Source of the DNA: Monocercomonoides exilis PA203
Taxonomy: Eukaryota > Protista > Preaxostyla
NCBI GenBank assembly: GCA_001643675.2
Contig: LSRY02000001.1
Span: 1-64,000 of the forward strand
DNA: 64,000 nucleotides
Reading direction: 5' to 3'
The notes under the pieces were generated by a model. That model was not told the DNA's origin and did not search any database. It saw nothing but the letters and a program-made list of their open reading frames with translations. Below, piece by piece: positions 1 to 64,000 of the stretch (positions within the stretch are counted from its first letter, which is position 1; each line of letters starts with the position of its first letter). A program made the translations under genes and the position numbers.

Positions 1-3000
1 ACCCTTCTCGATCTCATCCCGCTCATCACCTTCTTCAAGGCCGGCCAGATCCACGCCTGCCTCCTCGGAACTGACTCGCGCCAGTGCGGCTCCACCTCAA
101 ACATGTGCAGAACCATCGACAACAGCATCCGCCACATCGACAGCGGCACTTGGAACATGGTCGTTGTCCACACCGATTCCGCCTTCGCCCGCCAGACAAC
201 ACTCGCCGACCTCACCCTCCGCTCAGCAACAAAGCTGATCTGCCTGGTCCATCTCCAGACTCCAATCCCAATCGAGCAAACCCACCACGCTGTCGTCGCT
301 TTTGCAAACGATTGCTCGCTCGACAGCTGCCACTTCTCCATCGGCTCCGGCTTTGCATCCGAGCTCGACTCTGTCTTTCGCCAGCTCAACGGCAGCTTGC
401 TCGTCGTTTCATGCACATTCACATCTGCCGGAACTGAAGCTCTCCTCAACTCCACACTCATCTCTGTGGCAAGCGGGGTGTTCGAGATGAGGAAAGCCGC
501 CCTCCATTCAATCGCCACAACTCGCAATCTCCTCCTCTTCTGCAGCTCAGCTGTTGCAGTGTGCACAGAAACAAACATCAGCAGCACTGCCACCAGCAAC
601 GCCGCGCTTGCCATCGAGCCAAGCACCACCATCGAAATCAGAGATCTCGCCATACACAACTCCACAGCAGATAATGCATTCATCGCGTGCGGCTGCCCCC
701 AAACCCCAGGCGCCCAGCCTTCTCCAGATGAACCTGCCTCTCTGCTGAAGCTGGTCGGGGTGGCTGTTGCCCATGCAACAACCAAGAGATGCGGCATTGA
801 CTGCACCTCGTGCACAGGAACCATCCTCCAGCACAACTGCTCTTTCACCAACTTCACTTCCACTTCCTCTTCCACTTCCTCTTCCACTTCCACACCCACA
901 TTTGCATCTGAATCTGAATCTGCATCTGCATCTGCAACAGGAACGATGGAGCACTTTGCTAATTGTGCAAACATCCAGATCGAAGCATGCATCTTCCAAG
1001 GCACAGGTACCGCTGCCTCATGCACATCCAGCACATCCAACACAGCCAACACAGCCAGAGAAGTTGCAGACAACGTGTGCACATGGAACGGGTCTCTTGT
1101 CCATTTCGCCGACTCATCAGTCGCAATCACAGATGCTGCATTCACCGCTGCGCCTCAGGGGCGCCCTCTCTTCTGCCGCGTCTGCTACATACGCAAGATC
1201 CTCTTCGCAAACAACACCCCATCCATCCCCAACTACCAGTCTGCCCGCCGCAACATCATCTGCTCAAATGCCTCCACCCTCCATCTCACAAGCATCGCCA
1301 GCGGAGACGGCCTCCTTCCAAACACTTCCCTCTGGATCCACACAACCGCATGCTCGCTCCACGGCATCCCTGCTCAAAGAGCATCCTCGTTCTTCATCCC
1401 CACACTCACCAGCGCTGCCATCACCCATCACAACAACACCCACATCCAGATCCGCTGCAACGGCTCCCTCCTTCTCCCTTGCAACCTCTCATACGCCCTC
1501 TTCTTCCTCCTCGGCGATCAACACGCTGTGGAGAAAGGCCTCTTCTCTCATGACGATTATGTGAGCGAGAACGAGATCGCCAGCACCATCCCAGCAAATG
1601 CAATAGCTGATGCATCTGACAAGGCAGATGTGTTGGTTGCGCTGCAGTTCGGCAACCCCTCCAGTCCGTCTTTCACCGATGCCATTGTTGTGAAGAACAA
1701 AAGTGAAAGTCAGGCAAATGGAGATGAAAAACTTGTTGAAGAGGGAAAAGAAGAAAAATCTTATTGGTTGTTGATTGTGATTGTGCTTGTTGCGATATTA
1801 TTTATCGTGTTAATTGGCTTTATTATTTTTGTTGTTCGATGGAGAAAGCAAAGAGAAGAACTGAAGAACTGGAAGAGATTGTGAATGACAACATCAAAAA
1901 GGATCCGAAGGCATTCGAGATGGTGACGATGGAGATGTCTCCCGAGGAGCAGTGGAGGAGGGCAGAGAGGGAGGCTGAGAAGAAGAATGAAGAGAGGTTC
2001 AAGAAGAGGGTGTATGAGAAAAGCTTGGGACACTCAGAGTCATCAGAACATCTTCTCTCCGAGAGTGGATCAACTGAGTACATCCTGGGAAAGGACTCAG
2101 ACAAGATTCCTGAATGGGTATTGGAGAAAGATGAGGAAGAGAAAATTCGAAAGCAGACTCCTTCACCATCCATTTCATCCACTTCAACCACAGGCACTTC
2201 AGACACAGAATCCACATTTGTTCGAGGGGAGGATCTGTGTCCAACCACCCTCATCGATGTCGAATCTCGTGGATGCAATGGCTTGTTCGTCACCGCATGA
2301 GAAGCTGATTGTGGATCTGAGGGATTCGCTGTTCATGCTGCTGCACGGAAAGAATGAGAAGAAAGAGATGGCGATTGGCACTCTGCGGGAGAGGGAGCAG
2401 ACAGCTGCCCAAATCCTGTTCTGGGTGGCTGGTGGGGCGCTCTTCTCCTTCGAAGACGGGGAGGACGATCTTCCCTCTCTGCCAAACCTCAGCCCCCACA
2501 TTGTGCTGTTTTCAGAACACATGGTCATCTGCATCGCCATGCACTCTGAATGTTCTTCTTCCGATTCAGATTCATCTTCGATTTCATCATCCACGATTGT
2601 CACATCTTCGTCTGATGGCTCAAGAAGGAGCAAGAGATACACACGCTCTCCCCCACCTTCGTCAGCGTTTGAGGATGATGAAGACAACAGAAACGAGTGT
2701 TTGCGATGGAAGGCACCAGAACTACAAATCAACAAGAAGATGGGGGCAAAAAAGGCTTCTGTTTCGTTTTCCATTGGGATGATGCTGTGGGAGTGTGTGA
2801 CGCTCCAGATCCCGTTTGGTGAGTACGAGGCCGAGACTGCCGGCCAGAAGATAGCAAATGGCGAAAAGCCAGATCTGGGCGCGGCAGGCTGCTCCGCCTT
2901 CGCCCAAACCATCAACGCCTGCCTATCCCAAAATCCAGATGCCCGCCCCAGCCCTGCCCAGCTCCAGCGCCAGTTCATCCAGCACTTTCCCGGTGGCGCT

Positions 3001-3123
3001 CCCAGCCTCACAGCTTCCGATGCCCTCTATTGTTACCACCCCTTGCACCTCAACTGCTCCTCCGATCAATCTGCCTCCTATTCCGCAACAACCTTCACCG
3101 AAGATCCCGCTGCCCCCTCCTGA
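1..3123 (+). CDS. 3' part (5'-truncated by the window) of a second copy of the surface receptor/TKL-like pseudokinase gene, with frameshifts at ~1850 and ~2249
   Basis: ORFs 103-1884, 1764-2300 and 1987-3123 join into ectodomain end, TM (WLLIVIVLVAILFIVLIGFIIFVVRWRK) and a kinase-like C-lobe (RWKAPE, FSIGMMLWEC, IPF, RP). Near-identical to the minus-strand copy. Confidence 0.85.
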
Positions 3124-4065
3124 TCCTTCTCCGAGCAGCTGAACATGCCCTGTCTTTTTCCATCCAGCTCTCCCCCAGCCCTTCCACATCCCAATGACTG
3201 GCTTGGAAGCTGGCAAGCGAAAAAGTCACATCTGCAGCTCAAATAAAGCGGAAATGACGCAGGCAAGATAGATGCTCACAAATGACGATAGCGCAGACTG
3301 CATCTCATTCTGTGCCTCTTGTCAAACGCAACAGTTGTTTTATTAATTTATTAATTGTTTGTCTTTTTTTTGGGAATACTTCCATATGTTTTCTGTTATC
3401 TGTTTTCCGTTTTCATTTTGCCAGCTCCGATTTTGTTGTTATTATGAGGACCAGGCTCGCCAAGCTGCGGCCGTGTAGCTTTTTGCATCCTTCCATTTTG
3501 TGTTTGTTTGTTTGTTTGTTTTGTACTCGCTTTGTATTCGGCGTTTTTCTTCATTCACAGATGTTGTGGTTTTCAAGCCATTTTCATCCCCATTTCATTG
3601 TCCTGTTCCCATCCATGTGCGCTCTTCACATCACTTCCGTTGGCGCTCTCTCTCTCTCTCTCTCTAAAATAAACAAATCAGGGCATTTGCACTTCCATGT
3701 GGTAAAAACACACAAACAGGTGCCAAAAAGAAAAAAAGCAAAAATTGTGTTTCTGCCACAATTCTCTGTCTTTCTGAGAAAAAGAAAAGCAAACGAATAA
3801 AATGCGAATTTTTCTATCAATAAAAACGATTGAGTGCACACCATTCTCTTCAGCCGAGAAAATGTCAAAGCGCTCGCTCAGCAAGAACACTCACTTTGTG
3901 TGCTTGCCCAGGAAGCAACACGAAAACGGAAACAGCACCAAACTCAATTTAGAAAGAGCCATGTTAGCCTTGCAACATAAAGAATAACAATATCACAAAC
4001 AGATGCATCGGATGATTCACAAATGAAAAGAAAAGAAAAAAGAAAAAAGCTTTAAAAAAATGAAT

Positions 4066-4091
4066 GAATAAATAAATAAATAAATAAATAA
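4066..4091 (+). repeat. (TAAA)n microsatellite, mirrored at ~5783-5807
   Basis: Direct reading. Confidence 0.9.
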
Positions 4092-5734
4092 AGAGGACAA
4101 AATCCAAATCACACATCTAACCAACACTCAAAAAGCACAGATAACCCCACAGACATTTCAAAAACCGGTTTGATGGATAATTAGCAACAACAAAAAACAA
4201 AAAAGCAACTGTCATAACAGAGCAAACCAGAAAAATCAATACACACATATTTGATAAATCAATAAAAAATAATTTTTGTTCTTCTGAAAATTCTCTTCAA
4301 AATGTTGAAATATTGCTTGTTTATATGCTTCATGAAACCAGAAAGTGGAAATATCATTCTCACAAAAAAGTGTTAAAAAAAGTTTAAAATGAAAACAAAC
4401 AGTTTCAGGCAAAATGGACAATCAACGAAGCCTCTTCAAATGTAGTGCTTCATTCGGTTACATCTTTCTCGGATGAATTTCAATCTGCAAAATCAATATT
4501 ATTTGGTGGGTTTATTTCACAAAAATCTGTAGCAGAAGGAGCATCCACTGCGTTCATGTGAAAACATTCCATCACAAAGCATTTAATGCAAAATTATAGT
4601 TTTTTTGCACCAATTATTTATCTTTCCAATGGCTTTTTCCTCGTGAAAGATCGATTTCATATGTTTCGCTTTTTTGCAACAAATTCAACAGATAAAATGA
4701 GTTGACAGTTTTCCATTTTCCCCATTTGGATTTTATCAGCAAAAGCGATGTAATTGCTCAATTCCTCGTGGGTTTTGATTTGTAATTTTATCGATTTGAA
4801 CGAATATCTTTCAACAAAGCTCATTTCATTTCTTCAATGAATAACTACTTTTTTGTCATTTAACTTGAACAACAAAATATGAACATTATTTATTGACTCA
4901 ACGTGAGTTAGTCGAAAGAATTTCTGATTCAATCTCAAAATTCCTTTTTTGTTTTTTTCATAAATGCTCCCATACTAAAAGCTGATTTTTCAACAAATGA
5001 AAAAACAGCAATATTCGAAGAGTCATTTGGAGATGCACAACAATAAATAAGAACCAATTGGCAAAAGCAAAAAGAAACAGGGAAAGGCGAAGAAAGCATG
5101 CTTTTGAAAAACCAGAAAAGGAGGTGAAGCACATTATTGAAATTGAGCAATGGCTTGAAACAAGCAGGACAAATCATTGGATAACGCTCCAATAAATGAA
5201 ACAATTAGTAATCTGAATAGCATCCAATGGAGTTATTCAAAAATTGAAGAACAAGGTGAAAATGATGAAAAACAAAGATGGATGAAAGAATGACTGAAAA
5301 GGCAAGACAAAAAGAAATTGAAAATTTTCCCAGTGATTTTCACACACCCTCATTAAATGTGTGAGTGCTTAAAGGAGAGAGGAAAAAGAAGTTGATTGAA
5401 GAAAAACAAAGAAGAAATTTCAGAAGCAAAAAGGTGAAGCGGGAAAGGAAATGGAAGGAGCGACTGGAAATAAAGATACTACGAAAAGATAACTGAGTAG
5501 AATTAGATGGAACCAAAAACAATATTGATTCACTTTTTAAGATTCAATTTGCATATCATTAATTCATTTTGCAAACAAGGAGCGAAAAGAAAAGGTTAAA
5601 GAATCAATAAATACATCAACAACAACGAATTATTTGTTTTTTCTGGATTGTTCTGTTGTAGCAATTGCTTGCTTTACTTTTATTGTTGTTGATTGATCAA
5701 GTGCTTTTGTTTTTGAAATGTCAGTGAAAGTATT

Positions 5735-8700
5735 TGTGCTTTTTGAGTGTTGGTTAGATGTGTGATTTGGATTTTGTCCTCTTTATTTATTTATTTATTT
5801 ATTTATTCATTCATTTTTTTAAAGCTTTTTCTTTTTCTTTTCTTTTCATTTGTGAATCATCCGATGCATCTGTTTGTGATATTGTTATTCTTTATGTTGC
5901 AAGGCTAACATGGCTCTTTCTAAATTGAGTTTGGTGCTGTTTCCGTTTTCGTGTTGCTTCCTGGGCAAGCACACAAAGTGAGTGTTCTTGCTGAGCGAGC
6001 GCTTTGACATTTTCTCGGCTGAAGAGAATGGTGTGCACTCAATCGTTTTTATTGATAGAAAAATTCGCATTTTATTCGTTTGCTTTTCTTTTTCTCAGAA
6101 AGACAGAGAATTGTGGCAGAAACACAATTTTTGCTTTTTTCTTTTTGGCACCTGTTTGTGTGTTTTTACCACATGGAAGTGCAAATGCCCTGATTTGTTT
6201 ATTTTAGAGAGAGAGAGAGAGAGAGAGCGCCAACGGAAGTGATGTGAAGAGCGCACATGGATGGGAACAGGACAATGAAATGGGGATGAAAATGGCTTGA
6301 AAACCACAACATCTGTGAATGAAGAAAAACGCCGAATACAAAGCGAGTACAAAACAAACAAACAAACAAACACAAAATGGAAGGATGCAAAAAGCTACAC
6401 GGCCGCAGCTTGGCGAGCCTGGTCCTCATAATAACAACAAAATCGGAGCTGGCAAAATGAAAACGGAAAACAGATAACAGAAAACATATGGAAGTATTCC
6501 CAAAAAAAAGACAAACAATTAATAAATTAATAAAACAACTGTTGCGTTTGACAAGAGGCACAGAATGAGATGCAGTCTGCGCTATCGTCATTTGTGAGCA
6601 TCTATCTTGCCTGCGTCATTTCCGCTTTATTTGAGCTGCAGATGTGACTTTTTCGCTTGCCAGCTTCCAAGCCAGTCATTGGGATGTGGAAGGGCTGGGG
6701 GAGAGCTGGATGGAAAAAGACAGGGCATGTTCAGCTGCTCGGAGAAGGATCAGGAGGGGGCAGCGGGATCTTCGGTGAAGGTTGTTGCGGAATAGGAGGC
6801 AGATTGATCGGAGGAGCAGTTGAGGTGCAAGGGGTGGTAACAATAGAGGGCATCGGAAGCTGTGAGGCTGGGAGCGCCACCGGGAAAGTGCTGGATGAAC
6901 TGGCGCTGGAGCTGGGCAGGGCTGGGGCGGGCATCTGGATTTTGGGATAGGCAGGCGTTGATGGTTTGGGCGAAGGCGGAGCAGCCTGCCGCGCCCAGAT
7001 CTGGCTTTTCGCCATTTGCTATCTTCTGGCCGGCAGTCTCGGCCTCGTACTCACCAAACGGGATCTGGAGCGTCACACACTCCCACAGCATCATCCCAAT
7101 GGAAAACGAAACAGAAGCCTTTTTGCCCCCATCTTCTTGTTGATTTGTAGTTCTGGTGCCTTCCATCGCAAACACTCGTTTCTGTTGTCTTCATCATCCT
7201 CAAACGCTGACGAAGGTGGGGGAGAGCGTGTGTATCTCTTGCTCCTTCTTGAGCCATCAGACGAAGATGTGACAATCGTGGATGATGAAATCGAAGATGA
7301 ATCTGAATCGGAAGAAGAACATTCAGAGTGCATGGCGATGCAGATGACCATGTGTTCTGAAAACAGCACAATGTGGGGGCTGAGGTTTGGCAGAGAGGGA
7401 AGATCGTCCTCCCCGTCTTCGAAGGAGAAGAGCGCCCCACCAGCCACCCAGAACAGGATTTGGGCAGCTGTCTGCTCCCTCTCCCGCAGAGTGCCAATCG
7501 CCATCTCTTTCTTCTCATTCTTTCCGTGCAGCAGCATGAACAGCGAATCCCTCAGATCCACAATCAGCTTCTCATGCGGTGACGAACAAGCCATTGCATC
7601 CACGAGATTCGACATCGATGAGGGTGGTTGGACACAGATCCTCCCCTCGAACAAATGTGGATTCTGTGTCTGAAGTGCCTGTGGTTGAAGTGGATGAAAT
7701 GGATGGTGAAGGAGTCTGCTTTCGAATTTTCTCTTCCTCATCTTTCTCCAATACCCATTCAGGAATCTTGTCTGAGTCCTTTCCCAGGATGTACTCAGTT
7801 GATCCACTCTCGGAGAGAAGATGTTCTGATGACTCTGAGTGTCCCAAGCTTTTCTCATACACCCTCTTCTTGAACCTCTCTTCATTCTTCTTCTCAGCCT
7901 CCCTCTCTGCCCTCCTCCACTGCTCCTCGGGAGACATCTCCATCGTCACCATCTCGAATGCCTTCGGATCCTTTTTGATGTTGTCATTCACAATCTCTTC
8001 CAGTTCTTCAGTTCTTCTCTTTTGCTTTCTCCATCGAACAACAAAAATAATAAAGCCAATTAACACGATAAATAATATCGCAACAAGCACAATCACAATC
8101 AACAACCAATAAGATTTTTCTTCTTTTCCCTCTTCAACAAGTTTTTCATCTCCATTTGCCTGACTTTCACTTTTGTTCTTCACAACAATGGCATCGGTGA
8201 AAGACGGACTGGAGGGGTTGCCGAACTGCAGCGCAACCAACACATCTGCCTTGTCAGATGCATCAGCTATTGCATTTGCTGGGATGGTGCTGGCGATCTC
8301 GTTCTCGCTCACATAATCGTCATGAGAGAAGAGGCCTTTCTCCACAGCGTGTTGATCGCCGAGGAGGAAGAAGAGGGCGTATGAGAGGTTGCAAGGGAGA
8401 AGGAGGGAGCCGTTGCAGCGGATCTGGATGTGGGTGTTGTTGTGATGGGTGATGGCAGCGCTGGTGAGTGTGGGGATGAAGAACGAGGATGCTCTTTGAG
8501 CAGGGATGCCGTGGAGCGAGCATGCGGTTGTGTGGATCCAGAGGGAAGTGTTTGGAAGGAGGCCGTCTCCGCTGGCGATGCTTGTGAGATGGAGGGTGGA
8601 GGCATTTGAGCAGATGATGTTGCGGCGGGCAGACTGGTAGTTGGGGATGGATGGGGTGTTGTTTGCGAAGAGGATCTTGCGTATGTGCGCAGACGCGGCA

Positions 8701-9875
8701 GAAAGAGAGAGGGCGCCCTGAGGCGCAGCGGTGAATGCAGCATCTGTGATTGCGACTGATGAGTCGGCGAAATGGACAAGAGACCCGTTCCATGTGCACA
8801 CGTTGTCTGCAACTTCTCTGGCTGTGTTGGCTGTGTTGGATGTGCTGGATGTGCATGAGGCAGCGGTACCTGTGCCTTGGAAGATGCATGCTTCGATCTG
8901 GATGTTTGCACAATTAGCAAAGTGCTCCATCGTTCCTGTTGCAGATGCAGATGCAGATTCAGATTCAGATGCAAATGTGGGTGTGGAAGTGGAAGAGGAA
9001 GTGGAAGAGGAAGTGGAAGTGAAGTTGGTGAAAGAGCAGTTGTGCTGGAGGATGGTTCCTGTGCACGAGGTGCAGTCAATGCCGCATCTCTTGGTTGTTG
9101 CATGGGCAACAGCCACCCCGACCAGCTTCAGCAGAGAGGCAGGTTCATCTGGAGAAGGCTGGGCGCCTGGGGTTTGGGGGCAGCCGCACGCGATGAATGC
9201 ATTATCTGCTGTGGAGTTGTGTATGGCGAGATCTCTGATTTCGATGGTGGTGCTTGGCTCGATGGCAAGCGCGGCGTTGCTGGTGGCAGTGCTGCTGATG
9301 TTTGTTTCTGTGCACACTGCAACAGCTGAGCTGCAGAAGAGGAGGAGATTGCGAGTTGTGGCGATTGAATGGAGGGCGGCTTTCCTCATCTCGAACACCC
9401 CGCTTGCCACAGAGATGAGTGTGGAGTTGAGGAGAGCTTCAGTTCCGGCAGATGTGAATGTGCATGAAACGACGAGCAAGCTGCCGTTGAGCTGGCGAAA
9501 GACAGAGTCGAGCTCGGATGCAAAGCCGGAGCCGATGGAGAAGTGGCAGCTGTCGAGCGAGCAATCGTTTGCAAAAGCGACGACAGCGTGGTGGGTTTGC
9601 TCGATTGGGATTGGAGTCTGGAGATGGACCAGGCAGATCAGCTTTGTTGCTGAGCGGAGGGTGAGGTCGGCGAGTGTTGTCTGGCGGGCGAAGGCGGAAT
9701 CGGTGTGGACAACGACCATGTTCCAAGTGCCGCTGTCGATGTGGCGGATGCTGTTGTCGATGGTTCTGCACATGTTTGAGGTGGAGCCGCACTGGCGCGA
9801 GTCAGTTCCGAGGAGGCAGGCGTGGATCTGGCCGGCCTTGAAGAAGGTGATGAGCGGGATGAGATCGAGAAGGGT
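5735..9875. repeat. Right arm of the inverted duplication
   Basis: Reverse complement of 1-4139. Confidence 0.97.
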
Positions 9876-12800
9876 GCTGTCGGTGAATGTGGAGCCGCAG
9901 ATGGAGTTGTTTGTCTGGAGAGAGGGCTGGGTGAAGTCGAGTGTGAATTGGGTTTCGTTGATCTGTGTGGCGACGTGGTCGGACCGGATGAAGATGTCTT
10001 TGCCTGCAAAGGCGTCGTTCAAGATGAAGCGGTCGTTGAGGATGCGGAGCGGGATGGGGTGGAGGAGGTCATCAGGAGCTGGAGGTGAAGATTGAGAATA
10101 AGATTGAGAATGGGATTGGTGCAGGGATTGGGGCAGGGATTGGGGCTGGGTGCAGTCGATCATGAGAGCACCGCCTTTGCCCTTTGTGCGCGAGCACACA
10201 CACTGAGTGAGCACACACGAAGCCACTTTCAGAGAGGATTCGGTGGAGCTGAGGCACACACGCACCGCGCCTCCTTCGTCGATGGTTTCTCCCACGCAGT
10301 TTGTGCAGAAGCAGGAGTCGAGCACACAGTCGATGCTCTGATACGAAGGGAGGGCAAAGACAGTTGAGTGATTGGCGCGGGCAGTGATGTTTGTGAAGTT
10401 GGAGTCTGCGATTGTGAAGGTCAACTGGCTGTTTGTGGGGCTGTATGTCTGCTTGGATGCGTCTTCAGCGGGTGCAGCGACCTCGATTATCCCTGCTGGC
10501 GAGGCATCCACCATGCAGGCGGACAAGTTCTGCACAGCTGCTTGGGATGCGGTTGCAGCGACAAGGAAAAAGGGATGGGCGAGAGTGATTGCAGAGACGC
10601 AGCAGTTGGCGATGTCGGCTGATCCGGCAAGCACAGACACAACAGCATAGCTGGTTGGAGAGGAAGGGGCTGTGGATGCAAAGGAGCAGGCAGAGAGGGA
10701 GAGGCGGGCAGAAGATGTGGCGGTTTGGAGAAAAGAGAGGATGCTGTGAAGCGAGGGTGGAAGAGAGAAGGAGAGGTTGGCGAGGCGGAGGAGGATGGAG
10801 GAGGCGAGGAAGGCTTTGTTGCTGCCTTGAAGGGCTGGCTCGTGCACTGCGACTGGTGTGCCATGGAGGTTGCCATTTATTAGGAGTTGTGGATTGTGGT
10901 GTGTAGCAGAAGGCTGGAGGTGGAGGAGGATGGAGAAGGTGGTGCTGTGTGTGACTGTGATTGTGGAGGCAGAGGATGGAAGGTCGGGGACAAACCGGAG
11001 CTGGAGAGCCTTGCTGATGGATCTGCAAGGTGCGACGTCAAAGCCGCAAGCGCTGAAGTCCCATCCGTCAGCGCCGTCGACATAGGCATGGGCAGAGAAG
11101 TTGGTCCAGAGGTACACAACGAGCGGCACAGCATAGTGCTCGCCGCATGTTGCTCTTTCCCAGCCGTTGAGCTGGTGCAGCGACTGGAAGGCTGGCCCGT
11201 CCATGTCCCATTTCAGGTGGAGCGTGTCGGCCACGCTGTCCAGCATCTGTCCGGCAACAAACAGGCTTTTCCCTCTCCAGGCGCGGCACTCGTCGAAGGT
11301 CATGTTTTGGAGCACAAAATCCATCGAGCCTTCGCCTCCCTCGATGAACATTCCACCCCCAAGCCCTCTTTCTTCGGTGTCCTCGTTTTCTGCATCGATC
11401 TCGATCTCGGCATCAGTCTCATCATCGGCATCGGTATCCGCCTCGGGTGCGGAGCTCGGTGCTGAACACTGTGTGAATGTGACTCCAGTCATGGTGAGCT
11501 TCCTGCCGTTCTCCACAGATGCATACAGACCGCCGCCTTTGAGGGTGTGTGCGCGGATGCAGCAGGATGATATGGTGCAATTGGACAGGTGCATTGTTGT
11601 GCCTTGCTGGGTGTGCTTTTCCGCGATCAGGCACCCGCCGTCTCCATTTGCCCGTCTCGGCCGTGCTATTATGGTGCTGTTGATGGTGATGCTGTGTGCA
11701 CCCGATATCAGGATCGGGGTGAAGGTGCTGAACTCGGCGTGTGTGCTGATTTGTGTGTTGGTGATGGTTGCGCTTCCCGATGCAAGGCGCATGATGTAGA
11801 AGATGACTGGGTGGGATGGAGCACTGTGAAAGTCTATGCAGCAATGGTCGAGCGTGAAGGCTGCAAGCGAGTGGATGAAGCCGTGTCGGCCGGTGCTCAT
11901 GGCAGTGGGGAGCAAAAAGCAGATGCTGGATGCGCTCATCTCAGCGGAAGCAGTGACAATGGCTTTGTTTGAGCACTGGCCTGCATCATGCACGTGCACA
12001 GCCTGGAGATGTGCTGTTGCAGAGGAGAGCAGGAAGGGGAATGTTTCGATTGTGATCTCGGAAGCGAGTGTGGAGTTTGCAGCAAGAAGAATGGTGGTGG
12101 ATGCAGAGGTGATTCTGTTGGATGCTGCGAAGTGGACGGTCTCGCAGGCAAACACAGATGGGCCGCAGTGCAAATGATCTGTCCCGGCGAGTCCGTCGAC
12201 ATAGATGTTGTTGTCGTGGTGGCAGAGATATATCTCGAGCGGGATGACAGGCTGGTCTGCACCATCCTCAGAGCCGCTGAGTCTGGATGGATCGGCAAAG
12301 CACTGGGTGTGGTCGATAAACTGAAGTGTGGTTGTGTTCACGATATCAATCAGCAACACTCTGCTTGTGCATCTGAGAAAGAGGTCTCTTCCAACCGCTG
12401 CTCTGTTTGGTGTGGAATTGGAGAAGCACACGCCGCTGCTTATCTGGAGGAGTGCTTTGGCGTTGTCGATATGCACCATCATCCCTCCGCCCTTTCCGCC
12501 CTTTCCTCCCGTTCCTCCCGTTCCCTCTGTATCGGGCACACAGCAATCAGCGAAAGCAGCCGAGCCGTTCACAACCATCTCAGCATCCTTGTCTGTCAGG
12601 TGCACACACACCCCTCCGCCGCACGAGCCATCCTGGCAGGCGGTGCAGCTGGAGAAGGATCCACCAGTGATGCACACTTGCGATCCAGCGATGAGGGAGC
12701 ATTCGAGGCCGCTTCCGCTTCCACTTTGCCGGGTGATGGCTGTCAGGTTTGTGGAAGTGAGTGTGACGCTCAGTGCAGCCTCGGCATTCACAGTCAGGGC

Positions 12801-14864
12801 AGCCACAGATGAAAGGCACATAGGGCCAATTTCCACCGAATCGAACAGCACATGCCCTGCAGCCACAGTTATGACGGATGCAGCGAATGGTGCATCGGGC
12901 AGTGTTTCTGCTGCAGTGATTGTGCAGTGGTCGACTTCGAGGCATCCCTGCATGTCTGTCAGGTGGAACAGGTGGGAGTGCAGCGAGGCGCTTGCATTCC
13001 TGCGGAATGCGAGGGAGCTGAAAGTGGCACTGCCAGTTGTGATTTGCACGAGGGCTGTGCTGTCTGTGGCATCAGCACTCAGCACTGTTTTGTCAGCGCC
13101 AGCGCCGCTGAAGGATATGGTGAGTGTGCACACATTGATCCTTGTTTCGTGGCACACACACTCCTCGACTGCAACAGCCTTTGTTTGGAGCAGCGGGTTG
13201 GCCACGCCCACTGCATATCCCACGGTTCTGCATCTTCTGCCTTGGATGTCTCCTGCATCAGCCGATCCGCATGCTTGGTGGTCGATGCCGCTGGCACTGT
13301 TGACGAGGATAGGATCGAAGAAAGTGTTTGGAATCCAGGAGCTGCATTCTTGCATCCCCTTCACAACCCTGTTTGTGGAGCCAGCTGTTGTCGAGCGGCA
13401 GAGCACAAAGCACTCATCATTGATGTTTGTCCAACCGCTGTCGATATACACATCGTGACCCATTTTTGCAGCAGAATTGTTTTCAAAGAAGCAATAATAA
13501 ATAAATGAAGTTCGAACACCACCTGAATCATCCCAGCTGATTCCTCCTCCATGGTTGTCACTCGAACAGTTTCTGAAACAGCAATCTTTAACAATTGCCC
13601 ATGAATTTTCATAAAAACCTAAACAACCTCCGTGATATATTCGAGATTGTTTAGTGCAATTCAAAAAGACGATTGATTCAATAGAGCATTGTGCATTGCT
13701 ATTGTTGTATGAAGTCATACTTGAACCAACGTGTTGTGTTGTGCATGATGAAATATTACAATTTTTGATTATAAATGAATTCATATAATATAAATCTGCA
13801 ACACCACTCGAATGACCAGAGTTGCAAAGCGAAAATGATGTATTTGTAATAATTGTGTTTTTTCCTCCTGTTCTGAAGGAAACAGCGCCTCCACAATACG
13901 AAGAATTGCAGTTATTGAACATGCAATGTGAGATACTCAGTACTCCCGAAGAAGTGAAGCGAATTGCTCCACCATAATCACTTGCCAACGTAGAAAAGTG
14001 GCAATCAACGAACGTTGCATCACCTGTTGAAATGTTCTGTCTTAACATTGAATGATCTCCAATCACTGGCTGGGCATTATGGTGTCTGTGGCAGTTCTCA
14101 AAGGAAGTGTTTGCTGATGAGTGAGTGAAAGATTTGGAGTTCAGTGCATGGAACAAGCCTCCGTTGTATGGGGATTCGACACATTTCACGGAGCATCCAG
14201 ACATCACTGTTCTGATTTCGCGGGTGGGGATATCGAGGGGCTCATTCATGTTTGTGGTGTGGGTGATGTTTGTGAAGCATGAATGCAGCAGCTCAACATC
14301 GGATATGCCAGATGTGGCGACAAACGGAGAGCCAGCACAGACGCAGCAGGAGTCGAAGAGGGATGAGGATATTGAGACTCTGCAGCTCGCTGAGCTGGCA
14401 GGATGGTCAGCACCGCTGGCAATGGATGAAACAGGGGCAGCTGGGTTAGAGACTGCCAGCGAGATGTTGAACAGCCACAGGGATGCACATTGCAGCTGGG
14501 CAACATGGTGGGTTGATTTGGCGGTGTATGAGAGAGTGCAAGATGTGAATGTGGCATTGCTGCTGGTGATGGCAAGGCAGGCGTGTGGTGCACAGCATGC
14601 AAGGGATGTGTCAGACAGCAGGAAAGAGGTGTTGGCCATTGTTGCACAGTGGCGGCTGAGCAGCTGAGTTTGTTTTGGCGCACTCAACAAACCCTTGAAA
14701 AGGCATTGCTGTTTGTTGTTGGATGTGCCAATGGACTTGTTATTGAAAGGCAAGTGTGCTTTGCATGGTGAATGTTCCGAGCAGTTGGCAGCGCCATTTG
14801 ATTCGCATGCAATGAAGCACAAAAACAAGAAAGTCAAATGGCACTTCATGGATGCTTTCAGCAT
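6750..14864 (-). CDS. Giant type-I membrane protein: signal peptide, Cys-rich right-handed beta-helix/pectin-lyase-like (GGAI/GGGL) repeats, single TM, cytoplasmic TKL-like pseudokinase; frameshifts at ~7623 and ~7122
   Basis: 2430-aa ORF 7572-14864 with hydrophobic N-terminus, repeated GGAI/GGAV/GGGM motifs and TM at ~8035-8110. The kinase-like tail continues in ORFs 7091-7885 and 6750-7175. Confidence 0.88.
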
Positions 14865-15399
14865 GGTGACATATAATTTTTTTTTTGAATTTGATTTGTC
14901 AGAAAGTCCAAATTATGAGTTTTGTTTTTCTTTGAATGGGTCTTCGAGATAATGTCTTGGCAAATTTTATGTGCTTTTTAACTTTTGTTAATTGCTGTTC
15001 TTTTACTTCGATGAACAACGAAAATTGCGTGATTGTTGCAATCATAACGAATTTTTATGATTTGAGCAATTGTGATGATTGTGAATCTCAATAATTTAAT
15101 TTTCATGAAAAATGTTTGATCTCATCCAGCTTCGTAATTATCTTTCTCTTTCTTTTCAAACACAAAATCAAACAAATATCAAAAAAGTTGGCATTGATGT
15201 TGTTATAATTCTCACTTTGTCTTTCTCTATCTGAATAATATTTCTGCAAAATGAAAGTCAATCCGAACTCTCAATTTTGCACCAAAAACAAGGAAAAGTC
15301 ATTAACGTTTCAGATTGAAACAATTCATAAATTTTTCGTTATAGGAAAGTCTTTTAAAGAAGTAAATAAATTTTGAAAAAGTTATTAATTTTCGAATTA

Positions 15400-17217
15400 A
15401 AAGTCTATGATCAAAAGAACTTTATTGCAAGATCTGAAGAGGAAAAAATAGTCAAATAATATTTCAATCAAATACGATCTTCCATGATAAAGAAGAAACG
15501 AGGAATTGGTTTTTCGAATGTTTTCAAGAATTGGATGTTAAGGATTGCCCAAAACGCAGAAACAAAAGGAGAATAAGGGAGGAAACAAAAGGATACAAAT
15601 ATTTTTCATGTCAAACTTTCAGAAGAAAAACCTCAATATATAAGAATTCCATTTTTTCCGAAAATGAAACATCCAATTAATATTGTCATGCAGATACTAT
15701 TATATTGTTGTATTGAAATTGGACTGAAACAGATTTATTTGCCGATAGATATTTCTTATCCATCAATATGGGTGATTATTTTTTGAGATCATAACTTTTT
15801 TCGGGTTGTTGATTTTTTATCGGTTTTTTGTCACTGAGAAAAGATTTTGTATTAGAATGCTGAATTCTTCACAACTGTATCATTGACAAACGTTTTTGCT
15901 CAAATAAAGATGATGATGTCATTTATATGCCTTTTCATTTTCCAGTGTTCTTTTTTGGATGTTCAAGTGAAATATTCGAACCGAAAAATATGAAAGAAAA
16001 AATATGATTTCAAAAATAATCACTCATATGTTATTGGGCAAGCGTTGTTCAAGTTGTTTGCATACAAATATGAATTGAAATGATGCAAAAGTAGGAGGAT
16101 CTTGAAAATTCTTCGAAATAGACGAGGACGTTTGGAGGAGATTGAAATATGGAAGAGGAAGAAAGAAGGATTAGCTGTGGATTTTCGGATAAGTTGAGAT
16201 GAAGGAAGGAGGAGGAGCTGGAACAAATCTTGTTTTCATTGTGTCAAAAAGGAAGGATGAGACATTTGTTCCGATCATTCAAGATTGAATATTAGGAGAA
16301 ACAACAATTATGAGTGATGAATAGAAAAGGTGCAATTGTTTAAAAGAAATAGGATACGATCGGCATAATGATACTATATGGTATTCACTGAAATAGAATA
16401 AAATTTATATGGCATGATTTCATTTATTACATAACTGTTTTTTTTGTTGACGATTTTGCACGGAAACGTTTTCTCAAGAAATCGAAATAATTAGAAAAAT
16501 CTTGTTTTATAAATTATTAATGGGATAAGATCAAAAAATGATAATTGTTTAAAAAATCATTAAACCGAGATCCTGTTGTGCAAAAGATAAAAAAACGTTT
16601 ATTATGATTGAGATGTTTATTTAGGAGATGGAGATGGTGAAAATTGCTTCGGAATTCATCTCTTTGATGTAATTAGAATTATTAAAAAAAAGAAATGATT
16701 TATTTTTTATTTTTGTCAATAACACATTTCCGCAAACTTTTATCATACAGCACATGCTTAAAACAACATATATAATCAGAGTATAGTGTTATTAGTGAAA
16801 TTTGTAAAATGCTATATTGTACTTTTATGCCGATATGATCATATTACAGTCTGTAATAAAATAAACTTCAAAGACACTGAAACAGGTGCATGTTCCAATA
16901 CTGTTGAAGGTTTGTGGAGTCATTAAAGAGGATTTTTCCAAAGCATGGTGTTGGAAAATCGTTTACTGCAGATAACTTGTTTATGTGGCTTGTTAAAAGA
17001 TATTTGGACCCAAGTTTTGTTTCAAAATTGAAAATGATATTTCGTTTTATTCAAAAAAAAATTTCCCATTGTTGTTTATAAAGAAATTATCAAAGAAAAA
17101 AATGATGATAATGGTGATGCTGACGATATCCAGCATAATCCGGACCATGATGAAATTGAACAAGTTTGAATATATACAGAAGAAGGAGAAAATGCATGGA
17201 ATGATTCAGATGATTAA
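15400..17217 (+). pseudogene. Decayed Merlin / IS1595-family (ISXO2-like DDE) transposase, interrupted by a MITE
   Basis: Hand translation gives KVGGS*KFFEIDEDVWRRLKYGRGRKKD*LWIFG*VE (~16090-16200) and TFVPIIQD*ILGETTIMSDE*KRCNCLKEIGYD, then after the insertion HITVCNKINFKDTETGACSNTVEGLWSH. These are the canonical EIDE, W-FG, SD and H-TV...TG--N--EG-W motifs. Cys-containing N-terminal remnant at ~15540-15720 and an acidic tail. Outer limits are approximate. Confidence 0.85.
16362..16831. mobile_element. 470-bp non-autonomous Merlin-type MITE with GGCATAA termini and 9-bp TSD
   Basis: Left end GGCATAATGATACTATATGGTATT, right end (reverse complement) GGCATAAAAGTACAATATAGCATT. Flanks gatacgatc (16353-61) and gatatgatc (16832-40). 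Removing it restores GYDHITV in frame. Confidence 0.85.
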
Positions 17218-17417
17218 TAAGAAATATTCGGTTGATCTGTTTTAATGAAAATCAATTTTTTCATTGCTTTTTTAACATTTTCTGACAAATTTTTTCTCAA
17301 CACAATAGCTTAGTAATATCAAATAAATCATTAGAAACAAAAACAGTCTCGGGGGGAAAAAATCGAAACATCTCATTTTCTTAAAAAATCTATTAAATAA
17401 TTGGAAAAATTCAATGA

Positions 17418-18791
17418 TTATCCACGGACATATTTTCTATTTATATAATCAAATATTCCATGAAAGCTTGTGATAGTATCTTCGAACCCTTCTTTTTCCA
17501 TCTTTTCAAACACTTTCCTTTTCAACTCTTGTCTTTTTGCTTCTTCCATTTCTTCTCTCTTCTTTTCTTTTAAGCTTTTGGTGATTCTTTCCAAAAACAA
17601 TAAGTATTTTCGTATTTGGGAGTTTTCAACATTTGATTGATGAAACTCCTTCAAGCAGAAATCAACAACCCCGTTTTTCACCAGATCACCTGCATCAACA
17701 TCTTCCTTTTCTGTCATTTGCATCAAAACATTAAAGCACAATTGTTGAACATCTCTTTGATTTTTTGCAATTGAGCTGCACATCCTCACAACACGTGCAA
17801 TAAACTGCACGTTCTTCGCTTCATAATGAGGGTCCAAGCTGAAATAATGATATGTAGTAGTGAGCCATCGTTTGAAAATGCACATTTCGTTCATTCCTCC
17901 TGTTTTCTCTTCAACGTTCTTCCTCTCCACAACCCTTTCAAGTTCTTCTAATTCTTTCGTTGCTTCATTCACAAAATCTAAGTTTCTTGCGGTGTTGATA
18001 AACAATTTTCTATTATCAATTCCAAATGTGAAAATGAGCCAAGTAGATTGGTAGGCAAGCAACGTGAGGTTGTGGTGCTCTTGATGGAACTGGATAATTC
18101 GAGTAATCTCTATCCAATACAACTTATTATTGATTTTCTTTTTTGACAAAAAATATCAAAGAAAAGAAAAGAAAAGAAAAGAAAAAGAAAAAAAAACTTG
18201 CTATAGTTCACAAAAAACATTTCACAAACCACATGACAGAAAATGTTGCTCAAAGCAAGCAAAGCCATTTCAGCTTCTTTCTGTGCTTCTTTCCCCTTCC
18301 CTTCTCTTGCTGCAACATCCAACAGGCAGTGAATGCAGATTGAAAGCAATTCTTTTGGAACACAATTGTCCACAAAATGAAGCAGAAGATAGCTTTCGCA
18401 GAGATCAGCCAACAATTTTTCATTTTTCCTTTTCCTTCTCATTCCTTCGTTATAAATCATCTCCTCAATTCTCTGGAACAGCAAAGACCTACTAAAACTG
18501 GAAGTCCACAAATCTTTCATCACATTACAACATCCAATATTCTTCAGCAACAATACTGCAGCCTTTGTGGGCAATTTCCTATTTCCCATCAATTTGTCTA
18601 TTTTATCAAATGTTTCTTTTGTCAAAACTGAATCCAGTTCCTTCCATTCCATTTCCCCAATTAATGCATTCATTTCGAGGATTTTTTGTATCTGTTTGCC
18701 ATCACCACAACGCTCAAGCTCAGATAGTGTTTCTTTCAAAAGAAAAGGAAAGAAACTTATGTGCAATAAAATTCTTTCTTTTAAAAAACAT
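17418..18791 (-). CDS. Member of a lineage-specific expanded alpha-helical protein family of unknown function; probable intron 18138-18229; start uncertain
   Basis: ORFs 18110-18766 and 17418-18149 join through a phase-0 GTTTGT...AAG intron with a polypyrimidine tract. Motifs EMALLALSNI and HQEHHNLTLLAYQSTW resemble a family I recall from oxymonads. Confidence 0.6.
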
Positions 18792-18935
18792 GCCTAAATA
18801 TCTATTCTCACAAGTTTCGATCTTCATTGCAATCAATTCAATTCAACAATATATAGGGTTATTATTTTATCTTGACCCTTTTTCTTTATTCTGACCCAAA
18901 AAAATGAAGTGTGAAAAGTTCAAAAAATAACTTCA

Positions 18936-20522
18936 TTAAAAGAAAACAAAATCAGAATTAATTCTTCTGATTACTTTCCTTTTTCCTTCACCTCGATTTA
19001 ATGCATTATCTTTCTTTTCTTCATCAGAATCATCGTTTTTCACATGAAGAAATCTTCTTTTTATTTTTTTCTTTTCATCCACAACAGTCTTCACTTCATC
19101 TTTCTCCTTTTCATCCATTTCATTTTTCCTTTCAATATTCATTTTCAAATGATTTTCCCATTTCTCTAAAAGAATTTCGTCGGTTATCACTTTTCCATAA
19201 AAGTTGAATCTATTTCTTCGTAATGGAAAAGGGTAAATAAATGAATCGGGCAGTTTCAAAAGAACTGGCCCAGAAGTATTGTGCAGAACACCACTGCAAA
19301 CGAAAGCTTTCTGAATTACAAAAGGTGATAGTGCAGTGTGGATAGCTTGAGGAAAAATGTTTACAATTGCTGCTCGTTTGGAGGAAGATGAAGAAGAAGA
19401 TGGAGCCTCAAATCTGTTTGTCAGTTCAGATTTGAAAACAGCAAACACTCCTCTGTCCAGTGGTTGACAGAGGTGTGTGCTGTGTGGAACGAAGGTTAAA
19501 ACGTCGACTTGTTGTTTTTGGAATTCTCACCAGATCGATGGATCTGCGCGAGATGCACGCGAATCAAGAAGGAGAAGAATGTGTCCATTTTCAAGTGACA
19601 TGCGCTTTCTTCTTTCGATGATGGAAGGAAGAAGAATGGTGAGAGCATACCTTTCAAAGCACTCGTTATCCATCCAGCCGCTTCCATTTGCCCATATCTC
19701 AAGCGTAGGAGATAATAGGCTTTTCAGCTCATCTGGCAGCTTTGCACTTGGTCATAGAATAATAGAAGGAAAGGCATATCCGTCCGCTGCAACAGCTGAC
19801 ATGAATGAATAATTGATCATTCTTGGAGGTTTTTTCGTTAAACCTGCTTTCGTATCTGCTGCATGCACAAAAAGCTGTTTTGAATCTGTAGGAACGAGTG
19901 TTGAAGATTCGTCGATATTAATAAATTAAGCTGGATTGAAACAATATTTCTCATGAAGCTCGTCGAGTGTTTTGTACCAGGGTTTCAAAACACTTCTGCA
20001 CGAAACATCCAGTCTGTTAATGTCCAAATTCTTCGGAGTTCCAGTCTTCAGCTCCGGATGACGCTTGACAAAGCCATATGTGGCAGACATTGAAACTTCG
20101 TGAAATGGTGCGTCTTCATCGTCATTGTCGTTTATAACATTTTCTATCTGAAAAGCAAATAATAAAAACATAAAAATAAAGCAAACCAATTCTCTTGTTT
20201 TTTTTAACGTTAAACATGTTCCAGACTTTGCTTCAATATGAATAATATCTAAAACTCTTTGTTCATTTTCGCCCACTACTGCTGCAGGTCTGCCAACTTT
20301 TCCAACCAGCCTTCCTTTTCTCATCGATCCAACTGTGTTCTTTTTTCCAGTGCGACTAAATTCCTTAGAATTGATAGCATCAGTTATACGAACAACTCCA
20401 TCAACAACGATGTGAGCCATTCGCTCCAGCCGACTGTTGTATTTTCTATGCTTGCGCGAAGACATTGCTCTTTGCAGTTTTTTCTGCCCTTCTTTTAATT
20501 TTATTTCTGTTGATATTTTCAT
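18936..20522 (-). pseudogene. pogo/Fot-like (DDE_1, DD35D) transposase pseudogene with a 39-nt intron (20148-20186)
   Basis: NIDESS ... LLLLDSRASR ... THLCQPLDRGVF with 35 residues between the last two Asp. N-terminal GRP motif. In-frame stops, e.g. at 19926. Confidence 0.88.
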
Positions 20523-20679
20523 TTTTTTTATAATATTTTTAAGATCATAATAATTTTTTATTTTTTGAATTGAAATGAAATGAAAATAAAAAACGATACA
20601 TAACATTTTTAACAAACTGAAGGTTTTATTCCATGTTTAACCCTCCAATTCCACACAGAAGTTCAATGAAGGGGTTAAA

Positions 20680-20711
20680 CCCCCCCATCTCCCCCCCCCC
20701 CCCCCCCCCCC
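20680..20711 (-). repeat. Poly-C/poly-G tract (C7-ATCT-C21), potential G-quadruplex on the minus strand
   Basis: Direct reading; strongly atypical for the AT-rich context. Confidence 0.7.
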
Positions 20712-22298
20712 AGCGAAATTGGGTTTGTTTCAAAATGTATTTATTTTTATCAATTGAATTCATATATATACTTAAAAATCTTTTCAAATATGAAATTGTG
20801 GGAAAAGATACTGATAAAACTATAAAAAAGGTCTTGATAAAAAAATGTCAAAATACAATCATAACACTATTTAACTTCCTTCTTAAAAAATTGTGAGAGC
20901 ACCACATCATGGGTCATTCACTCAGCTGAACAAATGGTAAATTGTGAAATGATACGCAAAGGTGTGAGTGAGAATATTTTAAAAGAATTGATAATTGGCA
21001 AATTGAAAATTTTTCCAAAAGTTGAAAAAACATACGTTTGAAAAACAGAAAAGAGATTAGCAATCAAATTATATATTTTTATTATATTCCAAATTAAGAG
21101 ACGATCCTATAATAATTAAACGTTTATATCATTGTTATTCTGCACCAACGAATTTTAAAGGAGATGAGCATTTATAATTGATGAGTGAGAGAGAGAAAAA
21201 AGTGAAATAAATTATTTCTTTATAATAAAAACCCTTGTGAATTTATAAATCGAAAAAAATAAATTGGTTGTCCAGACACTAATCTTGTATGAGTACAGCA
21301 AAATGAAACTTCAATATTCCTCAAGGATGTGTGAAATTTGTCCTTTCCGAATCAACCATTATTGAAGCCGCAAAATCAATTTATCCAGTTTTTAAAAATC
21401 AAGAAGGATGCATATGTTGAAGAATTCGAGAATGAGTGTGAGAAAAAATGGGCTTCAAAAGATTTTTTTGCTTAAAGAAATATAATTGTGTTTTTTTCAA
21501 AACCTAATTAAACATTCTCAGATTACAAATTAAATTGGATATCAAATCTGTTCACGAACACAATTGATACAATAATATTATGTTTTGTGGCCTCAAACAT
21601 ATTTCAATAGCAGAACCAATTTTTAAAATAGATTTTGTTTACAATAAGTTAATTATAAGCAAATAATTTTTGAATTAAAATGACTGAAGATAAATATTTT
21701 GCCCTACACAAAAAACTTTGAGTTAGAAGTGTGCATTGAAAATGGATATCGAACAGTAAAGTCTGACAAAGAAAAAATAATATCCTCCTGCCTTTATTAC
21801 TTTTGTTCCACAACAACAAACAAATCAATGAAAGCTGAAGAGTTGATGAGAGTTGGAGTTGATGCTGATATTTTGGAGCAGATTTTGCAAACTGCAAATT
21901 GATATTTCAATGACTTCAAATTCATAAATTATCTTTTGGAGAATTTCAAGTAATGAAAAGAAAAAGAAAAAGATGAATTGAAAGATGAGAAAAAAAACGG
22001 TTGAGATTATTGGGTTTGCAATTTCTAATTATCGAAATTACTTTTTTTCAGAGCAATTCATTATGCAGTTTCAAATTAAAAGAATTAGGACTACTTGTAT
22101 AAAGTTTATATCGTCATTCAATCTTCAAAAAAAACATGAAGCATTCACTTCCGACAATAGTAAACGAGGAAATTGATAAATCATTTTGAATTTCTTGTGA
22201 CTTTTTTTTCATAAATGGATTTAGCAACAATAAACATTTCACAATAACAAAATATCAATTTCCCCTATTTGAAAAACTGCAAAATAAAATTCATTCAA

Positions 22299-25200
22299 GG
22301 CATAGGTGTAAATTGTGCCACTTTCATTTTGAATTTTTTCAAAATTTGAATATTTAATCGTTTATCTACACAATATAACTAAGCGATTCAAGGAGGGAAA
22401 TTTCGAAATTCGATCAAAAAAATTTCTCTCAAAAATTTTAATTTTCGGCACCTATAATTTTATATTTTTGATCACATTTTATTAAAATATCAATATCTTG
22501 GTTTGCAAAGATCAAATAAATTTGTCGATTCAATGGAACAAGAAGAAATATAGCGTTTAATGTTTGTTACGAAGAATTATTGTCAATATTATTTTGTATG
22601 CTGCTAATATTTATGGATTCAATAAATACCGGATTCTTAAGTTTTTTTAAAAATAAAGCAAAATACTACAATAACACCTTCTAAGCAACAATGGAAGAAA
22701 ACATATGCAACGTGTGATAAATATTTTTTATTGTTTATTAAATTTTTTTAATGCTATTTTTTTCCCCTTTTAAATTGAAATGCATATGAAAGGTTCGTGA
22801 CAGTGAAGATCGATTGCTAACTGCATTTTTTTTGATTGAGTTCTGGATGGAGGAAGATGAGAAGAGAAGAATGCTGAGAGTGAGGTTGAATGGGCAATGG
22901 AAGAGCGGGTGAAAACAACATTTAATTTTTTCTTTATTTGGAATTGGGTTTGAAAGGCGAAGGCGTGGTGTGGTGTGGTGCTTGGAGTGGATGATGCTGG
23001 GGTGAGAGGTATTTGGAGAGAGGCAAACAGGGGACGAGGGGAGTGAAGGGAAATGAAGATTTGTGGAGGTATTTTATTCTTGTTTCTTTATTTTCTTCAT
23101 ATATTATTTTTTATTTTTATTTGTATATTTTTGATTTGATTGATGTGTGATGCGATCAGGTGTTGTCAGAAGCGCTGGGGGAGCATGAAACATGGGATGT
23201 GGAAACACTCCTTTTTTATGAGCATTCCTAAAAGAAATTTGGAGAAATGGGCAACTGAAGAGCGTTTGGCAGATTGAGCAAGACGGAAAAAACTGAAGAG
23301 AATGAGGAAAGATATTTTTGTGGAATTTTTTTTTGCAAAAATTTTTTCGGAAGCAGCAGCAGAAGAGGCAGAAAAAAGTGAATTCAAGCTTGTTTGGATA
23401 TTTTACGATATAGCACAAAGAATCATGCGGCAAATAAGTGAAGGGAAAGGAAGAATTTCTGTGAATGAATTTCATTTCTCCTCTATTTACCGATTTATCT
23501 CTTCACCTTTTATCCCTTTTGTATCCCTCTAACATCTGACGTTTTTCAACATCATTACAGCAAATGAGGCATGCTCACCTTCAACCGCAATGTCAACCCA
23601 AACCTCATGTATGGTATACAGCTGCTCATTTACTTCTGTTTGCAATATGTATGATGGAGGGATTGTCCCTTCCCTCGACAACCCCTAAGCCTCTTTGACA
23701 GCTTCAAAGACCATGTTTATAAGGTGTTGTCGTACAAGAAATGTGAAATGTGAAGGAACTGCAAATAAAAAATATAAGCCAGGGAGACAAAACGAAACAG
23801 ACAATGGACCGAATACATTCACGTGGTGTCAATGGAATGGATCAAATACAACAGGAGAAGTTGACTCAAATACAGACGGAATATCGAGTGGAGGTGCGAT
23901 TTGCATGTCCAATCTCAATTTCGGAAAACTTTCAGTGAAATATTGTTCATTCAATGACTGCAATGCACATTGGGACGGTGGAACAATTATACGTTATTCG
24001 ATTAATTCAGTCAAGATTGAAAACAGCTCATTCAGTTTATGCAAAGCAAAATATTCAACAGGAGGGGGAATGTATATCAGATCAATTTTGAAATGCTTCA
24101 TGATGAGCAATTGTGAATTCTCAAAATGCAAATAAAGAAACGGAGGAGGAGCAATATTACTTTTTGATTTCAATGAGTCAAAATCTAATTGTGCAGCAAC
24201 GGAAAGTGGTACTGTGGAGAGCGCTTGTGTGTTTGAGTGTTTTTTCACTTCGAGTTCTCTTACAGGTTCACATGGTGGAGGGATGTGTTGTGCAACAGTT
24301 CCAGCTGCATTCAAAATGCTGAGCATCCAATTTATTTCGTGCTTGGAAGTGTCACATGGAGGAGGAATGAGATTTGATCCATATCAATCAACAGCCCCAA
24401 ATTACAATCGTAATTTTTATATCTTCTTCTTCTACGATTGCAGATGCACAACCAATTCCACTCCATATGGCCATGACGTGTATTTTAATGATGGAAACAA
24501 TCTCTTCTCTTCGAATAACCCATTCTTTGAATCATACACAACGAATAGCGATGCAAATAGATTATGCGATGCTTATTATTCGAGAGGTTGGAAATATCAG
24601 CATACAGAAAAGAAGGATTGGTTGAAGGAAGAGATGAAGGATCGGTATGTTGGAGTGAATGGAAACGACTCGAATAATCTGCGTGGGATGAGTGAGGCAA
24701 CACCTTGCAAGACAGTGGGGCATGCAGTGGTGTCGAGCATGGCACAGCTGAGCTCGACAATCACGTTGCTGAGTGGGAAGCATGTGAGCGAAGGGGCGAC
24801 GATCAGTGTTGGGGAAAAGAAGATAATAATAACAGGGAGAGGGAAGACGGTGAGTGTGATTGGGACAAGTGCGCTTTCTACCTCTTCGACAGCGCTGTTC
24901 AGCGTATCTTCTGGTCAACTGGAGGTGGGGCATGTGGGGATCGATCACAACTCGATGAGAAGTCCATCGCCGAGTGTGTTTGTGGTGTCTGTGGGGAGCG
25001 GGACACTTTCGCTGGAGGATGTGGTGATCGACTCTTCGACATCAGGAGGGAGTGGAATCTCGTCATCTGTATTTGAAGTGACGCTGAGTCAGCTGAAGAT
25101 GATTGATGTGGAGATAAAAAAGGTCAATTTATTTGCATCTCCTCAAAGATTGAGTTGCCAACTTAAAGGGAACCGTAGTCAATACCTGATCCTGGAAAAA

Positions 25201-26129
25201 GCTGTTGCTAAAACGAAAAGTGCTTTTTTTTTATTAATATTCTTTGCTTATTTATTGAACTTTTCATTTCCATTTTTCTAAAAAAGAATACTTTTAAAAT
25301 AACGAAATGTTAGAATTAATGTTTTCATTCAAAACGAACTTTCACCAATTCGTAACTAGATCCGAAACAAAAACATCACAAAACAATTTTCTGTGAATTT
25401 TCGAAGACAGTTCCATCCCCTCTGTTCATAGCATAATTCTTACGATCCATTTCCTTCACTTTCCTTCTCTCGTTCAAACAAGCTTCATCCTCTATGTTCT
25501 CCATCTCCCTCTTCTTTTCTCACCTTTCCAAAAAGACAACTGCTCCTCAATCTCACTTAACAAACACATCTGCTCCAATCCAGCTTTTCCTTCCTCCTTT
25601 CAAAAATGGAATTTCATACCAGTTCCAACGAATCCGTTACAAAAAGAGTTTATAAATCAATAATAATTAAATACCTATAATAATCTCATAATAAACATTA
25701 ATTATCATCAATCAAACATGCAAATTCCTATCAATTTAGTTTTCATCTTCTATTTATCAAAAGCGAAAACATATATAACGCTAATACTTGTGAATAACTA
25801 AATAATCGAATCCATAAATATTAGCAGCATACAAAATAATATTGACAATAATTCTTCGTAACAAACATTAAACGCTATATTTCTTCTTGTTCCATTGAAT
25901 CGACAAATTTATTTGATCTTTGCAAACCAAGATATTGATATTTTAATAAAATGTGATCAAAAATATAAAATTATAGGTGCCGAAAATTAAAATTTTTGAG
26001 AGAAATTTTTTTGATCGAATTTCGAAATTTCCCTCCTTGAATCGCTTAGTTATATTGTGTAGATAAACGATTAAATATTCAAATTTTGAAAAAATTCAAA
26101 ATGAAAGTGGCACAATTTACACCTATGCC
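22299..26129. mobile_element. Non-autonomous TIR element (Pack-Merlin-like no. 1) with 322-bp TIRs carrying host gene fragments
   Basis: 22299-22620 is the reverse complement of 25808-26129. Termini GGCATAGGTGTA...TACACCTATGCC. No transposase inside and no clean TSD (tcattcaa vs ttatattc). Confidence 0.85.
23560..25121 (+). pseudogene. Captured internal fragment of a surface-receptor family gene (N-terminal beta-helix region)
   Basis: Motifs YDGGIVPSL, GGAICM, GHDVYF and PCKTVGHAV match YNGGLFHAL, GGAIRF, GHDVYI and RCRTVGYAV in the 14864 gene. In-frame stops at ~23686 and 24133; truncated at both ends. Confidence 0.85.
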
Positions 26130-26311
26130 TTATATTCATTCAGCCCAATGATTATTTGCGATTGAAAATGAATTAAAAATCAGCCAAAAATGTTCTTGCA
26201 CACAAAAATGTGACTATAAGCGAATGTGATTATATTCGACTTGATAATATCCGGTTCAGACTGTTCACTACAATTCAAAACCAATATTTCCTTAAATATA
26301 ACTTCTCATTA

Positions 26312-26707
26312 CAGATATTGCACAAAATACATGACATCGCACAAAATACCGGACAAGATCGTTTTCTCAATAACCACTCAAAGAGAAAATCTGATAATAT
26401 TCCTCCAAATATATATAAACAAAACTAACTCATTTGCCATACCGGGCATTCATTTCCATGCAGACTGAATATTTAAAAAATAATTTTTAAAATCTCCGAG
26501 AAACACATAATCAAATTTCTCGGAGATTTTAAAAATTATTTTTTAAATATTCAGTCTGCATGGAAATGAATGCCCGGTATGGCAAATGAGTTAGTTTTGT
26601 TTATATATATTTGGAGGAATATTATCAGATTTTCTCTTTGAGTGGTTATTGAGAAAACGATCTTGTCCGGTATTTTGTGCGATGTCATGTATTTTGTGCA
26701 ATATCTG
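26312..26707. mobile_element. Foldback MITE (Tc1/mariner-pogo type): 192-bp perfect arms, 12-nt loop, TA TSD
   Basis: ta|CAGATATTGCAC...GTGCAATATCTG|ta. Arms 26312-26503 and 26516-26707. Sub-terminal direct repeat GCACAAAATAC occurs twice per arm. Confidence 0.92.
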
Positions 26708-27980
26708 TATTTCTAATCAAAAAAGAAAAAAAAATGTTTCATCTCCGGATTTTTGAAAAATATCTCTTTTAAATAATGAGGAAAAATATTGTTTTCATTT
26801 ATAAATTTATTTTGTTCACATTGTTCGAAAGCCTTCCAGATGACAAATCAATTATTCTTCTAAAAACAAAATTATGCAAAGATAATGAAGTGATATTAAA
26901 TTGACTAATGAGGTTTATTCCATTTGCTATAACCAGAAAATGTACAAAGCGAAGAAAAAATTTTTCGATTCAAGTTCTGGATGAATGTTATTATTCCAGG
27001 TGTTTCAGATGAGGAAAATATTGCTCATTATTGGGAATAACTCCTTTGAAAAAAAACAATTCATATGGGTGATAATTTTTTAATCCTATTTTTTTTATTC
27101 AAAAATTTAGGTTAAAGGATTCACTTTGAATTATGCAAACCAAACACCGAAAAAATAAAACTTCTTTCAAAGACACTCAATGGGAAGGGGGAAAAACCGC
27201 ACAAAAGACGAAATTTGTGCACATGGGTTGAAAAATTAATACTTGCTTTGTGCATCGCAAATATGTATTTCATAGTATCCAATTCTTGTTCTGTAAAGAA
27301 TATATTTAATGAATTTTCGCTTCAGCAATTTTGAAATGGATTCTTTCCCATTTTCATTTATGTTTTTTTTTATGGAACAAATGGAACACGAAAGAATTTG
27401 TGCAAATTGTCAAATTTTAACTCTTTCACAAAAGGAACTTTGATTTTAAATGATTATTAAAACATAATAATCCATTTCATTCGAAACACTTCCGTTATTA
27501 TTAGATTTGAACTTTTTGGTTTTTTTCTCCAATTTTTATTTTTGCATCAATTGTTTAGCAATTATGTAAAAAGAATAATTTCATTGATGCTGTTTGTGAA
27601 ATTTTTACGTGTTCAATTAAAATGTGAAAACATTTAGCTATTTGTTCAATGAACTTTGTAAAAAAAAATTGTTTTCTTCTTGTTTTAATTAAGGATTCCA
27701 ATACTTTTATGCTATCATTTTATTTTTCCTTTTAAATCAAGTGAAGATAGATCAAAATTTTCACATATATATCAATCGAAAAATAGTTTGATAAAGTTTT
27801 GTGCTTTATGAAGTTTGAAATGAAATATATATATGCTTATAAAAAAGAATAATGAAAATATATTTCAAATTCATTCAAATACAGAAAGCCACAAAATAAA
27901 AAAGGATCATTTGCTTCCCTTCATCTTTTCCCTTTGACATTCATTAAATGTGTCTGAAAAACTTCTTTTCCTTATCACAT

Positions 27981-28247
27981 GGGGTGAAAATATGGATTTT
28001 CAAGCTTTTTATGCACAAACAATGAAAAAATTGTTTCACTTATAACATTATAAAATTTAATCAGATTTCAAAACAAATTAGATTTTCATTATTGAAAACA
28101 AACGTCATTGATGAAATAACAAAATGTTTTGTGACATCACATGTATTTCAAAAAAAAACCCATTTTTTTTCAATTTTTGTATCACAACAAGTTCATCGAA
28201 GGTACATAATTTTTCATGAAAATGCCTGAAGTCAAATATTTTGTCCC
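27981..28247. mobile_element. ~267-bp MITE, GGGG-terminated family, copy A
   Basis: Colinear, diverged similarity to 33003-33268. Short TIRs GGGGTGAAAATAT / ATATTTTGTCCC. Confidence 0.8.
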
Positions 28248-30307
28248 ATACATGAAACTATTGAGCTCATGCTCGAGCTTCGTCATTATCACCGTGTCAA
28301 TATTTGAACAAAATCTTTTCAAACAAGCTGATTCATATGAAATTGAATTGGTGCCCATCATTTTTGCAGTAGTAAACTATCTCAGATTATTCCTATGCGC
28401 TTTCTCATAAGAAAACAATTTCTTATCCGAAGCGCATAGCATTCATGAACGTTATCTTCAATTAATAAGTTTGTGAATGTTCAGAAATATGAATCGATTG
28501 TAGTAACTGCTCAGTTGTCCGAATGCAATAGTCATCATCAGTTCAATTAATTTGCGTACTCCTCAATCGTTTCTTATCCTCAAGTGAAAACATGTTTTGC
28601 TTGTCATATCACCAAACAAATAACTCCACATTTTTCTTGCCTAAGTCTATAAAAATCCGTACGACTTTTATCTTTGTCTCACACGATTCCAGAATGGCCT
28701 ATGCATTTGACACTTCCATTAGTTGAGCATGTTGGTATATAGAACACATTTGTTATTATTCTCTCGTCAAATTGTTTCTGTTCAGCTTTTTCCTTGAAAC
28801 AATTGGTTCAAGGACATTGCTCATGATTCCTATTTTGCGTTTTGATTTTCCACGACAAGCTCTCCATATTCTTTTTGCAGCACAATTGAACATATAAAAC
28901 ATGAGATACCACAAAAACACAATCAGCTTCATTTTTCCATATAATAGTGCTTCATTATATGAGTTGTATCAGGTGTTTTTAATTAAGCTTCAACTAGTTT
29001 GCCTAACTTTCAGTTATTCAAAAGTTTACTTTTGTTTATCTTTTTAATGAATAATTAGATCATTTTTTGATTGAGAAGTGAATAAAAGTTTTTAAAACGA
29101 AATTCCACATTTTTAAGTTGATTTTTTTAAAAATTATGCAATCTGCCTTAAGCAACTCATCATTTGAAGTATCAATATGAGTAATTGCACCACAATCAAC
29201 AAGCACATTTTCATTTTTGTAACTTGCTTATTTTTGTTGATGTTTCAAGACAAAAACAAACAAAATTTTGTTTGTTTAACAATGATTCTTTCCTTTGAAG
29301 CATTTAAAACCAAGAATGCGAAACAGAGGATGTTTTGCAACGATTAACAAAAATTTGACATGCGAACTTACCAAAAAAACCATTGACTTAATGGATCTTT
29401 CAGAAACGGGAAAAAATGTCATGCATTTTTTGTTGAGCTGAAAAAATAATGTGAGATAAACTGTATTGGGCAAAGTTCATATTGATTGAGTTGAAACATC
29501 TCACAGTTTGAAAAGCTAATTTTGTTCTCTTGAATCAACGAAAATCGATGTCATCTCAAAGAAGTTTTGAATTTAGTCATTAGTTCGTAGAATTATTTCT
29601 ATTCTTTCAGTTCACAACAAATTTTGTGAAATAGTTTTATTCTCGAAAACACAATGGAAAAGTATTCCAATATGAACTTTGCAAATTAAACGGATAACAA
29701 AACTTTCAAATCTTCATTTTTCGAATGAAGCATGCACATATGTTGATAATAGTTGTTCAAATCATTTCAAAATAAATTGCATAAATAAATTACAATTGTT
29801 TTTTTTACAAAAACAACGAGAAAAAAACCCGTTACAAAATTAAAAACCCGGATTTTTTTTGAATGGCAACTGCATTTTGTTTCATTCAAAAAGGTTCAAT
29901 TGACCGGTTTGTTTTATGTTTCATTGAATAATTAATGAACGTTTTGTGATTTCATGAATTGAGATTTGTATTAGAAAATAATTTTTGTATTTTTTCAACG
30001 AATTCAAAGATGTCAATGTGAAATGGCATTTCTCTAATTGTCTAAATTGTTGATGTGATATTTATTTAAATAAAATGATAGTTGATAAAGACGCAACAGA
30101 AGTTTCTTCCAATCCGATGCTCAGTTTATTCCATCCTTTGTCTTTTCTGAATTCAGTGAATAAGAATAACAGAAATTATTACATCAAACATTCAATACAA
30201 GACAAACAATTAATTTCAAGCTAAACGAATAAAAGTTGGGCAATAAAATGGATATGATTTTCAACAAAAAAAATTATTAAACAAACTTATTTACGTTTCC
30301 ATCTATT

Positions 30308-32878
30308 GGCATAGGTGTATATAAGGTACATTCCCAATACTTGGTTATTCTTCAAAACATTGTGATAAATAAAAAGTAGATTTAATAGTAAAACATTTGC
30401 ATGGACTAGAATTTTGAAATTCTTTTTGATCCTTGAGAAAAATCAATTTTTAAAAATCACCCATAAATCTGAGTATTATTTCTAATTATTGATAAAAATT
30501 GATAATTTTAAACTAATAAGCAGCTAAGAGGTCGTTAATCATTATATACTCTTATTTTATCCATGATTTTTCAAAAAATAAAACATTCGAAAAAATAAAT
30601 TAAAAAATAAATAATTTGATCAATTCCACAATTATATTTTTAATATCCAAAAAATTAGAATTTGCTTTCTTTCATCACTCGCAATATAAAAGTTCTGTTA
30701 TTTAACTTTATTTTTATTAATTATATCCAATCTTTTGTGAAAAGAAGATTCAATGTAAATATAACTCAAACAGTTTTCATAATGTTACATTAAATTATAG
30801 AAGATGTCTTTGTTCATAATAATTGGTTTTCTTTTTATATAAGCAGCGATGAATGATCACAATTAATAATGAATAATATTTTAATATTTTAGCTTTATAA
30901 TAGTTTATTTGCGATATTTCAATTTTTATTTTCTCTATTATTTAATTTTTTTAACAAGATGCAGAAGATAATCGTTTTCTTTTTATTCATTGCCAGTTTC
31001 TTTTCATATTTATATGGCGTTTTTGTTTAAAAGACAAATGAATTTGAAAAATAAATATTTTTTTTTAAAAAAAAAGAAAATTTGTTCTTGTACTTAATTT
31101 TAAAAAGTTATTAAACTTAAAATTTCATGCAATCATTTCAATTCAAAATGTCAAGCACTTTTTTCAATGTGTTCTCCTCATATATATATATGATATGATT
31201 GCTGCAACACTGAAAAATAAAAAAAAAATTCGAGTTATTTTATTGAAAAAATCAAAACACAATACTTTATTCTTGCTTCTTCTTCAAAGTTTCTCAGCCC
31301 TTCTCAGCCTCTCTTTCTGCTCTTTGCCACTGTTCCTCAGGATACATCTCCATCATCTCCACCTCAAATGCCTTCAAATCCTTTCTGTTGTTGTCATTCG
31401 CAATCTTTTGTAATTCCTCGTTTCTTCTTTTTCCTTTCTCCACCGAACAGCCAGAACAACTGATGCAACAAGAACAGTCAAAAACAGAACAACAAATATC
31501 ACAGCAATAATCGCTGTGCATGATGATTTTCCTTCTTTCCCTCCATTAACAATCCTTTCATATCCATTAGCTTTGGGATCACTTCGATTCTTCAGAATGA
31601 AAGTATCAGTGACCAATGGCTTATTCGAATCCCCAAACATAATGCTCACTCTCACTTCTGCTTCATCTTCCGCCTCACTCATCCTCTCCTTTGGCATCCT
31701 CCATTCTGCTGCAGTCTCTGACACACATCCACTTTCACCAAATCCATATTTTTCAATCTGTTTTTCTTCTCCAATTTGCTTCACAATCATGAACGACAAT
31801 TTCCATGCAAGAAGGAGCTTCCCTTTAAACACAACCTCCATTTTTTCTCCTTTCTCATTTGTTTCAACACTTTACAAAACAGGAATGAAGAAGGCAAAGT
31901 CTCTTAAAGAAACACTCAAACTGTTCATAATGATTGAATTACTCTGATGAATTGTCACAAATCCAATCAGATCAGTGTCATTTAGGTTATCGCACAAATC
32001 TATTCCGCATATCGTATTATTATGAGTGCAATATCCATCTCGAAGATTATACTGGAATTGCCTTTCATTGATCTGCAATGTGACGTTGTTTCATTCTGAA
32101 AAATTTAATTTCCAACTTTTGCTGTGTATTAATTTTCACCTTTTTTTGCCAAAAAAAACTTCTCTTCCTATTTCTCTGTAGTTGTTGTGGTGATTAACAC
32201 CAGGCTTTTAACATTCATTTTATTTGTGAAGATAATATTCGATATTTAATATGTTGAATAGAAATATTTAATAAAATATTGTTAATCATTAAAAATAATA
32301 CATTCATACGTTTTAACAATGCTTCTTTATTCATGATCATCATTGTGTAACATAAACATCCTCAAACTGCACAAAAATTTTCATATTAAAAATCATAATC
32401 AAAATACATAAAGATTTGAATGATATATAGATAATTATTCATCACACACTTTAAAGCTATATTAATATATATGACTTGTTATATGTTTTCAAACAAGGGT
32501 TCAATTCTTGATGAAAGAAAGCAAATTCTAATTTTTTGGATATTAAAAATATAATTGTGGAATTGATCAAATTATTTATTTTTTAATTTATTTTTTCGAA
32601 TGTTTTATTTTTTGAAAAATCATGGATAAAATAAGAGTATATAATGATTAACGACCTCTTAGCTGCTTATTAGTTTAAAATTATCAATTTTTATCAATAA
32701 TTAGAAATAATACTCAGATTTATGGGTGATTTTTAAAAATTGATTTTTCTCAAGGATCAAAAAGAATTTCAAAATTCTAGTCCATGCAAATGTTTTACTA
32801 TTAAATCTACTTTTTATTTATCACAATGTTTTGAAGAATAACCAAGTATTGGGAATGTACCTTAAATACACCTATGCC
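30308..32878. mobile_element. Non-autonomous TIR element (Pack-Merlin-like no. 2) with 370-bp TIRs and 8-bp TSD, carrying a receptor juxtamembrane/TM fragment
   Basis: 30308-30677 is the reverse complement of 32509-32878 (one mismatch seen, at TIR position 14). Termini GGCATAGGTGTA. TSD catctatt on both sides. Confidence 0.93.
31270..31895 (-). pseudogene. Captured fragment of a surface-receptor family gene (stalk, TM and cytoplasmic juxtamembrane)
   Basis: FFIPVL*...GKLLLAWKLSF...ILKNRSDPKANGYE...TM...VRWRK...EMMEMYPEEQWQRAEREAEK matches FFIPTL...GSLLLPCNLSY...VVKNKSESQANGDE...VRWRK...TMEMSPEEQWRRAEREAEK of the main gene. Confidence 0.9.
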
Positions 32879-32883
32879 CATCT

Positions 32884-34794
32884 ATTCGTTATCATCATGC
32901 TGTATTTTAAATTTTTTCCTTTCAGGTTGAGTGGTTTCTTCTGCGCTTTCTTTATGCTCACTTTTTCATATATCTTTTTCGTAATCTTCGTCATCTTCAT
33001 ATGGGGTAAAATATGGACTTTCAAGCTTTTTATGCACAAAGCATGAAAAAATTGTTTTTCTCATAACATTATAAAACTCATTTGGAATTTAAAATAAATT
33101 TGATTTTTATTGTGTATACAAACATCATGATATAATTACATTATGATTAGCGACATCAAACGTATTTTAAAATATAAATTCATTTTTAAAGTACTTTTTG
33201 ATGTCAAAAAGTTGATCGAAAATGCATAATTTTTCAATGAAAATGCCTGAAGTGAAATATTTTGCCCCATATATAAAATCGTTATCAATTTTTACCTTTC
33301 TTGTTCTGATAATTCTTTTGGTAAAATTGCCACTGTCAGAATTGGTGCAGTGATCTTCGTCATTGAATAAATTATCTTCTGTTTGTTTGCTTTCATCAAC
33401 GCTAGGTTTTTCATTGATTTTCATATCCATTTTACACTAACTTGATTTAACTTTGCGTTTTGGGGAAAATGAACCAAACAATTCATTGTTAACTTCATCT
33501 GAAGAAATTACTAAAGAAGATTTTGAAGGAGATCCACTTATTTTGGAGAGAACTTGCGAAGCTGCTAGTGGCCAGATTCCTGTATTGAGAAAAGCAGCTT
33601 TGATTACCGATGGAGTGGTCGCTTCAGCGATTGCGTCTGGTAAAACCATAGCAAGAGCCTTTCTATATGAAGAACATGAATTATCGATTGGAACATAGAA
33701 ATTATTGAATAATTTTCATTTCTATCTGGCAAATATCACATTGTCACAGGGCTGGAGGAGATGGGTCATGTTAGGGGGAAATGTTTTTATGAAAATTCCG
33801 TTATTTTCAGCTTCCATAATGACTTTTGAACATGAATGGGTAGAATGGTTGTCAAGAAGAAGATGAGCCTTTTTCGAAGATGTCGATTGTATTTTTTGAT
33901 GAATGAGAGGAATCCAATTTTGAAGCATGATGACTTTGAAAATTTCAGTAGTTATCCATCCTGAAGGTACAGGAATATAATTTATATTAAAAAATTTCAA
34001 TTAGAAAACTCTTCAGGCATTTTTTACTTTGGATAAAGAAAATAATGAGGAAGGCAGGAACCATCAGAACACACACAAACGCAAAGAGTTGAGTTGGCAA
34101 TTTTTCGAGGAACTGGAGGAGAAGAAGGGATCTGATCTTTCAAACAGATCACTAATTTTGACGAACTTTCTCCAATTTTCACGGAAGATTCGTCAAAATA
34201 AAAAACATTGTAAACTTCGATATTGTTCACTTCTACGATTTCTATCACTTCTTCAAACCAATTAGTCACCTTTTCAGGGCTCTGTGATCGAATCTTTGCA
34301 ATTTCCAGTGGTCTCGCGAAGGCCGCCATTAAAATAGAGCTTCTATGAACCAAATAATAAGATAATTTCGGATGGAGTTTTTCGTTTTCTTCTTCATTTG
34401 TTGATTCAGTATTTAAAATGTCAATTGCCTAAAAAACAAAGATAAAAATATTTTTTTATAAAAAAACGAAAACCATTTCCTGTATGTGCTTCATTCGAAC
34501 TACAACTCCTTCTGATAATATAGACAAGACCTGATTTTCGATTTTTTCCAGTTTCTCAGAATTTATAAGCGATGGTCTTCGTTCTTTTCCAACATCTCTG
34601 TTTTTCTTTTCTGCTGTTTTGCCTCTGTACCAAGCCTGCCTTGTAATTACTTTCGCTTTGACCGCCACGTTCACTGTCAATGGATATGTTTTCTTGATTT
34701 CAAAAATTTACCTCGATCTGGAATGGATTGTGCGGTATTCTCTTGTAGCAGCAATCCTAAGAAGTTCTTCTGAAGAAATTGATTTCTTTTCCAT
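32884..34794 (-). pseudogene. pogo/Fot-like (DD35D) transposase pseudogene, second family; intron ~34429-34472; MITE inserted in its tail
   Basis: FYFDESS, SGWITTEIF, LLLDNHSTH and PPNMTHLLQPCD (DD35D). Stops and frameshifts. Confidence 0.88.
33003..33268. mobile_element. 266-bp MITE, GGGG-terminated family, copy B, ATAT TSD
   Basis: atat|GGGGTAAAATAT...ATATTTTGCCCC|atat. Removing it plus one ATAT restores the host reading DNDFIYEDDEDYEKD. Confidence 0.85.
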
Positions 34795-36967
34795 TTCAAA
34801 AAAGGGAATGATCACAATGAGCAAAATGGTTAAAATATTGTTTGAAAGGCTATTCAATCAAACTAACAAAAGGCAGTTCAAGTGATGGAATGATAATTTT
34901 TTTTTCTCTATATTTGCTAAATTTTATCTTGAATTTTCAACAACAAATAAAGAATATTAATCATTCATTCTATCAAGTGAACAACACTTGTGGAGAAGAA
35001 ATACATCGTAATAATTAGAAAAGATTAAACTCTCCAACTTCAAACGTTTAATCAGTCAATATTCAGTTTGAACAAGCTAATGTTTCAATGAAAGAAAAAA
35101 GTTCTTTTTTGAATAAGTCCTGGTTTTTTTACTTTGTTCTGGGTATTTTACTCATTTAATATTTTTGAAATAAAAAATTGGCTTCCGAATTATAATTTGA
35201 ACATCTCATTTTGCCACAATTCATGATTTGCATTTGCATTTATAAAAGAGAATATATTTTCCCCCTTACATCATGGTTTGCCTTTATTGTTTTCAATTAA
35301 TTGCAACTTATAGAAGATCATTTTTTTATTGTATTTGTTCAGGATAATCATGATTTTTATTCGATTGTGTTATAATTTCTATTTTCTAATGTTTTTTTTT
35401 TTTGTTTTTTCCCAATAATTTGAACATATAGCTTAATGATCCTTGACGGAGATTATTTATTTTTCAAATCACATATCAAAACATGTTTTTTTCACTTCAA
35501 AATATTATATTTGTACACTTATTATTTTTTCAGTGAAATGCGATTGATTTTCGATGGAAATAGTTATAATAAAAAATTTCAGAAAAAAAACTAATTTTCT
35601 ATTGAAATGTCTAAATATTATTGAAAAGTTCCTTTTATTTAATTTTCAAATGGAGTGAAAATCTCATATTTTGATCTGATTTCTGTTCCCACTTACGAAA
35701 ATTCACAAAAATGGAAACAATAACATTGTCATGATTTTATTTTCATAACAGCAAAATCTGGTGAGTGAAAACAGAAATTTGATGGAAAAATGAAATACTT
35801 ATTCTATTTGAAAATTTTACAAAATGAACTTTTAAAAAAAAAATTAGACAAATATGATGTCATTACAAAAATCTAAAATAATCTGATTGCAATTACCATT
35901 TAAGTGTAATTTTTCAGAAAAACAGTAAAAACCACGTTAATGCGCAATGTTTCTTTTTCAATGAACTCTATTTTATTTGCAAACAATTAATTAAGAATAC
36001 TTTTAACCCTTGTGCTCAAGTTTTTTCTCCGAAGTGGGTTTTTTTCCTAACTATCAGAAATGAATAAAATTTTATAATTAGTTATTTTCTACGATTTTCA
36101 TTTATTATAACTTTTTAATGAAAAATTCATCACCAAAGAAATTTAACTTTTGAAAAATCAACTCTCCGAAAAAAGTTATGATTTCTTAAATTATTACACA
36201 AATATATTTTTTTCTTTCCAAAGAAACTCGGAGAAATATGATTCTCCGAGTTTCTCTAAAAACTGAAAATGTTTTTTTTATTATTCCAAGGAGCATGTTG
36301 TTTCATTTGTAATTATTTCAATAGATTGAATTCGAATAGTGAATAATTGGATCAATTGTCGAAAAGCAGCTATCAATGATTGTTGAGATAATGCCAATGT
36401 CCACATTCATTGAATGCACACACTGTTACAAATACAAATAATATTTTTGAAATTTCGTACAAAATGCAAAATGCGGAACATGAAAAGTCAATTGAGCTTT
36501 TAAAATGCAATAAGTTTTCACATATATGAAATTGGATGATTATTTCTAGAGATAATGTCAAGTTTGCAGGTTTTTTCACTCACTTTTATATTTTTCTCAA
36601 TTATTAATTATCATTTTTTTTCCAAATAATAATTTCCAACGAAAACATGAGAACATTTCATTTCGATTGCGAATTTTATTATTTTGAATGCAACATTTAT
36701 TATTTTGAGTGCAAAAATGCTCATTTAAAATTATTTTTGGTGTACCTTTTTTTTTGAAAAAATAATTATAATTTTTGTTCTGCTCTCAATGTATTTATCA
36801 ATAAATAATAAACAATTAAAAACTCGAAAAGAATTATTAGGTTATTTTTAAGTTAAAAAATGTTGCCTTAAAATGCTTTTCGATTTCAACCGACTTTTGC
36901 TTTTCAACAAATTTCGCGAATCCTTTTTTTTTTTTAAATTGACGTCAAGTACAATTGGGGGCACAGT

Positions 36968-39900
36968 CTATCCGTCAACAACGACCACAAACGAATCCCC
37001 ATGAAGCCATTTGCTATCGAACTCAACGGACACTGTCTTTGATGTCTGAGGCATCAGACCAAACCAATTATCGCTGAAATACACAGGAAGCACTCGAGAA
37101 GTCAATGGCACAGAAGTTGAAGAAGAAGAAGAAGATGATGATGGCACTCTGTACAATTGCAAATGCACCAAAAGCGCAGGATCAGGTGATGTGTTGTTGA
37201 GTGTAACAGAAAAGCGTCGAATGCTGCTTTGAGATGCAGAATCGGGCAATGAACTTGGTGTTGCAGACCAAAATGACAGCAGCGATGGTGCTGGCGTCTC
37301 TTCAACTCCTGAAACGCCTGCTGCAATCGTGGCATTCTTCAACCCAGAAAAGTCCATAAACGAGCGACTCCCTCCGACTTTGTCCCAATAAAAGTTGTCT
37401 GAAATCACTTCCACCTCCTTTCCCTTCACCTGACTTGCTCTTGTGCTCACAAAGAAGATCCCTTCCTGAGGCACCGAAAAGGCAAATGGCGGTGGAGAAA
37501 CCATCGTATTTTCGCTCATCGTCATCTCTCCTTCAAAGCTGTTCAGTTTCTTCCCATGGAGATCGTGCACCCACACTTCAATCTTCACATTCTCCCATCT
37601 TTTCCACGCGTTGTTCACAACAGAAATGTTCTTGCTGTCGATGTTGTACACAACACTGAACGGCTGGTTGCCCTTCTTGCACCCAAAATACCCTGCATTC
37701 GTGTCGAAGAAGAAATCGTACGTCTGCCACACCATCGAAGGCCAGCACGACTGGCTCATCCACATCAGCAGCCCTCGGCTTTCCCGCAACGTGGATCCTT
37801 CAAACATCGCCTTATGGTTCTCATAGTTCACAAACTGCGACCGCCAAACAAACTCCTCAAACGGATTCGCTGCAAATGATGCTGAGCAAATCAATGACGA
37901 GGTGTTTGAATCGTTTGAGTTTGTAGATGAAGAACCCGCACAAGCAACTTCACTTGCAGCCTCTTTATTAAAGACTCTATCATTGCCAAAAAGCGTTGCT
38001 TCGCTCAGGAACCTTCTTCCATTCTGTGCAGAACCCAAAGCAAAGTCATGAAGCCCCCACAGCTCACCCCTCGGCCACAGCCGATGTGCCTGCAGCATTT
38101 CTCTGATGGAGCGCGCACTCGGAACATTCGGCATCCCCATCTCTGTGTGGAACGTCTTCGAATTAGACCGATAGTAATAGGCTGGCCCTTGCACCGAATA
38201 TGGCCCGTTCCCTGTCAGCGCAACTCCCTCTGTCATTCCAGTCGAAGAGCCCACAAACAATCTGCTCCCATCCAGTTCTGTTGTTGCCTGCTTCAGCGGT
38301 TGATACAGCGATGCAGGTGGCGATCCTTCGTTCCTGCCGCAGTACACACACAGTGATGGGTGCTTCCGCGCCCACCTCACCTTATCTCTTGCATTTCTCA
38401 TGAACATCCCTGGATCATCTGGTTCTGGCCCGTCCCACGGGTTTGCCAGCCAGAAGTCATCGAATATCAATATCCCATTCCTGTCACACGCCGAATAGAA
38501 CTCTTCGTCTCCTGTCATCCCAACCCAATTCCGAATCATCGTGAAGTGCGCCTCTTTGTGCAGCCGCACACGTATCTCGTAGTCTTCTGCTGTTCGGCAA
38601 CGCATCATCGACTCGTCCATCCCCCAGTTTCCGCCCGAGCAAAAAATCGGCTTGCCGTTTATTATCACCGTCAATATTCCGTTTTTCGGGAAATACAAGT
38701 CCCTCACTCCAACGTCGAATGAATAAAAATCACTCAACAGTTTCGTGAGCTTGTCACCATCATTCGTGCTGTTGGAAGATGACTGCTCATTCAGCATCAT
38801 TTTCCCTTTCGCTGCCTCTTCGGTGATTGTATCAACGATTTCTTTCGCTTCCACATGGCACTTGTAAAGGTGCTGCTCGCCATAGCGATTCGGCCACCAC
38901 AACTTTGGGTTGTCCAGTGTGGCATTGATCTCCACTGTCTTTGTCTCCTGTGCACTCAGCTCCAAAGTCTGCACAAACTCAACATCTGTTCCTTCGAGTG
39001 TTGCTCTGACCTCCACCTTCTTGGATTCCGCTGGCTGCATCTGCTTCGAAACTGAAACGTCGTTCTGCTCACTTTTGCTCCTGTCTCCTTCTTCTCCGCC
39101 GACTGCATTCATCACCTCACACCGAAATGTCAGCTGTGCCTGCTTCGAGTTTCCCACGCTCCTCACATGTGTCTCCACCCACGGGTCTCGCACCACCACA
39201 TCGCCTGTAAACGTCAGGTACACATCGTTGTATATCCCTGTGTTCCGCCCCCTCACTGTCATCACCCAGTCCCATCCCACACTCGCGTGAATCGTCGGGT
39301 TGTCTTTCCCCAGAACTCCTCCGTTGTGCCCTGCATAGCTTTCTGTTTTCGTGTCAACTTCTCCAGGGTTGTTGCATCGATGGATAAACACAGCAATGTG
39401 ATTCAGTTCTTTCTGCGATGCATTTGAAGATGACCCAGACAGCCCATCAGCGCCATTCTCTGCAGCCTTCTCTGGCTTGTATTTGATCAGGTTTGTAATG
39501 TCATACTTCCCTCGAATGAACGCTCCTTCAATCCTTTTTGACAGAAGCACCCCATTCACCCAAATGTCTGCCTTCCAGTTGATCCCATCGAAGTTCAGCC
39601 AGCACCGCTTCCCTCTCATCTTCTCACTCACATCAAACCCACAGCAATACCAAAAGTCTGTCGTGAAGAACCAATCAGAGATTTGCAGCTGCTGATCCCC
39701 AAAGTTCGGATCAGGTATCGCCCCCACGTTCAAATAAGACACAAGCACTGTTCCAGGCACTGTGGCAATCACCCATCCATCTTCCATTCGATCCGCTTTG
39801 TCCGCTTCTTCCTTTGCTTGTTCGGTATTCCTTCCAACTGTGCCCCCAGATTGTTCTCTTTCTATTATGTCTTCATCAAACTCTTTCCCAAGCGACAATT

Positions 39901-40972
39901 CACTTCCCTTTCCCTCCACTTCTGATGCCCTCTTCACTTTCCAGCTTCCCCCACTCAAGTCTTGCCGCATCCGTTTTTCGTCAAACGGCGGTCGAGGGCT
40001 TGGCTTCACAACCAGATCGTTGCTCCCAATCACTTCGATCTGTGCAACTCTGATCGCGGAAAACCTCGATGGAGTATCAAGAGGCGATGAGAGAGGCTTT
40101 GCAACTGCACCTCGAACGAGCAATTTCATCAGCCTGCAGGAAATGTCATCCTTCAATTTGATTGTGTGCACTGTTCCTTTGCTTCCACCGCTTCGCTCCT
40201 CATACACACTCGCAAACACTGCCTTTCCGTTTTGCAATTCGCTTGTGCTCCCGTTGCTCGCAAGGATGCCGTATTCGTGGCCGATGCTGTCCAGCCCCCA
40301 CGAAATCACCACAGTGCTCAATGAGCTCAGCGCCCCAAAGTCAATCACCACCCACTCGTTGTTGGTTGTCCGCGCCTCCCAATAGTTGTCTCTAACTTTC
40401 GCCCTGTTGCTCGCTGGCCGATGAAGAATCGACTTTCCGTCCGCGTCAAGCAGATCAAACTCTGCCAGTTCAAGCATCCCCCCATACATCCCTTCTGTGT
40501 TCCCGTTGTTCTTTGTGATGTTGAGTCTGTATGTCGCGAAGCGTATTTTTTGATCGATTTGGAAGTGCGAAGCTTCTGTGTCGTTTTCCTCAAACATAAA
40601 GTTTGCAACATCGCTCAGGATGGCCCATGTTCGATTGTCGTTCGATCCCAACAGCGTCCACGACTTCGGGTTTCTGCTCGACGCATAAGTCCCTGGCCGG
40701 ATTGTGTATGAAGACGCTGGCTTTGCTGACGACGGAACAGTCACATCCACCCATGTCTGCGGGTGGATGCAAATGAATGTTTGATTGCGGTTCCTGTTCA
40801 GCAGCGTTCGCACCGAATGAGTGCGCGGCTGATCGAGCCATTGCGATGAGATGCTGATTGTGTTGTTGGGCTTCAAAGTCGAAATTAGTCCGTTTGTCGT
40901 CAGATGGCCTGTTTTGTGAACATCAATCGAGCTTGAGTGATACGCAGCTCGAAGGAGCGCAATATTTCTCAC
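36968..40972 (-). CDS. Glycoside hydrolase family 2 (beta-mannosidase / exo-beta-glucosaminidase-like) with N-terminal F5/8-C (CBM32-like) domains; true start upstream and unresolved
   Basis: LNFDGINWKADIWVNG, PKLWWPNRYGEQHLY, INGKPIFCSGGNWG, MIRNWVG, EFYSACDRNGILIFDDFW, HPSLCVYCGRNE (acid/base Glu) and FHTEMG (nucleophile Glu). The ORF begins at GTG with no nearby in-frame ATG. Confidence 0.9.
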   Translation of the reverse strand: MRNIALLRAAYHSSSIDVHKTGHLTTNGLISTLKPNNTISISSQWLDQPRTHSVRTLLNRNRNQTFICIHPQTWVDVTVPSSAKPASSYTIRPGTYASSRNPKSWTLLGSNDNRTWAILSDVANFMFEENDTEASHFQIDQKIRFATYRLNITKNNGNTEGMYGGMLELAEFDLLDADGKSILHRPASNRAKVRDNYWEARTTNNEWVVIDFGALSSLSTVVISWGLDSIGHEYGILASNGSTSELQNGKAVFASVYEERSGGSKGTVHTIKLKDDISCRLMKLLVRGAVAKPLSSPLDTPSRFSAIRVAQIEVIGSNDLVVKPSPRPPFDEKRMRQDLSGGSWKVKRASEVEGKGSELSLGKEFDEDIIEREQSGGTVGRNTEQAKEEADKADRMEDGWVIATVPGTVLVSYLNVGAIPDPNFGDQQLQISDWFFTTDFWYCCGFDVSEKMRGKRCWLNFDGINWKADIWVNGVLLSKRIEGAFIRGKYDITNLIKYKPEKAAENGADGLSGSSSNASQKELNHIAVFIHRCNNPGEVDTKTESYAGHNGGVLGKDNPTIHASVGWDWVMTVRGRNTGIYNDVYLTFTGDVVVRDPWVETHVRSVGNSKQAQLTFRCEVMNAVGGEEGDRSKSEQNDVSVSKQMQPAESKKVEVRATLEGTDVEFVQTLELSAQETKTVEINATLDNPKLWWPNRYGEQHLYKCHVEAKEIVDTITEEAAKGKMMLNEQSSSNSTNDGDKLTKLLSDFYSFDVGVRDLYFPKNGILTVIINGKPIFCSGGNWGMDESMMRCRTAEDYEIRVRLHKEAHFTMIRNWVGMTGDEEFYSACDRNGILIFDDFWLANPWDGPEPDDPGMFMRNARDKVRWARKHPSLCVYCGRNEGSPPASLYQPLKQATTELDGSRLFVGSSTGMTEGVALTGNGPYSVQGPAYYYRSNSKTFHTEMGMPNVPSARSIREMLQAHRLWPRGELWGLHDFALGSAQNGRRFLSEATLFGNDRVFNKEAASEVACAGSSSTNSNDSNTSSLICSASFAANPFEEFVWRSQFVNYENHKAMFEGSTLRESRGLLMWMSQSCWPSMVWQTYDFFFDTNAGYFGCKKGNQPFSVVYNIDSKNISVVNNAWKRWENVKIEVWVHDLHGKKLNSFEGEMTMSENTMVSPPPFAFSVPQEGIFFVSTRASQVKGKEVEVISDNFYWDKVGGSRSFMDFSGLKNATIAAGVSGVEETPAPSLLSFWSATPSSLPDSASQSSIRRFSVTLNNTSPDPALLVHLQLYRVPSSSSSSSSTSVPLTSRVLPVYFSDNWFGLMPQTSKTVSVEFDSKWLHGDSFVVVVDG

Positions 40973-41094
40973 CTCAGAAGCAATATTTTGTAAGACTAAA
41001 TTTCATTTGTTATATACTGTGAAATACTCAAATATTATTTCTTTCAAACACAAATGAATAATTATGATCATGAATAACCATAATAAGGATCATA

Positions 41095-41689
41095 ATGACA
41101 GACGGAAAGATCGAAAAAACCTGGGATAAACAAGGACAAGCTGGTGATGATTCTTATCATTATACATTTAATTATCAAACTCAATGTTTTATTTCCTATC
41201 GTTATTTATTGTGACATTTCAGGTATTCAACAATTGTTTGAAGCTGAAGCAGAAGCTGGCAAAATTGTTGAACAAGCCAAACAAAGTTTGTTGTTTTCTC
41301 TACAGTTTAACATTTTTATTTTAACCTTTTTTGTAATTCGTTGATATCTCATGGTTAATTTGTATCTTCAATGTTAGAGCGAATTCAACTCATGAAATCA
41401 GCAAAGGAAGATGCAGATCGTGAAGCTCTTGAATTCAGAAAGAAATTGGAAGCAGAGTACTTACAAGAAGTTGCAAAGGTAACATTTCTTATTAGGATCT
41501 CGATTCCTCTCATTTTATAAAACTTTTCAAATATTTTTTCTTATTCTTAAGTTTGACGGGACAGACTCGGAGTACTTTACTGGCCTTGATGAAAAGAAAG
41601 AAGAACTATTAGAAAAAATGAGAAAGGATGCGGCATCACATGAACAAGAAGTAGTTTCTCTCTTAGTCGAAGCTGCAACAAAATTCTAA
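41095..41689 (+). CDS. ATP6V1G: V-type proton ATPase subunit G; 4 exons (41095-41143, 41223-41285, 41378-41478, 41552-41689)
   Basis: The spliced product MTDGKIEKTWDKQGQAGIQQLFEAEAEAGKIVEQAKQKRIQLMKSAKEDADREALEFRKK...LLVEAATKF* matches the GIQQL--AE--A---V--A----R-K-AKE-A signature. All introns are GT-AG. Confidence 0.9.
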
Positions 41690-41987
41690 TTAAACATTCA
41701 TTTTGTTGTAATAGCCTCGCAATTTTTAAATTAAATTCTATTTGCTTACAGTCTCTTCAAGCTACAATGTCTTCATCTCACTTTTCTTTCTCTAAGCGTT
41801 ATGATACATGTTCATTTTCACATTGAATTCATCATTTTATATTCACCATTGTCGTTTTTATCGTTAATACGGGATTTATAATAACATAACATGAAACTGT
41901 TTCAATGAAAAGTACTTTGATTTTATAGTTTTTTTCTGGTCCATAATTTATGTATTGAATTCTTTGTGATCATTTCACACTGAATTC

Positions 41988-44900
41988 ATGGGCAACCTTG
42001 AAGCAAAGAGTGAAGATCTTATTGTTGTTAATAAAAACATAGATTTTTTAATCGATAAATTTATAATACATTGCCAAAAGCTTACAAATGTTGAATTGAG
42101 ACGAAATGAGTTTGTTATTGACAATTTCGGATAATTAAAAATTCAAGCAATTTATGTGATATTTATTTCATTTATTAACATATCTTTGGAAGATTGAAAC
42201 AATTTCCAGGTGGAATTGTTAAGTTCAAAACAATGAAACGTCTTAAGATTGCTGTTAATCGTCTGGAAGAAATTCAACCAGAAATCTATGGATTTCCCGC
42301 TCTAGAAATTCTTGACTTATCTTACAATTTTATAAAAACTTTAAAACTTTCAGCGTTTAAGGTGTTTTATTTTTTTGTTTTTTTTCTTTTTCAGATAAAA
42401 AAAATTATTTTTACGAATTTAGTCACCAAAACTGAAGGAATTAATACTTTTATCAAATCGTATTGATACCTTTCAAGTTGAAAAATGTCTTTCACTTTCT
42501 CAATGTTTAACAAATTTGGATATGACAGGCAACCGGTTTGCCTACATTTAATTTCTTTTTTCAAAAGTTAGATATTTTTAATTTTAACTTAAAATAAATA
42601 TGCACAAGTTTATCTTCGCTTCCTTTTGAATTATTTTCCTTTACACAACGCTCTCCTATTCCTTCACTGCAACGATTAATCCTTTCTAACAATATGTTCA
42701 TATCTCTTCCATCTTCAACGTTTTTTCCATTTCCTAACTTAAAAATCCTTGATCTTTCATTCAACATGCTTACAACACTGCCAACTCCTTCAGACCCCCA
42801 TACGATTTCCGTGTTTGATGCGCTTCCCAACCTGGAGCAACTGAATCTGCAGTACAACAAACTCACCGAGCTTCCATCGAACCTGTTTTATCCGCTGAAG
42901 AAGCTGACCCAGCTGAACATCGAAGGCAACCAGCTGTCGTATCTGCCCACGTCCTTTTGGCACCTCAAGTCGCTCGTCTGTCTGAAGGCAGCGAGAAACT
43001 GCCTGTCCGCATTCTCTTCGCAGCTGTACACAGAAATGGAGAGGAAGCGGAAGGCAAACGAGCAGAACTACCAGAGGCTCCTCACTCGCACCCCTATCAC
43101 TGCCTCCTCCTCCTCCTCCTCTTCTTCTTCTTCTGTTTCTTCTGCTAACAACATAAACAATACCCCTTCAGCTGCGTCTCCAAGCACCACAACACCAACA
43201 ACTGGAACAGCAATGACATCTTCTTTAAATTCATCATCATCCTCCTCCTCACTGCCATCATCCTCATCCTCATCCTCATCTCTTGCCACTCCTTCTCCTC
43301 TTCGCCCATCACAGCCCATCTCATCAGCCACTTCATCCACACTCTTCCAAATCCCCTTTCAGCATCCGTCGTCTCATCCTCCTTTTCACCCTCCTCCTCC
43401 TCCTTCTCTTCCTCCTCCAAACTCTTCCTATTTCCGCCCAACACTTTTGATGACTCAAAACACAGCAGCAGACTCACAAATACACAAAACTGGCCCAAGT
43501 ATTTCTTTTTCTCCATCTTCTTCTGTTTCTGGCATATTGCCACCACCTCCTTCACCATCGACTTCATTGTCATCATCCTCTTCTTCTTCTTCTTCTTCTT
43601 CTTCTTCTTCTGCTTCTTCTTCTTCCTTGTCTGACGACTCCTGCCTCGACGAAGGGGAGTGGGAGACGACGAAGATTGACGATGAGGTGTTCAAAGAGAT
43701 CAGCGTGTCTGTCTTCAGCGAAGTTCTGAAGAATCTTCGAGAAGCTGACTTCAGCTACAACATGATTGGCATCGGGCTGGGTCTGTCTGAAGACGAAGAG
43801 CGCGACGAGGCTGTGGCACAGAAGGACGAGTACGACAAGCCATTCGATGAAGGAAGCTGGATGAAGACGAGGTTTCCTGTGAATTCTCTTCGAAGTGATG
43901 GAAGTTATAATAATAATAATAACAAAAATCACAGAGCATCTTTTGGTGCATCTACTGCTCCCCCTGCTCCTTCACCACCTTTTCCTCCCCCGTCTTCTTC
44001 GCCTTCCTTCAGAAACACACCACTTCCTTCTCTTTCCCCTTCTTTTTCATCCTCTTCCTCCAACCTTTCTTCCTCCTCCTCCCTCTCAACACTCTCGACC
44101 CTATCATCTCTCTCATCATCATCATCCTCTTCTTCTTCTTCATCCACAACCACACCAGAAGCCCTCCATGAGCTCCAAATGCAGCGTGTGCGCCGTGAGC
44201 TTCTTGCCTGGTTCAAACACCGCCGCGAGACCTCCCAAAACGCGTCGTCTGTGCCCTTCTCGTGCATCCCCTTTCCTTCCCTTGAGACACTCAACCTCTC
44301 CCACAACCGCATCACCTCCACCGCCCTCCCGCACTTGGGCATTGCCCAGCTCTCATCTCTCACCCGCCTCGATCTCTCGCACAACCCCATCCGCTCCTTC
44401 AGCCCGTCTGCTGTTGCATTCCCGTCTTCTCCTTCTCCTCTGCAGCACCTGCGCCTCTGCAGCTGCCAGCTGCACACGGTTGATGAGCAGTGGGACAAGC
44501 GCATTGCTTCTGTGAAGAGGAAGGAAGAAGAACAGATCTCTTTGAGTAATGGCAGTGGCAGTGGTAGTATTTCTAGTCCATTCAGAATGTCAGCAACATC
44601 ACAGTCATCTTTTGATTCATCCTCTTATTCATTCAGCACTCCATTTCTGGCAGACACGGCGAGTGATGTTGTGTGTGTTGACCATTGTGATGCTGAAGAT
44701 GCTCGTCTGTGGTCAATTGGCCCCCACTCTGCCAGTCTCTTCGGAAGGAATGAGAGCAGAGAAGAGAGAAGGCGTGATGCCTCTTCAGCTTCAACAAGGG
44801 CTGCCCAGTGGAGTGTGTTTGCCTCTCTCCGTCTGCTGGACTTGTCGATGAACCCACTCCTCTCAACACTTCCTCCTTCAATCGCTCTTCTCTCGCTGAA

Positions 44901-47900
44901 TGAGCTGAGGCTGGCGGCGTGTGGATTCACAGAGCTGCCACTGCCATTGATACAAGGGGCGATCAGAAGAGAGGAGAAGGAGAGGGAGAGAGAGAGGGCG
45001 AATTCAAAAGACAGAGAGAGAAGTGGGAGTTCGCCTTTCTTTGCTTCTGGAGGCAGTCATGGAAACAGTAATAACAGCGATAGCATCAATAGTGTGAATA
45101 TGAATATGAGTGTGAATGGAGGAGGAATAACAGGAGGAGGAGTCGGAGGAGGTGTTTGTGTGAGTGGGCAGGGTATGTCACACAGCTTCGGCAGCTCTCC
45201 ACTTGCTATTCAATCGAACATACGCACAATTAACATGAACACAAACACATTCAACAGCAATAGCAACATCAACAACTCTTCTGCCTTTGGAGGAGCGATG
45301 CATTTTGCTGGCAGCTCCTCTTCAGACACAAACAATCCTGGCTGTTTGATGAACAGCTGTGGAGGAATGCCCAACACTCTCAGCAATCCTCACCCTCCTT
45401 TCCATTGCACCCACTCGCCTTCTCTTCATCACAAAGATCCCGTCCCTCTTTTGCCGTCGAAGGAAGCTGTACCAATTGAAAAGTCACTCACTTCTCTTGT
45501 TCTCTCCTGCAATCGCATCTCTTCCTTGTCTGTTCCTCTTTCTTTCATTCAACACCACTCCATCGCCACAAACTCGTTCTTCTCTCGTTTTGCAAACAGA
45601 ACTGGCTCTTCTGTTGGAGTGCTGACATCTTCTTTACCAGCTTCTTTTGTTCCTTATAGCCCTTCTTCTTCTTCTTCTTCTTCTTTTACTTCTTCTTCTC
45701 CCTTATCCTCTTCTTCCTCTACTTCAGTTGCATCTTCATCATCTTCTTTATTGCCAACTGCTTTCTCTGCAAATGTTGTCAATTCAACATTAAATACATC
45801 TTCTTCTTCTTCTTCTTCTTCACATGATTCACCATCCTTTTACAGCACCATCCCTCAACCATCCCAATCACATCTCTTATTCGATGAATGCAACCCCTTT
45901 GAACGTATATCTCCCCTCGAGTCATTCACAAAGCTCGCCAAATTGGATCTGAGCTGGAACAATCTCACTGAACTGCCTTCTTCTTTCCCCAAAATGACAA
46001 CACTTTCAACACTCAACTTGTCTGGCAACAGAATGCTCTTTGCGCCTCACCCGCTTTTTGGCAGTTTGCAGCCGTTTTCTTCTGCTTATGATGTTTCTTC
46101 CTCTTCTTCTAATTCTAATTCTCTTCCTTCTTCTCACATTCAACATTCATCAATTCCCTCGTCCAATATAAACATCTCTTCTGATCATAGCATTCCTTCT
46201 TTGTCTCCTCCATCTGCAACATCAGTCTCAAATGTCCCAACCCCTCTTTCTATTTCTCCTCCTCTCCCACCTCCCCCTTCTTCTCCTTCTTCCTCTTCCT
46301 CTTCTTCTTCTTCCTTTTCGCAAGCCTCTCAGCCTTCTCTTATCATCCCCCCCTCTCCTCCTCACTCCATCACAAAGATATCTCCTCTTCCTTCCGATTC
46401 CAGTGCTTCTTCATTTGCTGTCCAAAGCCAGCTCCAAAAGAGAATAAAATCTTCAACTTCAGACATCCTCATTCGACCACCCGCCAAACGAAGACATCAT
46501 CCCCTGCAGCTCATTCCGCCTTTTGTGGAGAATTTGTCGTTGGATTTCACTTCTCTTTCGTCTTTCTCTGCTTTCCAGTTGCTCACTTCTTGTCCAGATG
46601 CGAATCGTTCAAGTGCTTTGTCTGCTAGCAATTTATCTTCTTCCTCTCCTTCTTCTTCTTTTTCTCCTTCTCCTTCTTCTCCTTCTTCATCTTCCTTCAA
46701 TCCGCCTTCCTCCTTCTTCAAACAGCACCCTCGTCTCTCCACTTTCACTTGCGCTGGCAACCATCTTCGTGTTATGCCACCTGATTTCTATCAACTTTTG
46801 AAAGGTACTCTTCAAACATCCTTTGCACCTCAGCTGATTAATTCTCAATTGTTTTCTTCTTCTTCTTCTTCTTCTTCTTCTTCCTCGTCATCTTCTTCTT
46901 TCTCTCCTTTATCCATTTCTTCTTCTTCTTCCCCAGCTTCTCCTCTCAAAACAGTTGACTTATCCTTCAACTGCATAGAAGAGATGGATGAGTTGCTGAA
47001 TGTTCCTCTGACTGAGCTGGCGTCAATGAAAATGCTCGATTTGACAGGCAATCCTCTCTGCCACAACACAAAATGGATGGAAAAGATGAGAGAAAGAGTG
47101 GCTCCGAAGCAGAAAGCGGAGAAAGAGAAAGAGAAGGAGAAGGAGAAAGAGAATAATAATAACATCTATTGTAACACAACAACACAAACACAAACAACTC
47201 AAAACATTCAGCCACTTCAGCAACCAAGTCAACAGCATCTGATGAATTCCTCTTCTCATCCTCCTTCTCATCCCTCTTCTCAGCAGCCACAATGCCAGCA
47301 GACCACTCTCTCCTCTCTTCTTCCTCTTTATTCTTCTTTCGAATATCCCTCTCAATTTGTCAATCGCATCCCCTTTCGCAGTCGTGTGCTGAATGTGAGT
47401 GGAAGAATAATACCTAAACAATCAAGTTTAACAGAAACATTAACAGAAACAACAACACAAGAAATATCACAGACAAAGAAACAGACTCAAGTTTCTGGTA
47501 AAACTGATACAGTTCAGTGTGTTTTGAAGGAAAAGCAGAAGATTAATAAGGAAGATGGAAAAGATAAAGAAGAAAAAGAAGGGGGAAATGAAGATGAAAA
47601 TGAAGAGAAAAACAAAGAAATAAATCATAAAGATGATGTTTCGTCTTCAACATCGCAAAATACACAGCAGATGAATTCAAAGTCATCAATTGATGCAAAA
47701 CAGACACAAAATCCAAATAACTTAACTATTTTACCTCTTCCTCTTTCTTCTCCATTTTCTTCTTTTTCTCCTCCTCCTTCTTCATCATCATCCAAACACA
47801 CAATTTTACTTGCTGCTTCTCCCTTTCAGCCAGCTGAAATATCACAAAATGCATCTTTCATTTCTGTGCCGACACCACAATTTCCATCTCCTTCTTCATC

Positions 47901-50900
47901 AACATCAACATCTTTTTCTTCTTCCTCTTCAATTTCTCCTCTCATTCGAAAGTCAGCATTTCTCACAACACAACCACAAAACTCACCAATCAGTCAAGAT
48001 TCACAGCCTAAAACCAACAATTCTTCTTCTTCTTCTTCTTCTTCTTCTTCTTCTTCTTCTTCTTCTTCTTCTTCTTCTTCTTCTTCTTCTTCTTCTTCTT
48101 CTTCTTCTTCTTCTTCTTCTTCTTCTTCTTCTTCTTCTTCTTCTTCTTCTTCTTCTTCTTCTTCTTCTTCTTCTTCTTCTTCTTCTTCTTCTTCTTCTTC
48201 TTCTTCTTCTTCTTCCTTTTCTTTGTCTTCTTCTTTGTCTGCTTTGCCATCATCTCAGTTTGCAGCATCGCCTTCTCTCAACTCTCCTGTTTGCACATCA
48301 TCTTCTGCCTCTCCTCAAACAACCTCATCTCTTTCATCTTCTGACTCTTCTCATTCTTCTTCCTCTTCACCTTCTTCCTCCTCTTCCCTCTCTTCTTCTT
48401 CTCATTCATTTGATTTATCTTCTTCTTCATCTTCCACTTCCTCTTCCTCCTCTTCCTCCTCTTCTCCTTCTCCTTCTTCCTCTTTCATAGACATCTCTTC
48501 CTTCTGTGCATATTCTGAGTCTGTTGGCCCTCGTGCCACACAAGAAGACTCCATCACATTCGTCCCCTTCGTCTTGTGCTCTGCTACTGTCTCAAACATT
48601 CACAGGGGAATGGCAAAATATGATTGTTCTTCTCCATTAAATGATGCTTCTTCTTCCTCCTCTTCCTCCTCCTCCTCCTCCTCCTCTTCTTCTTCTTCTT
48701 CTTCTAATTCATCTTCAAATATTTTGAGTTGTTCTTGTTTGCCTGACAAGAACACTCAACACTCTCAAACATCACAAGATTTCTCTCCTTTCTTCATCAC
48801 TCTCACTTCATTGGCTCCTTCCTCTTCTCCTTCTTCCTCTCCTTCTTCTTCCTCTTTATCATTTTCTTCTTCTTTTACTTCTTTTTCTGTTATCCTTCCT
48901 CTTCCTCCATTCACTCTGACACATCAGCATTTCTCTAATCTCTCATACAACACTCTCTCTTCTGCTCCTTCTCAGTCTAAACAGCCTTCTTCTCAACAAA
49001 ATGCCTCTTCAAAGAAATCTCGCTCTTCTTCTATTTCTTCTTCTCTATCTTCTCCTTCTTCTTCTCCATATTCTCCTTCTCCTTCCACTCCCTTCAACCC
49101 CCGCTGCTCCTCCAACACAACCCATCCTCCTCCTCTTCCTCCCCCTCTCTCTCTTCCTCCTTCTCTTCCTCTCTCTCATTCTCCTTCTCTCAAGTCTTCC
49201 TTCTTCACCAGCTGTGATATCTTCCCTGACTCCACCATCAAATCCATCATAAACACACAAAGACAAATTTATTGGTCTTTTCTGCTTTCTTCTCGCTGTG
49301 CTGACAGCCTTCTTTCTGTCTGCCTCGCCATCATCGCAAAGGAATGTCATCCTCCTCTCCCTGGACTCAGTCAAAAGCCACCTTTTTTGATCGAAGCTGA
49401 AAGAATTAACAGAAATGATACTCAAAACTTGAAAATTTCATCAAAATATGACAATATTAATCAAACAAGCTCTTCTTTTATTCCACCATTTTTCACCATT
49501 CTTCCTCATTTTGCGTGTGCCATTCTGCATTTCTGGTCAGGCAGCTCATTTTCAAAGCCAATTGCTGAAATCGAAGAGTATTGCAATGCTTTGCTATCAT
49601 CATCATGTTCATCATCAACTAATAATACCTCAGATTCTTCTACTCCTTCTTCCTCTTCTTTCCCTTCTTCCTCTTCCACTTCTTCCTCCTCAGACGTCCC
49701 AGCCTCTTCCTCCCCTGTCCATTTCCCTTCCAACACGACTGCATTCTCCTCTGCCTATCCCTTCCTGTCTCATCCTCTTCCTCCTCCGCCTCTTCCTTCC
49801 CTCGGCTTTTATGCTGTTTGCGATGGGCATAACACTCATTTGTGTGCTGAACAGCTCTCTCGTCTGCTTCTTCCTTCGTTCATTCAGTCATTTTATGAGT
49901 GTTTGTACTTCATAATCGAAGACAATGTATCAAAATGGGATGAAATTGTGAACGAACAAGAGAAATCTTCAACTTCTTCTTCTTCTTCTTTTGCAACAGT
50001 TCCTCCTTCTCCTCTCATTCCGAATAACACACAGACAGACAATGACTTCTCCTCTGCTTTAAACACTTCTTGCTCATCCAACAGCCCAATCAACATCATC
50101 CACAACTCACTCTCTCGTTCAAAGACGTTGCTGTCTTCTTCCTATTCGCAGCTGAAAAAGGAAGAATTTCCTGACTTTGATTGGAATCACATTGTTCCTT
50201 CTCCACAAAATGATAATCAATCTTCTTCTTCTTCTTCTTCTTCTTCTTCTTCTTCTTCTTCTTCTTCAACATCTTCTTCATTCCCCCTCTATTCCTCCTC
50301 TGATCCACTCTCTATCTACCCTCTCCTCGGCTGCTTCTCCTTCTCCACCATCATCCGCCCTCTCCAATCGCTCATCCTTCGCCACGCCTTCCGCATTGCC
50401 TCTTCCTCTCTCCGTGCCATCAACCCTGAAGGAGGCTCTGTCTGCTGCTGTGTCTTGCTCACCTCTCGCTTCATCTACAGCGCCCACGTCGGAGACTGCA
50501 GGGCAGTTGTGGTGAAGGAGCGAGTGGACTCATACAGACAGCGACTGGAGAGGAGGCGCATGGCACAGCTGAGAGAGAAAGTGGCTGTGGAGAATGGAGA
50601 GGAGGAAGACAGCGACGATGCTTATGATGAGAGTGGATGCTGTCCGGGTGATGAAATGATGCAGATGAAGATAGCTGATTTGTCATCACATGACTTGTCT
50701 GCATCTCATTCATCATCATCGTCATCTTCTTCTTCTACAACAGCATCATTATCTTCATCCTCTTCCTCAACGGATGTGATGATATCAAAGACTCCATCTC
50801 CAATTCCATCATCATCATCATCATCATCATCCTCTCTCCATGGGAGAGTGAAGACTGCAGAAGACTTGTCGTATTGTCTTCGTTCAGAAAGCGTTCCTTC

Positions 50901-53900
50901 TGCTCTTTCCCCTCCGATTACTCTGTCTGCTTCGTCTATTTCTCCCATCTCTCCTCCTCAGACAACACTGCCTGCCATCACTTTTGTGCCTCGAACGGTC
51001 TCAACTTACTCAGCAAGTGGAAATGGGCAAACATTCAATATGTCTTCTGTGGTGAATTCTTCAAATGCAACAATTTCTTCATCGTCGGCATCATCGTCGT
51101 CATCATCAGCTACAACTGCTTCTCATCCAACAAATGCATCGCTTACAAGTTCTTCTTCAACAAATATGTCAATCCAAACATATTCTCCTTCTTCCTCCTC
51201 CTCTTCTTCTTCTTCCACTCCTCCCCACCACCACATCATCAACTTCCGCCACTCGGTCTCTTCTCTTCCCTTCTGCTCTGTTGGCATCACCGCCGACCAC
51301 AAGCTGTACAATCACAATGAGATTACTCGCATCGTCACTGGGAATGGTGGCTGGATTTCCTCTCAAATGCGTCTGGAAGGCATATTGGCTGTTGCCAGGG
51401 CATTTGGAAACTACAAACTGCCTCGTCCAATCTGCGACCAGCCAGACATCAACGCAGTCGAGTATGATGGGAATGGAACGATACACAGCTTGTATGTGGA
51501 GTTCAACAGACAGATCAAAAGAGAAGGAAGGAAGAGAAGAAGCATCCGAAGAATGCAGATGCTGCTGAGGCCAAGGAAAAGACAGAACCATTGGGAAATG
51601 CTCAAAAGCAAGTCAGAACATGCTCCGTGTTCATCTGCTTCGAGCAAAGCAAATGAGTCATCATCATCATCATCATCATCATCTTCTTCTTCTTCTTCTT
51701 TCTCAACACGTATCAATAGTTCGTCTTCAATGAAGTGTGAAGAGCCATCTCTTTTCATCCCAAAGATTAGTTCACAGCCAAGTGGTTCGTCGTCTTCCTC
51801 TAATTCTGCCATTTCTTCTCCTCCGTTTCGAACAACAAGAGATGCCATCAAAGTCACAGCAGATGTTGCATCAAGCCAGCCAATCCAAAGTAATCAAAGC
51901 ACAGAACAGCCAAATGGAATGCAGCAGTATCAGAATCAGCAGCAATCAACACAATCAACACAATCATCGCCTATTAGTGTGTCTTCAACAGAAGCAAGAT
52001 ACATAGATCGGTATCTCATTATTGCCTGTGACGGGCTGTTTGATGTGGTGGACAATGCAGCGCTGGGTGTGCTTGTGCTTGGGATGGAAGAGAAGGAAAG
52101 AGGGCAGATTGAGAAGGAGGAGAAGGCAGTGAAAGAGGAGATTCTGATGCTGGAGAAGAAGAGGTGGGTAAAGAGAGCGCTTGCATTTCTGAAAGGAGGA
52201 GACAAATGTGACACAGCAAGCAACAAGGCAAAAGCAGAAAGACAAATGTTTTATTCTCAAAATGGAGATATTTCATCGCGTTCTCCGCTGTTTTGGCGGG
52301 CGTTCATTCATCTTCCACAGACACCCTGGTGGCAGCAGCTGCCTGAAATGCATGCTGACAGTGCAATTGTGGAGACTGTTGGATTCAATGCAAATGTGAG
52401 AGAGGCAGCTGCAATCAACAGAAGTCGTGTTTCGTTCAGTACATCGAAAGAGAGGAGCGAAAAGAGAGAATTGAAAGAGCTGCTGAGAAAACAGAGAAAC
52501 GAGTCAGAGGGAAATATGATGGCGAATGCAAATATGTTGTCAAATGCAAGCGCTTTTGCGAATGCCAACTCAGGTGTGAAGCCGAGGAGGGTTCCAAGCG
52601 ACAAGAAAGGAGCGAAAGATGCGATTGACGAGGAGTTTGAGACAATTGACACAGAAAACGAGGAAGACGACGGAAGCTTCGAAGGAGAATCAGTGATGCT
52701 GGTGAACAAGAGCGATGTGATCAGAGGAGATAACATTAAAGTGAAGGCAAATAAGAAGAGGAAAGGAGGAAATAGATTGCATTTCAATGGAAAAGACAGA
52801 AATGCTCAAAAGGAGACGAAAAAAGGAGGGCTGGCGTATAATCTGCGGAGATTTGTAAGCTTTTTGGACTCGACATTTGAACAATACAACATCAGCGACG
52901 AGTTTGATGGGAATGAAATAGATGAAGAATGCGAAAAAGAGAGCAGCGAGTCTTGCAATGGCAGTGGAAATTGCAGTGCTGATGGTGAAGGAGGAGAAGG
53001 TGAAGAAGAAGAAGATGGCTCTGAAGAAGGAGGAGCATCCAGTGACACCTCGTTGTTGTCATCGAGTGAAAGCAGCATTCAACTTTTGGACAAGTTCGAA
53101 ACAGTCGACAAAACATCAATTGATCAGCCTGCTTTTGAACAGAAGGCGAATAACCGCTCAAATCAGACTTCGACTTCATCCTCGCCTTCACAGTCGCATT
53201 CGCATTCGCCTTCTCCAGCTGCTTGCTTGCCAGATACAGGAAATAAAACAGTACTTTCTTCTTCTCCTCCTACTGCTCCTGCTTTGAATGTTTCTGCAAC
53301 TGCTACTTCTGGTGTTGTTCAACAGCCGCCTTCCACACTCCCTTCGATGACACCTTCGCCCAACTTTGCTTCGCATATGCCGCTGCGTCCGTTGCACACA
53401 CGTAATGCTTCATTTCCACTTGTTAAACAGTCACCACCACCCCCTCCTCCACCCCCGCCACCACCTCCTCTTCCTTCTCTTCCACAAAGTACTGTTGATT
53501 CTAACGTGAATAAAAGATTGCCTGCGTCTCCTTTTGAATCAGTTACTTTGCCTTCTTCTTCTTCTTCTTCTTCTACAACTACTTTGACCTCTGTTAGCTC
53601 GTCATTGCCTCAACCGCCTCCATCCCAGCAATCCCCACCTTCCCTCGATATTTCTCCTTCTCCTCCTTCCTCTTTCATTCCAACGCCTCCCAAACAGCAG
53701 GAGCTTCCACTGTGCACAGATAGACAGCTTCTGGCAAAGCCATCCCAAACACAGCCAGCAACGAGAGTCTCTTCATTCAGAGGGAATGTTCCTCATCGTG
53801 CGTATGTCTGCCCATTGAGCTTGTCTGCTTATCCGTCGAGTGCAGCAGCGATCGCAGCGAAGCTGAAGGCAGCAGCAAATGCATTGGACACAGCAGACAA

Positions 53901-53931
53901 CACAACAGTGATTGTGTTGAGGTTGTCTTAA
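41988..53931 (+). CDS. Giant LRR + PP2C/PPM phosphatase (PHLPP-like architecture) with large Ser/Pro-rich insertions; 3 short 5' introns
   Basis: Starts MGNLEAKS. Introns ~42110-42192, 42362-42422 and 42536-42608. Many LxxLDLSxNxL repeats. PPM motifs GPRATQEDS, AVCDGH, AHVGDCRAV, TADHK, GILAVARAFGN, IIACDGLFDV and ADNTTVIVL. Confidence 0.9.
48022..48213 (+). repeat. Pure (TCT)64 coding microsatellite (poly-Ser)
   Basis: 192 nt of uninterrupted TCT, in frame. Confidence 0.95.
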
Positions 53932-55279
53932 TGGAGTTATTCAGTTGATTTACAAGCATTCATTCATGTGCTTATGCTCAAGGAAAATGATTAAAGTTTT
54001 ATTTTTTTGATTGTTTTTTTGATTGTTTTTGATTGTGCCTTGTTTTGATAAGTGATATTGAGTGTTGTTTTGTTGAGTGTTCTAGGAAATACTGATATAT
54101 TTGCTTAAATATGTTTTATAACTTATTAATTTACGAGTTTGAAATCATTTTTTAATTTGTGTTGACTTCTTATTGAATGAAGTTAGTTAACGTCTTTTTT
54201 GATTTTTTCTTTCAAATTTTTGTTTCGTTTTTTTGACTTCGTTTATTGGCAAAGCTTGTTGAATAAATATTGTTTTTGTCTGTATTTTATTAGCCTGGTG
54301 GTGTAAAGCCATCTTTTGTATTTTCCGAAACGTTTAGTTATTTCTGCACTTGAAGTGTTCTTTGAAATGATTTTTATTTTTAAAATTGACAATTCAATTG
54401 CTTTTGGAGATAGTAAATAATTTTGCGTTTGATATCCGCATTAAAAGTTTTGTAGCATTGATTCCTTGATTATTAGAAGACAGTTGCGAATTTCCTATCA
54501 ACCCGTTGTGATGAGCAAAAATTATTTTGAAGATGTTTCAAAAGGCGCAATGCATTAAAGATATTCATTTTTCAAAAATTCCAATTTTTCAACTTTATCA
54601 AACTATTTCTCTCTCTTCATTTTCAAAAGAGTTTCTAAGGAAGCACACTCTTCTTCATTCTTCTTCTTCACAAAAAGCAAATTATTGTTATTAACAACGG
54701 AGTTGAGAATTGATATTTAAATGAGAAGCTTTTTGCAACGATGCATAAATTCTCATAAAAAAACGGATAAATCAAATAATTCTTTTCTTTGAATGTGAAT
54801 GTGATATTTTTTGTTACAAATTGTTTTTGGTATAAATTAGAAAAAAGAATGAAATGCAATCCTATAGATGATGAATCAACATTGAAAAGACGCAATAAAG
54901 AATAAATAATTCACCTTTTGAACAAAGTTTCATGCATTGCACTTCTCGAATAAAGAGCTATCATAAAACAAAATAATAATTTTTTTCTCGGAAAAATTCA
55001 AAAATAAATGATAAAATAAACTTCAAGTTGCAAAATAAATGAGGTTAAAAAGAATTCATTGCAAAAAACAATATTTTTATCTATCAAACATGCACTCATA
55101 AATTAGACACGGAAATTAAAAAGTGAAATAGTAGCAACGAAAAAGAACAAAGACAAAAATGAATTTTTGAAATAGCAAGAATATAATAAAATAGATGGAG
55201 ATGGCTTATTAAATTGACACCGAACATGGCAATTCAATAAGAATATATCATCAATAATCGTCTTTCAAATGTTTACGTT

Positions 55280-56154
55280 TTATCTGCAATTCTTAAATGT
55301 GAAGCCACCACATCCAACAAGGATACAAACTATGCCAATCACCTATAAAACAATTGAAAATGTAAAATTTTCAGATTTTGTAAAATCCTTTGTTTCATTA
55401 TTTCTCAAAAAGATTACATACAAGAAGAACCATAATCACAATGAGCCATATCAACATGTTTTTATACCAAGGAGCCTTTTTCATTGTTGGATTATGACGC
55501 TGTGCTGAGCGAAGTGAGTCATCAACAAAAGGCGTTTTTTCAACCTGATCCACAAGAAGTTCACTTTTTTCGTGCCTTTGCAAAAGGCGATCTGAATCAT
55601 GAATTTGTTAAAAGCATATAACTCTTGAAAATAATTGTTCACATTGATACTCACACCTATGTTTTGAGCTACTGGTACTTTTGTTCCTCTAAGATCGTCT
55701 TTAGCCCTTTCAAGTCTTTCAGGAGAAAGTATTGAATAATCTGCCTATAAAAAAATAAAAAAATTTCATTTGTTTATTATATAATAGTCGAACATAAAAA
55801 TTTCGATAAACATACCATCATTTCCTTTAATAGCAACCCAAAATCTTGATATTGATATGAATTTATGTTTTCCAATGTTTGGCCATATCTATCAATAAAC
55901 CTTCGTTGAGCTCTAAGCAAAAACGAGAATGCAACTGTTTGACTAAAGTTATAGTCTGTGAGGCACATAAAACAAAGATATCCACTCACAACATAGTGAA
56001 ATGCATAATTATCGTATGTGTAACTCATCTTTCCTTCTTTATGTGCAACTTTTAAAAGTATTTTCCGTGCTATGGCTGACATGTTTCCAGTTTTCGCCAT
56101 CATCTCAACAAGAACATATGAGCCTTTTGAAACAAGTGCGTAAATTATTGGCAT
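55280..56154 (-). CDS. VAMP7: Longin R-SNARE, VAMP7-like; 4 exons
   Basis: Longin domain MPIIYALVSKGSYVLVE...KMSYTYDNYAFHY, SNARE half-motif NIDRLLQRHEKSELLVDQ, WYKN, TM and luminal CGGFTFKNC. Three GT-AG introns. Confidence 0.88.
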
Positions 56155-56630
56155 TTTTAATCTCAATATTATGGTTGCATCAATTCAAAAGTGTTCACAA
56201 TTGGTTTGTGATGCATGAATGAATATATATGTTTTTGAAATTATGAATTTTTTGATAACGAATTATCAGAAATATTAATACAGCATTTGAAACGTGAGAA
56301 CCGAAAAAAAAATAGTTGATTTGCAATTCTAATTTCTTATTCAGGGTTTCAATTTTTTGGTGATGAGTATTTGTAAGGTATCTTTTTTTATGTTTCATCA
56401 TTCTTTTATTCGAATTTTATGTCAAAAAAATATGTTTGAGACTATTCACAATTTTATTTGTTAATAAAAAAAGTGATTGAAATAATGATTATAATTCAAT
56501 TCTTATTATTTTTATCTCTGAGAGTTTAATATGCATTTTTCTTATTATTTTTTTAAACACATGAAAGGAATATTCTTATTCGATTCAGACAAAATCAGAG
56601 GTTATTTTGTTCCCATATTTAGAGCTGTTA

Positions 56631-58095
56631 ATGGAGACTTCAGCAAAATCAGAGGAGCCATTGACTCTTCGACAAAAATTCGAGCAAATATGTGCTGCAA
56701 ACGAATTATTAATGAACGAAAATGCTGTATGATTATGTTTATTATTTTATAAAGAGAGTTGGATAATATTATTTCTCAATTCATTTTCTTGTTTATTGAT
56801 AAAGTTACTGCAAGACACTTTATCAAGAATTCCACCAGAACAATTAAAGGCAAAGCCAACACAACAAAGGCAAAGATATGGTCGAGGACGTGAAAAAGAG
56901 AAACTTTTAACAATGCAACAAAAGCTTACTCTTGCAAATGCTGAGATTGACCGCCTGCAACATGAAATTGCAGATAGAAAAAAGAAAGTGGAAGGGCTTG
57001 TTGATTCCGCAAAAGCATCAATAGATGTATTCCAGGCACAACGCGCTGATATTCAAAAAGAAAGTTTTGAATTTAGGAAAAATGTTGTGGTTGAAGGAGT
57101 TAATGATGCCACTGGAATAGTTAAAGCTGAAAGAGTCATCAGCTATTTTGATACTATGTTTAAAGAAAAAACTACGTTAATAGGCGCACTGCAATTAAAA
57201 TATCAAGCCATGAAGCAAAAGCAGAAAAGGGCAACACAATTTGAGGCACAAAGTCGCGAAGCAGGTGAGTCTCTCGAAGAAATTGACTATGAACAACTTA
57301 AAATTGAAAACCAGTTGTTTCAGGAGAAAATTACTCAAAGAAACAGAGAATTGTTAACATTCAAATTAACAGCTGTATCTACTCAACAAACTTTAAATAA
57401 AAAAAAGGTATCAGAACAACATATAAATTTGGAGTTATTTAAAAGGATTCTTCTTTATGATCAAAATTAAAATATCTTATTTATTTATTTAGCGTGATCT
57501 GTCACAAGAGTTAAAAGATAAAGAATGGCTGCTGAAGGAGATTGAATCGAAAAAGCAATCTTTGACAAAAATTGACGAAGAATTGCGCCGTGCAATGAAA
57601 GAGCGCGATCATGCTTTGAATCTTAACAAGATTTTGACTGCAAGGCACACGGAAGGTGAGAGGCCGAGAGTTTTGGACTATATTAAGCAAAAAATGTTGG
57701 TGGGAGAAATGGAAAAGGCAGTTCAAACTTGGGAAAGAAAAGTTGAAATTGCTGAAAAGAATGAAATTCAGCGAAGAAGAAAAGAAAGAGAAAGAGAGAG
57801 AGGCAGCTTGTCTGGTTCGACTGTTGGAGTAATGTCTTCATCCAGAATGAGAGGCACAGACACACGAAGAGGTCTAATTACTGGTTCAACGGCTGGCTCC
57901 ATGGCATCTTCGAGATCGTCAACATACAGACAAGGCTACAGTAGTGGGTTTGGTGCTGGGATGGGGAGAGGAGGTGGTGGTGCTGGAGCTACAGCGAGGC
58001 AGTCTTCTCTGTCAATGTCTTCTGCTTCGCATCCCTCTTCCACTTCAGGTCAAAGGAGAGATCAAGAATCGGAAGCATTAAAAAGCACTGGATAA
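56631..58095 (+). CDS. CCDC113: CCDC113/CFAP263-like ciliary coiled-coil protein (DUF4201); introns ~56727-56803 and 57408-57492
   Basis: IDYEQLKIEN...RNRELL and VLDYIKQK...WERKVEIAE motifs. Predicted first exon METSAKSEEPLTLRQKFEQICAANELLMNENA. Confidence 0.8.
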
Positions 58096-58749
58096 AATAG
58101 AAACAAACTTTCTGGAGAAATGAAACAAATTAATTTGTAAAGTTCATGAATTTATGTTGGACTTTTTTAAAACCACCTCAAGTAATGTAATTTTTTTTTT
58201 CATACGTGATTTCATTTTTGTTTTCATAATATTTTCTCACTTCAATTTTTGATGGAAAAATTGCAAAATATAGAAATAATGAAAATATTTTTTTTTTTTA
58301 ATTAACATAATTGCTAACAATTGAGATGTTCTTCTAACTGGACAATATGCGGGGAAATAAAAATTTAACAACAGTTTTTGTTCGCTTTATAAAAACTTTA
58401 TTTGTTTTTATTTTCAAACACTTTCTCTGTGAATTTGTGTAATTTTAATTAATGGAACATCATTTTTTAACATTTATTCTACATTGAAATGTGTTGTTCC
58501 TTTTGAAAAGTCGCAAATGTTTAATAACCAGGTTAAATAAAAATGTAACTTATATGATTATTTTTTGCACTTAAATTAACAATCTCTCACATTTTGCAAA
58601 TTAGAATACATCAACCTATTTGATATGATAATAAGTGCATAGCGGAGAAATTTGATGGATTAACAGCAAAAAATGATGAAATAAGGAAAATTTTTATATA
58701 ACCAGGATCTTAAAGATTTGCAATTTTTCAAAAAGAATAACCCAGGTTT

Positions 58750-60350
58750 TATGATCATAACCCAAAAAAAAAATTGGAAAAGGAAGTTGTAAGGAAATCT
58801 TGTGCGGGTCAGCAAAAGCTACTGGAGGCAATGCCATCGTTCACATACTTGCAAATACAAAATCCACTGAAGCGAATGGTGCATATTGTGAATGATGGAG
58901 CTGTATATATGGTGTATGCGAACAACGGCATATAATTCAGCGAAATTCGAATAAAGCGTGCGTTGAAGGCTGTTCGGCAAGGATGACTAGTTTCTTAAAT
59001 TGGAAGACCAGATGTGGTCATTGGCGAAAAAGAGCAAAAAGTGCTGGACGAAATCAAAATAGAATCACTGTCTGGAGCAAGCTTAACCATCAAGAAAATG
59101 TGTGAATTGGTTTGCATAAATATTCTTTGAAATGTATTAGTTAATATTAATTTGATTGAAAACGTTGTTAATGATTTGAAACCAGAAAACACGCCAGATG
59201 TAGAAGTTTCTTCGTCAGTTGCCTACGATTTCATCAAACAACATTCAGAGCTGAAGACATCAAAACCAAAAATTGTTGAAGCGTACAGGCTTGCGGTGTC
59301 ATGCCAACAAGTTCTAAAGCCCTGGTGTGATATGCTCAATGGATTGCATTAAACAAATAATTACAATAACGCACTGATTTTCAACGAAGACGAGTCTTCA
59401 CCCAGGGTTCCCGACAGCTCCAATCGGAATATTGTTCATCCAGCTAATGCAAAACCCAATTTCGCTAAATCTGATGAACGAATGGAAAATTCGACTTTGA
59501 TTGCAGAGGTTCCAGCTGATGGTCAATCACTTTTTTCAGTGATTCTGCAACCGAGTCTCAAACTTCCTGATGATTTGAAGCCTCTTCAATCTTCAAAACT
59601 TGAAATACGGCAGAACATATGCGGATGGATGGAATTTTCAACGTTTGGAAAATATTCACTCACAATTCTTCTCCCTTCAATCAAAGAAAGAAGATAACTC
59701 ATATCACTCGATGAAAAAAACTGCTTTCTTCTTATTGATTCCCACATTTCTCGAGCTGATCCAACAATCTGGCGAGGGTTCAAAAAAGTAAATGTGGATG
59801 TTGTGATTTTCATCCCTCACAGCACGCACATCTGCCAGCCACTTGACAGAGTCGAATTTTCCGTTCTGAAGTTTGAGATGAGTTCTCAGTACGAAGCACC
59901 TTTATCTTCTTCTTCAACTGCGAAGAGAACAGATCTTGTGGAAGCTCTTCAATAATCAATTCATTCGGCGCAATCACCTTCGGTAATTAAAAGAGCACTC
60001 AAGTGCAGCAGCATGCTCAAGGACTCGTCTGGGCTAGTTCTGATGAAACTTCCTCAATCATCAACTCATCCACTTCCTTCTAATAAAAATCGATTTGACT
60101 TCCACAGCAAAGAAATTACTGAAGAAAAGTTACTAAATGAGTGGGATGATTATTAGAAAAAAATAAAAAATGCATTTATAAAAAGAAAACATTTTGTATA
60201 AAGAAAATGAGAAACAATGAATTTCACTGAAAAGCTGTTTAGAAAGATAAAAATACTTCAAGATGAAAAAGTTATTGAGAAAGAATTATATGATAAAATA
60301 GAACGAGGAAAGGGAAAAAGAAAAATCATTCGCAAATTTGATTCAAGTTA
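58750..60350 (+). pseudogene. pogo/Fot-like DDE_1 transposase pseudogene, same family as 18936-20522
   Basis: FNEDESS, CGWMEFSTF, LLIDSHISRADPTIW and THICQPLD. Colinear with the 18.9-20.5 kb copy; many stops. Confidence 0.85.
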
Positions 60351-60354
60351 TGAA

Positions 60355-60532
60355 TTTTGAGTTTTTATTTTCTTTTTTTCCCTTTCTTTCTAATTCTTTT
60401 CTTTTCTTTTCTTTTCTTTTTTCTTCACTTTTCTTTTCTTTTTCTTTCTTTTTCTTTTTCTTTTTCTTTTTTTTTCCTTTCTTTTCTTTTGTTTTTCTTT
60501 CATTTTCTTTTTTTCTTTTATATTTTATTTTT
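60355..60532 (+). repeat. (CTTTT)n-like pyrimidine low-complexity tract
   Basis: Direct reading. Confidence 0.85.
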
Positions 60533-61899
60533 ACGTCTGATCCAATTAATTAATAAATTTCAATAAGAAAAAAGGTTTCATGAATGTGTTTGAAGTGTTT
60601 GATTGCGTTCAATAGTGTGAACAAGAAAACAATGAATATTCATTAACTCTTCACATGTGATTAGGATATAATAAGTTATTTTGCAAAGAATAAATAAGAC
60701 AAGATTATTCTGAATCTTGTTTTACACACAAAAAGACAGAAATCAATAACATGTTTTTGAATCGAAATGTTTTTGATTTCATTATTTGCATTTGAAACTG
60801 AATAAATAAATCATTTTCAATTTTTATAGTGAGAAAAAGATCTATGGATATCAGTCCAAATCATAGAAAATAGTTGTCAAAAAATGAAAAAAAAACATTT
60901 TCAATAAATTAACATATGCAATTATGAACATTTGTTTCAATAAAATATTTATTTTTGCCTTGAATTGAAATTTTGAACTAATTAACTTCTTTTTTGATTT
61001 TGAATAACAATTTACGATACTGAATTAAACTGTTTCTATGTTGTTTTTTTTCTTTTTCGATTTCGAATTAACGTTTTTCGATCTTGAATAATTTTTTGTG
61101 TCCTTTTTCGAATTCGAATTATTTGATTAGGTTTCAAAATTTTCAATTCCGAAATCGAATTGTTATTCCTCAAATTAGTCTTCGTTTTTGTGTTTTTAAA
61201 AAATAAAAAAAAACGTTTAGAAAAAAAGTGAAGAATCAATTCCTTCTCTTGTTTTAGACACGCCACAATCTATGGGTCAGTCGCCCATTTGTGTGTTTTG
61301 GAGAATTGGATTAAAAATGCTTTGTGCTTACAAAACCAAAAAGCGCAATGAGAAGGAACAACAAAAACAAAGCGACTTTGTTAACAGAACTTAAAGAATG
61401 GGAGTGAAAACGGTGGTGGGCAAAGAGAAGGAATTGATTCTCCACTTTCTTTTTTAATTCAAATGCATAAGCACCTTATTTATCAAGAAAGTGTTTCATC
61501 AATTCCTTCTCTTGTTTGAGAGAATAAATTAGTTGGATGATGAAGCCATCATAACAACCACAGTGTGTGTCTTCTTTGCTGCATTGTTTTCTACCTCCTT
61601 TTTCACTTGTGATCTTGTTCGAATAATGAATTGTTCTTCAAGTGGTTTTTGTTCCTCCATCTCATTGTCAGGCTTATCCACTCTTGAAGGGAATTCAACA
61701 GTATTTTTTTCATTTTCATCACTCACAAAAGGCTTCATCAGGCGCTTCTAATCTTCAACATCATACTAGATTCCATTGATCGTCTCTCCTTTTTGTTCTT
61801 CTGGTCTCTTTCCTGCTTTGTACATGTCTTGCTTCCATCTTCTGCACACCGCTTGGTTGATAACTCTTCACGGGGAGTTTTCGTTATTGAAGCAATCAC

Positions 61900-64000
61900 T
61901 TTCCTCAAGGTTGAAGCAAGATTGGCCTTCACATAATGCTACACCAACGTGTCTGTTCTAGGGGATAGGAGGGTAAACTTCGCTATCTGAGTCGGGGGTA
62001 TTCCAGATATCGTAAGTGTTGAAAGTGTTGCAGCCTTTATCGAATAAGGGGTGAAATGGCTTGGAATTCCTGCTTCCTTTAACGTCTTCTTTGCCAATCG
62101 TCTGATTCCTTCCACCGTTAGAGGATGAAATGTTTCGGTATTTGAAAACAATTTCTTTCCATCGGTCTTCTTTTCTGTATCTCCTCCTACAAAACCTGAA
62201 CGGCTGAAGCAGGATAGATCGAAGGGTTATTATTCAAAAACAAAACGGCAATCTCTGTTCGATTAAGCGATGTTTTTAGCCTTGTGTCCAAATGTATTCC
62301 TTCCTGCTCGAATCTGGATCGTTCCATGTCTACTCTTTCCAACTCTGAAAACATGTTCGCAGTGAATAGCATGGTGAGCACAATGGCTTTCATTGTCAGA
62401 TGTTTGAAACTCAATCTCTGGTTTTCTCCAAGTTTAGAAAAATACGTCAATATGGTATTCGGATTCCAATTTTTTAGAACCTTCTTCTTTCTTGTCATCT
62501 TTGTTCTTCTAAACCATCTGAACAATATTTTTATTATTGGAATATCCCCCAAATTTGTGTTGAAAACCAAGCTAGTGAAGAATGAAACCGCTGAGCGGAT
62601 GAGTTGCAAACATGACAGTTTCATTTCCTTATCTTTAAGTGGAATAAATATTCTGGAACATTGAGCTGCACACTCGTGAATATCCTCCTAAATAATGCCC
62701 ATATCACTTTTTTCCCACTGTTAACCAAATTGTTCGAAGCCGAATAAATATCCGTCCCAATTCGACCGAGAAATTCCTTATTTGCACTCCTTCACCAATA
62801 AAACTTGGAATAATCTTTATTCCTATGCCCTTTTCCGCCAGCTCTCTCCTTTTTCCCTGTGGATTGATTAATATTACTCTAAATCTGCCTGGAGGAAGAC
62901 ATGCACATATGTTTGTCATTGAAGGCCCCTTTCTCAACACTGTTCTCAGACTCCTCCATTCGAATTTCCGATGAGGCGTCTTCTCCAATAACACATTCCA
63001 GTTCTTCCCCTTCCAGTTCGGCTAGAGAAATACTACTGGTACTCTCTCCTTCTGAACCTTCCGAATCGTCATTAAAATCAGAGGAATTGGGTGGTGTGCC
63101 TGAACGCACTCGTTTTTCCATAAATATGCAAGACCGTCTTCTCACAATGGGCTTCCTATTCCGCACCAACGCTCAAGCTTGTGGTTGTGTTGAGCTGCAA
63201 AGGCGTCCAGTGTTGGAGAAACTTGAAGCACCGCAAGAATCTGAGTAAGTTCTTCGTCTGTAATGCTGTAGTCTCCCGCTCTTTCCAGGCGGAACAAAGA
63301 ATTGGCTCTTGTGTTTATCTATCCGGGGAGATGAACCGCTCTCAGAACAATTTCCAGTTTCTCCTTTAATGTCCATATCCTTTTGAGTGTCGGGCGAAGA
63401 TTCATTCCTGCATTCGATTTGTTCACGTTGAAAACGACTTCCGAAATGTCTGAACGAAATTGGAACTGTGATATCTGACTCACTGATATGACTGGAGCAA
63501 AATGTGATAGAGCAAGTTTTACTTCTTTTTATTCCTTGTTGTTGGATGATTGGTTTTTCACTGCGAAAGGAAAACGACTATTACAATCAAGTGACATTTT
63601 GTTTATTCTGAGGGTTGCTCCCCAGGAGAATTGTAATGCATATGTGGTTGGTCCGTCTTCTGGAATAAACACTTGTGTGAGTCTGCGTCCGGGGTTCTAC
63701 CTCAATGTCCATCTCCATCTTCTTATCTGCAGGAGGATTGACGCATTCAGCCTCATCATTCCATCCCATCCGTTTGTTAAAATTCCTTTCTGCAACAATT
63801 CGAAGATTGATCGGAGGTGCAAAGATGCGTCTGGCAGAATGAAGCATGGAGAGCTGAGCTTTCCCACGAATGATGCGAAGTCCTTCACTCTGACAGTCTT
63901 CGCTCTTATACACCTTCTCTCCCACTTGTGACACAGCTCTCGCAATGACTTTTTTCTTTCCTCCGTTAGGCACACATCGAAGCTGGTTGTGTTTCATTCG
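61900..64000 (-). mobile_element. Decayed DIRS-like tyrosine-recombinase retrotransposon (RT C-terminus, RNase H, MTase-like region, YR); continues beyond the window
   Basis: VKDFASFVGKL (RT thumb/connection), TTYALQFSWGATL and SSNNKE (RNase H-like), then a YR with FTANMFSEL and FTPYSIKAA (degenerate R..HSxR). Multiple stops and frameshifts. Confidence 0.78.

What the first reader, a model, noticed from the sequence alone, without database searches (positions are those of the whole stretch)
22299..32878. Pack-Merlin-like system: long-TIR non-autonomous elements carrying pieces of the host surface-receptor family
Seen: two elements (22299-26129 and 30308-32878) share only the terminal 12 bp GGCATAGGTGTA, have otherwise unrelated near-perfect 322- and 370-bp TIRs, and encode no transposase. 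Each contains a decayed fragment of the receptor-pseudokinase family found intact at 6750-14864: one the N-terminal ectodomain, the other stalk+TM+juxtamembrane. Element 2 has an exact 8-bp TSD. Known: GG termini with 8-9-bp TSDs characterise Merlin/IS1595-IS1016 elements, and gene-capturing Pack elements are well described for MULE, CACTA, hAT and Helitron. Inference: these are Merlin-mobilised gene-capture vehicles that could shuffle modules of a hyper-expanded receptor family. I do not know of this being described for Merlin.
Basis: partly seen in the sequence, partly recalled or inferred. Interest (0 to 1): 0.9.

Follow-up and report, generated by a model that had tools for sequence, protein, structure and literature searches.

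The report
Receptor-carrying long-armed Merlin transposons
These are two real jumping-gene copies in the gut protist Monocercomonoides exilis; they lack their own transposase and carry broken pieces of the organism's largest surface-receptor gene family, pieces that the whole transposon lineage has carried for a long time and that were later overwritten by other family members, a gene-carrying habit known from other DNA transposon groups but not found described for eukaryotic Merlin elements.

Summary
Both elements are real: 22299-26129 (322-bp TIRs, no exact TSD) and 30308-32878 (370-bp TIRs, exact 8-bp TSD, empty site in seven paralogous pogo copies). The genome is Monocercomonoides exilis. 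The 12-bp end occurs 116 times, mostly in inverted pairs; 12 of 19 elements examined have an exact 8-bp TSD. Larger partners with the same ends encode DDE-intact Merlin transposases (PF12762); no MULE domain was found in the genome. This long-TIR clade is not among the seven published 1.5-kb Merlin families of this species. Correction: the transposase-bearing partners carry receptor pieces too. Element 2 is a deletion derivative of such a partner, not a fresh capture, and neither cargo comes from the gene at 6750-14864. Cargo interiors are closer to host paralogues (75-82%) than to sister elements (63-71%), and the cargo tree rejects the TIR grouping (AU p=2e-9): few old captures, then overwriting. 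Nothing shows flow back into host genes; only 2 of the 150 closest receptor copies lie inside the listed end pairs. The scan has already noted this system on other DNA of this genome. New variant of a known kind.

The parts
22299..26129 (.). Element 1: 3831-bp non-autonomous long-TIR Merlin, subfamily A; no exact TSD
   Evidence: sisters at C25:746988, C16:1018744, C21:568657, C25:909396
22299..22620 (+). Element 1 left TIR, 322 bp
   Evidence: identical to right TIR
25808..26129 (-). Element 1 right TIR, 322 bp
22826..23316 (+). Segment upstream of the cargo frame, also found at non-element loci on C53 and C80; 91-93% identical to sister elements
23317..25121 (+). Element 1 cargo: broken N-terminal ectodomain piece (beta-helix/Pmp-like by language-model features), at least 3 in-frame stops, cut off at 25121
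22289..22297 (+). 9-mer ATTCATTCA, repeated at 26134-26142; possible displaced target duplication (uncertain)
   Evidence: sequence; joined empty site not found
30300..30307 (+). Left TSD of element 2 (CATCTATT)
   Evidence: single copy in 7 exact empty paralogues
30308..32878 (.). Element 2: 2571-bp non-autonomous long-TIR Merlin, subfamily B; deletion derivative of a cargo-bearing autonomous type
30308..30677 (+). Element 2 left TIR, 370 bp (1 mismatch to right TIR); 89% identical to TIRs of transposase-bearing elements
30678..31063 (.). Left subterminal region shared with non-autonomous sisters L033, L034, L040, L043, L048 (75-79% with TIR)
31300..31892 (-). Element 2 cargo: stalk, TM helix (31455-31511) and juxtamembrane piece, frameshifted and truncated before the kinase remnant
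31913..32102 (-). Second cargo scrap (inner ectodomain), collinear with the right arm of autonomous element L047
32509..32878 (-). Element 2 right TIR, 370 bp
32879..32886 (+). Right TSD of element 2; holds the stop codon of the interrupted pogo-type transposase frame
32879..33979 (-). Decayed pogo-type (DDE_1) transposase whose 3' end element 2 inserted into (insertion site, not part of the element)
   Evidence: PF03184 E 2.4e-12
6750..14864 (-). Reference receptor-pseudokinase gene (family member, not the donor of either cargo; frameshifted as assembled)

Best explanation
Both are non-autonomous members of a long-TIR clade of Merlin (IS1595-type DDE) cut-and-paste transposons of Monocercomonoides exilis, moved in trans by 7-13-kb partners with the same ends and leaving 8-bp target duplications (membership shown; trans-mobilisation inferred). 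Long ago two lineages each took up a piece of the giant beta-helix receptor-pseudokinase family: lineage A an N-terminal piece, lineage B/C a 3' half (inferred from shared junctions). Short elements such as element 2 arose by deleting the centre, transposase included (shown by collinearity). Because more than a thousand host paralogues resemble the cargo, repair or gene conversion has since overwritten cargo interiors with other family versions (mosaic shown; mechanism and direction inferred), while arm-to-arm conversion keeps each element's TIRs identical and can lengthen them to 2.7 kb (inferred). The cargo here is a dead passenger.
For: 116 exact ends (control 7), 38 inverted pairs among the 100 listed. 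12/19 exact 8-bp TSDs, 2 more at 7/8. PF12762 frames of 520 and 542 aa with intact D-D-E inside L042 and L047, 410 aa in A-type L035; 13 of 20 close transposase copies on fully listed contigs lie within about 10 kb inside such an end. These transposases form one clade (100/100) apart from short-TIR Merlins. All four transposase-bearing elements read carry receptor pieces. Element 2 positions 1606-2571 are collinear with L047 across the TIR-cargo junction (78%; 89% terminally) but its TM-side cargo is 62-70% to all sisters and 79-81% to host loci; AU rejects its TIR group in the cargo tree, p 1.9e-9. Element 1 versus sisters: 91-93% at 528-1018, 68-71% at 1501-2000, Fisher p about 1e-19; its cargo is 74-78% aa to host genes with 1600-4400-aa frames and 63% to sister L050.
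Against: No donor above 82% was found for either cargo, so overwriting is not caught in the act. Two dead copies diverge faster than a dead copy and a live gene, which inflates the gap at protein level. The 3' ends of B-type cargo fall in one low-complexity stretch but the sequence beyond differs, so that breakpoint may be a hotspot, not one event. One other TIR-cargo conflict (L037+L042) was not rejected (p 0.12). Element 1 has no TSD. Only 19 of at least 38 pairs were read.
Confidence: 0.68

Rival explanations
1. Classic Pack model: empty long-TIR shells repeatedly and independently capture fresh receptor fragments, each element from its own donor gene.
For: Cargo interiors differ between sisters and are nearer to host genes; the two window elements carry non-overlapping modules; L034/L048 also hold a DEAD-box-like scrap (E 6e-4, below cut-off), so new captures do occur.
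Against: Same region, orientation and junction in many sisters and in the autonomous partners; neither cargo comes from the neighbouring gene (24% aa; 50% nt in the stalk).
Confidence: 0.14
2. The elements are an engine for the receptor family: they move modules into, or found, functional receptor genes, or their fold-back transcripts regulate the family.
For: Receptor pieces sit beside every long-TIR-clade transposase read (7 of 7, counting L057, L064, L065) and beside none of 12 short-TIR Merlins; some cargo frames are long (736 aa with TM and kinase C-lobe in L046); about a quarter of the closest receptor copies occur as inverted pairs, like the mirrored arms of L042.
Against: Window cargo is broken; 2 of 150 closest receptor copies lie in listed end pairs; 1 of 30 outer flanks is receptor-like; the receptor palindrome at the window start has no Merlin transposase in its spacer; no RNA run was available.
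Confidence: 0.12
3. One capture per lineage and plain neutral decay, with no later exchange; the uneven identities reflect mutation-rate or alignment effects.
For: Shared junctions; no near-identical donor found; AT-rich DNA aligns unevenly.
Against: Branch lengths from element 2 to L047 are about 0.14 in the TIR tree and about 0.5 in the cargo tree; AU p 9e-6 against pairing them; adjacent segments differ by 22 points of identity.
Confidence: 0.05
4. Chance pairing of solo repeats around host pseudogenes, or an assembly artefact.
For: Element 1 lacks a TSD; 5 of 19 elements lack one; no read spans a whole element.
Against: 76 of 100 listed ends are paired and several singles have one-mismatch partners; TSDs flank whole elements; identical 3.6-kb copies sit at two sites with different TSDs (L031, L032); short-read contigs bridge element 2's left junction; empty sites exist.
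Confidence: 0.01

Closest known systems
Merlin families F1-F7 of Monocercomonoides sp. PA203 (Lopes et al. 2021, PMC8101967)
   Same: Same species, PF12762 DDE transposase, GG ends, 8-bp TSD.
   Different: Those are about 1.5 kb with 23-29-bp TIRs and no reported cargo; none begins GGCATAGGTG in the supplementary alignments. This clade has 196-2726-bp TIRs, 2.6-13-kb elements, longer transposases and receptor cargo.
Pack-MULE, Pack-CACTA (PMC6379663) and animal Pack-TIRs (PMC8277862)
   Same: TIR-bounded, transposase-less elements with host gene fragments, moved by a related autonomous element; long TIRs as in MULEs; a minority with mismatched TSDs.
   Different: Merlin transposase; cargo almost all from one gene family, present in the autonomous partners too, and overwritten later. 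The Pack-TIR survey's main text does not mention Merlin.
Bacterial IS1595-family transporter IS (MTnSag1, tISCpe8; PMC5704250)
   Same: Same transposase family, 8-bp target duplication, passenger gene beside the transposase.
   Different: 25-bp IRs, 1.7-2 kb, intact and useful passenger (lincosamide resistance); here long TIRs and broken eukaryotic cargo.
Foldback-type elements (own knowledge)
   Same: Very long, near-perfect inverted arms that include internal sequence (L042, 2.7 kb).
   Different: No tandem subrepeats were looked for; arms here hold coding-derived cargo and the transposase is Merlin.

Membership tests
Merlin (IS1016/IS1595-related) | TIRs with 5'-GG ends | tested here: met
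   All 19 elements; definition from PMC8101967
Merlin (IS1016/IS1595-related) | 8- or 9-bp TSD | tested here: met
   Element 2 and 11 relatives exact 8 bp; element 1 itself has none
Merlin (IS1016/IS1595-related) | DDE_Tnp_IS1595 transposase in the family's autonomous members | tested here: met
   L042 E 7.5e-21, L047 E 1.6e-19, A-type L035 E 6.7e-12; D, D, E motifs present
Merlin (IS1016/IS1595-related) | TIR length in the described range, 24-462 bp | tested here: met
   322 and 370 bp here; three autonomous relatives exceed it (848, 1583, 2726 bp)
Merlin (IS1016/IS1595-related) | Transposase binds and cuts these ends | not testable with these tools
   needs a binding or excision assay
Pack-type element | No transposase, internal DNA derived from host genes | tested here: met
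Pack-type element | Cargo moved with the element to new sites | tested here: met
   L031/L032 99.9% identical with different TSDs; element 2 TSD and empty sites
Pack-type element | Identifiable parental gene; interior host-derived instead of inherited from the autonomous element | tested here: inconclusive
   Best donors only 79-82%; autonomous partners carry the same region
MULE / Pack-MULE | MULE transposase partner | tested here: not met
   PF10551 finds nothing in the genome; partners are PF12762
hAT | hAT transposase partner, CA/TA ends, short TIRs | tested here: not met
   Ends are GG; Pfam on partner frames gives PF12762 only. No genome-wide hAT search was run.

The most novel reading that the evidence does not exclude
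Long-armed Merlins are two-way relays for the largest gene family of this protist: they are overwritten by receptor paralogues and also donate patches back or seed inverted receptor pairs, acting as a mobile pseudogene library for surface-protein variation.
Probability: 0.12. Interest if true: 0.8.

Novelty: new variant of a known kind. Interest (0 to 1): 0.48.

Why it matters
It adds Merlin to the eukaryotic superfamilies that carry host gene pieces and defines an undescribed long-TIR Merlin clade. It shows part of what lies in the 35% unclassified repeats of M. exilis that overlap kinase genes (PMC8767320). The cargo is a dated record of exchange between a transposon and a family of over a thousand genes, so direction of gene conversion is directly testable. 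If flow also runs back into live genes, this would be a route to surface-receptor variation in a gut protist.

Tried and rejected
MULE partner: none in the genome. Solo-repeat pairing: rejected. Local capture from the gene at 6750-14864: rejected on identity. One composite element from 22299 to 32878: no shared TIR beyond 12 bp and element 2 has its own TSD. The palindrome at the window start as a Merlin: no transposase in its spacer. Empty site for element 1 under a displaced-TSD model: not found. An exact shared 3' cargo breakpoint: suggested, weakened. Enrichment for receptor cargo: 18/19 elements against 1/30 flanks looks strong, but the elements descend from about two captures and the family fills roughly 12% or more of the genome (my estimate), so no preference is shown. 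Close relatives of the transposase outside this species: none with a name or context. No RNA or long-read run was offered.
Full report
Source. The genome is 82.3 Mb in 101 contigs. A homologue of the transposase is annotated as Monocercomonoides exilis, and the size fits the 2021 Nanopore assembly (PMC8767320; size from own knowledge). Kinase-like genes are its largest family and overlap the unclassified repeats.

Observation. GGCATAGGTGTA occurs at the four stated ends and nowhere else in the window. TIRs are 322/322 and 369/370 identical within each element and unrelated between them past base 12 (z = -1.3). Element 2 has an exact 8-bp TSD. It sits on the stop codon of a decayed pogo-type transposase, and seven other loci carry the uninterrupted site with one copy of the 8-mer (control 0). 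Short-read contigs of two runs bridge its left junction, and one contig shows an empty-site join; all four runs come from one sample and none spans the element. Element 1 has no exact TSD. Element 1 carries a broken N-terminal ectodomain piece, with beta-helix/Pmp-like features. Element 2 carries stalk, TM and juxtamembrane sequence plus a small upstream scrap. The family's tail matches only the C-lobe of PF07714, which fits a pseudokinase.

The family. The 12-mer has 116 exact hits (control 7); the 100 listed give 38 inverted pairs of 2.6-13.2 kb, and several singles pair with one-mismatch ends. I read 19 elements. Twelve have an exact 8-bp TSD, two match at 7 of 8, five have none. TIRs are 196-477 bp in most and 848-2726 bp in three transposase-bearing ones. 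There are two unrelated TIR groups: A (element 1) and B/C (element 2).

The transposase. PF12762 hits lie inside several pairs. L042 and L047 hold frames of 520 and 542 aa with the three acidic motifs intact; A-type L035 holds a 410-aa frame about 44% identical to them. Of 20 close copies on fully listed contigs, 13 lie within about 10 kb inside an exact end. C40:833747-840620 has A-type ends and a 518-aa frame but could not be read. PF10551 (MULE) finds nothing. These transposases form one clade (100/100) apart from the short-TIR Merlins. Lopes et al. described seven Merlin families in this species, about 1.5 kb with 23-29-bp TIRs; none has these ends.

Where the cargo came from. Eighteen of 19 elements match the window's receptor, including all four with a transposase. 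In L042 the 3' half of a receptor is mirrored in both arms around the transposase. Element 2 is collinear with the right arm of autonomous L047 over 1606-2571, across the TIR-cargo junction, then skips about 1.1 kb and resumes in the stalk; its left 756 bp match five non-autonomous sisters. So it is a deletion derivative. Element 1 shares its left 2.6 kb and right 0.74 kb with L044 and L050. Captures were therefore few. That also removes the case for a preference for this family: 18/19 elements against 1/30 flanks counts about two independent events, and the family, with 1245 first-look TM-region candidates of mostly 2500-4200 aa, fills roughly 12% or more of the genome (my estimate).

Later exchange. 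Notes from other windows suggested that cargo is swapped; I tested that here. Element 2's TIR is 89% identical to L047's, yet its TM-side cargo is 62-70% identical to every sister read and 79-81% to host loci. The cargo tree rejects its TIR group (AU p 1.9e-9) and its pairing with L047 (p 9e-6); a second conflict was not rejected (p 0.12). Element 1 is 91-93% identical to two sisters at 528-1018 and 68-71% at 1501-2000, and its cargo is 74-78% identical in protein to host genes with long open frames against 63% to sister L050. The mosaic is shown. Gene conversion or templated gap repair from host paralogues is my inference; no donor above 82% was found. Perfect TIRs within an element whose nearest sister is 91% identical suggest arm-to-arm conversion (inference).

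Does it shuffle the family? Not shown. Both cargos are broken. Only 2 of the 150 closest receptor copies lie in listed end pairs and 1 of 30 outer flanks is receptor-like. What keeps the idea alive: receptor pieces lie beside all seven long-TIR-clade transposases read and none of 12 short-TIR ones, and about a quarter of the closest receptor copies occur as inverted pairs.

Comparison. It works like a Pack element and is a member of Merlin by ends, TSD and partner transposase. Host-fragment carriage is known for MULE, CACTA, hAT and Tc1/mariner (PMC6379663, PMC8277862), and bacterial IS1595 elements carry passengers (PMC5704250). Searches for Merlin with gene capture returned nothing relevant; the library lacks most subscription papers and Repbase was not available.

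Limits. No long reads or RNA were available. 

Verdict. Real, a new variant of a known kind, interest 0.48. The scan has reported the same system on other DNA of this genome.

Noticed in passing
window:26311-26707: About 400-bp perfect fold-back (194-bp arms, 12-nt loop) with CAG...CTG ends flanked by TA; looks like a Tc1/mariner-type MITE, 180 bp right of element 1.
   Followed up: partly
window:1-9875: 4.2-kb arms at 98.9% identity around a 1.4-kb spacer, holding two converging receptor 3' halves, cut by the contig start; arms differ mostly by small indels. Similar inverted receptor pairs are common genome-wide (about 19 pairs among 150 hits). No Merlin transposase in the spacer.
   Followed up: partly
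window:7665-8177 and G000:C73:7099-7611: Identical receptor TM region near the start of two contigs; the C73 copy has a 2720-aa open frame while the window copy is frameshifted. Possible contig-end overlap or indel errors.
   Followed up: no
window:15920-16378: Decayed Merlin transposase, outside the long-TIR clade, 1 kb upstream of the receptor gene.
   Followed up: partly
window:32991-33273, 27980-28257, 21448-21715: About 280-bp MITE family with TGGGG...CCCCA ends and TA flanks; very high depth in reads; one copy interrupts the same pogo frame as element 2.
   Followed up: partly
window:35608-35850: Imperfect 240-bp hairpin element; a relative is inserted in A-type element L045 (3733-3972).
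   Followed up: no
G000 many contigs: Sister family with GGCATAGGTCTA ends: about 20 pairs of 2.4 kb plus transposase-bearing copies; several carry the same N-terminal ectodomain piece as element 1.
   Followed up: partly
L034, L048:1079-1552: Non-receptor cargo with a DEAD/DEAH-box-like motif (E 6e-4, below cut-off) in two sister elements.
   Followed up: partly
G000:C16:1001003-1014345 (L064, L065): A B-type autonomous element (1003764-1011583) sits between two inverted copies of a related transposase, each with receptor sequence beyond it.
   Followed up: no
G000:C25:1201151-1214079: Nested pair: a 3.9-kb element inside a 12.9-kb transposase-bearing element with mirrored receptor arms.
   Followed up: no
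window:18936-20615: Interrupted frames on the minus strand that read like another pogo-type transposase by eye; Pfam gave no hit on the pieces tested.
   Followed up: partly
window:42694-53931: 3745-aa frame with leucine-rich repeats and a PP2C-like domain, the layout of a PHLPP or adenylate-cyclase-like protein.
   Followed up: no
window:36968-40972: 1334-aa glycoside hydrolase family 2 protein with F5/8 type C domain.
   Followed up: no
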